Shown here one piece after another: positions 1 through 64,000 of a stretch of 64,000 nucleotides of DNA. The DNA is from Eubacteriales bacterium (lineage in GTDB: Bacteria; Bacillota; Clostridia; Oscillospirales; CAG-272): NCBI GenBank assembly GCA_045634385.1, contig JAZRAE010000049.1, positions 5,453 to 69,452 on the forward strand, read 5' to 3'. The notes below the pieces were generated by a model that made no database searches, was not told where the DNA came from, and was given only the letters and a program-made list of their open reading frames with translations. Positions within the stretch are counted from its first letter, which is position 1. The number at the start of each line of letters is the position of its first letter. The position numbers and the translations under genes were made by a program.

Positions 1-922
1 GATTTATCTCAGCTCGCAATATTGCAGCCCCTCTGAAGGAGCGCAGATAGAGTGCGATTTGTTTTCTCGCCTCGGGCACAGCAACCCGTTCTCCCTTGTC
101 TTCGATAGAGAGTTTCAGCTGCCAGAGGGCAACCCTAACCTTTTCTTCAAGGCTCGGCGGTATATATTCGCCGCCATTAAGCAAAGCGGTAATCTCCTTG
201 AAGATAAATGGATTGCCTACCGCACCTCTGCCAATGGCAATTCCATCGGCACCTGTGTGGTCAATCATAGATACCGCGTCGCTACCAGAAAGAATATCTC
301 CATTAGCAATAACAGGAATATGTACACTTTCCTTTACTTTTTTTATCGTTTCACGGTCAACAATGCCCGAATACATTTGCACTCTCGTTCTACCGTGAAC
401 AGTAATCATCTCTGCCCCGCCCGCCTCTGCGGCAAGGGCACATTCGATAGCATTTATAGATTCAGGATTAACTCCCGTTCGGTGCTTAACGGTGACGGGC
501 AGATCTGTATTTTCCTTAACCGAGCGCACTATCCTATATATTAGATTTGGATCGCGCATAAGAGCCGATCCCTCACCGTTTGAGAAAATCTTATTAACAG
601 GACATCCCATATTGATATCGATAGCCGACGGGAGAACATATTCATCACCCCAATCTCTTTTTGAAAGGATGTCTGCGGCTCGCCCCATAACGTCGGGGTC
701 GCTACCGAATATCTGTAGTGCAACCGGCCCTTCGTCAGCCTTTATTTTAGCTAAAGTAAATGTTTTTTTGTCACCAAAAGTCACAGCCTTGGCGCTTATC
801 ATCTCGGTTACCGAATACTCGGCGCCCATTTCGTGACAGACACGGCGCATAGCTCTGTCGGAAAACCCCGCCATAGGTGCTAAAAATATACCGTGTCGAA
901 GTTCAATATTGCCGATTTTCAT
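1..922 (-). CDS. dus: tRNA-dihydrouridine synthase (DusB-like); the 3' end runs off the left edge of the window
   Basis: Absent from the ORF track because there is no stop codon inside the window. My own minus-strand translation from the ATG at 922 gives MKIGNIELRHGIFLAPMAGFSDRAMRRVCHEMGAEY...IDINMGCPVNKI...ITVHGRTR...VIANGDI, which is a Dus FMN TIM-barrel signature. The + strand ORFs 59..836 are antisense shadows of this gene. Confidence 0.85.
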   Translation of the reverse strand, partial: MKIGNIELRHGIFLAPMAGFSDRAMRRVCHEMGAEYSVTEMISAKAVTFGDKKTFTLAKIKADEGPVALQIFGSDPDVMGRAADILSKRDWGDEYVLPSAIDINMGCPVNKIFSNGEGSALMRDPNLIYRIVRSVKENTDLPVTVKHRTGVNPESINAIECALAAEAGGAEMITVHGRTRVQMYSGIVDRETIKKVKESVHIPVIANGDILSGSDAVSMIDHTGADGIAIGRGAVGNPFIFKEITALLNGGEYIPPSLEEKVRVALWQLKLSIEDKGERVAVPEARKQIALYLRSFRGAAILRAEIN

Positions 923-1434
923 CTTACAAGGTTAATGACCGCTGCCAACATATCTCCGCTCGGAAACGAGGTCGAAAAGCTCGGGTCTAAAATTCCCATC
1001 GCTGTAGTTACAAACAAAAGTATGAAGCTGAGCAAAACTATAGCCGCACCCACGATTGCGGAAATTCCGCACACCTTGGCGTACTCTTTATAGGGTGCAT
1101 CATCTTTCCATAAAAGCCAAAGTGCAAGACCAAGAATGGGCATGCTGACGCAAGCGCTCGCAAGAGCACCCTTTGCAGCTGAACGCGCCTTGCCCGGCTG
1201 TGTATATCTCCAGAGAAACCATAAAATGAGTCCCGCTTGCCAACACATAAAGGAGATTACCGCAACAAGCGTGCTCCCCTCTGTATGATATTCCGGAGTG
1301 GTGTTTCCGGGATTATATCTGTCAAACGGATTGGTATTGAAGTGCGGATTGTCACCGCTTACTCGCGCACCGCAATTTGAGCAAAATATAGCGTTTTCAT
1401 CAATTTGTCTTCCGCAATATTTACAGAATTTCAT
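919..1434 (-). CDS. zinc-ribbon domain membrane protein (function unknown)
   Basis: Start moved to MKFCKYCGRQIDENAIFCSNCGARV, which is preceded by AAAGGAGAAAAG. The N-terminus is a CxxC...CxxC zinc ribbon, followed by about 4 hydrophobic segments. The stop overlaps the dus start by 4 nt. Confidence 0.6.
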   Translation of the reverse strand: MKFCKYCGRQIDENAIFCSNCGARVSGDNPHFNTNPFDRYNPGNTTPEYHTEGSTLVAVISFMCWQAGLILWFLWRYTQPGKARSAAKGALASACVSMPILGLALWLLWKDDAPYKEYAKVCGISAIVGAAIVLLSFILLFVTTAMGILDPSFSTSFPSGDMLAAVINLVR

Positions 1435-1492
1435 CTTTTCTCCTTTTAGAATAAGGCGGTAAAACAGACATTTACCCACCATGCGTGTAAAA

Positions 1493-2353
1493 TTATTTGG
1501 TTGATATTTGGTTAATAACCGTTATTTTTGAATAGTCGATTAGGTCTTGGTCTGCCGATAGTGAGCCAAGCCTTACCGTTTTATTTTCTCCGTGGTAATC
1601 ACTTCCTCCGGAGACGAGCATACCTTTTCTCTCGGCGAGAGATATAAGTAATTCAGACTCCTCCGTACTGTATCTCGAATACAGAGATTCGACACCCAAA
1701 AGTCCCATTGACTCAAGAATACCAACACGCCGGAACAGTTCATCATTAGTAATCCGCGGTTCTCTTTCGCCACCAAGCGGATGCGCATAAACAGGTATAC
1801 CTCCCGCAGCCAAAATAGCTTCTATTGCCTCGCGAGCATCTATCCTGTCATCCGGAAATCCACCAACCTTCAGATATTTATCAAAAGCATCCGCCACATC
1901 CGCCGCAAGACCATGCTTAATTATCAAGCGTGCCAGATGAGGACGCGCAACCGAGTTTAAAGAACGAAGCCACTCTATCTCGTCCTCGGTAAATTCTATA
2001 CCGAATCTCTCCTTCAAATACACAAGGCGTAGCTCAAGCTTATATAATCGCATCTGTCTGCCATGGTCGATAGCACCGAGAATCGATGGATGCTCAGGAT
2101 CAAATCCATATCCGAGGATATGACATTCAAAGCCGTCATCCCCTTCCGTTTTACAGGAAAATTCTATACCCGTGATGACTTTTATGCCATCATACGGCAA
2201 GGATATCGCCTCGAGCGAACCGGCGATGGTATCGTGATCCGTAATAGCAATTACTTCAAGTCCGGCTTTCTTTGCCTTATCGATCAACTCTCTCGGCGAG
2301 TCCGAACCATCGGATGCGGTCGTATGCAAATGAAGGTCTATTCCCTTATACAT
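1493..2353 (-). CDS. PHP-domain phosphoesterase (TrpH/YciV-like)
   Basis: MYKGIDLHLHTTASDGS...IAITDHDT...GGSDYHG are PHP metal-binding His/Asp motifs. The internal Met was chosen as the start because the longer ORF overlaps the upstream gene. Confidence 0.8.
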   Translation of the reverse strand: MYKGIDLHLHTTASDGSDSPRELIDKAKKAGLEVIAITDHDTIAGSLEAISLPYDGIKVITGIEFSCKTEGDDGFECHILGYGFDPEHPSILGAIDHGRQMRLYKLELRLVYLKERFGIEFTEDEIEWLRSLNSVARPHLARLIIKHGLAADVADAFDKYLKVGGFPDDRIDAREAIEAILAAGGIPVYAHPLGGEREPRITNDELFRRVGILESMGLLGVESLYSRYSTEESELLISLAERKGMLVSGGSDYHGENKTVRLGSLSADQDLIDYSKITVINQISTK

Positions 2354-3683
2354 TTTCTTTTTTCTCATCATCGAGCTTGCAGAGCAACCATACGCATCCG
2401 ATAAGAATGCAGGCAATTAATGCGCCGGCAAGGAAGATTTCGGGAGCGGGTATATATTCGGTAGTCATAGCATCCGCACCTGCGTTTTCAAGAGGAACGT
2501 TTCTCGCCTTGTTGATCGCATTACCTATCATAGGTCCAACGATCATAGGAATAAGAACGCTAAATACCATTCTTACACCCTGCAATTTACCCGCAGACTC
2601 AGAGGGCGTGTGATCTCTTACGATAGCTCCGGAAAGCGCGGACACGAATATATATCCCGTAATCATAACAAAGCCCGCCAAACCAAAGAGAATAAGATTG
2701 GCAATGTGTCCCATTCCCTTCGCAAGATACATAGCGAAAAGTCCTACGGCAAATACGGAGGATGCAACGTAAAGGAGCTTCTTCTTATTCATCCTGTCAG
2801 AAAGTCTGCCAAGGAATACGTTGATTACCGCGCCAAGTGCGATCGCAACACCAAAGACAATGCTGTACTCTACTACGCTGAAGCTGAGATATGTCTTCAT
2901 ATAAATGATGAGATAAGGCATAAATATCTGACAAGCGATGCCGTAAACAACAACTACGATAAAAGCTGTATAAAGGCTCTTGTTACCCTTGATAACCGAG
3001 GGCTTAAAGCCATAGAAAATATCTTTCAATGTACCGTTCTTTTCAAGCTCATCACTATCCTTTATTATGAATATACCAACAATACCACATGCAGATATTA
3101 CGATGCCGAGAAGAAGAAATACTATCGAATATCCGCCGAGAATATCAACGAGAATTCCAAATCCGCCCGCAACTATAAGCATTGCAACGAGCGGAAGAAT
3201 GGCAATTACGCCCTCAACCGTGCCTCGGTAAGATGACTCGGTATTATCTGTTACCCAGGCATTAAAACAAGCGTCGTTTGCAGTCGAACCAAACAGCGTC
3301 ATAATGCAGTCACCAACGATTACAGCGGTCAGAGTTATAGATACCGCTCTCTCAAGCCCCACACCAAAAAGACTCATTGTCAACGAGGGTGAAAGATAGC
3401 CGAAAATTGCCACGGTTACGCCCCAAATGGCATATCCGATCGAAATAAATTTACTTCTGTTTCCAACCTTATCAGAAATAGCACCCGCAATAAGGGTAGC
3501 TATAGTTGCCATAACACCGCTGAGCTGAACCATAAGCGTGATAGCATCGAGGTCGGGGGCAACCGTGTCAAATACAAAGAGATTGAAATACATATTTTCA
3601 ACACTCCAAGCAAGCTGACCGACAAGACCGAACAATATCAGTACGATCCAATTATTTTTTCCAAACGTCTGTCTGTCTTTCAT
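2346..3683 (-). CDS. MFS transporter
   Basis: 445 aa with about 12 hydrophobic helices, typical MFS loop 2-3 (GAISDKVGNR) and loop 8-9 (GRLSDRMNKKK) motifs, and RBS CAGGAG. Confidence 0.8.
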   Translation of the reverse strand: MKDRQTFGKNNWIVLILFGLVGQLAWSVENMYFNLFVFDTVAPDLDAITLMVQLSGVMATIATLIAGAISDKVGNRSKFISIGYAIWGVTVAIFGYLSPSLTMSLFGVGLERAVSITLTAVIVGDCIMTLFGSTANDACFNAWVTDNTESSYRGTVEGVIAILPLVAMLIVAGGFGILVDILGGYSIVFLLLGIVISACGIVGIFIIKDSDELEKNGTLKDIFYGFKPSVIKGNKSLYTAFIVVVVYGIACQIFMPYLIIYMKTYLSFSVVEYSIVFGVAIALGAVINVFLGRLSDRMNKKKLLYVASSVFAVGLFAMYLAKGMGHIANLILFGLAGFVMITGYIFVSALSGAIVRDHTPSESAGKLQGVRMVFSVLIPMIVGPMIGNAINKARNVPLENAGADAMTTEYIPAPEIFLAGALIACILIGCVWLLCKLDDEKKENV

Positions 3684-3697
3684 AACAATCTCCTGTT

Positions 3698-4102
3698 TTA
3701 CTTGTTTTCAGATGAGTCATCTTCATCCTCATCCTCACCATCAAGAATGTCGTCCAATTCATCGTCGAACTCGTCATCATCTTCATTGGAAAGTTCATCT
3801 TCATATTCATCAAGAAGGCTCTCGTATATGTCGAATACCTGACCGATAATTTCATCATCGGAAACAATTTGTAAGGTCTTTTTATTATTATCGGAAATAT
3901 CGATGGAGAACACTATCCCTTCATCCTGTCCGATATCATCGTTGGGATTTGCAAGGCAGAGAATCGTGTACAGCTTACCTTCAAGGGGTATAAGTGCAAC
4001 CTGCTCAAACTCGGTTGGAACGCCCTTCTCGTTGTAAAGAACTATGTTGTCATTATTATTTTCGTCAAAAAGCTTATCAATAGCAGATGCGTGGTTTTCC
4101 AT
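3698..4102 (-). CDS. DUF1292 family protein with a poly-acidic C-terminal tail
   Basis: The core ...NIVLYNEKGVPTEFEQVALIPLEGKLYTIL... resembles DUF1292. The tail is EYEDELSNEDDDEFDDELDDILDGEDEDEDD. RBS is AAGGAG. Confidence 0.7.
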   Translation of the reverse strand: MENHASAIDKLFDENNNDNIVLYNEKGVPTEFEQVALIPLEGKLYTILCLANPNDDIGQDEGIVFSIDISDNNKKTLQIVSDDEIIGQVFDIYESLLDEYEDELSNEDDDEFDDELDDILDGEDEDEDDSSENK

Positions 4103-4113
4103 TTTTACTCTCC

Positions 4114-5916
4114 TTAATTATTTTTTTCGTAGATCTCACGGAACTGACGTACGCAGTCGGCAAAGTCCTCGATCGCGCCTGTAATCACCTCCGGCTTTGT
4201 CATATCAATGCCCGCAACGAGCAGACTGTCAAGGGGAGACTTGGCATTACCGCACTTAAGGAAGTCGATATACTGGGAAACGTATGCCTCTCCCTCATTC
4301 TCTATTCTCTTAACTATAGCGGAAGCCGCAGAGATACAGGTGGAGTACTTATAAACGTAGAAGCAGGTGTAGAAGTGAGGAATTCTCATCCATTCATAAG
4401 CAATCTGCTTATCAACGGCAACATCCTTGCCAAAGTAACGTTTAACGAGCTTATAGTATTTCTGATTGATAACCTGTGCAGTAAGAGGCTCACCCTTTTC
4501 AACGAGAGCGTGCATATCTCTCTCGAACTCCGCAAACATCGTCTGACGGTAAAGCGTTCCCTTATAGGTCTCCATAAGCTCATTGAGAATATAGAGCTTC
4601 TCGGTATCATTTTTGGATTCGCGCAGCTTCTTATGAGCCATAAGCAACTCGTTTACCGTAGATGCAACCTCTGCAACAAATATACGGTAACTGGAGTTAT
4701 GAGGCTCATTGTACTTGATGGAGAAGTAAGAATGCATCGAGTGGCCTGCCTCGTGAGCAAGCGTTGAAACATTATCAAACGTGCCGTTGAAGTTGAGAAG
4801 GATGTAAGGCTCTGTACCGGGGCATCCCGAAGAGAATGCTCCGCCTCTCTTGCCCTTTGTGGGATAAACGTCTACCCATCCCTTTTCTGTAAGTCCCGCT
4901 TTGAGGGCGTTGTAATACTCATCGCCAAACACCTCTACAGCCGCGAGTGTTTCTTCAACCGCTTCTTCATAGGTATATTTCTTATCAAGCTCCGAGATAA
5001 GGGGCGCATATACGTCATAAAGATGAAGCTTATCTACGCCGAGAACACGTCTTTTCAGCTCATAGTAATCATAAAGGGGCTGCAGTCCCTTGTTTACTGA
5101 TGCAATGAGGTTGTTGTAAATAACAGGTGTTACCTCATCGGAGAATGTATAAGATTCAATAGAACTATTGAAGTTTCTCGCCTTGGCAAGTGTTGTCTTT
5201 TCCTTTATGTGATTGGAATAAAGAGAAGCAAAGGTATTACCAAACTGTTCGTAGGTCTTGTATAGAGTGCGGAACGCGGCCTGACGGACACGTCTGTCCT
5301 GACTCATAAGGAACGGAACATAATTGGTATCGGTAAGTTCAACTTGCTTTCCGTCCTCACCCTTAATTTTGCCGAATTTAAGATCAGCATTGGCAAACAG
5401 ACTGCGTGTCTGGCTGTTGCCGCCAAGGAAGTCTTCCATCTTCGACATAAGCTGCTCGCACTCATCGGATAGAGTGTGCGCTTTATATCTGACAATAAGA
5501 TCTACAGTACGGCGGAATGTCTCAAGGTCCGGATACTCCAAAAACCACTTATCAAGTGTTTCTTTCTCCACTCTTAAGAGGTAGGGGGAAACAAACCATG
5601 ATACCGTACCCGCCATAACAGCGAGATTTCTTACTCTGCCGTCAAGTGCCTGATATGCATTATTTGTGGTCTCAACAGAGAAGTTGAGTGAGGCATACTG
5701 CCAGAGTCTTTCAATAACCGACTCAATGTCCGTCATATCCTTAAGCGCATTATAAAGGCCTTCTGCACTCGAGATAATAGTCTTCTCATGTGCTGCGAAT
5801 GCCTTGATCATCTTTTCAGCCTTAGCGTAGTCCTCAAAGAACGCCGCCTCATCCTTGTATATTACCGACAAATCCCATTTGTACTTTTGTTCAATATCTT
5901 TTCTTTCAAGTGCCAT
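4114..5916 (-). CDS. pepF: oligoendopeptidase F (M3B metallopeptidase)
   Basis: 600 aa with the HEXXH zinc motif TLAHEAGHSMHSYFS and PepF-like sequence throughout. Confidence 0.9.
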   Translation of the reverse strand: MALERKDIEQKYKWDLSVIYKDEAAFFEDYAKAEKMIKAFAAHEKTIISSAEGLYNALKDMTDIESVIERLWQYASLNFSVETTNNAYQALDGRVRNLAVMAGTVSWFVSPYLLRVEKETLDKWFLEYPDLETFRRTVDLIVRYKAHTLSDECEQLMSKMEDFLGGNSQTRSLFANADLKFGKIKGEDGKQVELTDTNYVPFLMSQDRRVRQAAFRTLYKTYEQFGNTFASLYSNHIKEKTTLAKARNFNSSIESYTFSDEVTPVIYNNLIASVNKGLQPLYDYYELKRRVLGVDKLHLYDVYAPLISELDKKYTYEEAVEETLAAVEVFGDEYYNALKAGLTEKGWVDVYPTKGKRGGAFSSGCPGTEPYILLNFNGTFDNVSTLAHEAGHSMHSYFSIKYNEPHNSSYRIFVAEVASTVNELLMAHKKLRESKNDTEKLYILNELMETYKGTLYRQTMFAEFERDMHALVEKGEPLTAQVINQKYYKLVKRYFGKDVAVDKQIAYEWMRIPHFYTCFYVYKYSTCISAASAIVKRIENEGEAYVSQYIDFLKCGNAKSPLDSLLVAGIDMTKPEVITGAIEDFADCVRQFREIYEKNN

Positions 5917-6126
5917 AATTTTAAAATCTCCTTTTGATTTTTTCTTTATTTTATCATACTTTCGTATTTTTTACAATAGATTTTAAAATTTTTACGAATT
6001 GTTTGATTTTTATTTTCAAAAAAGAAAATTTTACCATATTTACAAAAATTATTATAAATATAATAAAAATGTTCATAATTATATGTTATAATCGATTTGT
6101 AAAATGTAAAAAGGATTTTTAATGCT

Positions 6127-9048
6127 ATGTTGAATTTGAAATCAATCAAGAAAGATTATGTAACCTCCTCAGAGATTGTTCATGCCTTGAAGGGAGTTTC
6201 TATTTCTTTCAGAACAACCGAGTTTGTTTCAATTTTAGGTCCTTCCGGCTGTGGAAAGACAACTTTACTTAACATTATCGGCGGTTTGGATCATTATTCC
6301 GACGGCGATTTATTAATCGGCGGCCGAAGCACCAAGGAATACACCGACAAGGATTGGGACGTGTACCGCAATCATAAGGTAGGATTTATATTCCAAAGCT
6401 ACAATCTCATTCCTCACCAAACCGTGCTTGGTAATGTTGAACTTGCCTTAACAATTGCGGGAATTGAAAAGGAAGAAAGAGTCAGACGTGCAAAAATTGC
6501 ACTCGACAGAGTTGGTCTTTCCGATCAGTACTACAAGAAACCGAATCAGCTCTCCGGCGGTCAATGTCAGAGAGTGGCTATCGCAAGAGCGCTTGTAAAC
6601 GATCCCGAAATACTCCTCGCTGACGAGCCAACCGGTGCCCTTGATACCGTTACCTCGGTGCAGATAATGGATCTCATTAAGGAAATTTCCGAAGAAAGAC
6701 TTGTTGTTATGGTAACACATAACCCCGATCTTGCAGAACAGTATTCTACGAGAATAGTAAGGCTTCTCGACGGTGAGATCATAGAGGATTCCAATCCTAT
6801 GACCAATGAAGAAATTGAAGCCGAGCTCAAAGCCGAGGAAGAATCAAGATTAGCAGATGAAGAGGCAGAAAAAGCCCTTTTCAATACAGAAAACAAAACC
6901 GCGAAGGACAGGATCAAACAGGTTGGCGCAAGAATTAAGAACAAGCGACTCAAGAAAACAAAAATGTCTTTCTTTACCTCGTTTATGCTCTCTGCGAAAA
7001 ACCTTTGGTCAAAGAGAGGAAGAACTGCGCTCGTCGGTTTTGCGGGTTCGATCGGCATCTTCGGTATCGCTATGGTTCTCGCCTTTTCCGCAGGTATTAA
7101 GGGATATGTTGCATCTATGCAGGACGACATGCTCTCAGGCAACCCCATTTTAATCTCAAGCACAGCCTATGACTTTGATATTATTTCGGATATGATGAAC
7201 GATGTTCTCGATTCGGATGACGAAAAGGAACCTTATAAGGTATATATCGATTCGCTTATAGAGTATATTGCGAAGATGGACAAATACTCAACCTCGTTCT
7301 TCATTCAGAACAATCTTACCCAGGAGTATACAGATTACGTCAAAGCCATGCCCAAGGAATATTACAACGCGATGACGTTTAATTACGGCATAGATCCCAC
7401 ATATTCGATCTTCACAAACTTCACTCACTCTACACCGGGTGGTAATACGGCAACCTCACGCATATCAATCGCTGCCTTGACCGATATCTACACCTCGGTT
7501 CTTAAAGAAACCGCATACGGTGATTACTCCTCATATATAACTCAGCTCGTCCCCACCTTCAGCCAAGCACCTAATGATGCCGAGTACATACGCTCTCAAT
7601 ATGAAGTCTACGGAGAGATCGCCGATGATGTCGATGAGGTAATGCTTGTGCTGTCAAAAAACCAAGAGATCTCCGATGTGCTCCTTGCACGACTCGGCAT
7701 ATATACCGAAGCGGAGTTCTACAATTTAGTCTACAAGACAGCAATTAACGACGTGCCAAAGGAAGGAGAAGAAACCGTTCCGGAAGTTGAGCTTATGAAG
7801 GATCTTTACGATCCCTCACTCGACATTGAATACTTTGACTATGCGGACCTTCTATCGGGAAAATACACCTTCACTTGGTATCCCAACGATGCCTTATTCA
7901 ACACTAATCAAGGTGTGAGCGCATCCCTTTCTCCTTTCTCATACAACCACAATGCAAATACCATTACCGAAGAAGGTATTGATCTGAAAATCTCCGGTAT
8001 ACTTATACCAAATGAGAATTACAATTTCGGATGTCTTTCCTCGGGCATCTATTACACCGAAGCACTGACCAACCATATTCTCGAGACAAACGCAAATAGT
8101 GAGATTGTTAATTACGTAAGAGAAAATGGATCTATCCCCTCCTTCATGTCAAGCGGTATACCCGTAGGCGTGTATTACAAATACACTTACAAGCACTTCT
8201 TCCCGAAGACTCTCGAGAACGGTACTACCGAATTATTTGGCGAAACCTACGGTCTTCTCGGTAGTTCCTTCAGCCTTGATGATGCTATGGAATCAATGGG
8301 AAGCATATTAGGTAACTCCGGCAACGGCTCCACATCCGAAGGGGCAGGTTCAAACGGAGGAACGGGATTGGGATCTGCCGGATCAAGCGTAGATGTTTCT
8401 GCTCTTGCGAATATGCGAACAATTTCTCTGCGTATGATAGGCGGAGATACGGTTGCAAGCAGCATGTACATTTACCCCTTGAGCTTCGACTCAAAGGATC
8501 TTGTCACCGCATATCTTGATGCCTGGAACGGTGACGGAACAATAACTGTAGGAGGCATAGAATATACCGCAACCGAACGTAACAGCATAAAATACAACGA
8601 CACCCTTGAGCTTATAATCAATATGGTAAATACAATGATCGACATCATCTCGTATGCCCTGATCGCCTTTACATCGGTATCGCTTATCGTTTCTACCGTT
8701 ATGATAGGTATAATTACCTATGTATCGGTAGTTGAAAGAATCAAGGAGATCGGCGTCATACGTTCACTCGGAGGACGCAAGAGAGATATCAGACATCTCT
8801 TCAATGCAGAAACGTTCATCATTGGATCACTCGCAGGTTTGATAGGTATAATAGCGACGTATATTATCACATCAATTTTAAGCGCAGGACTTGCGCCCTT
8901 AATTCACTATTCGCCTATTGCATTCCTTCCTGTAGGTAACTCACTTCTACTCATTCTTCTGAGCGTAGCTCTGACTCTCATCTCGGGACTTATCCCCGCA
9001 TCAAGTGCAGCAAAGAAAGACCCCGTTGTAGCACTTAGAACAGAATAA
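6127..9048 (+). CDS. MacB-type fused ABC transporter (N-terminal ATPase plus FtsX-family permease with a very large extracytoplasmic domain)
   Basis: Walker A GPSGCGKTT, signature LSGGQCQR, Walker B ILLADEPT. TM1 is at about aa 300, followed by a roughly 510-aa non-hydrophobic domain. The C-terminal FtsX block is VERIKEIGVIRSLGGRKRDI plus 3 TM segments. Confidence 0.85.
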   Translation: MLNLKSIKKDYVTSSEIVHALKGVSISFRTTEFVSILGPSGCGKTTLLNIIGGLDHYSDGDLLIGGRSTKEYTDKDWDVYRNHKVGFIFQSYNLIPHQTVLGNVELALTIAGIEKEERVRRAKIALDRVGLSDQYYKKPNQLSGGQCQRVAIARALVNDPEILLADEPTGALDTVTSVQIMDLIKEISEERLVVMVTHNPDLAEQYSTRIVRLLDGEIIEDSNPMTNEEIEAELKAEEESRLADEEAEKALFNTENKTAKDRIKQVGARIKNKRLKKTKMSFFTSFMLSAKNLWSKRGRTALVGFAGSIGIFGIAMVLAFSAGIKGYVASMQDDMLSGNPILISSTAYDFDIISDMMNDVLDSDDEKEPYKVYIDSLIEYIAKMDKYSTSFFIQNNLTQEYTDYVKAMPKEYYNAMTFNYGIDPTYSIFTNFTHSTPGGNTATSRISIAALTDIYTSVLKETAYGDYSSYITQLVPTFSQAPNDAEYIRSQYEVYGEIADDVDEVMLVLSKNQEISDVLLARLGIYTEAEFYNLVYKTAINDVPKEGEETVPEVELMKDLYDPSLDIEYFDYADLLSGKYTFTWYPNDALFNTNQGVSASLSPFSYNHNANTITEEGIDLKISGILIPNENYNFGCLSSGIYYTEALTNHILETNANSEIVNYVRENGSIPSFMSSGIPVGVYYKYTYKHFFPKTLENGTTELFGETYGLLGSSFSLDDAMESMGSILGNSGNGSTSEGAGSNGGTGLGSAGSSVDVSALANMRTISLRMIGGDTVASSMYIYPLSFDSKDLVTAYLDAWNGDGTITVGGIEYTATERNSIKYNDTLELIINMVNTMIDIISYALIAFTSVSLIVSTVMIGIITYVSVVERIKEIGVIRSLGGRKRDIRHLFNAETFIIGSLAGLIGIIATYIITSILSAGLAPLIHYSPIAFLPVGNSLLLILLSVALTLISGLIPASSAAKKDPVVALRTE

Positions 9049-9059
9049 TTCAACACGGT

Positions 9060-9091
9060 ACGGCACCTGCATTCGCGGGTGCCGTCTTTTT
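9060..9091 (+). terminator. rho-independent terminator after the ABC gene
   Basis: ACGGCACC-N10-GGTGCCGT followed by CTTTTT. Confidence 0.75.
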
Positions 9092-9190
9092 ATGTTCAAA
9101 AAAGCTGTCAGTATTCAAAAATAGCAGTTCACAATCTTAGCACGGGCAGAGTTCATTTATACTAAAAAACTTTTTGGCTTTGAGGGACGG

Positions 9191-9219
9191 TTGACTTTTC
9201 TTACGAATAATGATATACT
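9191..9219 (+). promoter_or_regulatory. sigma-A-type promoter of the GTPase-NYN gene
   Basis: TTGACT-N17-TATACT, about 39 nt upstream of the ATG. Confidence 0.5.
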
Positions 9220-9257
9220 GTTTAAGCAATGATTTTTCAAGAAACGGAGGTGCGCGA

Positions 9258-11849
9258 ATGAAAAATATAGTAATGGGCATTATCGCTCATGTTGACGCGG
9301 GTAAGACGACCTTATCCGAGGCTATACTGTATATGAGCGGTGCAATAAAGCAGCTTGGCAGAGTTGACAAACGTGATGCGCACCTTGACACCTACTCTCT
9401 TGAGAGAGAACGCGGTATCACGATATTTTCAAAGCAAACCGTATTTGACTTTGGTGAAACGCACGTATCTTTAATCGATACTCCGGGTCACGTTGACTTT
9501 TCCTGTGAGACAGAAAGATCGCTTTCCGTACAAGACTACTGTGTGCTTGTCATCAGCGCAACGGACGGTATAAAGCCACACACAAAAACCCTTTGGCATC
9601 TTTTAGCCGCAAGACGAATACCCACATTTATCTTCGTCAATAAAACAGATATTTCCGACAGAACCAAGGACGAGCTTTTTGATGAGTTACGCACTGTTCT
9701 ATCGGAGAAGTGTGTAAACTTCACACGTGTAGGAACATACGAATTTTACGACGAACTCGCAGGGAAAGATGAATCACTAATTGAAGAATTCCTTGATACA
9801 GAGATGCTCTCGGACGAAAGCATTAAAGAGGCGATACGACAAAGAATGATATTCCCCTGTTTCTTCGGGTCTGCCCTAAAGCTCAAAGGAGTTGAAGAAT
9901 TACTGATGGGAATTGATCGTTTCACGCGTGAAACCCCCTACCCCGTGTCACTTTTTGGAGCTAAAGCATATAAGATTATGCGAGATCAGAACGGAAGAAG
10001 AATGACACTCGCCAAGATAACGGGCGGAACACTTTATCCGAAATCGATGATAGAATACCGTACCAAAAGCGGAGACATAGTAAGCGAAAAGGTAGAGGAA
10101 ATCCGCCTTTTGACTCATGATAAATCAAGGCCTCTGAAAGAGGCTGAACGCGGTACTCTCTGTGCCATCATAGGACCTACGGAAACTGCGGCAGGCACAG
10201 GAATCGGAATCGAGGCAAACGATGTTTCTATGCTCTCACCCGTACTTGATTACAGAATGATACTGCCAAAGGATGTGAGTCCGTATGATGCGTATTTAAG
10301 ACTCACATCTCTCGCGGAAGAAGACCCGTCACTTGGTATAAGCTGGGTATCGGGTGCTAAAGAAATTCGTGTCAGTCTTATGGGCGAAATACAGCTTGAG
10401 GTACTGAAAAGAATCATATCAGAGCGTTTCGGTATGGCTGTAGAATTTGATGAAGGAAGTATTCTTTACAGAGAAACCGTGGAAAACGAAGTTATAGGCT
10501 CGGGACACTTTGAACCGTTGAGGCACTACGCCGAGGTTCATGTCAGAATAGAGCCTCTGCCGGAGGGGTCAGGTATCATATCCGAGAGCGATTGCTCAAG
10601 CGATCTTCTTTCGTCCAATTGGCAAAGACTTATACTCACGCATATAGACGAGCGAGTACATCGTGGAGTGCTTACCGGTGCACCTTTAACCAATGTGAAA
10701 ATCACGCTTATAGCAGGAAAAGCGCACCTAAAGCACACAGAAGGAGGCGACTTCCGTCAGGCAACCTATCGCGCGATCAGACAAGGTCTTATGAAGGCGA
10801 GATCCGTGATACTTGAGCCCACATTTGATTTTCGAATCGAAGTGCCCACAGATTATCTCGGCAGAGTAATGACGGACGTTACAAATATGCACGGTACGTC
10901 AAAAGCGCCCGAAATATACGAGAACTATTCCATACTCGAAGGAAACTGTCCCGTAGCAACAATGCGTTCCTATGCGAGCGAGCTTCGTGCTTTTACACGC
11001 GGTGAAGGAAAAATAACAATGAACGTCGGAGCGTATGCACCTGCACATAATCAAGATGAGATAATTTCCAATCGGGCATACGATCCCCTACTTGATGAAC
11101 GAAACCCCGCAAGCTCTGTATTCTGTAAGGCAGGAGCGGGTTATGCAGTGCCCTGGGATGAAGCAGATGCAATGATGCACATCAGAATGGATGGCGGTAC
11201 AAATGAAAGTCCAAGCGATAACGAAGACGTGCCCGTTAGAGCGCGTGCCATCAAATACGGCGGCACTGTGGAAGAAGACAAGGAGTTAATGCGAATCTTT
11301 GAGGCAACCTACGGTAAAATCAAACCGAGAAAGGTTGTCGAAAGACAGGAAAATAAAGCTCCGGAGCAAGTTAGAAAACAAAAGAGTAAGCCGTATAAGA
11401 ATCTCAGCGAGCATCTCATCCTCGACGGATATAATGTCATCTTTGCTTGGGATGAATTACATTCCGCAGCAGAAAACGATCTTTCCTTAGCAAGAGATAT
11501 TCTGACAAGGATACTCTGCAGCTACACCGCTTTTCGCAAATGTCACGCAACAATCGTCTTTGACGCGTACAAAAGACGGGGTGGAGAAGGCAGCGAGGAG
11601 CAATGCGGAAACGTAAAAGTAGTCTTTACCAAAGAGGCGGAGACAGCAGATGCTTACATCGAAAAGATAAGCAAAACTCTTGTTGAAAACTACACGGTAA
11701 GAGTGGTTACATCCGACCTTGAGGAACAGTACGTAATACTCGGTAACGGAGCTTTGCGAGTCAGCGCCAAGGAATTTCGACGCGAGATCGAAAACACAAC
11801 AAGCGAAATAAATGAAACGATAGAAAAAATGAAATATAAATCAAAATAG
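9258..11849 (+). CDS. TetM/EF-G-like translational GTPase fused to a C-terminal YacP/Rae1-like NYN ribonuclease domain
   Basis: Start set at MKNIVMGIIAHVDAGKTT, preceded by GGAGG. G motifs are AHVDAGKTT, DTPGH and NKTD. Domain V reads LEPTFDFRIEVPTDYLG. A charged linker follows, then LILDGYNV..TIVFDAY..ETADAYIE..VVTSDLEEQ (NYN), at about nt 11409..11800. Confidence 0.85.
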   Translation: MKNIVMGIIAHVDAGKTTLSEAILYMSGAIKQLGRVDKRDAHLDTYSLERERGITIFSKQTVFDFGETHVSLIDTPGHVDFSCETERSLSVQDYCVLVISATDGIKPHTKTLWHLLAARRIPTFIFVNKTDISDRTKDELFDELRTVLSEKCVNFTRVGTYEFYDELAGKDESLIEEFLDTEMLSDESIKEAIRQRMIFPCFFGSALKLKGVEELLMGIDRFTRETPYPVSLFGAKAYKIMRDQNGRRMTLAKITGGTLYPKSMIEYRTKSGDIVSEKVEEIRLLTHDKSRPLKEAERGTLCAIIGPTETAAGTGIGIEANDVSMLSPVLDYRMILPKDVSPYDAYLRLTSLAEEDPSLGISWVSGAKEIRVSLMGEIQLEVLKRIISERFGMAVEFDEGSILYRETVENEVIGSGHFEPLRHYAEVHVRIEPLPEGSGIISESDCSSDLLSSNWQRLILTHIDERVHRGVLTGAPLTNVKITLIAGKAHLKHTEGGDFRQATYRAIRQGLMKARSVILEPTFDFRIEVPTDYLGRVMTDVTNMHGTSKAPEIYENYSILEGNCPVATMRSYASELRAFTRGEGKITMNVGAYAPAHNQDEIISNRAYDPLLDERNPASSVFCKAGAGYAVPWDEADAMMHIRMDGGTNESPSDNEDVPVRARAIKYGGTVEEDKELMRIFEATYGKIKPRKVVERQENKAPEQVRKQKSKPYKNLSEHLILDGYNVIFAWDELHSAAENDLSLARDILTRILCSYTAFRKCHATIVFDAYKRRGGEGSEEQCGNVKVVFTKEAETADAYIEKISKTLVENYTVRVVTSDLEEQYVILGNGALRVSAKEFRREIENTTSEINETIEKMKYKSK

Positions 11850-11881
11850 CAAATAAAATCCATACATTTTATTTACAACAG

Positions 11882-11917
11882 AAAAACGGAGCAAGACTTT
11901 GACTTGCTCCGTTTTTT
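11882..11917. terminator. bidirectional terminator between the GTPase-NYN gene and the GNAT gene
   Basis: AACGGAGCAAG-loop-CTTGCTCCGTT, flanked by an A-run and a T-run. Confidence 0.8.
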
Positions 11918-11933
11918 GTTGTATAGCTATTTT

Positions 11934-12917
11934 TTAAAGCGATAATGCAAACTGTACTTTACTTTTTGTACGTTTTATCTCTTTCATGTATTTAGACGTC
12001 ATCTTAATTGAATTTTCATTTTCCGCCAATACCTCTGCACGAACTTCTTTTAGTCCTATCATTCGTGCATATTCAATAATAGCACGCAGTGCGCGTGAAC
12101 CTAACCCACGTGAGTGACAGTCCGGCAAAATTCTCACCGCCACAGATGCACATCCGCGATAATCAAAATCATAAACTGTAGCCTCACCAACGAACTCCCC
12201 CTTCTCACGAACGGCAAGGGCAATCGCAATACCGTCGGACATCTCTCGCCTTGCAACATCAAGATAAAAGTCAGCATTGCCCGACGGATTATCAGCATCC
12301 GCGTCATAACCCCAATATTTATTAAGATTACGGTTGCGGCACAGTTCTCCGTATCTCTCTTTGTCAAAATCGCACAGTTCATCAAGCATAATACCGTCAA
12401 GCTCAAGTGTAGGTATCTCGTCAAGCATGTCACATTCGTTGTTTACTTTCACATAGAATGAGTCATCGTCATCCTCGTAAGTAAAAGCATCAATATGTGG
12501 GAATACCGAGCATAAAAACTCAATTTCATCACGCGGAACGTCTGTAATTATCAAAGGAATAAGCTCCCGCCTTGCATATGAAGCGAGATTAAGACACGCC
12601 TCTTCAGCATTTGAGTCTTCGTCAAGCATAAACGGAAGCGGGAAGACGTATCTTTCTCCGTCATAGATTCTTGCGTACAAGACCTTATCGAGATAGAAAA
12701 AGGCTGCCGATGTCTCATCGGTCATAGATTCCGAAATTTCAAAAACAATCTCAATCACATCATCTGCAAAGTCACGATTTACCGAAAGACGGCTTATTAT
12801 TTCTTCTTTGAAATCATATTCTTGACTTTCTCTGTGACCTTCGCAAAAGAGTTCTTTATTCTCCTGCACAGCCATATTACACAGCTCTTGCACTTCTCGA
12901 AAATGGATCTCAGCCAC
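11934..12917 (-). CDS. GNAT family N-acetyltransferase with an N-terminal domain of unknown function
   Basis: The C-terminal GNAT core is ATVYDFDYRGCASVAVRILPDCHSRGLGSRALRAIIEYAR. The GTG start at 12917 is preceded by AGGAGG at 9-nt spacing. The start is uncertain because it lies inside the upstream kinase ORF. Confidence 0.7.
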   Translation of the reverse strand: MAEIHFREVQELCNMAVQENKELFCEGHRESQEYDFKEEIISRLSVNRDFADDVIEIVFEISESMTDETSAAFFYLDKVLYARIYDGERYVFPLPFMLDEDSNAEEACLNLASYARRELIPLIITDVPRDEIEFLCSVFPHIDAFTYEDDDDSFYVKVNNECDMLDEIPTLELDGIMLDELCDFDKERYGELCRNRNLNKYWGYDADADNPSGNADFYLDVARREMSDGIAIALAVREKGEFVGEATVYDFDYRGCASVAVRILPDCHSRGLGSRALRAIIEYARMIGLKEVRAEVLAENENSIKMTSKYMKEIKRTKSKVQFALSL

Positions 12918-14548
12918 TCGCCAAATCCTCCTTCTTCCTCAATCACATCATCCTTATAAACAATATTCGGTATAATAGGAATATACATCGAAGAGGTGAA
13001 GACGCCATCATCTTCTTGAGATGAAAATCTAATATCCATAGCGTTTGCAAGTTTCATACACGAACGAAGACCTATTCCGTTCTTCTGCGCCAAATCCGCG
13101 TTATTTCCAACATAATTGCAAACTTTTATTGTCATTTCATCGGTTTCAGAGCCCACAAACACCGTGACAGTTTTTTCCTTGTCTGCGTACTTCATTATAT
13201 TTGAGAATATATTTTCCACAATTCTCATAAGCTGCGGAGGATCAGTAACAACAATAACATTACAGAGGAATTCATTACTCTGCTCTTCGAAGTTAAACTC
13301 AATATTGTACCCCTGCTCGCGAAGAAGAAAGACGTGTCCGGAAAGCATCTGATCTACAAGAGTACGTGCATCGCACTCTTGAACCTCAACCTCAACACCG
13401 CCGCCGTAAACGAGAAAATAGCCAAACATATCATCAGACATTTTTTTAAGCCTTAATGCAGTCCTCTCGGATATTTCGATATACTGCTGCATATCCTCAT
13501 CCGTTGCATTAAGCTTCATAATATCAAGATAACCGAGTAACACCGTTAGAGGGGTTCTTATATCATGAGACATTGCGGTAATCAGCTCCCTATTAGCATC
13601 AAGAGCTGCTCTTTCCTTCTCAATATTCTCAAGCATTGAGGTTCTCATATATTCTACGTCTGTACATAGTCTTGTAATCTCGTCCTCTCCGTGAGCCGTA
13701 ATTGCCCTATTAATTTCACCGTCTGCTATAGCAGTAACTTCCCTGCCAAGTTGAGTAATTCTTCTCGTTATATCGAAGAAGTACAGCCACATAACAAGTA
13801 TAAATATCAAAACTGCGAGGACGCTGGAAATAATGTTGAAAATATCATAGTAAAAATACTCTGTATAATCAACCATCGAAACGAGTAGCACTCCGTCTGA
13901 TGCTACGATAGGATGCGAACCGTTTGCAACAGCCTCGGCAATAAGTTCATCTCTTGTAGGCGTCTTTACGATAATACCGGAACTTGTGAACTTATTATCG
14001 TCCTTTCCGGATGAGTTGCCCGTTTTATCAGTACTATTTTCGCCTGTGTTCTCTGCATCCGCTCCATCAGAGCCGGGCGTTGAGTCTGCGCCGGTAGATT
14101 CTCCACCGCCAACTTCAGAACCGCTCTCGCTATTTTCTACCGAATTATCCGGCACATCATCTGCATTTTCTTTGTTTTCTCCCATTTCCGGGGTATTATT
14201 CTCCTCTTGTCCGGATTCAAACAGTAAGTCGTCACCCTTATAGACAAGAACGTACAGATATTTATTTTTCTTAGCCCACTCGGCTATTTTTTGAGTATCA
14301 TCGCAACTTAGACCAAGCTCGGTTACATAGTTCTGCAGATCGTCTTTATACTCATTTACTCTTTCTTCCTTCTTCTCTTCCGACAAGTACTTTAGCTCTA
14401 TATACTTGTTAAAAGCAAAGTTGGCACAAAAGAATATAATCAACGCAAGAGCGAGTGCAAAAAGCATCACGATCAACATTGTCATCCTAAGCGAAGTATA
14501 TTCCTTTGTCGAGCGTTCTTCATTATGCTTGATCTTTTCTCTAATCAA
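12797..14548 (-). CDS. sensor histidine kinase (HisKA/HATPase_c)
   Basis: H-box AMSHDIRTPLTVLLGY, N-box FSNIMKY and G-box GIGLRSC, with two TM segments flanking a sensor domain. I prefer a TTG start at 14548 (RBS GGGGAAAGGGA, 8-nt overlap with the regulator stop). The longest ORF starts at 14608. Confidence 0.8.
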   Translation of the reverse strand: MIREKIKHNEERSTKEYTSLRMTMLIVMLFALALALIIFFCANFAFNKYIELKYLSEEKKEERVNEYKDDLQNYVTELGLSCDDTQKIAEWAKKNKYLYVLVYKGDDLLFESGQEENNTPEMGENKENADDVPDNSVENSESGSEVGGGESTGADSTPGSDGADAENTGENSTDKTGNSSGKDDNKFTSSGIIVKTPTRDELIAEAVANGSHPIVASDGVLLVSMVDYTEYFYYDIFNIISSVLAVLIFILVMWLYFFDITRRITQLGREVTAIADGEINRAITAHGEDEITRLCTDVEYMRTSMLENIEKERAALDANRELITAMSHDIRTPLTVLLGYLDIMKLNATDEDMQQYIEISERTALRLKKMSDDMFGYFLVYGGGVEVEVQECDARTLVDQMLSGHVFLLREQGYNIEFNFEEQSNEFLCNVIVVTDPPQLMRIVENIFSNIMKYADKEKTVTVFVGSETDEMTIKVCNYVGNNADLAQKNGIGLRSCMKLANAMDIRFSSQEDDGVFTSSMYIPIIPNIVYKDDVIEEEGGFGEWLRSIFEKCKSCVIWLCRRIKNSFAKVTEKVKNMISKKK

Positions 14549-15233
14549 TTTGATATCCCTTTCCCCACACGGTCCTGATAACCTTCTGTCCACTCGCACT
14601 ATCCTCAAGCTTTCTTCTGAGGTTCAATATATGAACGGTTACATTATTACCGGATGAAGCAAGAGGTATCTCGCCCCATACCGCACGATAAAGCTCATCA
14701 GAGCTAACGACACGTCCGCGGTTCTTAACAAGGTAGATAAGCACATCAACCTCTTTATCTCTCATATCAATTCTGACACCGTTCTTTGAAACCTCGCGAG
14801 TGTCAACGTTAACCGTTACCCCCGCATTAAGTCTTTCACCCTCAACAACGTCATCGGCCTTTACACCATATGAATTATAGCGTCTTGTAAGAGCCTCAAC
14901 CTTCATAAGCAATTCACCTGAAGAGAAAGGCTTTATAACGTAGTCATCTCCGCCGCTCGCATATGCAGCCGCCTTGTCACGGGACATAGACTTTGCCGTC
15001 AGGAAGAGCACGGGCACAGGTGAGAAGCCGCGAATGACCGCAGTTGCTTCAATTCCCGACATATGAGGCATCATAACGTCCATAATGCAAAGATCAATGC
15101 TTCTGTCATTTCTTATACATTCGATAGCAGCAAGCCCATCGTGAGCCTCAATAACCTCATATTTAGCCTTTTCAAGAAGGATACGCAAAATTCTTCTTAT
15201 ATCCGCCTCATCATCAACAATTAATATACGCAT
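14541..15233 (-). CDS. OmpR-family response regulator
   Basis: MRILIVDDEADIRR..DLCIMDVMMP receiver domain plus a winged-helix C-terminus ending ..IRTVWGKGYQID. RBS is GGAGGG. Confidence 0.9.
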   Translation of the reverse strand: MRILIVDDEADIRRILRILLEKAKYEVIEAHDGLAAIECIRNDRSIDLCIMDVMMPHMSGIEATAVIRGFSPVPVLFLTAKSMSRDKAAAYASGGDDYVIKPFSSGELLMKVEALTRRYNSYGVKADDVVEGERLNAGVTVNVDTREVSKNGVRIDMRDKEVDVLIYLVKNRGRVVSSDELYRAVWGEIPLASSGNNVTVHILNLRRKLEDSASGQKVIRTVWGKGYQID

Positions 15234-15330
15234 GTTCCCTCCAAAATTCGTATTTTCTTTAGTATAACACAATCGCGCTCGCATTGCAACTTATGTTTTG
15301 TAAATTTAAGTCAAAAATATTTTTATTTAA

Positions 15331-15378
15331 AACAAAAGCACTTATGACAGACTTTTTTCGCGCCATCATAAGTGCTTT
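15331..15378 (-). terminator. terminator after nagA
   Basis: 13-bp stem AAAGCACTTATGA/TCATAAGTGCTTT, followed by TTTTGTTTT on the minus strand. Confidence 0.7.
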
Positions 15379-15410
15379 GTATTTTTATATTTTGTAGGTA
15401 CTACAGTTTT

Positions 15411-16556
15411 TTATATTCGTCTTATACCACCAACGAACACCTCTTCAACATTAACATCAGCATCGAATACTACGATATCTGCATCGTTACCGGGTAAAAT
15501 ATCTCCTTTGCCTGCAAGTCCCATTACTCTTGCAGGATTTACTGTAAGAAGCCTGATCGCCTCCGCAATCGGAATATTCGCCTCCTTGGTCAAAACACGC
15601 AACAAAACATCCGCGGTAGCTATACTCCCTGCAAAAGCTGTGCGGTCAAGCAACTTGCATACTCCGTCCTCAATAATAAAATCTGTCGAAGACATTCTTC
15701 CTGTTTTAACATCAGTACCCGCAAGCGAGAGGCTATCGGTTACAGCCACCACTCCGTCCGTCCCCTTTATTTTGTATATCATACGGATCAGCTCGGGAGG
15801 AAGATGCTTGCCGTCAGCGATGATCTCGGCTGTAATTCCATCCTCAAGGAAGGTGCTTTCTATAACACCGAGCGAACGGAAGCCTTCCTTTCTCGTCACA
15901 GTAGACGTACAGGAATAAAGATGTGTCACAAGTCTGCAACCCGCATCATATGCGAGCTTTATATCGTCATAGGTCGCGTTGGTGTGACCGGCAGAGGTTA
16001 CAACACCAACCCCGTTCATATATCTTGCAAACTCTGCACCTTCGTCGTTTTCGGGTGCATAAGTCCAACGTGCAATCACACCGGGATAGTCATTAATAAT
16101 AGAAATATAGTCGTTTTTAATGGGAAAAGTGATACACGCCCCTGCCTGTGCGCCCGTTTGAGCAAGTGAAAGATATGGTCCTTCAAGATGCACACCGATG
16201 ATATTCGCCTTAACTCTTTCATCCTTCATAGCCACTTTCACATTGGCAACCGAGCGACGCATATCTTCTATCGGTGCGGCGGATATAGTAGGACAAATCG
16301 AGGTTGTTCCGTGACTTAGATGGAAGTTAACGCCGCCGACGATATCATCAAGCTCCCCCTCAAAAGGATAGCCTCCGCCGCCGTGTGTATGTAAGTCAAT
16401 AAAGCCTGCACTGACATAGCGATCTCCTACGTCAAGCTCCTCAATAAACGGAAGCTCATTTGAACTCACCGTCACAATTTTACCGTCCTCATAATAGACG
16501 TATCCGGATATAATTTTACCGTCCGTGATAATATTATTACTCTTAATTCTTTTCAT
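15411..16556 (-). CDS. nagA: N-acetylglucosamine-6-phosphate deacetylase
   Basis: GFIDLHTHGGGG, HLEGP and TDS motifs, 381 aa, immediately downstream of nagB. Confidence 0.9.
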   Translation of the reverse strand: MKRIKSNNIITDGKIISGYVYYEDGKIVTVSSNELPFIEELDVGDRYVSAGFIDLHTHGGGGYPFEGELDDIVGGVNFHLSHGTTSICPTISAAPIEDMRRSVANVKVAMKDERVKANIIGVHLEGPYLSLAQTGAQAGACITFPIKNDYISIINDYPGVIARWTYAPENDEGAEFARYMNGVGVVTSAGHTNATYDDIKLAYDAGCRLVTHLYSCTSTVTRKEGFRSLGVIESTFLEDGITAEIIADGKHLPPELIRMIYKIKGTDGVVAVTDSLSLAGTDVKTGRMSSTDFIIEDGVCKLLDRTAFAGSIATADVLLRVLTKEANIPIAEAIRLLTVNPARVMGLAGKGDILPGNDADIVVFDADVNVEEVFVGGIRRI

Positions 16557-16559
16557 ATA

Positions 16560-17318
16560 TCAAAGCATCGACGCACTGTCGGGGTCAAGGTATAATGTTG
16601 CATTTTTATGTGTACGAAGAACGCTCGCAGGGCATCTATCTGTTACCTCACCGTTAATAGTTTCGTATACCGCCTTTGCCTTTGTTTTTGCAGGAACTAT
16701 ACAGTAAAGCTCCTTGCCCGACATAAGCGCGGGAACAGTTAGGGTAAGCGCGTGAGTTGGTACGTCGTCAATCTTAGCAAAGCAACCGTCGTTTACCTGC
16801 TGATTTCTGCAAACCTCGTCAAGCTTAACCGTCTTCACAAGCTTATCATCATTGAAATCTGCAAAGGGCGGATCGTTGAAGGCGATATGTCCGTTCTCGC
16901 CAATACCGAGAACCACAATATCCATAGGGTTCTTTTGAAGAAGCTCTGAGTATCTTCGGCACTCCTCATCGGCATCCGGAGCATCAATTCTTATGTAGTT
17001 AACGCTCTTAAAGGGGGCTATGCCGAAGATATGCTCACAAAGAAAATTGCCGAACCCCTGCGGTGCATCCTTATCAAGTCCTATATACTCATCCATATGG
17101 AATGCGTTTACACGCCCCCATGGTATTTCTCCGTCACTCGCCAAATTGGCAAGCACCTCGTTCTGTGAAGGGGCTGCGGCAAAGATCATATTTATACTCT
17201 CTTTTTCGGAAAGAGCACGAAGGATCGCCGCCTTAACGTCAGCTGCGGCAGCCGCCCCCATCTCATCTCTGGACGAGTAAACATTTACTTTGAGTAAATC
17301 CTTATTGAAGGTTTTCAT
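16560..17318 (-). CDS. nagB: glucosamine-6-phosphate deaminase
   Basis: NAFHMDEYIGL and LGIGENGHIAFNDP motifs, 252 aa. Confidence 0.9.
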   Translation of the reverse strand: MKTFNKDLLKVNVYSSRDEMGAAAAADVKAAILRALSEKESINMIFAAAPSQNEVLANLASDGEIPWGRVNAFHMDEYIGLDKDAPQGFGNFLCEHIFGIAPFKSVNYIRIDAPDADEECRRYSELLQKNPMDIVVLGIGENGHIAFNDPPFADFNDDKLVKTVKLDEVCRNQQVNDGCFAKIDDVPTHALTLTVPALMSGKELYCIVPAKTKAKAVYETINGEVTDRCPASVLRTHKNATLYLDPDSASML

Positions 17319-18163
17319 TGTGGTAAAAGCTCCTTTAATTTTATTACCGCATCGGTAAAAGCTTCCTTTTCGCTATTGTACTTGTAGGGGTTGTCAAACC
17401 TTCTGCCAACCAAGGTGTTAAGCCCTGAGAAAAGTTGCAGATGAGGTTCTATCGAAATAAAGAAGTTCTCCCCGGAATACATTGTGTGATCGGCAAGTAT
17501 CTGTTTTATATTTGCCTCACCCTTTCCGGGCGGAACAATAGCACCTGCCGCCAGTGAATCCTTAATATGAAAATATGCAATGCCGTCCTTTAAAAGCTCA
17601 TATGCCTTGGGATATGGCTTAACGCCTTCAAGCACATAGTTGCCCATATCAAACACGATCTTTATTTCACCGCCGAAGAAATCATATATTTCGCGGCAAC
17701 GGGTGGGAATATCTCCGTATATTCTTGCCTCATTTTCATGGCAAAGCACCACCCCGTGTGACTTTGCGAGGTTATTTAACTTTGCAAGCTCTTCAAAAAC
17801 ACGCTCCTTGCAGTCAACAATATTCTTCCCCTCGGGAGCGTAAAAGCTGAACATTCTGACATATTTCGTGCCAAGCTCATTTGCTGTTTCAAGAACACGT
17901 TTCGTCATATCAAGATGAGCGTCAAGATCATCATCAAGCTTCACCTTTCCAACAGGTGAGCCAATAGCTGATACCCCGATGCCATAACAATCAAGCTTAC
18001 TCTTTATCTCCTTAACCTCACTCGGAGTAAGGACAGAAATATTCTTGCCGTCCACTCCGCGCACCTCTATGTAATCAATACCAAAACCGCGCATTCCCTC
18101 AAGCTGCTCGGTGAAGTCAGCCGAATATTCGTCGGCAAATGCAGATAAAATTATTTTCGCCAT
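17315..18163 (-). CDS. xylose-isomerase-like TIM-barrel protein (sugar phosphate isomerase/epimerase family)
   Basis: 282 aa with a YIEVRG...VRMFSF...CHENE...DMGN pattern typical of the AP_endonuc_2 TIM barrel. ATGA overlap with nagB. Confidence 0.8.
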   Translation of the reverse strand: MAKIILSAFADEYSADFTEQLEGMRGFGIDYIEVRGVDGKNISVLTPSEVKEIKSKLDCYGIGVSAIGSPVGKVKLDDDLDAHLDMTKRVLETANELGTKYVRMFSFYAPEGKNIVDCKERVFEELAKLNNLAKSHGVVLCHENEARIYGDIPTRCREIYDFFGGEIKIVFDMGNYVLEGVKPYPKAYELLKDGIAYFHIKDSLAAGAIVPPGKGEANIKQILADHTMYSGENFFISIEPHLQLFSGLNTLVGRRFDNPYKYNSEKEAFTDAVIKLKELLPQ

Positions 18164-18166
18164 CTT

Positions 18167-19042
18167 TTATACCTCATATTGGTTAACCTTTTCCTCTTTA
18201 CCCGATTCGAGAGAGCGCACTATTGCGTTCATCACAAAGACAGAGGAAATAAAATCACCGTAAGAAACAGGCGACTCCGCGCCGTCAAGCAAAGCATAGA
18301 ATTCATCAAACTCACTCTTAAACCAGTTGTGCCCCTCGGTGCACTCAAGAGTCATTCCTTTTACAGATTTTTCGGACATGCGGCAGGCGTAATATACGTA
18401 ATTATTCTCTACAAACATTCCGTTAACGCTGTATGAGTCGTAATTGAACTTTACCGAAGTGACAGCATCCTTTCTGCTTGCCTCTACCGAAACGGGGTAT
18501 TTGCCAAAGATTTCGGAAACCACCTCGACAAGATGAGGCGCATAGAAGTAAAAGCCACCGTACACGCTTTCCGAGTCAAGGGGCGCTCTTACAAAGCCTC
18601 CAAGCGTCTCTCCGTCAACAAGTTCCTCTCTATCCTTCTTAAACGTCTCTACGCCCAAATCGTGCTTTAAAGATGAACCGCCCGATATGCGTACTCCGTG
18701 AGCCTTAAGCTCCTTCATGAACTCAATTGCCTCGTTCTCTTTAATGGTAATAGGCTTGTCAATAAACATAGGAATACCGCTCTTGATATACGGCTTTGCA
18801 TATTCATAGTGCAAATCACCGTGACGCGCAGTGATGATAAGACCGTCAATTTTACCGACCGCATCCGCGTAGCCATCAAGCACAGCAACGCCGAATTTTT
18901 CATTTAGAGCCTTTGACGCCGCAGGCTCGTTGCTATATACACCGACAACCTCAACATCCTTGTAATTTTCCGTATTGAAAATAAAATCAAGGAAGGTTGC
19001 CGCGTGTGAATTCTCGCATCCGAGAATAGCTATTTTCTTCAT
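18167..19042 (-). CDS. Gfo/Idh/MocA-like oxidoreductase (short form)
   Basis: N-terminal Rossmann-like MKKIAILGCENSHA and an EKP-like motif FIDKP, 291 aa. Confidence 0.7.
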   Translation of the reverse strand: MKKIAILGCENSHAATFLDFIFNTENYKDVEVVGVYSNEPAASKALNEKFGVAVLDGYADAVGKIDGLIITARHGDLHYEYAKPYIKSGIPMFIDKPITIKENEAIEFMKELKAHGVRISGGSSLKHDLGVETFKKDREELVDGETLGGFVRAPLDSESVYGGFYFYAPHLVEVVSEIFGKYPVSVEASRKDAVTSVKFNYDSYSVNGMFVENNYVYYACRMSEKSVKGMTLECTEGHNWFKSEFDEFYALLDGAESPVSYGDFISSVFVMNAIVRSLESGKEEKVNQYEV

Positions 19043-19050
19043 ATTTCACC

Positions 19051-20121
19051 TCAATATTTCAAGGGTAATGGATTCTCTGCGTGTGCAGTTTCGATAACCG
19101 AAATAACCTCACGTGCCATTTCGGGAGTAACCGGCATTTCTCTGCCATCTGTAAGCTTGTAATAAAGATGCTCGTAGAAGCTCGGCGTACCTATAGTAAA
19201 CGCATCACCCGGGAAATCCCCCTCCTCTACGTGTTTCTTAAGCTCCTCGCGGCAGTAAGCGGGGTTTCTGTCCGCGTCCTCAAGCGAGCTTTCTACAATC
19301 GGGCGCTCGGGATTTTCACCGTCAACGATATATGTCATCTTGTATTTAAGAGTTGTGGATTTATACGTACCTCTTGTACCGATAAGCTTGAGATTGTAAT
19401 CGCAGTAAGCATCGGCGGAAATAACCTCAATATCCACCACGGGCTTGCCGGGAGCTTCGATAATAATCTTGGCAAGATCGTCGGAGTCACCGCTTGTGAG
19501 AAGCATATCAAGCTTACTGTAAGCCACTCTGTAATTGGGATCAAAGTCTATAAGCCCAAGACCGATACCGACAGGGTGAGGCCCTGTATTGTAAAGGCCG
19601 CCCGCCACCTTTTTCTGCAGAGTCTGCCAATCCCAACGCCTTGCAAAACCGTTAAATCTAACACTTACTTGCTTTACCTCACCGAGCTTACCCGATGCGA
19701 TGACCTCACGTGCAAAGGTATATATGGGAGCAAGATTCGACTGTTGGAAAACAGCGAGTGTAAGTCCATTTTCCTCCGCTATCTTGATAAGTCTGTCACA
19801 TTCATATCTCGTACGGCCAAACGGCTTTTCAACAAGTACGTTAAAACCGTGGAGAAGAAGATCCTCGGTAATAGGATGATGGTCCTCGGAATAGCTCGCA
19901 TTAACAACAACATCTATATCATTAAACTTGAATAGTTCTTGGTACTCCGAAAGTGTTACGCAACCGGGGTATATCTGTTCTGCAACGCCGCGTCTATACT
20001 CATCTCTGTCAACAACGTATTTTACGTTAAAATATACATTCTTTTCACCGCGCAGATAGAAACCGTGAATATCCTTACCACTTCTGCCTTGCCCGATAAT
20101 TGCAAGATTCAGCTTTTTCAT
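19051..20121 (-). CDS. Gfo/Idh/MocA family oxidoreductase
   Basis: MKKLNLAIIGQGRSG Rossmann start and the VLVEKP motif, 356 aa. Confidence 0.8.
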   Translation of the reverse strand: MKKLNLAIIGQGRSGKDIHGFYLRGEKNVYFNVKYVVDRDEYRRGVAEQIYPGCVTLSEYQELFKFNDIDVVVNASYSEDHHPITEDLLLHGFNVLVEKPFGRTRYECDRLIKIAEENGLTLAVFQQSNLAPIYTFAREVIASGKLGEVKQVSVRFNGFARRWDWQTLQKKVAGGLYNTGPHPVGIGLGLIDFDPNYRVAYSKLDMLLTSGDSDDLAKIIIEAPGKPVVDIEVISADAYCDYNLKLIGTRGTYKSTTLKYKMTYIVDGENPERPIVESSLEDADRNPAYCREELKKHVEEGDFPGDAFTIGTPSFYEHLYYKLTDGREMPVTPEMAREVISVIETAHAENPLPLKY

Positions 20122-20211
20122 AATAAATCCCCCTTTAGGAAATAAAACTATTATATTTTAATTTTATACTTTAGTTTATGAAAAATAAATAGCATTAATT
20201 GGACTTTTATA

Positions 20212-20240
20212 TTGCAAAAACTGAAGCAAGGTGCTATAAT
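20212..20240 (+). promoter_or_regulatory. sigma-A-type promoter of the AraC regulator
   Basis: TTGCAA-N17-TATAAT. Confidence 0.5.
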
Positions 20241-20270
20241 TAAGAAAAACGAAGCCGAAAGGAGCAGATT

Positions 20271-21068
20271 ATGCAAAAGGATTATTCATATGAGGGTGAA
20301 AGTCTTTTCTTCAAGCATGAGATAAGCCACAATCTGCCAAGAGATGCATATTCAATGCACTCGCACAATATGTATGAGCTGCTTTACTTTGTCGGCGGAG
20401 ATGCAACACACGTAATCGAGGATAGGTGCTATAAGCTTAAGCGCGGTGACCTGATCCTTATAAAGCCGTCAAAATATCACTTCATAAGAATAGACTCGGA
20501 TTGCGACTATGAAAGATACGATATTCTTTTCAGCCCAAAAACAAAGAATATAGACGGTCTTGCCCTGCTTGACAGTACACCCGAGATAATCAATCTCGAG
20601 GAATATCCGATGGCGACCGAAATAATAAAAAAGACCGATTTTTATTACAAGCATTTTAAGGGCGAGGATTTTGAAAAAATACTCACGGGTCTTTTGTGTG
20701 AGCTATTCTATCTTCTCAGCGTCACCCCCGCAACCAAAAACACAGACGCGCCAAAGGTTGTCTCACAAACACTCTCCTTGGCACTTTCCTACATAAACGA
20801 TAACCTCACAACGTTATCGGGAGTCGATGAAGTGGCAAGGAGCTGCTTTGTTACTGAAAGCTATCTCTACAGACTTTTCAAAATCGAGCTACACAAGACA
20901 CCCGCAAAATATATTACGTCAAAACGTCTTCTGCTCGCAGAGCGTATGATGTCTGACGGAGAAAGTCCAACGGCGGTATATGAGAAGTGCGGTTTTGGCG
21001 ACTACACTACCTTTTACCGCAATTACCGCTCCTACTTTGGGCATTCCCCATCTGAGGTTAAAGCTTAG
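20271..21068 (+). CDS. AraC family transcriptional regulator (cupin sensor plus HTH)
   Basis: N-terminal cupin (HSHNMYELLYFVGGDA) and C-terminal AraC HTH (TPAKYITSKRLLLAERMM...GFGDYTTFYRNYRSYFG). Transcribed divergently from the sugar operon. Confidence 0.85.
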   Translation: MQKDYSYEGESLFFKHEISHNLPRDAYSMHSHNMYELLYFVGGDATHVIEDRCYKLKRGDLILIKPSKYHFIRIDSDCDYERYDILFSPKTKNIDGLALLDSTPEIINLEEYPMATEIIKKTDFYYKHFKGEDFEKILTGLLCELFYLLSVTPATKNTDAPKVVSQTLSLALSYINDNLTTLSGVDEVARSCFVTESYLYRLFKIELHKTPAKYITSKRLLLAERMMSDGESPTAVYEKCGFGDYTTFYRNYRSYFGHSPSEVKA

Positions 21069-21178
21069 AATCTGCAATTATACGTTCATTTATACCGATT
21101 ATTTAACACGGGTAAGGCTATATAATGAAATCAAGTCATTAAAACACTTTTTTAAATTACATCAAAGTGAGGGAAAAT

Positions 21179-23512
21179 ATGTACATAGGAAAGATTGGTT
21201 CAAATCTGCTGCCGAAATTTTATCACGCAAATACTAATGCCCCCCACGAACCCATAAGAAAAGAAAACGGATACGTATGGACTTGGGGTAATATATTCGA
21301 CTGCTCCGTGGATATAGTCTACACTCTTGACAAAAATTACTACATTGGGGCTGTTGAGATTAAGATCAACGGCGCGGGAGAAATATCCCTTCTTGTTGAC
21401 AGAACAAAGGTTGAGGTAAAAGATACCGCAAAGCCCGTGCACGTCAATCTCTGCGGTAAAGAGATAATTATCCGCGTAAAAGGAAACTTCAAGGACATTT
21501 GTTTCTCCGGTGCAGAGTTCTTCGGGTTCTATCCCGATGACACCGAGCCGTTTGTCCTTCCTAAACCGAAGAAGCTCGAATACACCAATAAGCGTGTGAA
21601 AATCGGAGCGCTCTGTGCATCGGACTCGGACGGTATGTTTGCAGTAGATTTTATAACGGATAGCCTTAACGAAAGATACGAAGCTATCCCTGACGGAGAC
21701 GGTATCGAACTATGCTTTTCTATCTCTCATAGCTATGACACTGAGAGATATTCAATAACAATTAATGACACTGAAGCAACAGTTACCGCAGGCTCACGGC
21801 TTGCACTTTTGTGGGGGGCGTGTAGAATTATCGACCTTTGGGATGGTGGTACACTTCCGCTAATCTCCATCGATGACCACCCCGACGTACCTATGCGCGG
21901 ATTCCATATGGGGCTGCCCCGCGTTGATAGAAAGGACTTTGTCAAAAAGCTTGCTCGCTACGTTTTACTCCCATTCGGATACAATCACGTAATCCTCGAA
22001 TTCAACGGTGATATGCGTTATGACCGACATCCCGAAATAACCGAGAAATGGATCGAATCCGAAAAGCTCTACCAAGAGGGTAAGGGCCCAAGAGTTATGC
22101 ACGCGGACATCGGTGCAGAGGGTACGGCACTTGAAAAGTCTGACGTCAGAGAGCTTGTTGAAATGTTTGATAGCTACGGTATAGAGGTTATACCGGAGGT
22201 GCAGACTCTCGCACATATCGAATACATCACCAACGCATATCCGGAATTTGCCGAGCTTGGTAAATATATGAAGACGGCATCAAAGGACGATCTTGAAAAT
22301 ATACCGCACACTCATGTTCCGGATCATTGCTACTGCCCACACAATGAAAAATGCATGGCAATAGTCCGCGATATTATAGACGAGGTAGTAGAGGTCGTTA
22401 AGCCGAAAAGATACGTACATATCGGTCACGACGAGGTGTACCACCTCGGTCTGTGCCCCGAATGCAGTAAGAAGGGCGCACCGAGAGTATACGTTGAGCA
22501 CGTAAGTCATCTCCACGATTATCTTGCAGAAAAAGGTCTTGGAACAATGCTTTGGTCGGATATGTTCCACACCAATATGTACTACACGGGTGACCACTTC
22601 GACCTCGTAAAGCGCGAATTGCCGAAGGATCTTGTCCTGCTTGATTTCACCTGGTACTTCCATCTTGGCACAGATATCGAGGACTTCCTGTTGCCCGAAG
22701 GATATAAAATTATGATGGGTAATCTCTATTCATCGCACTATCCGAGATATGCATCAAGGATCAAAAAGGACGGTATGATAGGCGGTGAGGTTTCCACCTG
22801 GACCGCCGTGTCCGAGGAAAAATTCGCCTCTAACGGAAAGTTCTTTGACCTCCCGTACATGAGTGAGATGCTTTGGAACGCATACTCCTACGATGAAAGA
22901 AACCGCGCATCGTACACCGCGCTTATCGGTCAAATCATAATACCCGAATTACGTGATCTGATGCACGGAAGATACGATCTGTATCTCGCCTCTGATCTCG
23001 ACTCGGCTGAGGTTATCGGCAGCTTCAACAGTTGTACGGATAGAATCCCCGACGAGCTATCCTATCTTGGACTCACAGAGCCAAAGGAGGCACTTGCCGT
23101 TTCGGGTAAGTTTGATAGACTTATCTTTGAACACGCAACACTCAACCCCGCACCGCGCATCTGCTGGCAGGAACTTTACTCTGTTGGAGAATACACGGTA
23201 CATTATGAGGACGGAGAGTGTGTATCTGTACCCGTAAAATCAGCGGGCGGAATACTCCATATTAACTCTCACTACGGATTGCCTATGCCCGATAACTACT
23301 ACCGTCATCAAGGTTATGTCGGCACTTGGTTTGCAGATCCCACGTACGAATACCGCACATCCGAAGGAAAGCCTGTTCTTCTGCTCGGTCAGGTGTGGGA
23401 TAACCCGTACCCCGACAAAACCATAGCTTCGATCTCCTACACGCCCGACGAAAAAGACTACGCAATACTCATCAGCGCAGGAGTCCTGGGTGTAAAAAAA
23501 CAAATAGATTGA
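21179..23512 (+). CDS. GH20-like protein (putative intracellular beta-N-acetylhexosaminidase-like enzyme)
   Basis: HIGHDEV resembles the GH20 catalytic H-x-G-x-D-E block, but the RGFHMGLPR block is divergent. No signal peptide. Start moved to the ATG after GAGGG. Confidence 0.55.
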   Translation: MYIGKIGSNLLPKFYHANTNAPHEPIRKENGYVWTWGNIFDCSVDIVYTLDKNYYIGAVEIKINGAGEISLLVDRTKVEVKDTAKPVHVNLCGKEIIIRVKGNFKDICFSGAEFFGFYPDDTEPFVLPKPKKLEYTNKRVKIGALCASDSDGMFAVDFITDSLNERYEAIPDGDGIELCFSISHSYDTERYSITINDTEATVTAGSRLALLWGACRIIDLWDGGTLPLISIDDHPDVPMRGFHMGLPRVDRKDFVKKLARYVLLPFGYNHVILEFNGDMRYDRHPEITEKWIESEKLYQEGKGPRVMHADIGAEGTALEKSDVRELVEMFDSYGIEVIPEVQTLAHIEYITNAYPEFAELGKYMKTASKDDLENIPHTHVPDHCYCPHNEKCMAIVRDIIDEVVEVVKPKRYVHIGHDEVYHLGLCPECSKKGAPRVYVEHVSHLHDYLAEKGLGTMLWSDMFHTNMYYTGDHFDLVKRELPKDLVLLDFTWYFHLGTDIEDFLLPEGYKIMMGNLYSSHYPRYASRIKKDGMIGGEVSTWTAVSEEKFASNGKFFDLPYMSEMLWNAYSYDERNRASYTALIGQIIIPELRDLMHGRYDLYLASDLDSAEVIGSFNSCTDRIPDELSYLGLTEPKEALAVSGKFDRLIFEHATLNPAPRICWQELYSVGEYTVHYEDGECVSVPVKSAGGILHINSHYGLPMPDNYYRHQGYVGTWFADPTYEYRTSEGKPVLLLGQVWDNPYPDKTIASISYTPDEKDYAILISAGVLGVKKQID

Positions 23513-23604
23513 TCGCAAATGCTTTAAGGGGCTACTTCATTTAGCCGTAACCGAAAAGAGCGATTTGAGCATTAGTTAGTAATTGCTCAAAGCATATTTT
23601 ACTC

Positions 23605-23641
23605 AAAAAAGCTGGAAATCTTCACGATTTCCAGCTTTTTG
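23605..23641 (+). terminator. terminator after the GH20-like gene
   Basis: AAAAAGCTGGAAATC-ttcac-GATTTCCAGCTTTTT. Confidence 0.85.
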
Positions 23642-23948
23642 CTCTTTTTCTATTGGTGTATCCTCTCTCAACATACACTTGTACGACTATAGTTCGTCAG
23701 CCGCCGATTTTCATCCTAAATATAGCGAGCTCCGAAAGGTGTTTTACACTAAGAATTCAGTCGTTTTTGTTTTTACAGGATCAATATACATTATGTTCAT
23801 CATCTATATTTATCTTAAGTGCCGGAAGCTCTTTAAATAAACCATACACAGCGTTACATCACCTGTTAAACATATCCTACTTACCGATTGATTATTTGAT
23901 ATTTTACCGTTTTGCTTTGTTTGATAACCTCAATATAGGTTAACGTAT

Positions 23949-24602
23949 TTATTCTTCCTTTTGCAGATTCATTAAACCATTCATAAAAGGAATAAATAAT
24001 CCTCCTATTGAATTTCCTATTACAAAAAGCAATATAGATAAGAAGGCCTTGAACGTAAAGTTTAGAGCTAAAAAGTAATAAAACATATTAGCTATAGAGT
24101 GTTCAAAACCACAAATAATGAACCCTCCAATAGCAAGCACTAAAACTACATACTTTCCAAAATTATTTTCAATAGTCTTAAAACCTTCAACTGCTATATA
24201 AACCAACATACCGCAGAAGAAAGCTCGGCCTAATGCTTCATACCAAACATAACCTATTTTAGTATCTACTATTTTTTCAAGATCTGAAAACAATGCACCG
24301 TTACCACTTGATGTAGAAAGTCTAATAGATAAACTAAATATTACAGTACCAACCAAATTACCTAACAATATGATTCCCATATCAAGTAATTTAGTTCCAA
24401 ATTTCTTTTCTTGATTACTAAATAAATAACAAATCTTACCTGTGTACAAATTGAATCCAAAATTACAAATTAAGATAAGGCCAAATGAAAATAGAAACGC
24501 GGCTAAAATATTATTGTCCATCTTGTTATTTACGCATAAATACAACCAACCGCCAAGTGAAATAGCAAGGCCTGCTAAAATACTTTTAATAAAACATTTC
24601 AT
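23949..24602 (-). CDS. formate/nitrite transporter (FNT) family channel, short form
   Basis: The CGFEHSIANMFYY motif matches the FocA/NirC signature. 217 aa, about 6 TM segments. The gene is visibly more AT-rich than its neighbours. Confidence 0.7.
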   Translation of the reverse strand: MKCFIKSILAGLAISLGGWLYLCVNNKMDNNILAAFLFSFGLILICNFGFNLYTGKICYLFSNQEKKFGTKLLDMGIILLGNLVGTVIFSLSIRLSTSSGNGALFSDLEKIVDTKIGYVWYEALGRAFFCGMLVYIAVEGFKTIENNFGKYVVLVLAIGGFIICGFEHSIANMFYYFLALNFTFKAFLSILLFVIGNSIGGLFIPFMNGLMNLQKEE

Positions 24603-24656
24603 AAATTATTCCCTAACATTTAAATAAACCAATAACAACCGATAATTATCAGATAC

Positions 24657-24691
24657 ATTAAATATTAAATATTAAATATTAAATATTAAAT
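24657..24691. repeat. perfect tandem heptanucleotide repeat (ATTAAAT)x5
   Basis: Read directly from the sequence as attaaat x5. It lies 55 nt upstream of the FNT-like start codon. Confidence 0.95.
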
Positions 24692-24903
24692 TACCCTTTC
24701 TCTTTGCGGCACCTCAATTTCAGTAAACATTTGAATACGTGTCAAGTAAATAACACTTTCAGCCTTTATTTTCACGGCAAAACCGAGGACTTTAGCCAAT
24801 GTCAACCTAAATCAAGCAAGCATAAAGCCACGCCTTTACCAAACTCTTGCCCGTAAGGTGCTCGGTGACGAGCCTTGATGACAGTCGAATAAAATTCACA
24901 AGA

Positions 24904-27081
24904 TTATAAGTGTAATACACGCTCCTGTATCTCTTGGGTTCTGCCCTGGTTCCAATACTGCGTGCCGATATAACCGCAGGTACGTCTTGCAACGTTCATC
25001 TTTGCCTGATCACGGTTTTTGCAGTTGGGACATTCCCAAACGAGCTTGCCGTCCTCATCGCTCTGAATATCGATCTCGCCGTCATATCCGCAGACCTGAC
25101 AGTAGTCGCTCTTGGTATTAAGCTCCGCGTACATAATGTTGTCGTAGATGAACTCCATTACACCGAGAACCGCATCAATATTGTTCTGCATATCGGGAAC
25201 TTCTATATAAGAGATCGCACCGCCGGGCGAGAGCTTCTGGAACTTTGCTTCAAGAGCAAGCTTTGCAAAAGCATCAATAGGCTCGGTAACGTGTATATGA
25301 TAGGAGTTCGTGATATAGTTTCTATCAGTAACGCCCTTTACGATACCGAATCTGTTCTGCAGGCACTTGGCGAACTTGTAGGTGGTACTCTCAAGAGGAG
25401 TTCCGTAGAGTGAGTAGTCGATATTCTCGGCTGCCTTCCACTTTGCGGTATACTCGTTGAGTTTCTTCATAATCTCAAGTCCAAGCTCCTCACCCTCACG
25501 CTCGGTAAGCTTCTTGCCGTTAAGTGCGTACACGCACTCCCAAAGACCTGCATATCCGAGAGAAAGCGTGGAATATCCGCCGTGGAGATACTTATCTATG
25601 GTCTCCCCTTTCTTAAGACGGGTGAGTGCGCCGTACTGCCAAAGGATGGGTGCGGCATCAGAAAGTGTACCTGTGAGTCTTTCGTGACGGCATTGGAGTG
25701 CTCTGTGGCAAAGCTCCATTCTTTCATCAAAGATCTCCCAAAACTTGCCCATATTGTTTTTGCCCGCGGAAAGCGCGATATCTACAAGGTTCACGGTAAC
25801 AACACCCTGGTTGAATCTGCCGTAATACTTCGGCTTTCCATCCTCGTCAACGTAAGGCGTAAGGAAGGAGCGACAGCCCATACAAGTGTAGCAATGTCCC
25901 TCTCCGTTCTTGTCTATTTTACTCTCGAGCATTATCTTTTCGGAGATATAGTCGGGAACCATACGCTTTGCGGTACATTTTGCCGAAAGCTCGGTGAGGT
26001 AGTAGTAAGGGGAATCGGGGTGAACGTTTTGTTCTTCGAGCACATAGATAAGCTTAGGGAACGCGGGGGTGATCCAAACGCCCGCCTCGTTCTTTACGCC
26101 CTGATATCTCTGAAGCAGAGTTTCCTCAATGATAAGAGCAAGGTCTGCCTTCTCCTGTTCATTTTTAGCCTCGCCAAGATACATAAACACGGTGATGAAG
26201 GGAGCCTGTCCGTTTGTGGTAAGAAGGGTTACAACCTGATACTGAATACACTGAACGCCCTTGCGTACTTCCTCGCGAAGACGGGATTCTGTGATCTTTG
26301 AAATAGCGTTTTCGTCGGTAACGCCAACCTCAAGAAGCTCTTTTGCAACCGCCTTGCGTATTTTCTCACGGCTAACGTTAACGAAGGGAGCAAGGTGAGT
26401 AAGGCTGATAGACTGACCGCCATACTGATTGGATGCAACCTGCGCAATGATCTGCGTAGCTATATTACACGCAGTGGAGAAGCTGTGGGGCTTCTCTATC
26501 ATAGTTCCGCTGATAACAGTACCGTTCTGGAGCATATCCTCAAGGTTTACGAGGTCGCAGTTGTGCATATGCTGTGCGAAGTAATCCGCATCGTGGAAGT
26601 GGATAATTCCCTCCTCGTGCGCCTTAACAATAACCTCGGGAAGAAGGATTCTCTTGGTAATATCCTTGGAAACCTCACCCGCCATATAGTCACGCTGTAC
26701 GCTGTTGACGGTGGGATTCTTATTGGCGTTCTCCTGCTTAACTTCCTCATTATTGCATTCGATAAGTGAAAGTATCTTATCGTCGGTGGTGTTGGATTTA
26801 CGGATAAGTTCTCTCTTATATCTATATGTAATATAAGCTTTGGCAAGGTCAAACGCGCCGAGCTTCATAATTTCCTTTTCAACAAGATCCTGTATCTCCT
26901 CGACACCTGCCGAGCGAACCATAGTAAGGCAAAGTCTCTCTACCTCAAGAGCTATATTTTCAATATCCTCAGGGGATATTCTCTGCTTTTCATCAACCGC
27001 TTCATTTGCTTTTGTAACTGCAACAATTATCTTTTCTCTGTCAAAGATAACCTCTGAACCGTTTCTCTTAATAAGTTTCAT
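24904..27081 (-). CDS. nrdD: anaerobic ribonucleoside-triphosphate reductase
   Basis: Start at MKLIKRNGSEVIFDREKI (ATP-cone). C-terminal Zn-ribbon CQVCGY..CPNC and glycyl-radical tail RRTCGYIG. 725 aa. Confidence 0.95.
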   Translation of the reverse strand: MKLIKRNGSEVIFDREKIIVAVTKANEAVDEKQRISPEDIENIALEVERLCLTMVRSAGVEEIQDLVEKEIMKLGAFDLAKAYITYRYKRELIRKSNTTDDKILSLIECNNEEVKQENANKNPTVNSVQRDYMAGEVSKDITKRILLPEVIVKAHEEGIIHFHDADYFAQHMHNCDLVNLEDMLQNGTVISGTMIEKPHSFSTACNIATQIIAQVASNQYGGQSISLTHLAPFVNVSREKIRKAVAKELLEVGVTDENAISKITESRLREEVRKGVQCIQYQVVTLLTTNGQAPFITVFMYLGEAKNEQEKADLALIIEETLLQRYQGVKNEAGVWITPAFPKLIYVLEEQNVHPDSPYYYLTELSAKCTAKRMVPDYISEKIMLESKIDKNGEGHCYTCMGCRSFLTPYVDEDGKPKYYGRFNQGVVTVNLVDIALSAGKNNMGKFWEIFDERMELCHRALQCRHERLTGTLSDAAPILWQYGALTRLKKGETIDKYLHGGYSTLSLGYAGLWECVYALNGKKLTEREGEELGLEIMKKLNEYTAKWKAAENIDYSLYGTPLESTTYKFAKCLQNRFGIVKGVTDRNYITNSYHIHVTEPIDAFAKLALEAKFQKLSPGGAISYIEVPDMQNNIDAVLGVMEFIYDNIMYAELNTKSDYCQVCGYDGEIDIQSDEDGKLVWECPNCKNRDQAKMNVARRTCGYIGTQYWNQGRTQEIQERVLHL

Positions 27082-27219
27082 TTTTCTTTTCCTTTCTTTT
27101 AAAATTCCTATATTTTGACAAGGCGCACAGATCGGTAATAATTCGGTTATCCGAGGGCGCCGTAGAGTGTAAAAAAACCATCCCTCTCCGTTTTGGGCCG
27201 GAGAGCGACGAGTAAGCCA

Positions 27220-27248
27220 ATTATACACTACATTTAGTGTTTTGTCAA
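27220..27248 (-). promoter_or_regulatory. nrdD promoter
   Basis: The minus strand reads TTGACA-N17-TATAAT, a perfect consensus. It predicts a leader of about 130 nt. Confidence 0.65.
27225..27240. promoter_or_regulatory. NrdR box 1 (within the promoter spacer, touching the -10)
   Basis: ACACTACATTTAGTGT, a 16-bp palindrome matching the NrdR-box pattern acaCwAtATaTwGtgt. Confidence 0.65.
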
Positions 27249-27256
27249 GGGCACAA

Positions 27257-27272
27257 TTACTATATATAGTGT
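27257..27272. promoter_or_regulatory. NrdR box 2 (upstream of the -35)
   Basis: TTACTATATATAGTGT, 14/16 palindromic. Start-to-start spacing to box 1 is 32 bp, about three helical turns. Confidence 0.6.
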
Positions 27273-27845
27273 TTTAAAAAATTCTAAAAAATGGAAAAGA
27301 CATCATTTTTCAACAAATAAAAACAATAATTTTTGGTTATTTTACCACTTGCTTTTTTTGCATTCAAAATAAAGTGGGGCAGATTATTTTTAACCTTGTT
27401 TATTTTAGCTAAAATAACATTATTTTTTTCTCCAAACTTCTATTTGCGATTTCATATTTTCATTTTCAGACCAAGAGAAAACAGGCGGAGTTTTTTTACA
27501 AATGTTCAAATAAAATCGGCAATGTTTATTATCGCCCTCCCCACTCGCTTGGCTGCTTTAAGTGATTCGTATGCTCCACCGTAATTTTGATTTACGTAAG
27601 CTATCACTAAAAGGAAAAACAAAGTGTTAAAAGGTTATTACCGTAAAACGTTTTTGTGAAGGCGCAGGGATAACATTATCCGAATTTTTCGACAGAGATT
27701 ATTTTAACGAGCCTGAGGAAGATTAATAAAACTATAAAAACTTGATTAAAAAGGTCAGAGATTACTTTGGTTTTCTCCGGCCTTTTCTATTGTTAGATAT
27801 TTTTTGTTAGTTCCAAAACCATTTTTAAAAGCGTTCTCATCATCC

Positions 27846-27875
27846 TTGACATTTCAACCTTATAAATGGTAAAAT
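27846..27875 (+). promoter_or_regulatory. promoter of the EamA gene (and possibly the downstream operon)
   Basis: TTGACA-N18-TAAAAT with a TGG extended -10. Confidence 0.5.
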
Positions 27876-27903
27876 GTTCTTACAAAGAAAAACGGAGAAT
27901 CGT

Positions 27904-28857
27904 ATGAATAAGAAAAAATATATTTCCCTTGCACTTTTGTTCGCCGCGGCAGTGATTTGGGGCTTTGCCTTTGCGGCGCAGGATGCGGCATCCGAGGTCG
28001 GAGCTTTTACACTCGGATTTGCAAGAAGCATTGTTGCGGGTGTATTCCTTATCGGAGTCGTTGTCGCATTTGATAAGCTTCTCGGCACGGGTAGGCATCT
28101 GTTCAGCAAGAGCGGTATTGATATTAACAAAACCGAGCTTATCGGCGGTATTATCATAGGAGTTGTCTTGGTAGTTGCATCTGCCTTCCAACAGATCGGT
28201 ATTAATTCGGGCACGGATGGTGGAAAAGCGGCGTTTATCACCGCTCTTTACGTTGTTCTCGTCCCGGTATATGCTTTAGCACTCAAAAAACGCGCGCCCA
28301 TCAACGTGTGGATAAGTGTTGCTGTTGCCGTTGTCGGCTTCTATCTGCTTTGCATCAAGGATGACCTCAGCATCGCCCCATCCGATCTGCTCGTTATCGC
28401 CTGCTCTATGATATTCCCTATCCATATTTTAGCTATCGATCATTTTTCACCCAAGTGTGACGGTATAAGAATGTCATTGGTACAGTTCTTTACCGCGGCT
28501 ATACTCAATCTCATACTTGCCTTGACTTTGGAAGGCCCAAAAGCACTGGGCGCGATATTCCCGAGCATTCTACCCATCCTATATCTCGGTATAGGCTCGA
28601 GCGGTATCGCTTACACCCTGCAGATAATAGGACAAAAAGGAATCAATCCTGCAGTAGCATCTATAATCCTCTCGCTTGAATCCGTATTCGGCATAATAGG
28701 TACTGCTCTGTTCCTCGGTCAGACGCTCACACCGCGTGAATATCTCGGTTGTGCAGTAGTGCTTGTAGCGGTAATTCTTTCGCAGATAGACTTTAGCATC
28801 GCGATTAAGAAACTAAAACAAATTTTTACAGCGAAAAGAAATCAGAACAACCTATAA
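27904..28857 (+). CDS. EamA/DMT family transporter
   Basis: 10 TM segments and two EamA repeats (AAVIWGFAFAAQ...). Start set at MNKKKYISL after GGAGAA. Confidence 0.85.
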   Translation: MNKKKYISLALLFAAAVIWGFAFAAQDAASEVGAFTLGFARSIVAGVFLIGVVVAFDKLLGTGRHLFSKSGIDINKTELIGGIIIGVVLVVASAFQQIGINSGTDGGKAAFITALYVVLVPVYALALKKRAPINVWISVAVAVVGFYLLCIKDDLSIAPSDLLVIACSMIFPIHILAIDHFSPKCDGIRMSLVQFFTAAILNLILALTLEGPKALGAIFPSILPILYLGIGSSGIAYTLQIIGQKGINPAVASIILSLESVFGIIGTALFLGQTLTPREYLGCAVVLVAVILSQIDFSIAIKKLKQIFTAKRNQNNL

Positions 28858-28920
28858 AAAGAACTTTTCGGAGGTTTTTATATTAAACACCGAAAAACAT
28901 TCGAAAGAAAGGAGCGAAAA

Positions 28921-29847
28921 ATGAGCTGGATAAATGCGTTTGAGCTGATGTGTTACATAATAGTTGCCATCATGCTCGCAGATTTGGTAAGAAAAAAGGA
29001 CTATGATGCGCTCTTCACCTTTGGTGCGGCGGCTTTGGTCGGCTTCTTTATGGAGCTTGCCGCGGTAGCGGTAACCGATATATATTATTATAATGATAGT
29101 TTTTGGTTGAGTCTTGGCAAAGTGCCTAAGCAATTTCCTCTGTTTGGCGGCTTTATGTGGGGAGGTCTTACCGTCTACGGAATCCGCCTTGCAAAAAAAC
29201 TTAACTTCGGCAAATGGATGACTGCCTTGTCTGCAGGATTCTTTATTGTTACTATGGATATACTGCTTGACGTTGTGGCAATCCGTCTTGACGGAGGTTT
29301 CTGGGTCTGGGTTGGCAATCCTATTAACACCGAGATCACACAACACACCTTCCTCAGCGTAATTTGGGTAAACTTCCTCGGATATATGTTTGAAACGCCG
29401 GCAGTTGTTCTTTTAACACAACTGAAATACAAAAAGGTTAAACCCAACGAATGGGTTAAACAAACGATTGGAATGTTTCTTGTTGCCATAGGCGCAATTT
29501 TGGTTACTGCGGTGGGCAGCCTGCTGTCTCTCGGACTAAACGCAATTACCGATGATTGGTTTTCTTGCATAGCGTTCTCTCTTTTGTGGGTAACTCTAAC
29601 GGTGATAATAATCCGCCAAATGGTAGAGATTAAGCTTATTCCCCTACATCCAAAAAAATGGGATATCCCTATGCTTATCTTTTGGATGGCTATGTACGGC
29701 TACTGCCTTATAGCTCTCGGTCATTTGGGTCTTATTTCCGAATTGCCGTGGTTCTTTATCGTAGGTTTAATATTTACCACAGGTACAGCTTACGTATCAG
29801 TTTCATCTGTAAACAGTTATAAAATTAAGGAGATTACCAATGAGTAA
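28921..29847 (+). CDS. polytopic membrane protein, carotenoid-biosynthesis-protein/DUF422 (CruF-type)-like
   Basis: 308 aa, about 8 TM segments. The motif MDILLDVVAIRLDGGFWVWV resembles, from memory, the D..DP.A...G.W.W block of the CruF/DUF422 family. RBS is AAAGGAG. Confidence 0.45.
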   Translation: MSWINAFELMCYIIVAIMLADLVRKKDYDALFTFGAAALVGFFMELAAVAVTDIYYYNDSFWLSLGKVPKQFPLFGGFMWGGLTVYGIRLAKKLNFGKWMTALSAGFFIVTMDILLDVVAIRLDGGFWVWVGNPINTEITQHTFLSVIWVNFLGYMFETPAVVLLTQLKYKKVKPNEWVKQTIGMFLVAIGAILVTAVGSLLSLGLNAITDDWFSCIAFSLLWVTLTVIIIRQMVEIKLIPLHPKKWDIPMLIFWMAMYGYCLIALGHLGLISELPWFFIVGLIFTTGTAYVSVSSVNSYKIKEITNE

Positions 29848-30970
29848 AATCTTAAAGTCGATACACCCTGACGATGATATGCACTATGAAAAAATGGGGC
29901 TTAAACGTGACGTAGTCGAGCTTTGGGAGGACGGCTCGCGTGTAGGCGGCAAGAAGGGTGAGTACGAATGGTGGTACTACGACTCCCACTATCCTGACGG
30001 AACTATCCTCGTCATATTCTTTTATTCCAAGATGCCCATTGCTGTTGACGGACCTATAAAGCCTATCTCGACAATAGAGCTGACTTTGCCGGATGGACGA
30101 AAGTTCTCCGAGGAGGTTTTTGCAACCATCGAGGAAAGCCACTACGCGAAGGACAGATGCGACGTAAAGATCGGTGAGTGCTGCTGTCAAGGCGATCTCA
30201 AGCACTACGAAGTAGTATTCAAGGGCAAGAATATGGAAGCCCGAATGACACTTGACGGAACCATACGGGCTTGGCGTTCACAGACGGGCAGTATTTTCTT
30301 CGGAGATAACGAAGAACACTACTTTGCCTGGCTGCCTGCTATTCCCGAAGGCAAAGCAGTCGCCGATGTTACTTATGACGGTGGTAAAAAGCTTCACCTT
30401 GAAGGTTCCGGATACCATGATCACAATTGGGGCAACATCTCAATGTTAAAGCTCATGCATCATTGGTATTGGGGCAGAGCCAAGATAGGAAATTACAAGG
30501 TTATATCCTCTTGGATAACAGGCGCAAAAAAGTACGGCTTCAAGGATCACGACGTATTTATGATAGCCAAGGACGGCGAAATTCTTGGCGACAACTCAAA
30601 CCACACATTGAAATTCAAGCCCGAAGGCAGATATATAGACGAGTATACCGGTAAGCCCGTATATGGCAAGGTGGTCTATGAATATACAACCGAGTCGGGT
30701 GAAGAATACAGAATAATCTACGACCGTCACGGTGACATCAACAAGACGTGCTTTGTTGATGTTCTGCCTAAGCCTCTCGGTATTTTGGCAAAGCTTATAG
30801 GTTTTGATGGCGGATATCTGCGTTTTGAAGGCAGAGCCACCGTTGAAAAGCTTGAGAACGGTGCCGTCACCGAAACGGTAAGCGATCCCGCAGTCTGGGA
30901 GCTTATGTACTTTGGCAAAGCGTGTGCGGATGAAAGATACCGAGAAAAATCGGAGAAAGTATATGATTAA
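29840..30970 (+). CDS. CrtC/AttH-like (hydroxyneurosporene-synthase family) beta-barrel protein
   Basis: The GEYEWWYYDSH and GSGYHDHNWGN motifs are typical of the CrtC N-terminal/lipocalin-like family. No signal peptide. 8-nt overlap (ATGAGTAA) with the upstream gene. Confidence 0.6.
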   Translation: MSKILKSIHPDDDMHYEKMGLKRDVVELWEDGSRVGGKKGEYEWWYYDSHYPDGTILVIFFYSKMPIAVDGPIKPISTIELTLPDGRKFSEEVFATIEESHYAKDRCDVKIGECCCQGDLKHYEVVFKGKNMEARMTLDGTIRAWRSQTGSIFFGDNEEHYFAWLPAIPEGKAVADVTYDGGKKLHLEGSGYHDHNWGNISMLKLMHHWYWGRAKIGNYKVISSWITGAKKYGFKDHDVFMIAKDGEILGDNSNHTLKFKPEGRYIDEYTGKPVYGKVVYEYTTESGEEYRIIYDRHGDINKTCFVDVLPKPLGILAKLIGFDGGYLRFEGRATVEKLENGAVTETVSDPAVWELMYFGKACADERYREKSEKVYD

Positions 30971-31730
30971 AAGGTTATATGAAAAAAGCGAGCTCGGGTT
31001 CAGCATAGCTTGGATCATTGCGTATTGCATGCTCGCATCAATAGGCGATAATTTGTCAATAAATATTGGCATTATAAAGGTTTTAACTCTGCCGATATTG
31101 ATAGTTCTTTCTTTAGTGCTTTTCATTTTTATAAAGAAAAACGGTCTTTCCGGAAGATATGGTCTTTGCAAATCAAATCTCCCCGCCAAAAAGATGCTGT
31201 ATTACATTCCTTTGATAATTCTTCTGACAGCTAACTTTTGGTTTGGATTTGCAACAAACGCCTCTGCCGTCGAAACCGTGCTTTACGTACTGTCTATGAT
31301 CCTTGTCGGTTTTCTTGAGGAAATGATCTTCCGAGGATTCTTATTTGGCGCAATGGCAAAAGACAATCTGAAATCTGCAATCATAGTATCAAGCCTCACC
31401 TTCGGCATCGGACATATCATAAATTTGATCAACGGCTCGGGAGCGGAGCTTTTGCAAAACGTATTACAGATAATCTATGCCATCGCTATCGGCTTCGCCT
31501 TTGTAATGATTTACTGTAAGACAAAGAGCTTGATTTATTGCATTCTTACGCACAGCTTATTTAATGCTGCAAGTGCATTTTCAAACGAAGCGGCGGCAGA
31601 AAAAGATATGTATATCCTCTCCTGCATTTTAATTGCAGTAATTGCAGGTGCATACGCGGTATATATCGCTCTCGCCATCGAGGACGAAGAACCGGACAAA
31701 GAAGAGCCATTACATATAAAACACGATTAA
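30963..31730 (+). CDS. CPBP family intramembrane glutamic endopeptidase (CAAX/Abi)
   Basis: Motifs EEMIFRGFLF, FGIGH and THSLFN. Start at MIKRLYEK, with an 8-nt overlap (ATGATTAA) with the upstream gene. Confidence 0.85.
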   Translation: MIKRLYEKSELGFSIAWIIAYCMLASIGDNLSINIGIIKVLTLPILIVLSLVLFIFIKKNGLSGRYGLCKSNLPAKKMLYYIPLIILLTANFWFGFATNASAVETVLYVLSMILVGFLEEMIFRGFLFGAMAKDNLKSAIIVSSLTFGIGHIINLINGSGAELLQNVLQIIYAIAIGFAFVMIYCKTKSLIYCILTHSLFNAASAFSNEAAAEKDMYILSCILIAVIAGAYAVYIALAIEDEEPDKEEPLHIKHD

Positions 31731-31736
31731 TATGAC

Positions 31737-31788
31737 AAACAAAAAGCAAGAGCCAAGGATTTTCCCCAAGCTCTTGCTTTTGTTTTTG
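31737..31788. terminator. bidirectional terminator between the CPBP gene and the small convergent ORF
   Basis: AAAAGCAAGAGC-N16-GCTCTTGCTTTT, with U-tracts on both strands. Confidence 0.75.
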
Positions 31789-31796
31789 CTATTCGA

Positions 31797-32027
31797 TTAA
31801 TTCTCAAGAACCCAAGCGTCAGCAACCTTCTTGGACATTCTCTTGATGCCCTCGGTGGTGTACTTGGACTCTTCGCCGCCGTTGGTGTAGAGGAAGTACT
31901 TGCCCTCTGCGGTAACGTAGAGAGTTTCCTCGTATCCTGCGGGATCGCCAAAGTAGCCGTTTACTACCTTCTTAACGATGGTAGAAGTAGCGGTATCATA
32001 CTCAGTGCCACAAATAATCTTCTTCAT
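31797..32027 (-). CDS. small hypothetical protein (76 aa)
   Basis: Clean ORF MKKIICGTEYDT...YEETLYVTAEGKYFLYTNGG with RBS AAAGGA. GC-rich third codon positions suggest high expression. A terminator lies directly downstream. Confidence 0.6.
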   Translation of the reverse strand: MKKIICGTEYDTATSTIVKKVVNGYFGDPAGYEETLYVTAEGKYFLYTNGGEESKYTTEGIKRMSKKVADAWVLEN

Positions 32028-32140
32028 TTTTCTTATCCTTTCTCTATATTTTTAACATCACACATCCTATCGATATCCAAGATGAATTAGGCAATGATAA
32101 TTTGGAGGTAAGCCTTAATAAATTGAGGTTTAACGCTCTA

Positions 32141-33064
32141 TCACTGGTCCTTGATCTTAGCAATATCATAAGGTGTAGTCTGATAAACAAAGTAATTGAG
32201 CCAATTGGTGAACAGAAGCGTTGCGTGAGCGCGCCAGGTAAGCATCGGCGGCTTCGTATCATCGTCACCCGGGTAATAGTTCTTCGGCACCTTGGGATTT
32301 ATACCAAGAGCCTTATCTCTTTGATACTCCTTCTCAAGAGTATTGGCGTCGTACTCGGAGTGTCCCGTAAGGAATACCTGTTTGCCACCCGGAGTAATAA
32401 CAGCGTAAACACCCGCTTCCTCGGAGGATGCAAGTATCTTTAAAAGAGGCGTTGCCTCAATATCCTCGCGCAACACAGTTGTATACCTTGAATGAGGCAC
32501 GTAGAATACCTCGTCAAATCCTCGGAAAAGTATCGAACGCTTATAGTCAACGGTATGAGGATACACGCCGGAGAGCTTCTCATCCATCAAATACTTCTTT
32601 ATACCGAAGTGGTAATAAAGTCCTGCCTGCGCACCCCAGCAAATATGCAGAGTACTATGTACATGAGTCTTTGACCACTCCATAATTTCCACAAGCTCGT
32701 CCCAATACTCAACCTCTTCAAACTCCATCTTCTCAACCGGAGCTCCGGTAATAACGAGTCCGTCAAAGTATCTATCCTTTACATCCGAGAATTCCTTGTA
32801 GAATGCGAGCAGATGCTCCTCGGATATATTTTTTGATTTATGGGTTGTTGTGTGTATAAGTTCAATTTCAACCTGAAGGGGTGTGTTACCCAAAAGACGC
32901 GATAGTTGCGTTTCTGTGTCAACTTTTGTTGGCATTAAATTCAAAATGAGTATCTTCAGAGGACGAATGTCCTGTGTGATAGCTCTTGTTTCCGTCATAA
33001 CGAAAATGTTTTCCGCCTCGAGAGTTCTCACAGCGGGAAGTTCGTTAGGAATCTTGATCGGCAT
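32141..33064 (-). CDS. metA: homoserine O-acyltransferase (MetA family)
   Basis: [23 protein letters not shown]...ILNLMP...HICWGAQA are hallmark MetA sequences. Confidence 0.9.
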
Positions 33065-33102
33065 TATATTTCTCCATTAAGTAATCGTTCTATAGCGTAG
33101 CT

Positions 33103-34392
33103 TTATATACTCTCAAGAGCCTCTTTGAGATCCGCAATAAGGTCATCCTTATTTTCAATTCCGCAGGAATAACGCACCAAGTCACTTGATACACCCGCGG
33201 CTATAAGCTCCTCATCATTCATTTGTCTGTGAGTCGCAGATGCAGGATGTAAGCAGCAGGTACGTGCGTCGGCAACGTGAGTTTCTATTGCGCCGAGCTT
33301 GAGATTTTTCATAAATTTCTCTGCGGCAAGTCTTCCGCCCTTTACGCCGAAGCTGATAACGCCGCAAGTGCCCTTTGGCATATACTTTTTAGCAAGATCA
33401 TAATATTTGTCACCCTCAAGACCGGGATATCTTACCCAAGATACGTTCTCGTGAGCTTCAAGAAATTTCGCAATCGCAAGAGCGTTCTCGCAATGTCTTT
33501 CCATACGCACATGAAGACTTTCAAGTCCGAGTCCGAGCAAAAATGCGCTCTGCGGAGACTGTGTGCAGCCAAAGTCACGCATAAGCTGAGCGGTACACTT
33601 AGTTATAAATGCACCTTCCTTACCGAACTTTTCTGCATAAGTAATACCGTGATAGCTATCGTCGGGTGTACAAAGACCGGGGAACTTATCTGCATAAGCC
33701 ATCCAATCAAAGTTACCTGAGTCAACGATGCATCCGCCGACCGCCGAGCCGTGGCCATCCATATACTTGGTGGTGGAATGAGTAACAATGTCTGCTCCCC
33801 ACTCAATAGGTCTGCAGTTTATAGGCGTAGCAAAGGTATTGTCTATGATAAGCGGAACACCGTGAGCGTGAGCACACTTTGCGAACAACTCAATATCAAG
33901 TACGTTGAGCGCCGGATTAGCGATAGTTTCTCCAAATACCGCCTTAGTGTTAGGTCTAAATGCAGCGTTAAGCTCCTCCTCCGTAGAGTCGGGAGAAACG
34001 AAGGTAAAGGAAATTCCCATCTTCTTCATAGTAACCGCGAAGAGATTATACGAACCGCCATAAATGGCAGATGATGAGATAACGTGATCACCCGCTGATG
34101 CGATGTTAAACACAGCAAAGAAATTTGCCGCCTGACCGGAGGATGTAAGCATTGCCGCACTGCCGCCTTCAAGCTCACATATTCTTGCCGCAACGGTATC
34201 GCAGGTAGGATTCTGAAGTCTGGAATAGAAGTAGCCCGACGCCTCAAGATCAAAGAGCTTGCCCATATCCTCACTTGTAGCATACTTGAAGGTGGTGCTC
34301 TGAATTATCGGAATCTGTCTCGGCTCGCCGCTCAAAGGGGAATAACCGCCCTGCACACAGCTTGTTTCTATCTGAACTTTTCTTTCTTTCAT
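33103..34392 (-). CDS. metY: O-acetylhomoserine sulfhydrylase (PLP-dependent)
   Basis: Cys/Met-metabolism PLP family. STTKYMDGHG contains the PLP lysine, and the N-terminus has QGGY..GEPR. Start set at MKERKVQ. Confidence 0.9.
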   Translation of the reverse strand: MKERKVQIETSCVQGGYSPLSGEPRQIPIIQSTTFKYATSEDMGKLFDLEASGYFYSRLQNPTCDTVAARICELEGGSAAMLTSSGQAANFFAVFNIASAGDHVISSSAIYGGSYNLFAVTMKKMGISFTFVSPDSTEEELNAAFRPNTKAVFGETIANPALNVLDIELFAKCAHAHGVPLIIDNTFATPINCRPIEWGADIVTHSTTKYMDGHGSAVGGCIVDSGNFDWMAYADKFPGLCTPDDSYHGITYAEKFGKEGAFITKCTAQLMRDFGCTQSPQSAFLLGLGLESLHVRMERHCENALAIAKFLEAHENVSWVRYPGLEGDKYYDLAKKYMPKGTCGVISFGVKGGRLAAEKFMKNLKLGAIETHVADARTCCLHPASATHRQMNDEELIAAGVSSDLVRYSCGIENKDDLIADLKEALESI

Positions 34393-34483
34393 TTTATTTT
34401 TCCTTTCACACATCCAAGCGAGCTCTAAACACGCTCTTGTCTATGAGATTTTAAATTTTCGATCCAAGTTTGCTAACTCGATA

Positions 34484-34512
34484 ATTTTATCATACTGTAC
34501 AAATTTTGTCAA
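34484..34512 (-). promoter_or_regulatory. metY-metA promoter
   Basis: The minus strand reads TTGACA-N17-TAAAAT. Leader of about 85 nt. Confidence 0.5.
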
Positions 34513-34636
34513 GACATTTCGTTAATATTTTACAAATTTTAATGCGTGTACGTACAGGCGTATGCCTAAAATATGTTATTTTCAGTTATTTTGTCAAGTA
34601 GGTGCTGTTTTTGTGTTAATTGTTTGTTTTTTATTC

Positions 34637-34665
34637 TTGACTAATTAACAAAACTGTGATAAAAT
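34637..34665 (+). promoter_or_regulatory. mgtC promoter
   Basis: TTGACT-N17-TAAAAT with a TGn extension. Confidence 0.5.
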
Positions 34666-34709
34666 ATATTCCCAATGAATCCACCTCAAAACGAGGAAAG
34701 GAGAATGAT

Positions 34710-35420
34710 ATGAACTTTTTACTGTGGGCTTACACACCGAGCTTTTCTTTGGAAGAACTTGCGATAGCGGCATTCAGAATAAGCCTTGCACTCATAATAG
34801 GAGGCATCATCGGCATGGAGAGAGGCCGTCACGGCCGTGCGGCGGGTATGCGTACGCATATTCTCGTGTGTCTTGGCGCAACACTTGCATCAATGACGGG
34901 CATGTACGCCTATAACTTAATCGGCGGCACAAACGATCCTTTAAGACTTGCGGCACAGGTTATATCCGGCATCGGTTTCCTTGGTGTAGGCACTATACTT
35001 ATCAAAGGTAGATTCCAGATCACAGGTCTTACAACTGCGGCAGGAATCTGGTGCGCGGCAACAATAGGTATCGCGCTCGGTATTGGATATTACGAAGGTG
35101 CAATTGTTACATTTCTCGGTTCTGTAATTGCAGTAACCGTTATGCACCGTTTTGAATACAGAGTGGCAAGACGTCATTCGAGATTCGGTATGTATGTTGA
35201 GATAGTTTCTGCAGAAAAGGTGCGTCCGATCATCGACTATCTCTCTCAACATTACAATGCAATAGATTTACAGATTACACCCCCGAGAAGCGGCACTTCG
35301 GGATACGTAGGTGTTGAAGTTAACATACTGCCGTCTTCGAAAAGCCCTACCACACCGCAAGCCGTTGCACAGGGGCTTGAAGCTCTCGATGACGTAGTAT
35401 TCGCTCTTGAATCAATTTAA
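34710..35420 (+). CDS. mgtC: MgtC/SapB family membrane protein
   Basis: IGGIIGMERGRHGRAAGMRTHILVCLGA is the MgtC signature. Start set at MNFLLWAY after AAAGGAGAA. Confidence 0.85.
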   Translation: MNFLLWAYTPSFSLEELAIAAFRISLALIIGGIIGMERGRHGRAAGMRTHILVCLGATLASMTGMYAYNLIGGTNDPLRLAAQVISGIGFLGVGTILIKGRFQITGLTTAAGIWCAATIGIALGIGYYEGAIVTFLGSVIAVTVMHRFEYRVARRHSRFGMYVEIVSAEKVRPIIDYLSQHYNAIDLQITPPRSGTSGYVGVEVNILPSSKSPTTPQAVAQGLEALDDVVFALESI

Positions 35421-35443
35421 ATTTAACAAGCAATAAAGTCAAC

Positions 35444-35480
35444 AAAAGTGTTCATTTTTCAACAAATGAACACTTTTGTA
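35444..35480 (+). terminator. terminator after mgtC
   Basis: AAAAGTGTTCATTT-ttcaac-AAATGAACACTTTT. Confidence 0.8.
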
Positions 35481-35493
35481 TTTCGCAACAAAG

Positions 35494-35536
35494 AAAGCTC
35501 ACCTTCCCTGCTTTATAGGAAAAGGTGAGCTTTTTA
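35494..35536 (-). terminator. terminator after the Na/Pi-PhoU gene
   Basis: AAAGCTCACCTT-N16-AAGGTGAGCTTT, with a T-rich tract on the minus strand. Confidence 0.7.
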
Positions 35537-35544
35537 TTCGCTTT

Positions 35545-37350
35545 TTAGATAGAGTATTTCAAGGAATATTCCTTATATTTCTGTTCGAAGTCCTCACTTT
35601 TGTGCTTCCTTCTGTTATACTTGTGCATCTCGAGATCATCATAGGTTGCAATCTCAACAACGCATCCTCCAACGTTGGAACAATGATCGGAAACACGTTC
35701 AAAATTGGTGAGGATATCTGAGAGCACAAAGCCGTGCTCAATAGTACACTCACTCTTCTGAAGTCGGACAATGTGGTTGAGCTTGATTTTGTCACACAAA
35801 TCATCAACCACCTGCTCAAGCGATTCAATCTTAGCCGCAACTTCAAGATCGTTATTTATGAAGGCCACGCAAGCGAGGTCGAGTATCTCATTTACAGCCG
35901 CGCGAAGCACAGCAATCTCCTTGTTTGCATCCTCGGAGAAGGATATTTTCTTATCTCGAAGTTCCTCGCAAGACTCAACAATGTTAACTGCGTGGTCGGA
36001 AATACGCTCATAATCTCCTATGATATGCAAAAGCTTGGTTACCTGCTCCGCATCCTTGGGATCGGTCGTATTTGCAGATGCTTTAATAAGATACGAACCT
36101 ATAGCATCCTCAAGGCTGTCAACCTTACTTTCAACGTCGCGGATGGAGTCTGCAAGCTTGGAATCATAGTTATCAAAGAGGGCTATGGAATCGTGAAGTG
36201 CTCGGGTAGAAAGCTCCGCCATGCTGTAAACCACCTGAGTAGCTCTGCCAACTGCAACGCTGGGTGTCTCAAGTAAACGGTCATCAAGAAGAGTCGACGT
36301 CTCCTGATCATCCTTGCTGTCCTTAATGATAAGTGTTGAAAGCTTGGCAAGCTGCTTGTAGAAGGGACTGATGAGTACGACGCAAATAAGCTTGAACAAT
36401 GTATGTACAAGCGCAACGCCCCAAGCATCAATAGGTAAGTTCACAAATGCAAATTTAACGATTGCATTGAGCGCATAGAAAAGTATTGACACCAAAACAA
36501 CGCCTATAACATTAAACGAAAGATGAACAACCGCCGCACGCTTACCGTTCTTGTTTGCGCCAAGAGACGAGAGCATTGCTGTAACGCACGTACCAATGTT
36601 TTGACCCATTACGATCGGAATTGCCGCACCGTAGCTGATAGCTCCCGTAACGGTAAGAGCCTGAAGAATACCTACTGAAGCAGAGGATGACTGCACTATA
36701 GCAGTAAGCACAAGTCCGGCAAGAATACCAAGTATGGGATTCTCAAACATCATAAGTATATTCGCGAAAGCGGGATCACCCTTAAGAGGACTAACCGCAT
36801 CCGACATCATGGTCATACCCGTCATAAGTACTGCAAAGCCGAGGAGAATCGCGCCGATATCCCTTTTCTTGCCGCGCTTTACAAACATGATAAGACATAT
36901 GCCGATAACTGCAACGATCGGTACCCACGAATCAGGCTTAAGGACCTTGAGCATTGCTACAGCCTCTGCTCCGCTCTCTCCGCCAAGGCTGTTAAGAGCA
37001 GTGAGCCAAGCGGTAATTGCAGTACCAACGTTAGCACCCATAATAACACCAACCGACTGGATAAGAGTCATAGTACCGGAGTTAACAAATCCGACCACCA
37101 TAACCGTAGTAGCAGATGATGATTGAATTATGAGAGTTACTAAAAGTCCAAGTAAAAATCCTTTTATGGGATTTGTTGTCATTTTTCCGAGAAATGATTT
37201 AAGGCTGTTTCCCGCACTCTTCTTGAGTGAGTCGCCCATAACGTCCATTCCATAAAGAAAAAGAGCAAGTCCGCAAAGAAGAGCGAGAACGTCACCAAAT
37301 CCAAAGGTTGCCGCTTTTGCCGACAAGGTAAAGCTCATTAAACCGTTCAT
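35545..37350 (-). CDS. Na/Pi cotransporter family protein with C-terminal PhoU-like repeats
   Basis: Two Na_Pi_cotrans repeats (IQSSSATTVM / VQSSSASVGIL) and two PhoU-like repeats (ERISDHAVNI / ERVSDHCSNV). Confidence 0.85.
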   Translation of the reverse strand: MNGLMSFTLSAKAATFGFGDVLALLCGLALFLYGMDVMGDSLKKSAGNSLKSFLGKMTTNPIKGFLLGLLVTLIIQSSSATTVMVVGFVNSGTMTLIQSVGVIMGANVGTAITAWLTALNSLGGESGAEAVAMLKVLKPDSWVPIVAVIGICLIMFVKRGKKRDIGAILLGFAVLMTGMTMMSDAVSPLKGDPAFANILMMFENPILGILAGLVLTAIVQSSSASVGILQALTVTGAISYGAAIPIVMGQNIGTCVTAMLSSLGANKNGKRAAVVHLSFNVIGVVLVSILFYALNAIVKFAFVNLPIDAWGVALVHTLFKLICVVLISPFYKQLAKLSTLIIKDSKDDQETSTLLDDRLLETPSVAVGRATQVVYSMAELSTRALHDSIALFDNYDSKLADSIRDVESKVDSLEDAIGSYLIKASANTTDPKDAEQVTKLLHIIGDYERISDHAVNIVESCEELRDKKISFSEDANKEIAVLRAAVNEILDLACVAFINNDLEVAAKIESLEQVVDDLCDKIKLNHIVRLQKSECTIEHGFVLSDILTNFERVSDHCSNVGGCVVEIATYDDLEMHKYNRRKHKSEDFEQKYKEYSLKYSI

Positions 37351-37420
37351 TTCATATTCCTTTCATTTAAAGCAGGATGATAAAGTTCCAGCACATAATT
37401 ATAAATTATCTATCTCAATA

Positions 37421-37450
37421 ATTATAATATACTTTTTGGAATCTTGTCAA
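37421..37450 (-). promoter_or_regulatory. promoter of the Na/Pi-PhoU gene
   Basis: The minus strand reads TTGACA-N18-TATAAT. Confidence 0.45.
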
Positions 37451-37478
37451 GTGGCAGTTTAAACAAAATACACCTACA

Positions 37479-38150
37479 TTAAAGAAGTCTCTGTCCATTA
37501 ATTACCAAGCTAAAGACAAGACCGAGCCTTTCAGCCGCTTGACGTGACATCTGCATTCTTCCTATAAAAATACTGAAATAATCAATAACCGCGCTGATAG
37601 AGGTATCAACCTCGAGCTCAAGCACAGCATTCATTTTATCCTCGCTTATTTTCAGCTCAGAGCTCACCACCGAATAGTTAACTCTGTCATGTATATCAAA
37701 GGTGGAAATATCGGAATTTCTTACACGGGTACGCCTTACGTCGCATTTATCCGCAATAATCAGAGCCGCAGCAACAGGATTTACCGCAACTCCCGTGCCC
37801 TCATCGTGATTACCTATAGCGGTTACTACCGTAGCTATTTCATCAGCCGGCATACCAAGCTTATCAAGTAGTCTAAACGCCATTACCGCACCGCTCTGTG
37901 AATGATCAACGCGGTTCACAAGATTTCCTATATCATGTAAATACCCTGCAATTCTTGCAAGCTCAACCGTCCTCTCATCATAGCCAAGCGTTTGCAAAAT
38001 ATAAGCAGCTCTGTCAGACACCTTGCCAACGTGTGCAAAACTATGCTCGGTATATCCAAGAGCAATAAGCGATTCATCCGCCTTAGTTATATAAGTTTTT
38101 ATGTCACTGTTATTTTTAATTTCATCAAAAGTTATCATGTTTTCACTCAT
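37479..38150 (-). CDS. HD-domain phosphohydrolase
   Basis: H...HD motif: HSFAHV, GYLHDIGN, GNHDE. Confidence 0.75.
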   Translation of the reverse strand: MSENMITFDEIKNNSDIKTYITKADESLIALGYTEHSFAHVGKVSDRAAYILQTLGYDERTVELARIAGYLHDIGNLVNRVDHSQSGAVMAFRLLDKLGMPADEIATVVTAIGNHDEGTGVAVNPVAAALIIADKCDVRRTRVRNSDISTFDIHDRVNYSVVSSELKISEDKMNAVLELEVDTSISAVIDYFSIFIGRMQMSRQAAERLGLVFSLVINGQRLL

Positions 38151-38156
38151 CCTTTA

Positions 38157-39347
38157 TCAAATTGAATTTTCAATAGCTTCAACAAGCCTATCAATCTTTC
38201 CGTCTGTGTCGGTGTGAATCGACGATTTAAAGGAAATACCTTCGTTGAGAAACGCGGTGTTTTTTAAAGACGAAAGAATATCTCTCATTCCTTTACCCGC
38301 ACTGAGCGCCCACGATCCGCTTTCAATAAGCGCGATCTTTCTACCGGAAAGCGAATGAGCAACAAGATCACGCAGAAGATTTTCCATATTCACAAACACG
38401 CCTCCATTATACGTCACCGATGCAAACACGAGGTGGCTAAACTTGAAGCAATCTGCAATAATCTCGGAATGCTCGCTTACAGAAACGTCGTGCATTACAC
38501 ATTTGATCCCTTTGTCACGAAGGCGGCAGGCAAGAACATTTGCAACATTTTCTGTATTACCGTACACAGAAGCGTATGCAATAACGACTCCCTGTTCTTC
38601 AGGCTTATACCCTGACCAATGCACATATTTGTTTACATAATAATCGATATTTTCTCTCCAAACAAGTCCATGGAGCGGACAAATCATTTTTATTTCAAGC
38701 ATAGACATTTTGGAAAGAAGCTTACCAACCTGTACTCCGTACTTACCCACAATGTTGGAATAATACCTTCTCGCCTCGTCAAGGTTATCTCTGTCGAAGT
38801 CAACCTCATCTGCAAATAGCGCGCCGTTAAGTGCTCCAAACGTACCAAACGCATCCGCGGAAAAAAGCGTTTTGCTAAACGAGTCATAAGTCACCATTAC
38901 CTCCGGCCAATGTACCATCGGTGCAGATATAAAAGTGAGCCTATGCTTTCCAAGCTCAAGCGATTCCCCCTCCTTTATGACGAGTGCCTTTACTTCAACA
39001 CCCTTGAAGGCACAAATCATATCGTAAGTCATCTTGTTACATACTACAGTGCATTCAGGATGTCGAAGAAGCACGTCAATAAGCGTTGCAGAATGATCCG
39101 GCTCCATATGCTGGACTACAAGATAGTCAAGCGTACGTCCGCTCAGCGTGTGCTCCAAGTTCTCAATAAACAGATCCGTAACCGCTCTGTCAACAGTATC
39201 TATAAGCGCAGTTTTTTCATCAAGTATCAAATATGAGTTATAGGACATTCCTTGCGGCACAGAGTAAACCGCCTCAAAAAACATTAATCTTCTGTTATCG
39301 GCTCCAACCCATATGATATCATCACAAACCTTTCGTGTGCAGTACAT
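38157..39347 (-). CDS. fprA: flavodiiron protein (FprA family; O2/NO reductase)
   Basis: The metallo-beta-lactamase-like di-iron motif VVQHMEPDHS plus a C-terminal flavodoxin domain (VVIAYASVYGNTE). Confidence 0.85.
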   Translation of the reverse strand: MYCTRKVCDDIIWVGADNRRLMFFEAVYSVPQGMSYNSYLILDEKTALIDTVDRAVTDLFIENLEHTLSGRTLDYLVVQHMEPDHSATLIDVLLRHPECTVVCNKMTYDMICAFKGVEVKALVIKEGESLELGKHRLTFISAPMVHWPEVMVTYDSFSKTLFSADAFGTFGALNGALFADEVDFDRDNLDEARRYYSNIVGKYGVQVGKLLSKMSMLEIKMICPLHGLVWRENIDYYVNKYVHWSGYKPEEQGVVIAYASVYGNTENVANVLACRLRDKGIKCVMHDVSVSEHSEIIADCFKFSHLVFASVTYNGGVFVNMENLLRDLVAHSLSGRKIALIESGSWALSAGKGMRDILSSLKNTAFLNEGISFKSSIHTDTDGKIDRLVEAIENSI

Positions 39348-39581
39348 CTTCTTCCCTTCTTTGAAAAATACTTTCTAAATATTATTATTACATATTTTTG
39401 CACTTAAAGTCAATAGTTTGTCTCTTCGATGTATTTCCATCTACTTTGCTTTTGACTTTTTAATTATCTCCGTGCGGTATATCGCCATCTGTCAAAAAAT
39501 CCTATATTTTGCTTTTAAAATAGACGGTAATCAATTTTCAATTACATATAAAAAACCGTACAAGGCGCATTTATATCAAAC

Positions 39582-39617
39582 AAAAAATATGGGGTAGCTC
39601 ACAAAATGAGCTACCCC
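39582..39617 (-). terminator. terminator after rbr
   Basis: GGGGTAGCTCA-caaaa-TGAGCTACCCC, followed on the minus strand by ATATTTTTT. Confidence 0.85.
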
Positions 39618-39649
39618 GCTATGCTGTACGCATTTTTACTGCATAAGAA

Positions 39650-40183
39650 TTAATAGTTTTCTTTTCTAACTTCAAAGAATGCCTGAGGATGAGCGCAAAC
39701 GGGACAAACCTCGGGAGCCTTCTGACCTATGCAGATATGTCCGCAGTTCTTGCACTGCCAGATTGTATCGTTATCTCTTGAGAAAACAATTCCCGTATCA
39801 ATATTGGAAAGAAGCTTTCTATATCTTTCCTCGTGTGCCTTTTCAATAGCTGCAACTGCTCTGAACTGACGTGCAAGAGCGGTAAAGCCCTCCTCCTCTG
39901 CTTCCTTTGCAAAGGTGTCGTACATATCGGTCCACTCGTAGTTCTCTCCCTCTGCCGCTGCAAGAAGGTTGCTTGCGGTGTTGCCAAGTCCGCCAAGAGC
40001 CTTGAACCAGAGTTTTGCATGCTCTTTCTCGTTATTTGCAGTCTCCTCAAATATAGCCGCGATCTGCTCGTAGCCTTCCTTCTTAGCTACAGATGCAAAA
40101 TAGGTATACTTGTTTCTTGCCTGAGATTCGCCGGCAAAAGCGGTCATAAGATTCTGTTCGGTTTTTGTGCCCTTAAGGTTCAT
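39650..40183 (-). CDS. rbr: rubrerythrin
   Basis: Ferritin-like [10 protein letters not shown]...EKEHAKLW plus a C-terminal rubredoxin CKNCGH...CPVC. Confidence 0.9.
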
Positions 40184-40247
40184 AACAAATTTCTCCTTGG
40201 TAAAAATTCTTTCTTAAATTATTGACTGTTTTAATGTTGGTTATGCA

Positions 40248-40625
40248 TTATCCGCATTCCCCTACGCGCGCCTTACAGGCATCGCATAAATAACGTACCT
40301 TCAACTCATACGAGCTAAAGTCGGAGCCGATAGCTTCGGATAGCATCTTATCAAAATCACGAAGATTGAAATCCATAACCCCACCGCAGTCCTCGCAGAT
40401 CATATGACCGTGAGGAATATAGGAGTTGTCGTACCTATCCGACAGAGAGTCGCCCGTTATCTTTCTGATAAGCTTTTCCGCCTCAAGAACCTTAAGGTTA
40501 TTATAGACGGTTGCTCGGGAAATTCCGGGAAGTTTCTCCTTGGCAAGTGTGAAAATCTCGTCTGCGGTATGATGACACATATCCGAGCGAATCACCTCCA
40601 GGATAACCGCTCTTTGTTTTGTCAA
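40248..40625 (-). CDS. perR: Fur-family repressor, PerR-like
   Basis: Winged HTH RATVYNNLKVLEAEKLI, HGHMICEDCG and C-terminal CDAC. TTG start with a GGAG RBS. Sits upstream of rbr. Confidence 0.8.
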   Translation of the reverse strand: MTKQRAVILEVIRSDMCHHTADEIFTLAKEKLPGISRATVYNNLKVLEAEKLIRKITGDSLSDRYDNSYIPHGHMICEDCGGVMDFNLRDFDKMLSEAIGSDFSSYELKVRYLCDACKARVGECG

Positions 40626-40659
40626 AATGTATCACTCCGTTTTTAGATTTGAATGAATT

Positions 40660-40674
40660 TTAGACTCATTCTAA
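40660..40674. promoter_or_regulatory. PerR-type 7-1-7 operator
   Basis: The minus strand reads TTAGAAT-G-AGTCTAA (6/7 inverted repeat), 4 nt downstream of the -10. Compare the B. subtilis PerR box TTATAAT-N-ATTATAA. Confidence 0.5.
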
Positions 40675-40678
40675 ATTT

Positions 40679-40707
40679 ATTATACACAAGGAATTCTATT
40701 TTGTCAA
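40679..40707 (-). promoter_or_regulatory. perR-rbr promoter
   Basis: The minus strand reads TTGACA-N17-TATAAT, a perfect consensus. Confidence 0.6.
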
Positions 40708-40724
40708 TAGTTTTTAGTGAAATT

Positions 40725-41603
40725 TTAATTTTTTTTGTATCCTGCAATATCTCGCTCGGGTATGAACTCGCTCTCAAGCGGTACGCCATATACACGCTCG
40801 TAACACTCGCGCTTTGCCTCACCGTCGGCAATATAAAGCTTTTCTCTTGCATTCCTTTTATCAAGTGTTGAATCGGGATAAATAGGCGGCATTATATGAA
40901 GAATATGCCGCACTCTGTAAAAGCCAATATCGTCCGTATCCTCTTCCTCGCGCATTTCAGTAAAGCACGGGAGAATCGGAACTCCAAACTCGGCCGCATA
41001 ATGATATGCACCCATTCTCATCTCTCGCGGTTTTTTGTAATTGAACCACATCTCCTGTTCGGGATAGATAAGAACAAGCTCTCCGTCGGCAAGCCTTTTC
41101 TCTATGGCAGGCTTTAGATTACGCGACATGTATGATGCACTTTGAGACACGGGCATAGTATTACAGTTTCTCATCAAAAATCCGAAAAAGCCTTTCATAA
41201 ACACGTTACTCTCTTGAATAACGATGTTAAGCTCTCGTTCCCTGCCCGCACACATAGCCATCAACCATATGAGCGTACAATCCATTGGGTTAAAATGGTT
41301 AGATGTAATTATAGCACCGCCATCTATCAAAGCAAGATTCTCAAGCCCAACTATCTCAGTATCGCAGTTTAACTTAACAGTTGCCTTGTCGGCTATTTTC
41401 CTTGCTATTGCTCGTTTAAATCTATTTAATGGCCTTATCCTTAAATTATCAAATGGGACAATTTTCTTTTTTATATCTTTTTTGGTAGGAGAAGGGTCGC
41501 CTATCTCCACCTTGCGGAATGGGTCCCGCTCTTTTACTGCAACCGCAATGTTATCAATAACAGCGAGTCTTTCCGTCCTCTTTTTCTGATTAACCTTCGT
41601 CAT
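40725..41603 (-). CDS. lysophospholipid (1-acyl-sn-glycerol-3-phosphate-type) acyltransferase
   Basis: HX4D motif ITSNHFNPMDC and a PEQ block (LIYPEQEMW). Confidence 0.75.
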   Translation of the reverse strand: MTKVNQKKRTERLAVIDNIAVAVKERDPFRKVEIGDPSPTKKDIKKKIVPFDNLRIRPLNRFKRAIARKIADKATVKLNCDTEIVGLENLALIDGGAIITSNHFNPMDCTLIWLMAMCAGRERELNIVIQESNVFMKGFFGFLMRNCNTMPVSQSASYMSRNLKPAIEKRLADGELVLIYPEQEMWFNYKKPREMRMGAYHYAAEFGVPILPCFTEMREEEDTDDIGFYRVRHILHIMPPIYPDSTLDKRNAREKLYIADGEAKRECYERVYGVPLESEFIPERDIAGYKKN

Positions 41604-41606
41604 TGC

Positions 41607-42566
41607 TTACACCGCCTTATATCGAAAGGTACTTTTCTTGTAACCTTTAAAACCGTCATCTCTTGCGGCGAGCTCTGCCGCACGCTCAACAAGTCTTACT
41701 CCCCCGGCTATATCTCTCTTCTTTTGTTCATCTGTATACTCAACAAGCTCTCTGACGATATCCGTGTAGTAAGGAGTCTGTCTTGTTACATTCCAGAACA
41801 CCTCGGAGTAAGGCACGTCAGAGTAATGCCACGGCTTGTTATAAAGGTTGTAGTGTATAAGGTGCTGTTCCTCTGCAGGCAAAAGATTATCCGCCTTGGG
41901 TTGTTTGTTCCAACCACCGTCAAGGTAATATATTCTACCCCTGCACAGATAATTTAAATAATCTTGATCGGGAGCTACCGTCTCAAAATTTCTCTCATTC
42001 ACAATACTCAAGAATTTTTCAAGAATAAAGTTTTTTCTGTATTCCTTAAGATTCATAAGAAGGACGCCGGAATTTATGTATTTGTTCACGGAGACTCCCA
42101 CCCAATTCTTTACGTAATCACAGAATGCGGCAACACCGGGAATAGACTCGTCCGCTACCGCACCGAGAATATTGTCACCTATATCTGTGAAATAAAGATT
42201 TGCTATATCGTCTACAAGTATCGTATCGCAGTCAATGTACACAGCGCGGGTAAGTCGGGGGTACATATATGCGATAAACATTCTGTAGAATATTGCCTCC
42301 GAGTAATAATCGCGCAAAGTCAAAGAAAGCTTCTCGCGAAACGGTACTATCACCTTCCCCATATTTACAATCGAAATATTTGTGTTGGTAAGCTCCATGT
42401 GTCTGAGCTTCCGGATATTCTGCGGCTTTAGTCCCTCTGTTAACACCGTGATGTCATATATGTATTCATCGCTTGAATGAAGCGATATGGATTTGGCAGT
42501 TATCATAAGATACGGTACGTAGTTATCGTCCGATGCCATAAAGATATGTATGTGTTTTTTATTCAT
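41607..42566 (-). CDS. glycosyltransferase family 8
   Basis: IHIFMASDDNYVPY, YIDCDTILVDD (DxD), NSGVLLMNL and DQDYLN motifs. Confidence 0.8.
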   Translation of the reverse strand: MNKKHIHIFMASDDNYVPYLMITAKSISLHSSDEYIYDITVLTEGLKPQNIRKLRHMELTNTNISIVNMGKVIVPFREKLSLTLRDYYSEAIFYRMFIAYMYPRLTRAVYIDCDTILVDDIANLYFTDIGDNILGAVADESIPGVAAFCDYVKNWVGVSVNKYINSGVLLMNLKEYRKNFILEKFLSIVNERNFETVAPDQDYLNYLCRGRIYYLDGGWNKQPKADNLLPAEEQHLIHYNLYNKPWHYSDVPYSEVFWNVTRQTPYYTDIVRELVEYTDEQKKRDIAGGVRLVERAAELAARDDGFKGYKKSTFRYKAV

Positions 42567-42769
42567 TATATTTGTCCTTTCTTTTTCAATGTTAAAACGC
42601 AGCTATTATTTTTTCTCATCGCCTCCTTTGTCTTTGTCATTTTAACTTAGGATGAGAAAAAAGAAAAGGACTTTTTAATATTTTCCTCCGCTACACATTG
42701 TAGATACAAGATTCTCGCACAAGTTCGATAAAAATCCAACTCCACAAAACCGAGAATTTCTCACCCCCA

Positions 42770-42798
42770 TTGACAAAATCGGACAAAAATGTTATACT
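42770..42798 (+). promoter_or_regulatory. promoter of the XRE-TM regulator / M16 peptidase
   Basis: TTGACA-N17-TATACT. Confidence 0.5.
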
Positions 42799-42856
42799 TA
42801 TAGTACGGAATTGTAGAAATGTAAACAATATTTTACTTATTATATTGAGGACAATT

Positions 42857-43444
42857 ATGGAAAACATTAAAGAAACAATAGCCAAAAACTTGGTCGAGCT
42901 AAGAAAGGCAAATAAACTAACACAGGGCGCGCTTGCGGAAAAACTGAATTATTCGGACAAAGCGGTATCAAGATGGGAGCATGCAGAGACTCTGCCGGAT
43001 ATCGAAACGCTTTGCCGCATCTGCGAAATATATGGAGTCAGCTTTGAATATCTTTTGCAAAGAGAGCCGACCGAAGCTTACGTAGTATCTCCTAAAAAAG
43101 GCAATCGCGCACGACACGTTATCATCTGTCTTATCACAATCTGCACAGTATGGCTCGCGGCCACCTTGCTTTTTACAACAGTTCAGGCAATTTTCGATGT
43201 CAACCTATGGCAGTTGTTCGTCTGGGCGATACCCGCAAGCATCACAACAATAGCAATATATAACAGAATGTGGTGGCAGAGCAAGGTCTGTACAGCAATC
43301 ACCGCATCCTTCAACAATTGGACTGTCATACTTGCGATTTACCTGCACACGCTCGGCCACAACCTATGGATGCTATTTATAATCGGTGTACCGATTCAGG
43401 CTCTTATCCTCCTTGCGGTTACGATACCGGAAAAGAAATCCTGA
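42857..43444 (+). CDS. XRE-family HTH regulator with a C-terminal 4-TM membrane domain
   Basis: The HTH is LRKANKLTQGALAEKLNYSDKAVSRWEHAETLPDIETL, followed by four hydrophobic helices. Start set at MENIKETIA. Confidence 0.8.
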   Translation: MENIKETIAKNLVELRKANKLTQGALAEKLNYSDKAVSRWEHAETLPDIETLCRICEIYGVSFEYLLQREPTEAYVVSPKKGNRARHVIICLITICTVWLAATLLFTTVQAIFDVNLWQLFVWAIPASITTIAIYNRMWWQSKVCTAITASFNNWTVILAIYLHTLGHNLWMLFIIGVPIQALILLAVTIPEKKS

Positions 43445-43490
43445 TCTGCACCCACAATATTATACGTTAACAATCTGAAAAGGAAAGAAT

Positions 43491-46373
43491 ATGAAGATAA
43501 ACGAAAGGATCTATGGATTTACCGTCCAATCACAATCCCGTATAAACGAGGTGGATGGCGTTCTGTATGATTTAATCCACGATAAAAGCGGAGCAAGGCT
43601 TTTATATCTTGACAGAGCGGACGAAAACAAAACGTTCGCAATAGGATTTAAAACCATACCTACAGACGATACGGGCGTGTTTCACATAATGGAGCACTCA
43701 GTCCTCTGCGGTTCAAAAAAATTCCCGGTAAAAGACCCGTTCACCGAGCTTGTCAAGGGCTCTATAACCACCTATCTCAACGCCTTCACCTCAGGGGATA
43801 AGACCATTTACCCTGTCTCAAGCAAAAATGATAAGGCATTTCTCGGTCTTGTAGACGTGTACCTTGATGCCGTGCTCAACCCTCTCGCACTTGAAAACCC
43901 CTTTATCTTTATGCAAGAGGGACACAGGCTTGAGCTTGACGATGACGGCAAGCTCAACATCACAGGCGTAGTGTACAACGAGATGAAGGGCGTGTATTCC
44001 TCAGCAGATGAATATGCCGACTACCTCATAACGAGGAGAGTGTCACCCGGCGGTACTTATAGCTACGACTCAGGCGGAAACCCGGACTATATCCCAAATC
44101 TAACATACGAGGACTTCAAAGCAGCGCACGCTAAATTCTACCATCCGTCAAACGCTTGTCTGTTCCTCGACGGTGAAGTAAAGCTTGACGAGGTGCTTCC
44201 TCTTATCGACTCATACCTTTGCGAGTATGATAGACGCGAATGTGATATTTTCATTGATGACGGCAGACCGCCCATTACCGAGCCTCTCTCCACATCTTAC
44301 CCCATAGAAGACGAAGAGGATCCAACCGATAAAACACGGATATACATCTGCCACAACACACTCCCTCACGCGGAAAGATACAAAAACTCCGCGCTTTCCC
44401 TCGTCTGTGAGGCACTCGCTGACTCCAATAATGCACCATTAACCAAAAGAATACTTGACACAGGTCTGTGCGAAAGCTTTACGTTTTTCTCTACCCGTTC
44501 TTATAGTCTTAATGCCTTGAACGCTATATTCATCGGAGTAAAGGATGGAAAAGAATCCGAGCTTCTCGGTGTTTATGAGAAAGCATTAGAGGATATTCTT
44601 CTCGCAGGAATATCTAATGAGAATCTTTCCTCCGCACTTGGCAGACGCGAGTTCCACGTCAGAGAATCCGACTTTGGCACATATCCTGCCGGAATGGCGT
44701 ATATGAGCTCCTGTCTTGAGTATGCACTGTTTGGCGAAGATCCGCGAGAACCGTTAAAATACGAGGATCTTCTCGCATTTCTGCGTGAAAAGCTCAACAC
44801 GGGGTACTATGAAAGTCTACTCAAGGAGGTGCTTGCATCTCCTTCGGCAAAACTGTTTTTACACCCGGATAACAGCTTTACAGAGAAAAAAGAAGCAGAA
44901 CTTCGTTCCAAGCTTGATGCTATGCTGCTTAATATGAGCGACAGCGATAAGGAATCCCTATCTCTGCAAAACAAGCTGTTTGCCGAGTGGCAAATGACCC
45001 CAAATACCGCCGATGAGCTTGCGAGCTTGCCCACGTTGGCAATAGAGGATCTAAAATCGGAGCCTCGCAAAATCCCCACAGAGATTTCAAGCTTTAGGGG
45101 ATGTGAAATAATTCATCATCCCATCTATACGGGCGGAATATCATATCCCGAGTTATTCTTTGACATCAGCGATGTCCCTCCCGAGGATATACCATATGTA
45201 AGGCTCTTCTCGGATATGCTGTCCGAATGGGATACCGAGCTCGGATGTGTAAGTGACTTCCGCAACAGGGTGAAAAAACATCTCGGTGCGTTTTATTTGA
45301 CTCCGCATCCTACAAAGAACAAGGATCAGGTCAAGCTCTATCTGTCCTTAAAGCTCTCCTGCCTTGAAAAAGAAAAAGATACTGCACTTGAGCTTATCCG
45401 CGAACATCTATATTTCACATTATTTAACGATAGGGATCTGCTCGCGAAGAACGTAAAACAGCTTTACACCTATTCGGTTGAAAGTATCATATCCCGAGGT
45501 GACGCCTTTGCAATGATGCGTGATGCAGCAAAGCACTCACCTTTTGAAGCGCTTAGCGAATCTCTCTTCGGTCACAGCTATCATTTGTTTGTAAAGAAAC
45601 TTTCCGAAGAAATAGAGATGAGGGCAAACGACGTCCTTGAACGCTTTGAAAAAATCAGAGATAAATACTTCCGACGCGAAAGACTCACCGTCGGTATCAC
45701 CGAGCCCTCCGGTATTGAATTTGCCGAGCGAATTATATCGATCATCAAGGGCGGTGGCGAAAAGGCGGGAGCGTGCAGAGTTACTACCTTGCCAAGGATA
45801 AACGAGGGCATTGCCGCCCCCGTAACTGTTTCATTTGCCGCGAGGACAGGAAATCTCAACGAAATAGGCGAAAATCTCTACACGGGTGCCTTCTCTTTAA
45901 TATCAAACATCATATCCTTTGAGCTTCTGTGGAACGAGATCAGATTGAAGAACGGTGCATACGACACCGGATTTACAGCAAAGCCCAACAGCGCAACAGT
46001 CGGTTGCTATTCGTTCCGCGACCCCTCTCCTGAAAGCTCCGTTTTCTTCTTTGATAACATCAAGGACGAGATTGACGCATTTCTTGCCGAGTCCCCGAGC
46101 CTGCTAAAATACATCATCGGTGTTATAGGCTCAAGCGATACAGTATCTACTCCTAGAAACGACGGTTCAATCGCTACAAGACATTATCTTGCGGGCAAAA
46201 CGCACGAGGATATAGTGAAGTCACGAAACGAGTGTCTTGAGGCAACAATAGATGAGCTTGCAAGATTGTCCGATCTGATCGGCAAGGTTATGGAAAAATC
46301 GACCTTCACCATAGTCGGTCCGCGTGATACTCTCGAGAATATAAAGAATATCGAAAATATACTTGATATATGA
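43491..46373 (+). CDS. M16-family (insulinase/PreP-like) zinc metallopeptidase
   Basis: Inverted zinc motif HXXEH in GVFHIMEHSVLCGS. 960 aa, PreP-like size. Confidence 0.85.
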   Translation: MKINERIYGFTVQSQSRINEVDGVLYDLIHDKSGARLLYLDRADENKTFAIGFKTIPTDDTGVFHIMEHSVLCGSKKFPVKDPFTELVKGSITTYLNAFTSGDKTIYPVSSKNDKAFLGLVDVYLDAVLNPLALENPFIFMQEGHRLELDDDGKLNITGVVYNEMKGVYSSADEYADYLITRRVSPGGTYSYDSGGNPDYIPNLTYEDFKAAHAKFYHPSNACLFLDGEVKLDEVLPLIDSYLCEYDRRECDIFIDDGRPPITEPLSTSYPIEDEEDPTDKTRIYICHNTLPHAERYKNSALSLVCEALADSNNAPLTKRILDTGLCESFTFFSTRSYSLNALNAIFIGVKDGKESELLGVYEKALEDILLAGISNENLSSALGRREFHVRESDFGTYPAGMAYMSSCLEYALFGEDPREPLKYEDLLAFLREKLNTGYYESLLKEVLASPSAKLFLHPDNSFTEKKEAELRSKLDAMLLNMSDSDKESLSLQNKLFAEWQMTPNTADELASLPTLAIEDLKSEPRKIPTEISSFRGCEIIHHPIYTGGISYPELFFDISDVPPEDIPYVRLFSDMLSEWDTELGCVSDFRNRVKKHLGAFYLTPHPTKNKDQVKLYLSLKLSCLEKEKDTALELIREHLYFTLFNDRDLLAKNVKQLYTYSVESIISRGDAFAMMRDAAKHSPFEALSESLFGHSYHLFVKKLSEEIEMRANDVLERFEKIRDKYFRRERLTVGITEPSGIEFAERIISIIKGGGEKAGACRVTTLPRINEGIAAPVTVSFAARTGNLNEIGENLYTGAFSLISNIISFELLWNEIRLKNGAYDTGFTAKPNSATVGCYSFRDPSPESSVFFFDNIKDEIDAFLAESPSLLKYIIGVIGSSDTVSTPRNDGSIATRHYLAGKTHEDIVKSRNECLEATIDELARLSDLIGKVMEKSTFTIVGPRDTLENIKNIENILDI

Positions 46374-46391
46374 CTTTTTGTCTTTACAGGT

Positions 46392-46431
46392 AAAAAAACA
46401 CGATCAGCTTTTTGCTTGATCGTGTTTTTTT
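46392..46431. terminator. bidirectional terminator between the M16 peptidase and DUF1667 genes
   Basis: ACACGATCA-N10-TGATCGTGT, flanked by A7 and T7 runs. Confidence 0.8.
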
Positions 46432-46453
46432 ATTTCTGTTTGGCATGATATTT

Positions 46454-46819
46454 TTATGCTTTGTGCTCCGCCGTCGCTACAACATTAACACCCGTTCCGC
46501 ATACATTGGCAATAACAACATCACCAATCTTAATGTCGTTAGGTGCAACAACCGCGTTGATGGATGCCATAACATCAAATATTTTTTCTTTCGGTATTGG
46601 TGTTGCTGTCTTTACCGCAACAACTTCTCCGCCTTCACAACGCACAGTTGTGGTAACTGTACGCACGGGGGCGGTGCACTCCGCATAGGCGTAATCCTTG
46701 CCTCTTGGGCAGGTATATCCGGAAATATTGTTTATTGCACCCTGCTCGTCAAACTCAACCGCAAGATCACATCCCTTAGGACAGACGATGCACGTAAGCT
46801 TTCTTTCTTTCATACTCAT
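46454..46819 (-). CDS. DUF1667 domain protein (small subunit of the GlpA-like flavoprotein trio)
   Basis: N-terminal CIVCPKGC motif, about 121 aa, start immediately after the upstream stop. Confidence 0.75.
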   Translation of the reverse strand: MSMKERKLTCIVCPKGCDLAVEFDEQGAINNISGYTCPRGKDYAYAECTAPVRTVTTTVRCEGGEVVAVKTATPIPKEKIFDVMASINAVVAPNDIKIGDVVIANVCGTGVNVVATAEHKA

Positions 46820-46820
46820 T

Positions 46821-48086
46821 TTACACCCCCTCAATCGAGAACGTCAAGGTAGTATTCGGCTGACATTCCGACAACATTTTCTCAGTAAGGAGAACCGTCT
46901 CCATTTCACCCGGAGCCACCTTCTGCTTCTTTTTCTCAAGAATAACTCGCTCTCCGTCTCTTACGACTATCCTTACGTCGCAGTAGACGTTGGCTACTCT
47001 GAAGTAGACCTTAGTTTTTTCAAGAGAGGTGATTCTCTGGGGCACTGTATATCTGATTTTGCCGTCGGTTACGAGATTTAGCCCTATACCGTGTGACTTT
47101 TCACCGTTAATATACTTAACTGCCGCCTCTCCCGCAATCACAGCTTCCTCGGAAACATAGTCTACGAGATCGTGTACGTGGAGCACGTTGCCGCAAGCAA
47201 AAACGCCGGGAATTTCTGTCTCTCTGTCTCCATCAACGACAGCGCCACCGGTGATTCTGTCAAGCTTGATTCCCGATGCTTTTGTAAGCTCATTTTCGGG
47301 AATAAGGCCGCACGAGAGAAGCAGTGTATCACAGGAAATTGTCTGCCTTGTTTCCTCTATAGGCCTTCTGTTTTCATCCACCTTTGCGATGGTGACTGCT
47401 GTGAGTCTGTCCTTGCCGTGGATATCCACTACCGTATGACTAAGCATAAGCGGAATACCAAAGTCGTTAAGGCACTGCTCTATGTTTCTTGCCAAACCGC
47501 CCGAATACGGCATAAGCTCGCACACGGCTTTTACCTTTGCTCCTTCAAGCGTCATTCTTCTCGCCATAATGAGACCGATGTCTCCCGAGCCTAAAATAAC
47601 AACCTCACGCCCGGGCATAAGTCCCTTCATATTAACAAACTTTTGTGCTGTGCCGGCAGTATAGATTCCCGCAGGACGAGTTCCGGCAATATTGAGCGCC
47701 CCCTTAGGTCTTTCACGGCAGCCCATGGCAAGAATAATTGCCTTGGCACAAATTTTAAATATACCGCACTCACGATTCATTGCGGTCACAACCTTATTCT
47801 CATCCACGTCTATGACCATCGTGCCGAGCATAAATGGAATTCCGTATTCCTTGACCTGCTTTTCATATCTGTAAGCGTACTCCGGGCCGGTCAATTCCTC
47901 ACCAAAACGATGCAGACCAAATCCATTGTGTATACATTGACGGAGAATACCGCCGAGCGCATCGTCTCTTTCAAGTATGAGGATATCCTTCTCGCCCTTT
48001 TCATATGCTGCAACCGCTGCAGCCATACCCGCAGGACCGCCACCTATAACGACGAGGTTTACGTGTCTCAAATTATTCTCTAACAT
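46821..48086 (-). CDS. NAD(P)/FAD-dependent pyridine-nucleotide-disulfide-type oxidoreductase
   Basis: Two dinucleotide folds: VVIGGGPAGMAAA and VVILGSGDIGLIMA. Confidence 0.8.
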   Translation of the reverse strand: MLENNLRHVNLVVIGGGPAGMAAAVAAYEKGEKDILILERDDALGGILRQCIHNGFGLHRFGEELTGPEYAYRYEKQVKEYGIPFMLGTMVIDVDENKVVTAMNRECGIFKICAKAIILAMGCRERPKGALNIAGTRPAGIYTAGTAQKFVNMKGLMPGREVVILGSGDIGLIMARRMTLEGAKVKAVCELMPYSGGLARNIEQCLNDFGIPLMLSHTVVDIHGKDRLTAVTIAKVDENRRPIEETRQTISCDTLLLSCGLIPENELTKASGIKLDRITGGAVVDGDRETEIPGVFACGNVLHVHDLVDYVSEEAVIAGEAAVKYINGEKSHGIGLNLVTDGKIRYTVPQRITSLEKTKVYFRVANVYCDVRIVVRDGERVILEKKKQKVAPGEMETVLLTEKMLSECQPNTTLTFSIEGV

Positions 48087-48098
48087 ATTTGCCTCCCG

Positions 48099-49535
48099 TT
48101 ATTTTATGCCTTTTGATGTTATGTTGACGTTGATATAAGAGTTGCCGCCCGACTTGGTTATCTCGGTCACGGGAATACCCATCTCACGTGAAAGAAGATC
48201 AACCATATAAGGAGTACAGAATCCACCCTGGCATCTGCCCATAGAGGCTCTCGTTCTTCTCTTGATGCCATCTATGCTCGTAGGACGGGGATTGGTTCTT
48301 ATCGCCTCGATTATTTCACCCGCAGTCACCGTCTCGCAACGGCAAACAACGTGAGCGTAATCGGGGTTGGTTTTTATTATTTCGTTCTTTTCATCTATAG
48401 ATAATTCACGGAAATAATGGAGCGGACGACGCTTACCGTTAAAGCCCGCGTTCGCCTCGAGCTTAACTCCCGCCCCCTTTAACATTTCAACAACGTAAGT
48501 TGCGATAGCAGGAGCTGAAGTAAGTCCGGGACTTTCAATACCCGCACAATTGATAAAGCCCTCGCACGGAGAATTTATGATAAAGTCACCCGTAGAACCC
48601 GTAGCACGAAGACCTGTGAAGGATGTAATTACCTTTCCAAACTGAACCCCCTTGACCTGTTCACCTGCGAGAGCAGAAATACGGCCAAGTCCTATTGCGG
48701 TGGTTGAAGTATCGTTCTTATCGTCAATATCCTCTGCGGTAGGGCCAAGGAGAAGGTTTCCGTCAACCGTAGGTGTTACAAGAACACCCTTGCCCATCTT
48801 TGAGGGGCAACGGAACACGGTGTGGCCTACAAGAGAGCCGCACTCCTTGTCAAGGAGCATATATTCTCCCCTTCTTGGACGCACAAAAAAGCTCTCATCG
48901 CCTACAAGTCTTGCTATCTCATCAGAGAAAACACCCGCACAGTTTATAACATATTTAGCCTCTACGGTGTCATTTTTCGAGGAAATTCTATACACGCCCC
49001 CGACCTTTTCGATCCTTTCCACCTCAAAGTCGAGCTTCAGTTCTGCTCCGTTATCCATCGCATTGCCAACCGCCGCAAGACACAGCTCGTACGGACAAAC
49101 AATAGCACCCGTCTCGGCTCTCAATGCACATGTGACTCCCTCTCCGATATTCGGCTCAAGCTTTAATATTTCATCTCTTTCGAGGAACGAAAGGCCCTTT
49201 ACTCCGTTCTTAATTCCTCTTTTGATAAGCGAGTTCAGCATCGCAGCGTCATCTTCATTAAATCCAACAACGAGTGATCCGTTTCTCTTATACTTTACAC
49301 CAAGCTCGGCGCATAGATCTTCCATCATCTCCGAGCCAAGTACATTGAGTTTTGCTTTAAGAGTTCCCTCTGCAGCATCAAATCCGGCATGAGCAATCGC
49401 ACTGTTTGCACGTGTCGCACCCATAGCGACATCTGACTCTTTATCTACGATACACACCGAGAGCTTGTACTTCATCAGCTCGCGGCATACAAGTCCGCCG
49501 ATAACTCCCGCACCTATTACAACAAAATCAAACAT
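48099..49535 (-). CDS. FAD-dependent oxidoreductase (GlpA/glycerol-3-phosphate dehydrogenase-like) with a BFD-like [2Fe-2S] domain
   Basis: FDFVVIGAGVIGG DAO fold. C-terminal VCRCETVTAGEI...GRCQGGFC. Confidence 0.8.
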   Translation of the reverse strand: MFDFVVIGAGVIGGLVCRELMKYKLSVCIVDKESDVAMGATRANSAIAHAGFDAAEGTLKAKLNVLGSEMMEDLCAELGVKYKRNGSLVVGFNEDDAAMLNSLIKRGIKNGVKGLSFLERDEILKLEPNIGEGVTCALRAETGAIVCPYELCLAAVGNAMDNGAELKLDFEVERIEKVGGVYRISSKNDTVEAKYVINCAGVFSDEIARLVGDESFFVRPRRGEYMLLDKECGSLVGHTVFRCPSKMGKGVLVTPTVDGNLLLGPTAEDIDDKNDTSTTAIGLGRISALAGEQVKGVQFGKVITSFTGLRATGSTGDFIINSPCEGFINCAGIESPGLTSAPAIATYVVEMLKGAGVKLEANAGFNGKRRPLHYFRELSIDEKNEIIKTNPDYAHVVCRCETVTAGEIIEAIRTNPRPTSIDGIKRRTRASMGRCQGGFCTPYMVDLLSREMGIPVTEITKSGGNSYINVNITSKGIK

Positions 49536-49562
49536 TAGTTCCCCTCCGTTTATTTCGCACGT

Positions 49563-50801
49563 CTATACCTGAACCGTCATTTTTTCACTGCTTGATACGT
49601 CGGATGCTATCTTCACAAGAAGGTCTGTTATCTTATCCATATCCTCAACGCATACGTACTCAAATCTCGAGTGGAAGTTAGCGCCGCCCGTACAAAGATT
49701 TGGGCAAGGCAACCCCATAAACGACAGTCTTGATCCATCCGTGCCGCCTCTTATCGGCATAACGATAGGCTCTATATCAAGAGAATGCATAGCAGACTTG
49801 GCACGCTCGACAACAAAGAGATTGTCCTCAATTTTCTCACGCATATTGTAGTAAGAGTCCTTGATGTTGATCGTTACCGTGCCCACTCCGTACTCTGTAT
49901 TCATCTTTTCGCAAAGTTCAAGGAAGAAACGCTTTTTTTCCTCAAATTTTGCCCTATCGTGATCGCGGATAATATAGACAAGTTTTGCCTCTTCGGTAGC
50001 ACCCGTGATAGATAAAAGATGGTGGAATCCCTCATAACCTTCTGTTTTTTCGGGAATCTCATTAGCGGGCAGCCTTGAGTCAAACTCAGCCGCAATTCTC
50101 GCCGCGTTTTTCATCCTGTCCTTAGCAGAGCCCGGATGTATGGAAACACCCTTGATATCAACCCTGCAGGATGCAGCATTGAAATTTTCGTATTCAAGCT
50201 CGCCAAGTCCCCCGCCGTCTACCGTGTAAGCGTAGTCAGCACCAAAACGGTCTACTCTGAAATTATCTGCTCCCTCGCCTATCTCCTCGTCGGGAGTAAA
50301 TGCTATAGATATCTTGCCGTGAGGTACGTTCTTTTCTATCAACACCTCAAGAGCGGTCATTATCTCTGCAATACCGGCTTTATCGTCTGCTCCAATAAGA
50401 GTTGTACCGTCGGAAACAATAAGAGTTTCACCTTTATGCTCCTCAACGTAAGGATAATCCGAAACCTTAAGCCAAATATCCTTTTCCTCATTCAGAAGAA
50501 TATCTCCACCCTTGTAATCAATAAGCTTAGTTTGTATATTCTCATCCGATGCCTCGCTCGAAGTATCCATATGTGCTATAAATCCTATATTATTACACAC
50601 GGCATCCGTGTTAGCGGGTAATTCTGCGTAAACGTAGCCCCACTCGTCAAGCTCAACACCAACAAGTCCGAGTTCTGTCAGCTCACGTACAAGCTCACGC
50701 GCAAGCACGAGTTGTTTCTCGGTTGATGGATGCGTTCCTATCTCCTCGCTTGACATTGTAGGATATTTTGCGTATTTTAAAAATCTCTCGTATGCTCTCA
50801 T
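49563..50801 (-). CDS. pepT: peptidase T (tripeptide aminopeptidase, M20B)
   Basis: FIAHMDTS, GADDKAGIAEI and FTPDEEIG motifs. Start set at MRAYERFLKY after GGAGG. Confidence 0.9.
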   Translation of the reverse strand: MRAYERFLKYAKYPTMSSEEIGTHPSTEKQLVLARELVRELTELGLVGVELDEWGYVYAELPANTDAVCNNIGFIAHMDTSSEASDENIQTKLIDYKGGDILLNEEKDIWLKVSDYPYVEEHKGETLIVSDGTTLIGADDKAGIAEIMTALEVLIEKNVPHGKISIAFTPDEEIGEGADNFRVDRFGADYAYTVDGGGLGELEYENFNAASCRVDIKGVSIHPGSAKDRMKNAARIAAEFDSRLPANEIPEKTEGYEGFHHLLSITGATEEAKLVYIIRDHDRAKFEEKKRFFLELCEKMNTEYGVGTVTINIKDSYYNMREKIEDNLFVVERAKSAMHSLDIEPIVMPIRGGTDGSRLSFMGLPCPNLCTGGANFHSRFEYVCVEDMDKITDLLVKIASDVSSSEKMTVQV

Positions 50802-51046
50802 ATATGCCTCCGTAAAAAGCCGTAAAATACATTTTTCGCATACTACGGCATTGTACTGATATTGTAACATATTATACGAGAAAAATCAACCGCTAAGGAG
50901 CTGTAATTTATTCCTAATCCGGTGATATTTTAAATATAAAGCATCCTAAAATTCTTTTTTTCATTCAATATTTCACCTTCGAAACCGGATTAGTAAGAAA
51001 AAATGCGTAAAATTTACATTTTTTTCATATTATTTTAATATATTTA

Positions 51047-51075
51047 TTGACAAGTATATAACTATATGTTAAAAT
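51047..51075 (+). promoter_or_regulatory. promoter of the PC4/YdbC-like gene
   Basis: TTGACA-N17-TAAAAT. Confidence 0.5.
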
Positions 51076-51142
51076 AAATAAAAATAGATAATTTAAAATA
51101 AAAATCTTTTTAATAAATACATAACATAAGGAGAAAACAAAA

Positions 51143-51367
51143 ATGCCTGAAATCAAGTATGAAGTAGTTGACAAGATCGGTATCGTTAGCGAAGGCAACA
51201 ACGGCTGGAACAAGGAGCTTAATCTTATCAGCTGGAATGAGAGAGAGCCCGTTTATGACATCCGTACCTGGTCTCCCGATCATGAGAAGATGGGCAAGGG
51301 CGTTACCATTTCTGTTGAAGAAGCTAAGGCTCTTCGTGATATGCTCAACAAGCTTAACCTCGACTAA
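51143..51367 (+). CDS. YdbC/PC4-like single-stranded DNA-binding family protein
   Basis: 74 aa. ...GWNKELNLISWNEREPVYDIRTWSPDHEKMGKGVTI... resembles the bacterial PC4/YdbC family. Strong RBS AAGGAGAA and its own promoter and terminator. Confidence 0.65.
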   Translation: MPEIKYEVVDKIGIVSEGNNGWNKELNLISWNEREPVYDIRTWSPDHEKMGKGVTISVEEAKALRDMLNKLNLD

Positions 51368-51390
51368 TTCGCATTTTTTCGCACATCTAT

Positions 51391-51430
51391 AAATAAAGAA
51401 CGGACTCAATTCAGAGTCCGTTCTTTATTT
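51391..51430. terminator. bidirectional terminator after the PC4-like gene and the serine hydrolase gene
   Basis: 17-bp stem AAATAAAGAACGGACTC/GAGTCCGTTCTTTATTT. Confidence 0.8.
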
Positions 51431-51485
51431 ATATTGGTTAGGTTAGCGGATATCTCGATAAGGATCGTATTGATCACAAAGTTGA

Positions 51486-53468
51486 TCACTTATCATTTTC
51501 CTTCCCTATTTCATCATCTTCCTTCGTTTTTTGCGGTATCTTCGACTTTATCTTGTCAACGATCTCGCTAAGGAATCCGCGATGGGATAATTCATCCTCA
51601 TCATCATGCAAGAGCTTATCTATCAAGGTATCAACGATTTTAGTCGTCTTTTCTCCAAGCTTAAGCTTTTCTCTTTCCTCGTCCATTATACGCGTGTAGT
51701 TTTCGGATCCTATACGCGCACCGATAAGCCTTGGTGCAAATGTGTCCGTCATGCGCTTATTGGCGGTGTTCTTGCCGATTCTCTTTTCAATGATATCCAT
51801 ATACGCGTTCATCTTGGGGTTCGTAACGTTCATTTCCTTTAGGAAAACGTTGGCGATCTCCTCGTTCGGTATTTCCGACATTCTCATAAGAAGTTTATCA
51901 TCATCCGTGAAGGAGAGCTTTATCATACGTGTGTTTGGCAGTTCGGGGAACAGAAGCTCAAGCTTGTAGAGCATATTCCTGTCCTCATCCTCCATAGCCT
52001 CACCCATAACCCTAACTATATACTTCTCTCCGTGCAGATCGATTACGGTTTCTTTAAAGTCGGAAAATCCAACCTCGAGTCGATAAGATATTCCGCCCTC
52101 GGAGTATATGAAGAATATAGAATCTCCATCGCGTTCAAACTCTATACCGTCAACAGAGCTACGCAAATTGTTCTGCATTGCCCTGACGACAAGAGGAACC
52201 ATTCCGACAGAGTTCTTGGAGAAATGATACTTTCCTATCAGATCATTCCATTCCTCCGGGTAATGAGTATGATGTTTTAGACCAAGTCTGTGTCCAAAGC
52301 CTTTTTTGGAAACGTACGGCCTTATCCAATGCCTGGACTCAAAGAAATGCTTTTCGGCATAACGAAGATCGACGAGATCTCCGCTAAAACAAGACTCGGA
52401 AAGATCATTAGATAAATCTATAGACAAATATTTTTCAAGTATTTCACGCGCAGGGCTATTCTGAAACAGTTCGTTGTTGCCTGATAGAATTACAACCACA
52501 AGATCGTTATCAGGGCAAATCCACACGTTCTGTCCGAGCATACCGTTAAAGAGATAATCATTGCCTCTGCTCGATGACCAGAGCTGATAACCGTAATCAA
52601 ACTTACCCACAGAGTCAGGTGTCTTGGCGTGCCTTTGATGAGACTCGTTTACCCATTTCTCTGACAATATCCGCTTGTCGTCAAACACACCGCCGGAAAG
52701 CATCATATAGCCTATTTTTGCCCAGCTCTCACAGGACAGATATAACCCCCATCCGCCCTTCTCAATACCCTCGGCGCTCTTTTCCCAAAACCTGTTGGTG
52801 ATATGAAGCGGACCAAACAAACGCTCGTCAAGAAATTCGGTCATACTCTTTCCCGCAATCTTTACTACGATCGTTGATAGGATATAAGAGTTCATACTGT
52901 TGTAAGCAAAATCCGTCCCCGGCTCAAAAGCACAGGCGGATGAAAAGAATGCATCCGACCACTTAGCCTCTGTGACAGATCCTGCCTCCGAAAACTTGAT
53001 TCCGGTACTCATCGTCAAAAGATGCTTTACCGTTATTTTATTAAAATTCGGGTCCTTATAATTACGCTCGGGGAATATCTCACAAAGAGGGGTGTTAACA
53101 TCAAGCTTACCGTCATCAACGAGCAAGCCTATTGCAATACCCGTAACAGTCTTACTCATAGAGTGCGACAGATGCCACGTGTTTACGCTGTATCCGGGGT
53201 GTGCGCATTCACATATGACCTCTCCGCCTTTTACACACATAAGAGCATGAATATTGGAGCTTTTATTTTTTTCAAGAGCCTTCAGCATTGCCAACAGACG
53301 TCCTGACGATACTCCTTTTTTCTCGGGATATGTCCTGTGAAAATATTGCGCCTCTTCGCCGCATATATCCGTTTTTTGAGGATAATAAGGAACAACCGAA
53401 GGATTGCTCTTGCCGGTAAATACAAGGCCCGCGCCAAGCTCAATCGTTCTTTTTACCCATCTTTCCAT
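51486..53468 (-). CDS. serine hydrolase (beta-lactamase/transpeptidase-like fold) with a roughly 250-aa C-terminal extension
   Basis: SxxK motif SHSMSKTV, a YxN-like YNSMN, 660 aa, no signal peptide, charged tail. Confidence 0.7.
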   Translation of the reverse strand: MERWVKRTIELGAGLVFTGKSNPSVVPYYPQKTDICGEEAQYFHRTYPEKKGVSSGRLLAMLKALEKNKSSNIHALMCVKGGEVICECAHPGYSVNTWHLSHSMSKTVTGIAIGLLVDDGKLDVNTPLCEIFPERNYKDPNFNKITVKHLLTMSTGIKFSEAGSVTEAKWSDAFFSSACAFEPGTDFAYNSMNSYILSTIVVKIAGKSMTEFLDERLFGPLHITNRFWEKSAEGIEKGGWGLYLSCESWAKIGYMMLSGGVFDDKRILSEKWVNESHQRHAKTPDSVGKFDYGYQLWSSSRGNDYLFNGMLGQNVWICPDNDLVVVILSGNNELFQNSPAREILEKYLSIDLSNDLSESCFSGDLVDLRYAEKHFFESRHWIRPYVSKKGFGHRLGLKHHTHYPEEWNDLIGKYHFSKNSVGMVPLVVRAMQNNLRSSVDGIEFERDGDSIFFIYSEGGISYRLEVGFSDFKETVIDLHGEKYIVRVMGEAMEDEDRNMLYKLELLFPELPNTRMIKLSFTDDDKLLMRMSEIPNEEIANVFLKEMNVTNPKMNAYMDIIEKRIGKNTANKRMTDTFAPRLIGARIGSENYTRIMDEEREKLKLGEKTTKIVDTLIDKLLHDDEDELSHRGFLSEIVDKIKSKIPQKTKEDDEIGKENDK

Positions 53469-53720
53469 ATTTTCCTCCTTTCGTGTCTCTCACACCATTA
53501 TAACGACAATCGAAAATCGAAATTTGAGAATTTCGATGGTGAATCATTGCTTTACTAACAAGTTTCATTAGTAACTTGTCGAATTATGTTTCAATAATAT
53601 AGAGATAAAAAGCTTTTATGCTGTCTTCTATGATCATTATAAACGTTTCAAGCAAAAGTGTTAAAATGTGTTCCTATATATTATAAATATATAAAGGGAT
53701 ATTATTTCATTTTTTAAAAA

Positions 53721-54656
53721 TTAAACTATTGAAATGCCAATAAGATCCGCAAGAAGTCCGAAAGCTGCGCCCACAGCAATGAGAAGCAACATAATAAATA
53801 CGTTTTGTATGGGGCGCTTGTTCATTTTGAAGAGCACGAGCAATCCGACACCCGAGCCTGCAAACAGACCGGACATCATAGCACCTGTTGAAATTACTCC
53901 GCTCATAGCAAGCTTTGTAAGTGCAATAGATGATGCGCAGTTAGGTATAAGACCAACTATAGCCGAAATAATATGGCTGACAAAGGGAGATGCAAACAGC
54001 GAACCGGAAAGAGCAGACTCTCCAACGAAGAAGAACAGCGCATTTATCCCCGCAGTTATGAGAAATACAAAGAGAGATACGCTAAGAGTACGCTTCACGG
54101 TAGCGACAAATATGCCATCATCACCGCAACTGCAATCATCTATATCATCAATGTACATATCATTTTCATACATTCCGATAACTCTCATAGCAATATCTAT
54201 CAGAAGACCAACTGCTATTCCAACCGCGCATTTGTAAATAATTATTGGCAATAATTTGTTTATATTAACATTTCCGGCGATAAGTATCGGCAGCATCTCA
54301 TCGGATGTTGAGAGAAAAACCGCAATTAACGTGCCGAAAGTTATTACTCGTCCCGAATAAAGATTTGCCGCAGCAGCCGAGAATCCGCACTGTGGAACTG
54401 CACCGAAAACGCCGCCAACGATAGGACCGAAGATGCCCGCTTTATTCATAGTGGACTTCAAGCCGTCAGACGCCACGTGTTCGACAAACTCCATAAAAAG
54501 ATATGTAAAGAACAGGAATAAAACAAGCTTCAAAGTATCTGTAAAGCTATGTATTAAAACCTCGTCAAGAAACTCGCCGAATCTGCCGAGCTTATCCGAG
54601 AGCATCTCACCTATTGAACTGTGAGATGAACCGTCAATGTGTAAAAATGATGTCAT
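53721..54656 (-). CDS. polytopic permease, putative heavy-metal exporter (ArsP_2-like)
   Basis: About 10 TM segments. GAVPQCGFSAAAANLY and a second IPNCASS repeat resemble, from memory, the ArsP_2 family. Acidic CxC loop DDIDDCSCGDDG. ATGA overlap with the Fur-like gene. Confidence 0.5.
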   Translation of the reverse strand: MTSFLHIDGSSHSSIGEMLSDKLGRFGEFLDEVLIHSFTDTLKLVLFLFFTYLFMEFVEHVASDGLKSTMNKAGIFGPIVGGVFGAVPQCGFSAAAANLYSGRVITFGTLIAVFLSTSDEMLPILIAGNVNINKLLPIIIYKCAVGIAVGLLIDIAMRVIGMYENDMYIDDIDDCSCGDDGIFVATVKRTLSVSLFVFLITAGINALFFFVGESALSGSLFASPFVSHIISAIVGLIPNCASSIALTKLAMSGVISTGAMMSGLFAGSGVGLLVLFKMNKRPIQNVFIMLLLIAVGAAFGLLADLIGISIV

Positions 54657-55048
54657 GTTGTTACCTCCGTACACTCTTTGCATTTTCCGTAGATGAAGCT
54701 CCCTTCCTCAATGCTGAATCCGCCGAGTGATAATATTTTTTTCTCAAATGCGCGAGTCGTATTTTCGTCAAGATGAATGAGCTTTCCGCAGCCGTTGCAC
54801 TTTAGGTGCATATGTTTGTGACAATGCTCATCACCGACGTACTGATACGTGCAGTGCCTGGTCTTACCGTCCGACAGCCGTCTTAAAACTCCCTCCCGGA
54901 CAAGCTCCGATATCAGCCTATACACCGTACTTTTTCCTCTTCCGTCATAAGTCACAGCCTCTGAAATTTCCTCTATGGTATATGACTTGTCATGGTTGTG
55001 GGATAAAAGCTCGGTTATCAGTTCTTTTTTTCCTGTTGAATAACCCAT
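54653..55048 (-). CDS. Fur-family metalloregulator (specificity unknown)
   Basis: Winged HTH KSTVYRLISELVREGVL, HCHKHMHLKCNGCG and C-terminal CKEC. 131 aa. Confidence 0.8.
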   Translation of the reverse strand: MGYSTGKKELITELLSHNHDKSYTIEEISEAVTYDGRGKSTVYRLISELVREGVLRRLSDGKTRHCTYQYVGDEHCHKHMHLKCNGCGKLIHLDENTTRAFEKKILSLGGFSIEEGSFIYGKCKECTEVTT

Positions 55049-55064
55049 ATTTTCTCCACTTAAA

Positions 55065-55079
55065 TGAGAATTACTCTCA
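55065..55079. promoter_or_regulatory. Fur-family 7-1-7 operator (putative autoregulatory site)
   Basis: TGAGAAT-T-ACTCTCA (6/7 inverted repeat), lying between the -10 and the RBS of the Fur-like gene. Confidence 0.5.
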
Positions 55080-55091
55080 ATTTTCTTCTTT

Positions 55092-55120
55092 ATGATACAT
55101 CAATTTGATCCTCTTGTCAA
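55092..55120 (-). promoter_or_regulatory. promoter of the Fur-like/permease operon
   Basis: The minus strand reads TTGACA-N17-TATCAT. Confidence 0.5.
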
Positions 55121-55149
55121 TGCCTTTTTTCTTGTTTTTAATATTTTAA

Positions 55150-55178
55150 TTGACAATACGCGCGTTTCATGATAAAAT
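55150..55178 (+). promoter_or_regulatory. promoter of the AEC transporter gene
   Basis: TTGACA-N17-TAAAAT. Confidence 0.5.
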
Positions 55179-55206
55179 ATTTACATATTATACACAAGGA
55201 GACGAT

Positions 55207-56220
55207 ATGCAAATTACCGACCTAATCCTTAACGTAGCAATACTCTTTATAATGATGGTGCCAGGAGTCATAATGAAAAAGTGCGGATTTTGTTCCGATT
55301 CTTTCGGCAAGGGCATCTCAAACCTCGTTTTATACATTGCCCAGCCCTGTCTGATAGTATACGCCTATCTCTCTTGTAATGCCAGCTTCAAGGATATATG
55401 GCTTGGATGTCTTATGACATTCATCCTTTCTTTTGTCGCACACTTAATCTTTACTGCGGTTGCTCTGCCTGTGTTTAAAAAAGCCCCAGACGGTGCGTGC
55501 AGGATGCTTCGCTTTGCCACGATATTCTCTAACGCGGCATTTATGGGTATTCCTTTGATCCAGGCAATTATTGCCGATCCCACAGCTGCAATCTACGCAT
55601 CAATATATAACATCACCTTCAATCTCTTTCTTTGGACACTTGGTGTAAAGCTATGTACAGATGAGCTTCCTCATATGCACAACGATGAAGACTGCGAATG
55701 CCACGAAGAGCTCACCGCGGCATCCGAGATATCTGTAAAGAAGGTTATATTTCATCCTGTAACTCTCGCATCCTTGATCGGCGTTATACTTATGATATTC
55801 GGTGTTAACAATTCGCTTTTAGCATCCGTGCATCTGTCTATTATTTCCGACAGTCTTCTGATGCTGAAGAATCTCGTTGCACCACTGTCAATGGTGGTTA
55901 TCGGCTTAAGACTCGCGGATATTAATCTTAACGGCTTCTTCAATGACGTATATATGTACCTATTCCTCGTTCTCCGTCACCTCGCCCTGCCCGTGCTTAC
56001 CGTCCTTGTGATGAAGTTGATTTCACTCTTCCTTCCTATTACCGATACGGTCGCCCTCGTTATAGCAATTATGGCATCCGCGCCAGCAGCAACAAGCGCA
56101 ACGATGTTTGCCGAAAAATACGACTGCGACGCACCATACGTATCAAGGCTTGTTACGGTATCAACTATACTCTGCATTGCTACAATGCCGATTGCCGTAA
56201 TACTTGTTCAAGCTTTATAA
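55207..56220 (+). CDS. AEC (auxin efflux carrier) family transporter
   Basis: 10 TM segments in two halves. Central hydrophilic loop with HMHNDEDCECHEE. Start set at MQITDLILN after AAGGAGA. Confidence 0.8.
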   Translation: MQITDLILNVAILFIMMVPGVIMKKCGFCSDSFGKGISNLVLYIAQPCLIVYAYLSCNASFKDIWLGCLMTFILSFVAHLIFTAVALPVFKKAPDGACRMLRFATIFSNAAFMGIPLIQAIIADPTAAIYASIYNITFNLFLWTLGVKLCTDELPHMHNDEDCECHEELTAASEISVKKVIFHPVTLASLIGVILMIFGVNNSLLASVHLSIISDSLLMLKNLVAPLSMVVIGLRLADINLNGFFNDVYMYLFLVLRHLALPVLTVLVMKLISLFLPITDTVALVIAIMASAPAATSATMFAEKYDCDAPYVSRLVTVSTILCIATMPIAVILVQAL

Positions 56221-56228
56221 AAAATATA

Positions 56229-56266
56229 AGATGCTTCAGGCTTTAACCGTCGGGAGCATCTTTTTT
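56229..56266 (+). terminator. terminator after the AEC transporter gene
   Basis: AGATGCTTC-N15-GGGAGCATCT followed by TTTTTT. Confidence 0.65.
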
Positions 56267-56383
56267 CGCAACTTTTTTTAGCAAGCATTCAAACCGAACG
56301 ACACAATTTTTATACCGAACGGAAAATCTGTCTTGATTTCAGGACACCCTATCAACTAAAATAGATATAAAGGGAGAAAGACT

Positions 56384-56824
56384 ATGAAGTACACTTTACA
56401 TATTACAGATGAATTCGATGAGGAAATAATCATATACGCAAGACAAAAAAACGAACTTATAGATGAAATAGAACGGCTGATTAATGCCAAAAAACAAAAC
56501 ACGCCCCCGCTTATAGGATATATAAACAACGATATTATTGAAATCAAGCCCGAGGAAGTATACTGTTTTTACATTGAAAATAAAAAGCTGTTTGCTTCCT
56601 TAATAAGGGGTGATGCTCTAATAAAAAGAAGGCTGTACGAGATAGAAGAAATATTGGGTAATGACTTTGTAAAAATCAATCAATCTACCATTGCAAATAT
56701 GAAGCTTGTCGACCATTTCAGCGTATCAATAGGTGCATCTCTAACAGTACATTTTAAAAACGTGAGGCACGACTACGTTTCGCGCAGGCAGATGAAATCC
56801 GTCAAGGAAAGGTTAGGTATTTAA
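56384..56824 (+). CDS. LytTR-domain DNA-binding protein (no receiver domain)
   Basis: The C-terminal FVKINQSTIANMKLV...SRRQMKSVKERL matches a LytTR fold. 146 aa. Confidence 0.8.
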   Translation: MKYTLHITDEFDEEIIIYARQKNELIDEIERLINAKKQNTPPLIGYINNDIIEIKPEEVYCFYIENKKLFASLIRGDALIKRRLYEIEEILGNDFVKINQSTIANMKLVDHFSVSIGASLTVHFKNVRHDYVSRRQMKSVKERLGI

Positions 56825-56825
56825 G

Positions 56826-57239
56826 ATGAAAAAGTATTTAAAGCAATTTCTGCACAGAGGTTTAGTTTTCGGCGGCTTCGGCCCTATAATTATCGGCATA
56901 GTTTTCTTTTTCATTGAGCTGAGCGGCACGGATCTTAACCTTCGAGGAATCGATATATTACTTGCGATCACTTCAGCCTACATCCTCGCATTTGTCCAAG
57001 CGGGAGCTTCGGTATTTAATCAGATAGAGGATTGGCCGTTAACAAAGTCGCTGCTCTGCCATTTTTCCTCTCTCTTTGCCGTTTACTCACTTACCTATAT
57101 GCTTAACTCCTGGATTCCATTTGAGCTTCATGCATTGCTTATTTTCTTCCTCGTGTTTGCGGTAATCTACTTTGCAATATGGATTACCGTATATCTTTGC
57201 GTCAAGACATACTCAAAAAAGCTTAATTCAAGGCTGTAA
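56826..57239 (+). CDS. DUF3021-like membrane protein (usual partner of stand-alone LytTR regulators)
   Basis: 137 aa, 4 TM segments, starts 2 nt after the LytTR stop. Confidence 0.7.
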   Translation: MKKYLKQFLHRGLVFGGFGPIIIGIVFFFIELSGTDLNLRGIDILLAITSAYILAFVQAGASVFNQIEDWPLTKSLLCHFSSLFAVYSLTYMLNSWIPFELHALLIFFLVFAVIYFAIWITVYLCVKTYSKKLNSRL

Positions 57240-57409
57240 CTCATATTGATATTATAAGGTTCGTTTGTTTTTATCCCCGCTTCTTCACTAAAACCAATCG
57301 AAAAAACCACCGTTAAAAGGGTTGAAAAATATTCTGCCGTAAAATTTACTTTTAAAACAGATTTATTGCAAAAAACTTTACATTTCGCCGTTTATTTTGT
57401 AAACGTTAC

Positions 57410-57438
57410 TTGACTATTTTGTGTATTTGTGATACAAT
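57410..57438 (+). promoter_or_regulatory. promoter of the TasA-like/SGNH gene
   Basis: TTGACT-N17-TACAAT with a TGn extension. Confidence 0.5.
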
Positions 57439-57476
57439 AGATGCATTACGGCATAAAATATGGAGAAAAATAAACT

Positions 57477-59942
57477 GTGAACAATTCAAAGCTTATTCGC
57501 AGATCACTGATATACAGTGTTATCTCTTTAACATTGTGCTTCACCATGCTTGTAGGTTCTACCTTTGCCTGGTTTACTTCTACCGTAACGAGTGAGAATA
57601 ATATTATTCAAACCGGTACTTTAGACGTAGCAATGTCATACAAAGAGATCGGCGATACAGAATATAAAGATGCTTCCAACGGTACGATTTTCAAATCCGA
57701 CCTATGGGAACCGGGTTGTATCGATGCTAAAATTTTAAAAATTGAAAATCTTGGAAGTCTTGCATTTCAGTACAAGCTCACGCTTTCCTCCGACGTCAAT
57801 ACGCAGTCTCGAGAGCCGAATCTTGCTGACGTAATCGACGTATATATATTTGATACAAATCAAACAGTAACTCGCGATCTTATTGACAATTCAACACCAT
57901 ACGGTACGCTAAGCGATATACTCAACGTTTCAAATGGATTTATAAACGGAGTCCTTTTGCCATCCGGCAAAACGGGTGATTTCCCATCCGGATCCATTGA
58001 ATATTGCCTTGTCTTGACAATGCACGACGACTTAGGAACTGAATATCAGAATCTAAGCGTAGGCAACGGTATATCCGTCAAGCTTCTTGCTACACAGTTT
58101 GCTTGGGAGAATGATTCATTTGATAATAGCTACGATCAGAACGGCAATACGGTTATAACCCGACAGAAGCGTATTCTGTCAAACGTTCTGACTGATCTGC
58201 CAGAGGGTTCATTGGCTACCGCCCCCGGCGTAGTTTTTAGCACTTCCCCGTATGCATATACCAACAAAAGTCTGTTTGCGGGCAAGCATATTACCAAAAT
58301 CGGAATTCCTGTAAAAACAGTTCAGGCTCTTGACGATAATCAGACCTTTACTCTCTCGGTTGTCAAGACAACGTCCGATACTTACCGATACGTTTCACAG
58401 AATGTGATAACACTCCCGAAGGAATCGTTAGGTGACTCTACTACAGTAAACAAATGGATCTACGTTGACGTCGATCTTCATCTAATGGAGGACGAAACTC
58501 TTGCATTCGGTATGCCTACCGATACAGTATCGTGGGGATATGCAAAAACCAAGAATAGCACTTACACCTTCCGATCCGCAACCGGCGGATGGAATTCTTA
58601 TATAAACGAGTCTATTCTCTTCGACGTGTACGCTACAGAAACTCTTGAGTTTACACAAACCGAGTACGGACTCGCTCATGTTACCACCGGCAGCGCACTT
58701 TCATGTGTGCTTGTTGATTTCCCCGAAAGCGCAATTTCAGGCGGTAATGACGTAGAATTCTCCACACCTCCCTACTCTTACGTTGATCAAACACTTTTCT
58801 CGGGCTCAAGAGTGCTTAAAATCGGTATCCCGGTAAAAAGAGTAAAAGCCCTTGACAACAACCAGACCTTCACTCTCTCCGTAATAAAAACATCAGGCAC
58901 AGCAACAGCAAACACGAGCGCATATCAGTACGTAAGCCAAAAAACCTATACACTTCCCCTCGAGCAACTCGGCGATAGCACTACCGTCAACAAGTGGGTA
59001 TATATTGACGTGGACATTCAGCTTGCAGAAGATGAAACCTTAGCATTCGGCGGTAAAGATGATACCGTTGTTTGGGGATGGAAAAGCGGATACTCTAACA
59101 GCACATACGCTTTCCGCAATTCGAATGGAAACGTATCACGGGGAATCTTCTTTGATGTTAAGATAGAAAAGGTTTACACCTACGAGGAATACCTGAGAGA
59201 ACTAAAGGAGGAGCAAGACCGACTTGAGGCCGAGCAGGAGCAGGCACGAATCGAGGCACAGCTCCGGGAAATATTATCAGGAAAAGGTATCTCTTTCCTT
59301 GGCGACAGTATTTCTACATACAGCGGTTGGTCAAATAACACATCATACAACTCAACCATCGGCTCAAACGCCGTTTATTACACGGGTAATAATTATGGCT
59401 TCACCAATGTAAACGAAACCTGGTGGATGCAAGCTGTTAACCGTTCCGGTCTTGAACTTGTTGTAAACAACTCCTGGTCGGGCGACGAGGTTACAAACCG
59501 AGGCGTTTCCCGCGCGCAACAGCTTCACAACAACTCGGGAACCGAACCGGATATTATTGCCGTATATTTGGGAATAAACGACTTCCGCAGAGCAAAAACC
59601 GTGGAAGCATTCGAAGCTAAATATGAGGAAATGATTGTAAGCATGATGAATACCTACGAAAACAAGGATATTTATCTGTTTACTCTGGTTTATACTACAA
59701 ACCTTGAAAGCTCGAGCGTCAACTCCGCTGACGTTGTGAATTTTAATGAAGTTATCAAAAATATCGCAAACAAGTATGGTTGTACACTCGTAGACATCTA
59801 CAACGATACAGGCATTAACAAAGACAACCTTGCAACCTATATGTGTGACAGCACTCTTCACCCAAATTACTTGGGTATGGATAAAATAACCGAATGCTTT
59901 ATGAACGCGCTGATAAGAAACTATATTACCAACGCGGCATAA
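57477..59942 (+). CDS. secreted multidomain protein: SipW-type signal/TasA-camelysin-like domain, two copies of an unknown roughly 120-aa repeat, coiled coil, C-terminal SGNH/GDSL hydrolase
   Basis: GTG start after GGAGAAAA. Signal region ..LVGSTFAWFTSTVTSENNIIQTGTLDV (TasA/CalY type). LKIENLGSL and LLATQF blocks. Repeats at 58227..58586 and 58749..59129. SGNH blocks FLGDSIS, GINDF and DSTLHPN. Confidence 0.7.
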   Translation: MNNSKLIRRSLIYSVISLTLCFTMLVGSTFAWFTSTVTSENNIIQTGTLDVAMSYKEIGDTEYKDASNGTIFKSDLWEPGCIDAKILKIENLGSLAFQYKLTLSSDVNTQSREPNLADVIDVYIFDTNQTVTRDLIDNSTPYGTLSDILNVSNGFINGVLLPSGKTGDFPSGSIEYCLVLTMHDDLGTEYQNLSVGNGISVKLLATQFAWENDSFDNSYDQNGNTVITRQKRILSNVLTDLPEGSLATAPGVVFSTSPYAYTNKSLFAGKHITKIGIPVKTVQALDDNQTFTLSVVKTTSDTYRYVSQNVITLPKESLGDSTTVNKWIYVDVDLHLMEDETLAFGMPTDTVSWGYAKTKNSTYTFRSATGGWNSYINESILFDVYATETLEFTQTEYGLAHVTTGSALSCVLVDFPESAISGGNDVEFSTPPYSYVDQTLFSGSRVLKIGIPVKRVKALDNNQTFTLSVIKTSGTATANTSAYQYVSQKTYTLPLEQLGDSTTVNKWVYIDVDIQLAEDETLAFGGKDDTVVWGWKSGYSNSTYAFRNSNGNVSRGIFFDVKIEKVYTYEEYLRELKEEQDRLEAEQEQARIEAQLREILSGKGISFLGDSISTYSGWSNNTSYNSTIGSNAVYYTGNNYGFTNVNETWWMQAVNRSGLELVVNNSWSGDEVTNRGVSRAQQLHNNSGTEPDIIAVYLGINDFRRAKTVEAFEAKYEEMIVSMMNTYENKDIYLFTLVYTTNLESSSVNSADVVNFNEVIKNIANKYGCTLVDIYNDTGINKDNLATYMCDSTLHPNYLGMDKITECFMNALIRNYITNAA
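58227..59129 (+). repeat. two diverged in-frame copies of a roughly 120-aa module inside the TasA-like/SGNH gene (58227..58586 and 58749..59129)
   Basis: FSTSPYAYTNKSLFAGKHITKIGIPVKTVQALDDNQTFTLSVVKT...LGDSTTVNKWIYVDVDLHLMEDETLAFG aligns with FSTPPYSYVDQTLFSGSRVLKIGIPVKRVKALDNNQTFTLSVIKT...LGDSTTVNKWVYIDVDIQLAEDETLAFG. Confidence 0.9.
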
Positions 59943-60005
59943 AGAGACATAATCTTGTATGCTATTCGGTAAACAACGCTGTGTCTAACGTAATGTTGCA
60001 CACAA

Positions 60006-60058
60006 AATAAACAAGGCCGACCCGGACTGTACTATGGTTCAGGTTGGCCTTGTTTATT
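60006..60058. terminator. bidirectional terminator between the TasA-like/SGNH gene and the Gfo/Idh/MocA gene
   Basis: 17-bp stem AATAAACAAGGCCGACC/GGTTGGCCTTGTTTATT. Confidence 0.8.
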
Positions 60059-60135
60059 ATTTATATTATCTGTTTATTCACTCGAGGGCATAGCAAGTAT
60101 TTTTATATTTTCGCTTTTAGCAAACTAATAAAAAA

Positions 60136-61170
60136 CTACTTGTTTAATGTTGTTCTGCCTATTTTGTAAACTTTCATTATCATTCTGTGTGTTTTCAAAG
60201 CTTCTTCTCCGCTTATCTCAAGAGGCTCCAAGCCAAGGAGTGCATCGTAGAACTGTCTGATTTGTCTTACGTGGTGAAGCCCCCAGTAGTCCTTTCCGCC
60301 GCCATAACTAAGATGGACAAAGTCGGGATGAGCTTCCTCACATGTGCCGTCATTATAAGTTATGTAAGCATCGTCATAGCCAAAAATCGCCTTGCCGTTT
60401 TCACAGAACAGTCTTATCTCTATAGGCTCATCACAGCCGTAGTTGTTCATACAGTAGAAGCCGTACTTTACTCCATTTGTAAAAGTGATAAGCCCCTCTG
60501 CGCTATCCTCGACCTCGACCGTATCGTGACCTCTGTTTGCCATAGTACAGGAGATGCTCTCCACCTCTCCGTCAACCACCCATCTTACAAGATCTAAAGA
60601 GTGGATAGCCTGGTCGATAACAACTCCGCCGCCTTCCTTATCCCAAGTGCCCTTCCAATCGCTCTCGGAATAGTAATCATCAGGTCTTGACCAGGTAAGA
60701 GTTGAACGCGCGGAAATAACCTTTCCGAGTCTGCCGCTCGACACGGCATCCTTAACAAGCTTTGCGGAATTGTTGTATCTGCACTGGAAGATAACTCCAA
60801 ACTGAACTCCGCACTCTTTGGCGCGTTTTACAGCAAGCTCCGCGCTCTCAAGATCAATATCCATAGGCTTTTCCGTAAGGACGTGCACACCTCTTTCAAA
60901 GGCATAGATCGCCACTTCACAGTGAAGGTGGTGAGGTAAGCAGATATGTACCGCATCAAGCTCCTCTTTTTCAAACATTTCTTCATAAGAGGTATATGCT
61001 CGTCCGCCGTACTCTTTTGCGGCTTCCTCAGCCTTTTCCTTAACCTTGTCACAACAAGCAACAAGTTCTGTGCTTTCAAGTGATGCTATCGAAACAAGAT
61101 GCATAACCGAGATTCTTCCGCATCCTATGACGCCGACCTTAAAACTTTTATTTGTTTCGGACATTTTCAT
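60136..61170 (-). CDS. Gfo/Idh/MocA family oxidoreductase
   Basis: FKVGVIGCGRIS Rossmann start and the VLTEKP motif. Start set at MKMSETNK after AAGGAGAA. Confidence 0.8.
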   Translation of the reverse strand: MKMSETNKSFKVGVIGCGRISVMHLVSIASLESTELVACCDKVKEKAEEAAKEYGGRAYTSYEEMFEKEELDAVHICLPHHLHCEVAIYAFERGVHVLTEKPMDIDLESAELAVKRAKECGVQFGVIFQCRYNNSAKLVKDAVSSGRLGKVISARSTLTWSRPDDYYSESDWKGTWDKEGGGVVIDQAIHSLDLVRWVVDGEVESISCTMANRGHDTVEVEDSAEGLITFTNGVKYGFYCMNNYGCDEPIEIRLFCENGKAIFGYDDAYITYNDGTCEEAHPDFVHLSYGGGKDYWGLHHVRQIRQFYDALLGLEPLEISGEEALKTHRMIMKVYKIGRTTLNK

Positions 61171-61258
61171 TTCTCCTTGTCCTTGCTTTGTTTGTCGATT
61201 TATTATACCGCGCAAAATCAAGCATGTCAATAAGCAATTTAGTTTTTATAAAAATATT

Positions 61259-62476
61259 TTAAAGCAACGTGGGAATACTGTCTCCGCGCTCCACAGAAGC
61301 GAGGATCTGCTCGCAAAGAATCAAGCAGCGAAGCAGGTGATAAGGGCCTTTCCAAAGCGATCCCTTCTGCGTGTGAGATACCGTACCGTCACGGTGAAGG
61401 TATCCGTACCACTCACCAAACTCCTTGTCCGAGAAGTGCGAGAAGGTGTAATCGTGAACCTTATCGTAAAGAGCCTCATATCTGTCATCGCCCGTTATAA
61501 AATGTGCAGCCAGAGTTGCAATAAGGCACTCGTTATGCACCCACCACAGCTTCATATCGTGCTCAAGCTGCTCACAAGGACGGTCGAAAAGATCGCGAAA
61601 ATAATACACGCCCCCGAACTTATCATCCCATCCAAGTTCAAAATGCCAATTCATTATATTAAGCGCCTTCTCCATTAGATCCGGATTTTCCGTTAATCTT
61701 GCATAGTTCATCAAAAACCAGGAGTTCTCGATCGAGTGGCCTGGATTGATGACTCTGCCCGCGGGATTATCAAGTATTGATCCGTCAGTATAGACCGTTT
61801 CAAGAACGCACTTGTATTCCTCTTTGTAGTGGAGATTTATCATATCCGCAATAACGTCATTAATGATCACATCGTAATACTCGTGCTTTCCGCTTACGCG
61901 TCTTAGAGTTTGTGCCGAACTTATTAAAACCATCGGATATGCGTTAGAGCGCAAAGAACGAACCTCGGCATTCTCCTTTGGGGTAATCTTGAAAGGGTCG
62001 GATGACGGATCACGGTAGAGTCTGTACATCAGGTCAAAATACTTCTCCGCAAGGGCGAGATCCTCGGGATTTTTGCGAAGAAGATAATACTCCGCAAAAC
62101 CGACTACAAGAAAGCTCTCCGAGTAAAAATATCTTCTCTTACGAAGGGGTTTGCCGTCGCGAGTCACGGTAAAGAACATTCTACCGTCCGTGTCGATGCA
62201 ATGCTCCTTAATAAACCTTGCTCCGCTGTCCGCAGCTGCGGCACAATTCTCATTTATTCCGTAAGTGTTACAAATCTTAGAAAATGTCCAAAGGCATCTG
62301 CCCTGGAACCACACGCTCTTGTCGTCGTTGTACGATTTACCTTCTCTGTCAACGCTGGTAATAAATCCGCCGTACTCCTTGTCGATAAGGTCCGAATTTA
62401 ACCAAAAAGGCAAAACGTCGTTAAATAACGTATCGGAATAATATTTTCTTAACTCCTTTATTTTCTCAAGCTTCAT
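61259..62476 (-). CDS. AGE-family epimerase/isomerase (N-acylglucosamine 2-epimerase / cellobiose 2-epimerase-like)
   Basis: 405 aa (alpha/alpha)6 protein. N-terminal LFNDVLPFWLNS..DKEYGGF and WFQGRCLWTFS are typical of the family. Confidence 0.8.
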   Translation of the reverse strand: MKLEKIKELRKYYSDTLFNDVLPFWLNSDLIDKEYGGFITSVDREGKSYNDDKSVWFQGRCLWTFSKICNTYGINENCAAAADSGARFIKEHCIDTDGRMFFTVTRDGKPLRKRRYFYSESFLVVGFAEYYLLRKNPEDLALAEKYFDLMYRLYRDPSSDPFKITPKENAEVRSLRSNAYPMVLISSAQTLRRVSGKHEYYDVIINDVIADMINLHYKEEYKCVLETVYTDGSILDNPAGRVINPGHSIENSWFLMNYARLTENPDLMEKALNIMNWHFELGWDDKFGGVYYFRDLFDRPCEQLEHDMKLWWVHNECLIATLAAHFITGDDRYEALYDKVHDYTFSHFSDKEFGEWYGYLHRDGTVSHTQKGSLWKGPYHLLRCLILCEQILASVERGDSIPTLL

Positions 62477-62753
62477 TTTTTCTTTTCTCCACTTTGAGTC
62501 CTATTTCAAATAATCTCGACCACGGCAGATAGCATTCTACCGCTTCATATTTTGCGAAAATGCCCGGAAAATTCACACGGGTGTGCTCGTTTATCCTATT
62601 TACGATCATTTCGCAGTTTAAGCTTCCAAGCTTTAGCACCTCGCCAAGTCCGGGAGTCACAACCCTAAGAGCTATGTTATCACGTGTTACCTCGCGCACA
62701 TAGGCAAGATTACACGGCCGCTCGTCAAGCGGCAAATATATAACCTTTTTCAT
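62466..62753 (-). pseudogene. DUF4127-like N-terminal fragment (95 aa versus the roughly 500 aa I recall for the family); probable remnant
   Basis: MKKVIYLPLDERPCN matches my recollection of the conserved DUF4127 N-terminus. The ORF stops after 95 aa and overlaps the AGE start by 11 nt. RBS AAGGAG. Confidence 0.4.
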
Positions 62754-62784
62754 AAAACGCTCCTTACGGCGAATAACACGGATG

Positions 62785-63990
62785 TCAAAACACAATCAGC
62801 TCAAGCTCTGCAGCATCACTTTCGGGTATTCCGTTACATGAGAAAATCGGTACGGTTTTGCCATCGTGCATAACGAGAAGCTTATCATCAACATATCTTC
62901 TGCCAAAGTCGTCAACAGATACATTTGCAGATTCATCCCACGAAAACATATCGCGGTTATTGTAATACTCAAGCAACCCTTCGGCATATCGCATAGTACA
63001 GCAAAAAGGCGCTTCATACATCGAAATTCTCAACACGCCCTGCCCCTTTGTAACACAGGAGTTAGGTCCTGCGCCGCCGTTTTCACGCTGGCAGAACTGC
63101 AGTCCGTTAAACCATATCCTGCGGGCAAGCGTCTTGTATTCCTCGTTTTTGGTTATCTTATAAAGCTCGGTTGCGAGAATAAAGCTGTCCACCACGGCAC
63201 ACGGCTCGGTCCAAGTATCCTCTCTGCCAAACCAGTTGAAGTTCTCATAAGTCAAGGTCATACCGTGCTCAATATAAAATGCAAACTTTTCCCTAACTAT
63301 GCCAAGGTATCTTTCATTCTGTGTGACTCTGTATAGCTCAAGAATACCTCGAAGGCAAGTCAGAGTTGTATGTGTCTGGAGTCTATATTTCAAAAGATCG
63401 ACCGTTACAAAAAAGTCAATCACACCGTTAAGAAAAGCAAGTACGCGAGAGTCCTTGGTTACCGCGTAATAATGTGCGAGTCCGTCAACACACATAAACG
63501 CACAACCTATATCGCTCGATAGCTTCCATCCGTCAATAATACCTGTAACCGACCCACTCACGTCACCGCATAAGCCATCTCTCGCAAGCGGATAGTGTGA
63601 GTACCAATCAATAGCGGACAGATAAAGATTCTCAACCGTACTTCTCGCCATTTCCATTGCCTTGTCACTGCTATATAGGTGTGCATGCTTCAATAAACCG
63701 CGCAAGTACCAGTTATGACCGGACAACTGCTGTTCATCAACAGTCACACCGTCAAAGGGTTTGCCAAAATAAAGCTTATCATTGGTATGCTTTGGAATTT
63801 CCGAGAAAAACCTATGTAAATGCGGCACTTCTTTGCCGTGTATCTCTACGTGACAAAGGAAAGCAAGTAAAGCCCTGCCCTCCCAATCTCCCGGCCAATC
63901 ATAGCTATCCGCCTGAAACAGTCTTCCAAGGGAATACTCCTCACCGTTTAGCCTTTTAAAATTTAGTTCAATATTTTTCATATACATCAA
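62785..63990 (-). CDS. GH127/DUF1680-like (alpha/alpha)6 protein, putative cysteine glycosidase
   Basis: QLSGHNWYLRGL, TEPCAV and APFCCTMRY resemble the E-x-C ... C-C zinc/catalytic arrangement of GH127. At 401 aa it is shorter than canonical GH127. The start could be 63990, 63987 or 63981. Confidence 0.45.
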   Translation of the reverse strand: MMYMKNIELNFKRLNGEEYSLGRLFQADSYDWPGDWEGRALLAFLCHVEIHGKEVPHLHRFFSEIPKHTNDKLYFGKPFDGVTVDEQQLSGHNWYLRGLLKHAHLYSSDKAMEMARSTVENLYLSAIDWYSHYPLARDGLCGDVSGSVTGIIDGWKLSSDIGCAFMCVDGLAHYYAVTKDSRVLAFLNGVIDFFVTVDLLKYRLQTHTTLTCLRGILELYRVTQNERYLGIVREKFAFYIEHGMTLTYENFNWFGREDTWTEPCAVVDSFILATELYKITKNEEYKTLARRIWFNGLQFCQRENGGAGPNSCVTKGQGVLRISMYEAPFCCTMRYAEGLLEYYNNRDMFSWDESANVSVDDFGRRYVDDKLLVMHDGKTVPIFSCNGIPESDAAELELIVF

Positions 63991-64000
63991 TTGCTATCCA

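Follow-up and report, generated by a model that had tools for sequence, protein, structure and literature searches.

The window, a 64-kb stretch of DNA from a member of the Clostridia, contains one gene in which a translational GTPase (trGTPase) resembling the tetracycline ribosomal protection proteins is followed by a nuclease domain of the YacP/Rae1 type. The locus raises the question of whether this fusion is genuine and what a protein of such composition could do on the ribosome. Our preferred answer, to which we assign a probability of roughly one half, is that the fusion is a chromosomal, housekeeping-type, ribosome-docked and GTP-gated mRNA endonuclease for the rescue of stalled ribosomes in gut Clostridia.

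The architecture is already known, and its observation here is not new. TetM-like/NYN_YacP fusions of Clostridia were described by Atkinson in 2015 in BMC Genomics (PMC4342817) and the same architecture by Matelska et al. in 2017 in NAR (PMC5499597); about ten species were listed and the function was left open in these studies. The window gene combines a Tet-subfamily trGTPase and a C-terminal NYN_YacP domain in one polypeptide from Clostridia, and is with this identical architecture and taxon a member of the published group, with no difference in kind. The preliminary description of the locus, made from the sequence alone, had known of no experimental characterisation; our literature searches found none for the fusion or for any family member, although the architecture itself had been published. 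Added here are a larger family (at least 146 clusters at 50% identity), its assignment to a distinct sub-Tet subfamily with stand-alone members, the anatomy of the tether and the conservation of both active sites.

Gene structure and upstream signals

In the ORF check of the window, positions 9258-11849 of the forward strand formed a single unbroken frame of 863 codons and a stop, as the preliminary description had read it. The gene and the signals upstream of it are as follows.

9060..9085, + strand: intrinsic-terminator-like hairpin, 11-bp stem with 8 GC pairs, followed by a T-tract, CTTTTTATGT
9191..9219, + strand: sigma-70-type promoter-like site, TTGACT, 17-nt spacer, TATACT, with extended TG
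9246..9250, + strand: Shine-Dalgarno sequence GGAGG, 7 nt 5' of the ATG, read from the sequence
9258..11849, + strand: coding sequence of the trGTPase-NYN fusion protein, 863 aa and a TAA stop

The hairpin is predicted to end the upstream ABC/FtsX transporter gene and would delimit the separate transcription unit of the fusion on its 5' side. The promoter-like site, a consensus match only, agrees with the consensus at 10 of 12 positions; the gene appears to be monocistronic, with an ordinary site of this kind. These signals also support the start codon at 9258 over an upstream ATG at 9210, because GGAGG lies 7 nt upstream of the former and the promoter-like site ends past the latter.

The GTPase moiety

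Domains were assigned from Pfam profile matches, all of them above the gathering scores; the structure was taken from an AF2 model and fold matches were obtained with Foldseek. The N-terminal part of the protein is divided into five domains.

9258..9947, + strand: G domain, aa 1-230 (Pfam GTP_EFTU, residues 4-222, E 5.6e-49)
9948..10241, + strand: domain II beta-barrel, aa 231-328 (beta-strands 234-317 in the AF2 model; EF-G_D2 matches in relatives)
10242..10454, + strand: domain III, aa 329-399 (Pfam EFG_III, residues 349-397)
10455..10802, + strand: domain IV, aa 400-515 (Pfam EFG_IV, residues 401-514; TetO alignment)
10803..11051, + strand: domain V, aa 516-598 (Pfam EFG_C, residues 518-599)

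The G domain carries G1 (AHVDAGKTT), the switch I motif RGITI, G3 (DTPGH, with the catalytic His78) and G4 (NKTD). The G1-G4 motifs, including the catalytic His of DxxGH, place the protein in the translational GTPase superfamily, and the Pfam layout G, II, III, IV, V is that of the EF2/EF-G family. The top Foldseek matches of the model were EF-G/EF-2 structures (E down to 9e-53), ribosome-bound EF-G among them. All motifs quoted in the preliminary description (AHVDAGKTT, DTPGH and NKTD, as well as LILDGYNV, TIVFDAY, ETADAYIE and VVTSDLEEQ) were found.

The impression that this moiety is closer to Tet proteins than to EF-G, also voiced in the preliminary description, was confirmed by the profile scores, which reached 395 bits for the NCBIfam model tet_protect (NF012153) and 286.8 and 306.7 bits for the EF-G models TIGR00484 and NF009381, respectively. 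Among PDB sequences that matched in one continuous stretch, TetO (4v6v) ranked first (E 1e-73); it aligned end to end with its G' region free of long gaps, whereas the EF-G match fell into two stretches. All these scores fell short of the model cutoffs: 395 bits is about half of the curated tet_protect cutoff of 775, NF033148 gave 276.5 bits against 1100, and the two EF-G models require 659.4 and 583 bits, respectively, so that the protein is not EF-G proper.

Domain IV carries the family-specific segments GHFEPLRHYAEV (416-427) and HLKHTEGGDFRQAT (490-503) where Tet loop III has YSPVS. In the alignment, the loop III tip of Tet(M) (505-510, LYYSPV, including Pro509) corresponds to AHLKHT within the family-conserved HxKHTEGGDFRQAT. 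In Tet proteins this tip (YSPVS, Pro509) displaces tetracycline (PMC7456112), and Tet(M) withstands some exchanges in loop III (PMC4750697), so that the missing motif is by itself not decisive against a Tet role. Judged by its sequence, the GTPase moiety represents a distinct Tet-like subfamily that has stand-alone members too, one of which (L019) scored 419 bits with tet_protect, and it is neither a Tet protection protein nor EF-G.

The nuclease domain

11415..11846, + strand: NYN_YacP endoribonuclease domain, aa 720-863 (Pfam NYN_YacP, residues 720-860; PDB 5MQ8/5MQ9)

The C-terminal domain matched NYN_YacP (PF05991) with an E value of 3.8e-46 and 157.5 bits, above the gathering score of 24.6, and aligned with the crystal structures 5MQ8/5MQ9 of B. 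subtilis YacP/Rae1 at E 4e-25 over 139 residues. With the NYN part alone as query, no Rae1-specific NCBIfam model matched, so that Pfam and PDB carry the assignment to the NYN family. The acidic residues are D723, D769, D798 and D820, accompanied by N726. All four aspartates are kept relative to Rae1, and D723 and D798 align to Rae1 D7 and D81, which are exchanged in the published catalytic mutant D7N D81N (PMC10351889). Both the profile search and the Rae1 alignment thus bear out the NYN_YacP identity with intact acidic positions put forward in the preliminary description.

YacP has been described in the operon context gltX-cysS-mrnC-yacO-yacP (PMC5499597). The domain studied here is not a free single-domain protein in such an operon, but the C-terminus of an 863-aa protein. 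A second NYN domain was found neither in the 64-kb window nor in two partial replicons.

The C-terminal module and the tether

11052..11180, + strand: C-terminal mini-module, aa 599-641 (helix, beta-hairpin, helix; pLDDT about 95)
11181..11414, + strand: tether, aa 642-719 (disordered at 647-670 and 691-712, pLDDT <50 there, around a conserved helix)
11268..11327, + strand: tether helix, aa 671-690 (helix 671-685 in the AF2 model; the motif recurs across the family)

Behind domain V the preliminary description had placed a charged linker of about 90 aa. This holds for the E/K/R-rich tether at residues 642-719, but residues 599-641 form a folded and conserved mini-module. Its motif, YDPxxDxxNPxxSVFCxxGAGxxVPWDE, is conserved across the family; the module is present in the stand-alone relatives L019 and P0270, both of which end right behind it, and absent from TetO. 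The region equivalent to the tether comprises 45-144 aa across the family (median 87) and is E/K/R-rich, with the helix motif (ED)KELxxIFExTYGxIK or, in a shorter form, ELxxIFERTYGxIK. The AF2 model of the fusion had a pLDDT of 91.5, with two disordered tether segments.

Distribution and conservation of the fusion

The frame was continuous at all 17 orthologous genome loci (42-87% identity), and neither a stop nor an RBS lay at the junction. Of the 150 best representatives of clusters at 50% identity, 146 contained both modules, and in 143 of these the NYN domain followed the GTPase match clearly on the C-terminal side. These 150 representatives, which are diverse (37-57% identity), were aligned as family members. 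On the GTPase side K16, T55, D74, K129 and D131 were identical in 150/150 sequences and T17 and H78 in 149/150; on the nuclease side D723, D769 and D798 were each kept in 148/150, N726 in 149/150 and D820 in 150/150. Because both residue sets are essentially invariant across 150 such diverse members, the alignment implies selection on both activities.

Relatives were assigned to Ruminococcus, Clostridia, Eubacteriales, Agathobacter and Monoglobus, and the gene occurs in several clostridial orders, with 40-60% divergence. Cultured carriers are Agathobacter rectalis and Monoglobus pectinilyticus, and complete replicons carry the fusion. Among sequencing runs, only those of gut-metagenome DNA contained the sequence. 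A missing NYN match, misaligned acidic residues or orthologues split by a stop and an RBS, against which the preliminary description had cautioned, were not encountered.

Among the metagenomic gene calls, some divide the gene into two proteins (P0086 and P0070, for example). The breaks fall within the GTPase, between domains IV and V, and are due to one GAG-to-TAG change (a nonsense mutation in domain V) and to duplicated blocks (misassembly). Matches of 300-485 aa, which at first resembled natural short or split forms, were rejected as an indication of two separate genes, as they comprise contig-end fragments, one nonsense mutation and one misassembly.

Genomic context

The neighbours in the window, an ABC/FtsX transporter, a GNAT gene and a two-component system, recur in close relatives. 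In some lineages the fusion gene lies directly 3' of infC-rpmI-rplT; a trigger-factor-like gene directly downstream and thrS or a gltX-like ORF nearby were also observed. The context is thus translation-linked in several lineages. It is not conserved across the family and says little for the window gene, whose own neighbours are of the transporter, GNAT and two-component type.

Among the plasmid-database entries, only large non-mobilizable replicons with housekeeping genes (secA, methionine aminopeptidase) carry the fusion, and plasmid mobility was rejected on these grounds. Phage carriage was rejected as well, since the two best 'phage' matches are unverified faecal contigs with the full fusion among bacterial housekeeping-type ORFs. 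A survey of 19 loci revealed no conserved partner, antitoxin or immunity gene, and the fusion matched none of the PADLOC-DB defence families. In A. rectalis a BrnT/CopG toxin-antitoxin pair adjoins the gene, on the opposite strand and at this one locus only. Sporulation genes neighbour the fusion at two loci only, SpoVAD at L009 and CotJA/CotJB in Monoglobus.

Proposed function

Rae1 is a translation-dependent mRNA endonuclease that acts on stalled or collided ribosomes and feeds trans-translation (PMC12407103, PMC10351889, PMC13622287). The preliminary description had taken cleavage at the A site as its premise, following a docking model of 2017-18 that is now outdated; in a 2026 preprint (PMC13622287) Rae1 is connected with collided ribosomes and with tmRNA. 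Its idea of a nuclease delivered to the ribosome is still the natural reading, predicted from the architecture.

The analysis establishes the architecture, an intact gene, two conserved active sites, a flexible tether and contexts that are non-mobile and linked to translation, whereas ribosome binding, an mRNA substrate, sensing of stalls, gating by GTP and a link to rescue are what we infer. The N-terminal 640 residues, a paralogue of GTP-hydrolysing factors, would dock at the ribosomal factor-binding site, with domain IV probing the A-site region, while a catalytically competent Rae1-type NYN nuclease would be held on the mostly disordered tether of 45-144 residues. The nuclease would then cut mRNA on or beside stalled or collided ribosomes, leading to rescue, for example by tmRNA. 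Ribosome recognition would be built into the protein and gated by GTP.

When EF-G or a Tet protein is bound to the ribosome, the A site is taken up by domain IV itself (PMC7456112), and for this reason the tethered NYN domain could presumably not share the A site with domain IV on the same ribosome at once. With the A site so occupied, the cut would probably fall outside it; candidate positions are the side on which mRNA enters the bound ribosome and the interface with a neighbouring ribosome.

A more specific version of the rescue endonuclease, which we consider tentative and rather doubtful, casts the trGTPase as a dedicated sensor of an arrested ribosome state, such as a ribosome that has stalled with its A site empty, or one that is collided, rotated and unable to translocate. 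By docking in a GTP-dependent manner, it would permit the Rae1-type cut at the ribosome boundary, amounting to a bacterial no-go decay in one polypeptide. In many Clostridia the fusion might also replace free Rae1.

Alternative explanations

The substrate might not be mRNA, given that the first predictions for NYN_YacP named rRNA or tRNA as its target and that gene neighbourhood linked it to the rRNA/tRNA processing operon (PMC4342817, PMC5499597). The fusion would then use its GTPase to guide a nuclease that matures rRNA, or one that inactivates or turns over ribosomes in stress, stationary phase or sporulation. This would suit a trGTPase that docks beside rRNA elements as well as those loci that adjoin ribosomal protein genes or the sporulation genes named above. 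We nevertheless regard it as unlikely, with perhaps a minor chance of being right: all experiments on Rae1, the sole NYN_YacP enzyme studied, show translation-coupled mRNA cleavage, the sporulation neighbours are confined to two loci, and the long flexible tether suggests a target distant from the factor site rather than adjacent rRNA.

That the fusion acts as a ribosomal protection protein of the tetracycline type, with the added RNase domain aiding or altering antibiotic resistance, as Atkinson suggested in 2015 (PMC4342817), is improbable. In its favour, tet_protect is the best curated HMM and TetO the best PDB sequence match, RefSeq names the A. rectalis orthologue a TetM/TetW/TetO/TetS family protein, and Tet(M) partly tolerates loop III substitutions. 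However, the tet_protect score stops at about half of the cutoff and the YSPVS tip is replaced by the family-conserved HxKHTEGG. Chromosomal housekeeping contexts, non-mobilizable replicons and a spread over several orders at 40-60% divergence are unlike a mobile resistance gene, and drug displacement would leave the strictly conserved nuclease unexplained.

Ribosome-directed nucleases are common among toxin and defence effectors, and the fusion could in principle be a stress shut-off or anti-phage abortive-infection toxin that, once activated, destroys RNA on ribosomes globally. We consider this very improbable. The 2026 preprint raises, as a speculation, an action of Rae1 on ribosome-stalling phage mRNAs (PMC13622287), and the BrnT/CopG pair lies beside the gene in A. 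rectalis, but only there and on the opposite strand. The lack of a PADLOC match and of a conserved partner, antitoxin or immunity gene across the 19 loci, the chromosomal housekeeping contexts, the apparently monocistronic gene with its ordinary promoter-like site and the bacterial nature of the ORFs on the 'phage' contigs all leave the anti-phage option of the preliminary description unsupported.

An assembly or frameshift artefact joining two separate genes is already refuted, as the frame is uninterrupted at 17 independent genome loci and in 146 cluster representatives, the fusion is encoded on complete replicons of cultured strains, and the split gene calls break away from the GTPase/NYN junction.

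Implications

The way in which Rae1 recognises stalled or collided ribosomes is open; its binding is transient, and a ribosome-bound structure of the free protein is lacking and so far not achievable according to the 2026 preprint (PMC13622287). A natural Rae1-GTPase fusion provides a ready-made experimental handle. Since trGTPases lock on ribosomes with non-hydrolysable GTP analogues, the fusion could probably be trapped there with GDPNP and could give the first structure of a ribosome-engaged Rae1-type nuclease. The fusion would also reveal whether ribosome rescue in abundant gut Clostridia proceeds differently from that in Bacillus. For annotation, some RefSeq entries label members of this subfamily, at half of the curated cutoff, as TetM-family tetracycline resistance proteins, which can inflate resistance-gene counts in gut metagenomes, and HMM-only surveys of 'Rae1' would count these fusions as ordinary Rae1.

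Comparison with known systems

The nearest non-fused relative of the GTPase moiety is the stand-alone 'translation factor GTPase family protein' of Lactobacillales, encoded for example on Ligilactobacillus salivarius megaplasmids and in Limosilactobacillus (L019). It is 43-45% identical over residues 1-644 and shares GHFEPLRHYAEV, GGDFRQAT and the SVFC...GAG...W C-terminal module with the fusion, but ends just past this module, without tether and nuclease; its RefSeq label is often that of a Tet protein. Tet(M)/Tet(O) (PDB 3J9Y, 4V6V) have the five-domain layout in common with the fusion, which differs from them in its extra conserved 40-aa C-terminal module, tether and nuclease, in its score below the family cutoff, in the replaced loop III YSPVS tip and in not being located on mobile elements here.

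With B. subtilis Rae1 the fusion shares the NYN_YacP fold, with about 42% identity over 123 aligned residues (tblastn), and from this likeness the same chemistry is expected and probably the same link to translating ribosomes. Rae1, however, is a free protein (crystallised chain of 181 aa) that binds ribosomes transiently, whereas the nuclease of the fusion is covalently tethered to a trGTPase.

In function, the closest counterparts would be SmrB of E. coli and Cue2/NONU-1 of eukaryotes, endonucleases that cut mRNA at stalled or collided ribosomes for rescue, and Hbs1-Dom34 would be analogous as a trGTPase delivering a factor to the stalled A site. No system is known in which a trGTPase and a nuclease share a single chain. 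SMR and NYN are unrelated nuclease folds, and in these counterparts recognition is provided by separate domains or proteins, whereas in the fusion it would be built into the same polypeptide as the nuclease.

Domain layout and authenticity of the fusion

The GTPase and NYN_YacP modules are encoded in one frame. This fusion, put forward in the preliminary description from the sequence alone, was confirmed by Pfam domains and by 17 loci, and all the motifs quoted there were found in the ORF translation.

Features of the fusion gene and its surroundings (window positions)
6127-9048, + strand: ABC ATPase and FtsX permease in a single chain of 973 aa; long middle region without domain match
9060-9085: strong terminator-like hairpin, closing the upstream ABC/FtsX transporter gene
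9191-9219: promoter-like site, TTGACT, 17 nt, TATACT, extended TG
9258-11849, + strand: fusion CDS, one open frame of 863 codons, ending in TAA
11934-12917, - strand: GNAT ORF, overlapping the histidine-kinase ORF by ~120 nt as listed
12797-14608, - strand: histidine-kinase ORF

Features of the fusion protein (residues)
4-222: GTP_EFTU (Pfam, E 5.6e-49)
349-397: EFG_III (Pfam)
401-514: EFG_IV (Pfam)
518-599: EFG_C (Pfam)
599-641: C-terminal module of the GTPase, helix/beta-hairpin/helix, well-folded and conserved; motif NPxxSVFCxxGAGxxVPWDE
642-719: tether, two disordered stretches around a conserved helix
647-670 and 691-712: disordered tether stretches, pLDDT <50
671-690: conserved tether helix; motif ELxxIFERTYGxIK
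720-860: NYN_YacP (Pfam, E 3.8e-46, 157.5 bits against a gathering threshold of 24.6)
720-863: NYN domain, with a long helix at its C-terminal end

An alternative ATG at 9210 opens the longest formal ORF. The ATG at 9258 appears to be the better start, because homologues start with MK(K/N)I, this ATG is preceded at 7 nt by GGAGG (9246-9250) and the sole good promoter-like site ends downstream of 9210. Since a terminator-like hairpin precedes the gene and the GNAT gene on its 3' side is convergent, the fusion gene appears to be monocistronic in the window.

An AlphaFold2 model of the fusion, built from 72 family members (mean pLDDT 91.5, pTM 0.74), resembles EF-G/EF-2 structures in its fold, ribosome-bound ones among them. 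What had been described as a charged linker after domain V is a tether at residues 642-719 and, before it, the folded module at 599-641, which is also present in stand-alone relatives whose chains stop directly after it. Across the family the tether measures 45-144 residues (median 87) and is enriched in E, K and R.

Across independent MAGs of Ruminococcus, Clostridia, Eubacteriales and Candidatus Copromorpha, the genome scan revealed 17 loci with the fusion, at 42-87% identity. At each of these the tblastn match was unbroken from the G domain to the NYN domain and the frame was open throughout (17/17). One locus is truncated by a contig end; the 16 others, which are complete, have frames of ~870-920 codons. 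When 1.84 billion cluster representatives were searched exhaustively with phmmer, 146 of the best 150 matches (E <1e-172) contained both modules, and in 143 of these 146 the NYN match started past the end of the GTPase match. Cultured carriers are Agathobacter rectalis DFI.5.28 (WP_306784676.1) and Monoglobus pectinilyticus (WP_320690501.1).

Two metagenomic 'split' versions were considered as a natural two-gene form and rejected as artefacts or defects. One of them (L020, 6450-9071), called as two proteins, has a single in-frame TAG where domain V begins (GAG to TAG); its downstream piece has 26 member sequences in its 90%-identity cluster. In the other (L021, 5736-9251) internal blocks are duplicated, as is typical of misassembly, which they suggest here as well. 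Because neither break lies at the GTPase/NYN junction, the artefact check proposed earlier, namely a search for two separate genes in orthologous loci, came out in favour of a genuine fusion. With MAG loci, 146 cluster representatives and cultured bacteria all carrying it, the probability of an artefact is negligible.

An 873-aa cluster representative of the same GTPase subfamily (P0243) has Aminotran_4 (residues 671-864) in place of the NYN domain, which may reflect read-through into an adjacent gene or a rare alternative fusion.

Conservation of both catalytic centres

The family alignment comprised 150 sequences with 37-57% identity to the window protein. P-loop Lys16, switch-I Thr55, Asp74, Lys129 and Asp131 were identical in 150/150, while Thr17 and the catalytic His78 (DTPGH) were kept in 149/150. 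In the NYN domain, Asp723, Asp769 and Asp798 were each kept in 148/150, Asn726 in 149/150 and Asp820 in 150/150. This domain aligns to Bacillus subtilis YacP/Rae1 (5MQ8/5MQ9, E 4e-25), with Asp723 and Asp798 corresponding to Rae1 Asp7 and Asp81; Rae1 D7N D81N is the published catalytic-dead mutant (PMC10351889). The alignment argues that the GTPase and nuclease catalytic centres are both under selection.

The three parts conserved together are a translation-factor body competent as a GTPase, a Rae1 domain competent as a nuclease and, between them, a flexible tether. We give roughly even odds (about 0.5) to a ribosome-docked mRNA endonuclease that serves stalled-ribosome rescue or quality control. 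A nuclease directed at rRNA or tRNA, for maturation or ribosome inactivation, is considered unlikely.

Relationship of the GTPase to Tet proteins

By sequence score, the GTPase part is closest, among named families, to the Tet ribosomal protection proteins: tet_protect gave 395 bits versus 287-307 bits for EF-G, and the best PDB sequence match was TetO (4v6v, E 1e-73, a single stretch). No named family's curated threshold was reached, the cutoffs being 775 for tet_protect and 583-659 for EF-G. Bound tetracycline clashes with the loop III tip of domain IV (YSPVS, Pro509) in Tet(M)/Tet(O) (PMC7456112; PMC4750697), whereas the fusion has HLKHTEGG in place of this tip, as part of HxKHTEGGDFRQAT, a motif kept across the family. 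Domain IV holds another family-specific motif, GHFEPLRHYAEV. Stand-alone proteins of ~640 aa, such as L019 of a Limosilactobacillus MAG and the 642-aa cluster representative P0270, share both motifs and the C-terminal module, and Ligilactobacillus salivarius megaplasmids carry homologues spanning residues 1-641. Given the sub-threshold scores and the own motifs and module common to the stand-alone proteins, the GTPase is, as judged from its sequence, a member of a separate Tet-like subfamily that is uncharacterised and is named 'translation factor GTPase family protein' in RefSeq. The fusion extends this scaffold by a tether and a nuclease.

Tetracycline-type protection with an accessory RNase would agree with the nearest family by score and with the TetO match, but the scores below the curated cutoff, the replaced loop III tip and a context unlike that of a mobile resistance gene make it quite improbable.

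RefSeq applies the label 'TetM/TetW/TetO/TetS family tetracycline resistance ribosomal protection protein' to the Agathobacter rectalis fusion (L022 7001-9727, NZ_CP143948.1) and to its stand-alone relatives on Ligilactobacillus salivarius megaplasmids (hits H4-H25). The subfamily scores only 395-419 bits, where the curated cutoff is 775. The label is probably an over-annotation and could lead to too many resistance genes being counted in gut metagenomes.

Genomic context

In the window and close relatives the neighbours encode oligoendopeptidase F, the ABC/FtsX transporter, GNAT, a histidine kinase and a response regulator (the first and the last two assigned by eye from translation). The GNAT, kinase and response-regulator genes stay with the fusion down to ~62% identity; at one locus (L006) all four genes share the fusion's strand and could be an operon. 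The 973-aa ABC/FtsX protein showed weak matches to PADLOC mads/AriA-type ATPase models, which are probably generic ABC similarity.

In four distant members (L012, L013, L014 and L016) the fusion lies directly 3' of infC-rpmI-rplT on the same strand (~4600-5990), with infC at 4642-5262, rpmI at 5312-5509 and rplT at 5522-5875 in L014, the only locus where rpmI was identified, by eye. A trigger-factor-like gene (FKBP_C + Trigger_C) lies directly 3' of the fusion in L013 (8757-9860) and L016 (8646-9731, overlapping the fusion stop). Some lineages may have a second ribosome-linked partner in this gene; neither copy matched the N-terminal ribosome-binding domain. At another locus thrS is near, and at yet another the fusion adjoins rsmH-like and gltX ORFs (by eye). 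Database replicons carrying the fusion are non-mobilizable and contain housekeeping genes.

Complete fusions also occur on two UNVERIFIED 'Bacteriophage sp.' faecal contigs (L024 5397-8024, MT835563.1; L025 5883-8492, MT835514.1). Their surrounding ORFs are bacterial by eye (feoB-, gltX-, glpK- and greA-like); phage carriage was rejected, since both contigs resemble bacterial DNA that was deposited as phage.

The overall context is what would be expected of a housekeeping function inherited vertically and linked to translation, and not of mobile resistance or defence. The fusion had no match among PADLOC defence models and no partner gene was conserved across the loci compared. The suggested defence option was not borne out on either count, and with the housekeeping context added, a toxin or defence role is very improbable.

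Comparison with Rae1 and ribosome-bound factors

The architecture is not new: it appears in 2015 and 2017 papers, so the novelty assumed in the preliminary description falls away. In Matelska et al. 2017 (PMC5499597), NYN_YacP joined to a TetM-like domain is reported from some Clostridia, with no role assigned. Our literature searches found no experimental paper on the fusion; the architecture is already known and its function uncharacterised. Specialists who know both papers would not be surprised by the fusion. With the 2025-26 work on Rae1, however, a naturally occurring fusion has become a timely tool for addressing an open question, and carriers are available in culture. As a free gene, yacP/rae1 normally lies 3' of rlmB/yacO. 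According to a 2026 preprint (PMC13622287), tmRNA tagging after collisions depends on Rae1, its mode of ribosome recognition is an open question, and a ribosome-bound structure is absent because binding is transient. The phylogenetic survey of Rae1 in that preprint used hmmsearch at E <1e-10 and states no size filter, so that 860-aa fusions would count as ordinary Firmicutes Rae1.

The general idea of a ribosome-delivered RNA-cleavage device remains reasonable. Its A-site premise is outdated, since the 2017-18 A-site docking model of Rae1 (summarised in PMC10351889) was superseded by the 2025 mapping. In the endonuclease reading favoured here, the GTPase in its GTP form would dock at the factor-binding site and put domain IV into or close to the A site, like EF-G and Tet proteins. 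Docking would bring the tethered nuclease to one particular ribosome, whose mRNA it would cut, and GTP hydrolysis would then free the factor. Because the A site would be filled by domain IV, the tethered nuclease most likely acts outside it. It could cut at the side where mRNA enters the bound ribosome or at the point where this ribosome meets a neighbouring one; the second location would match the position of cleavage by free Rae1.
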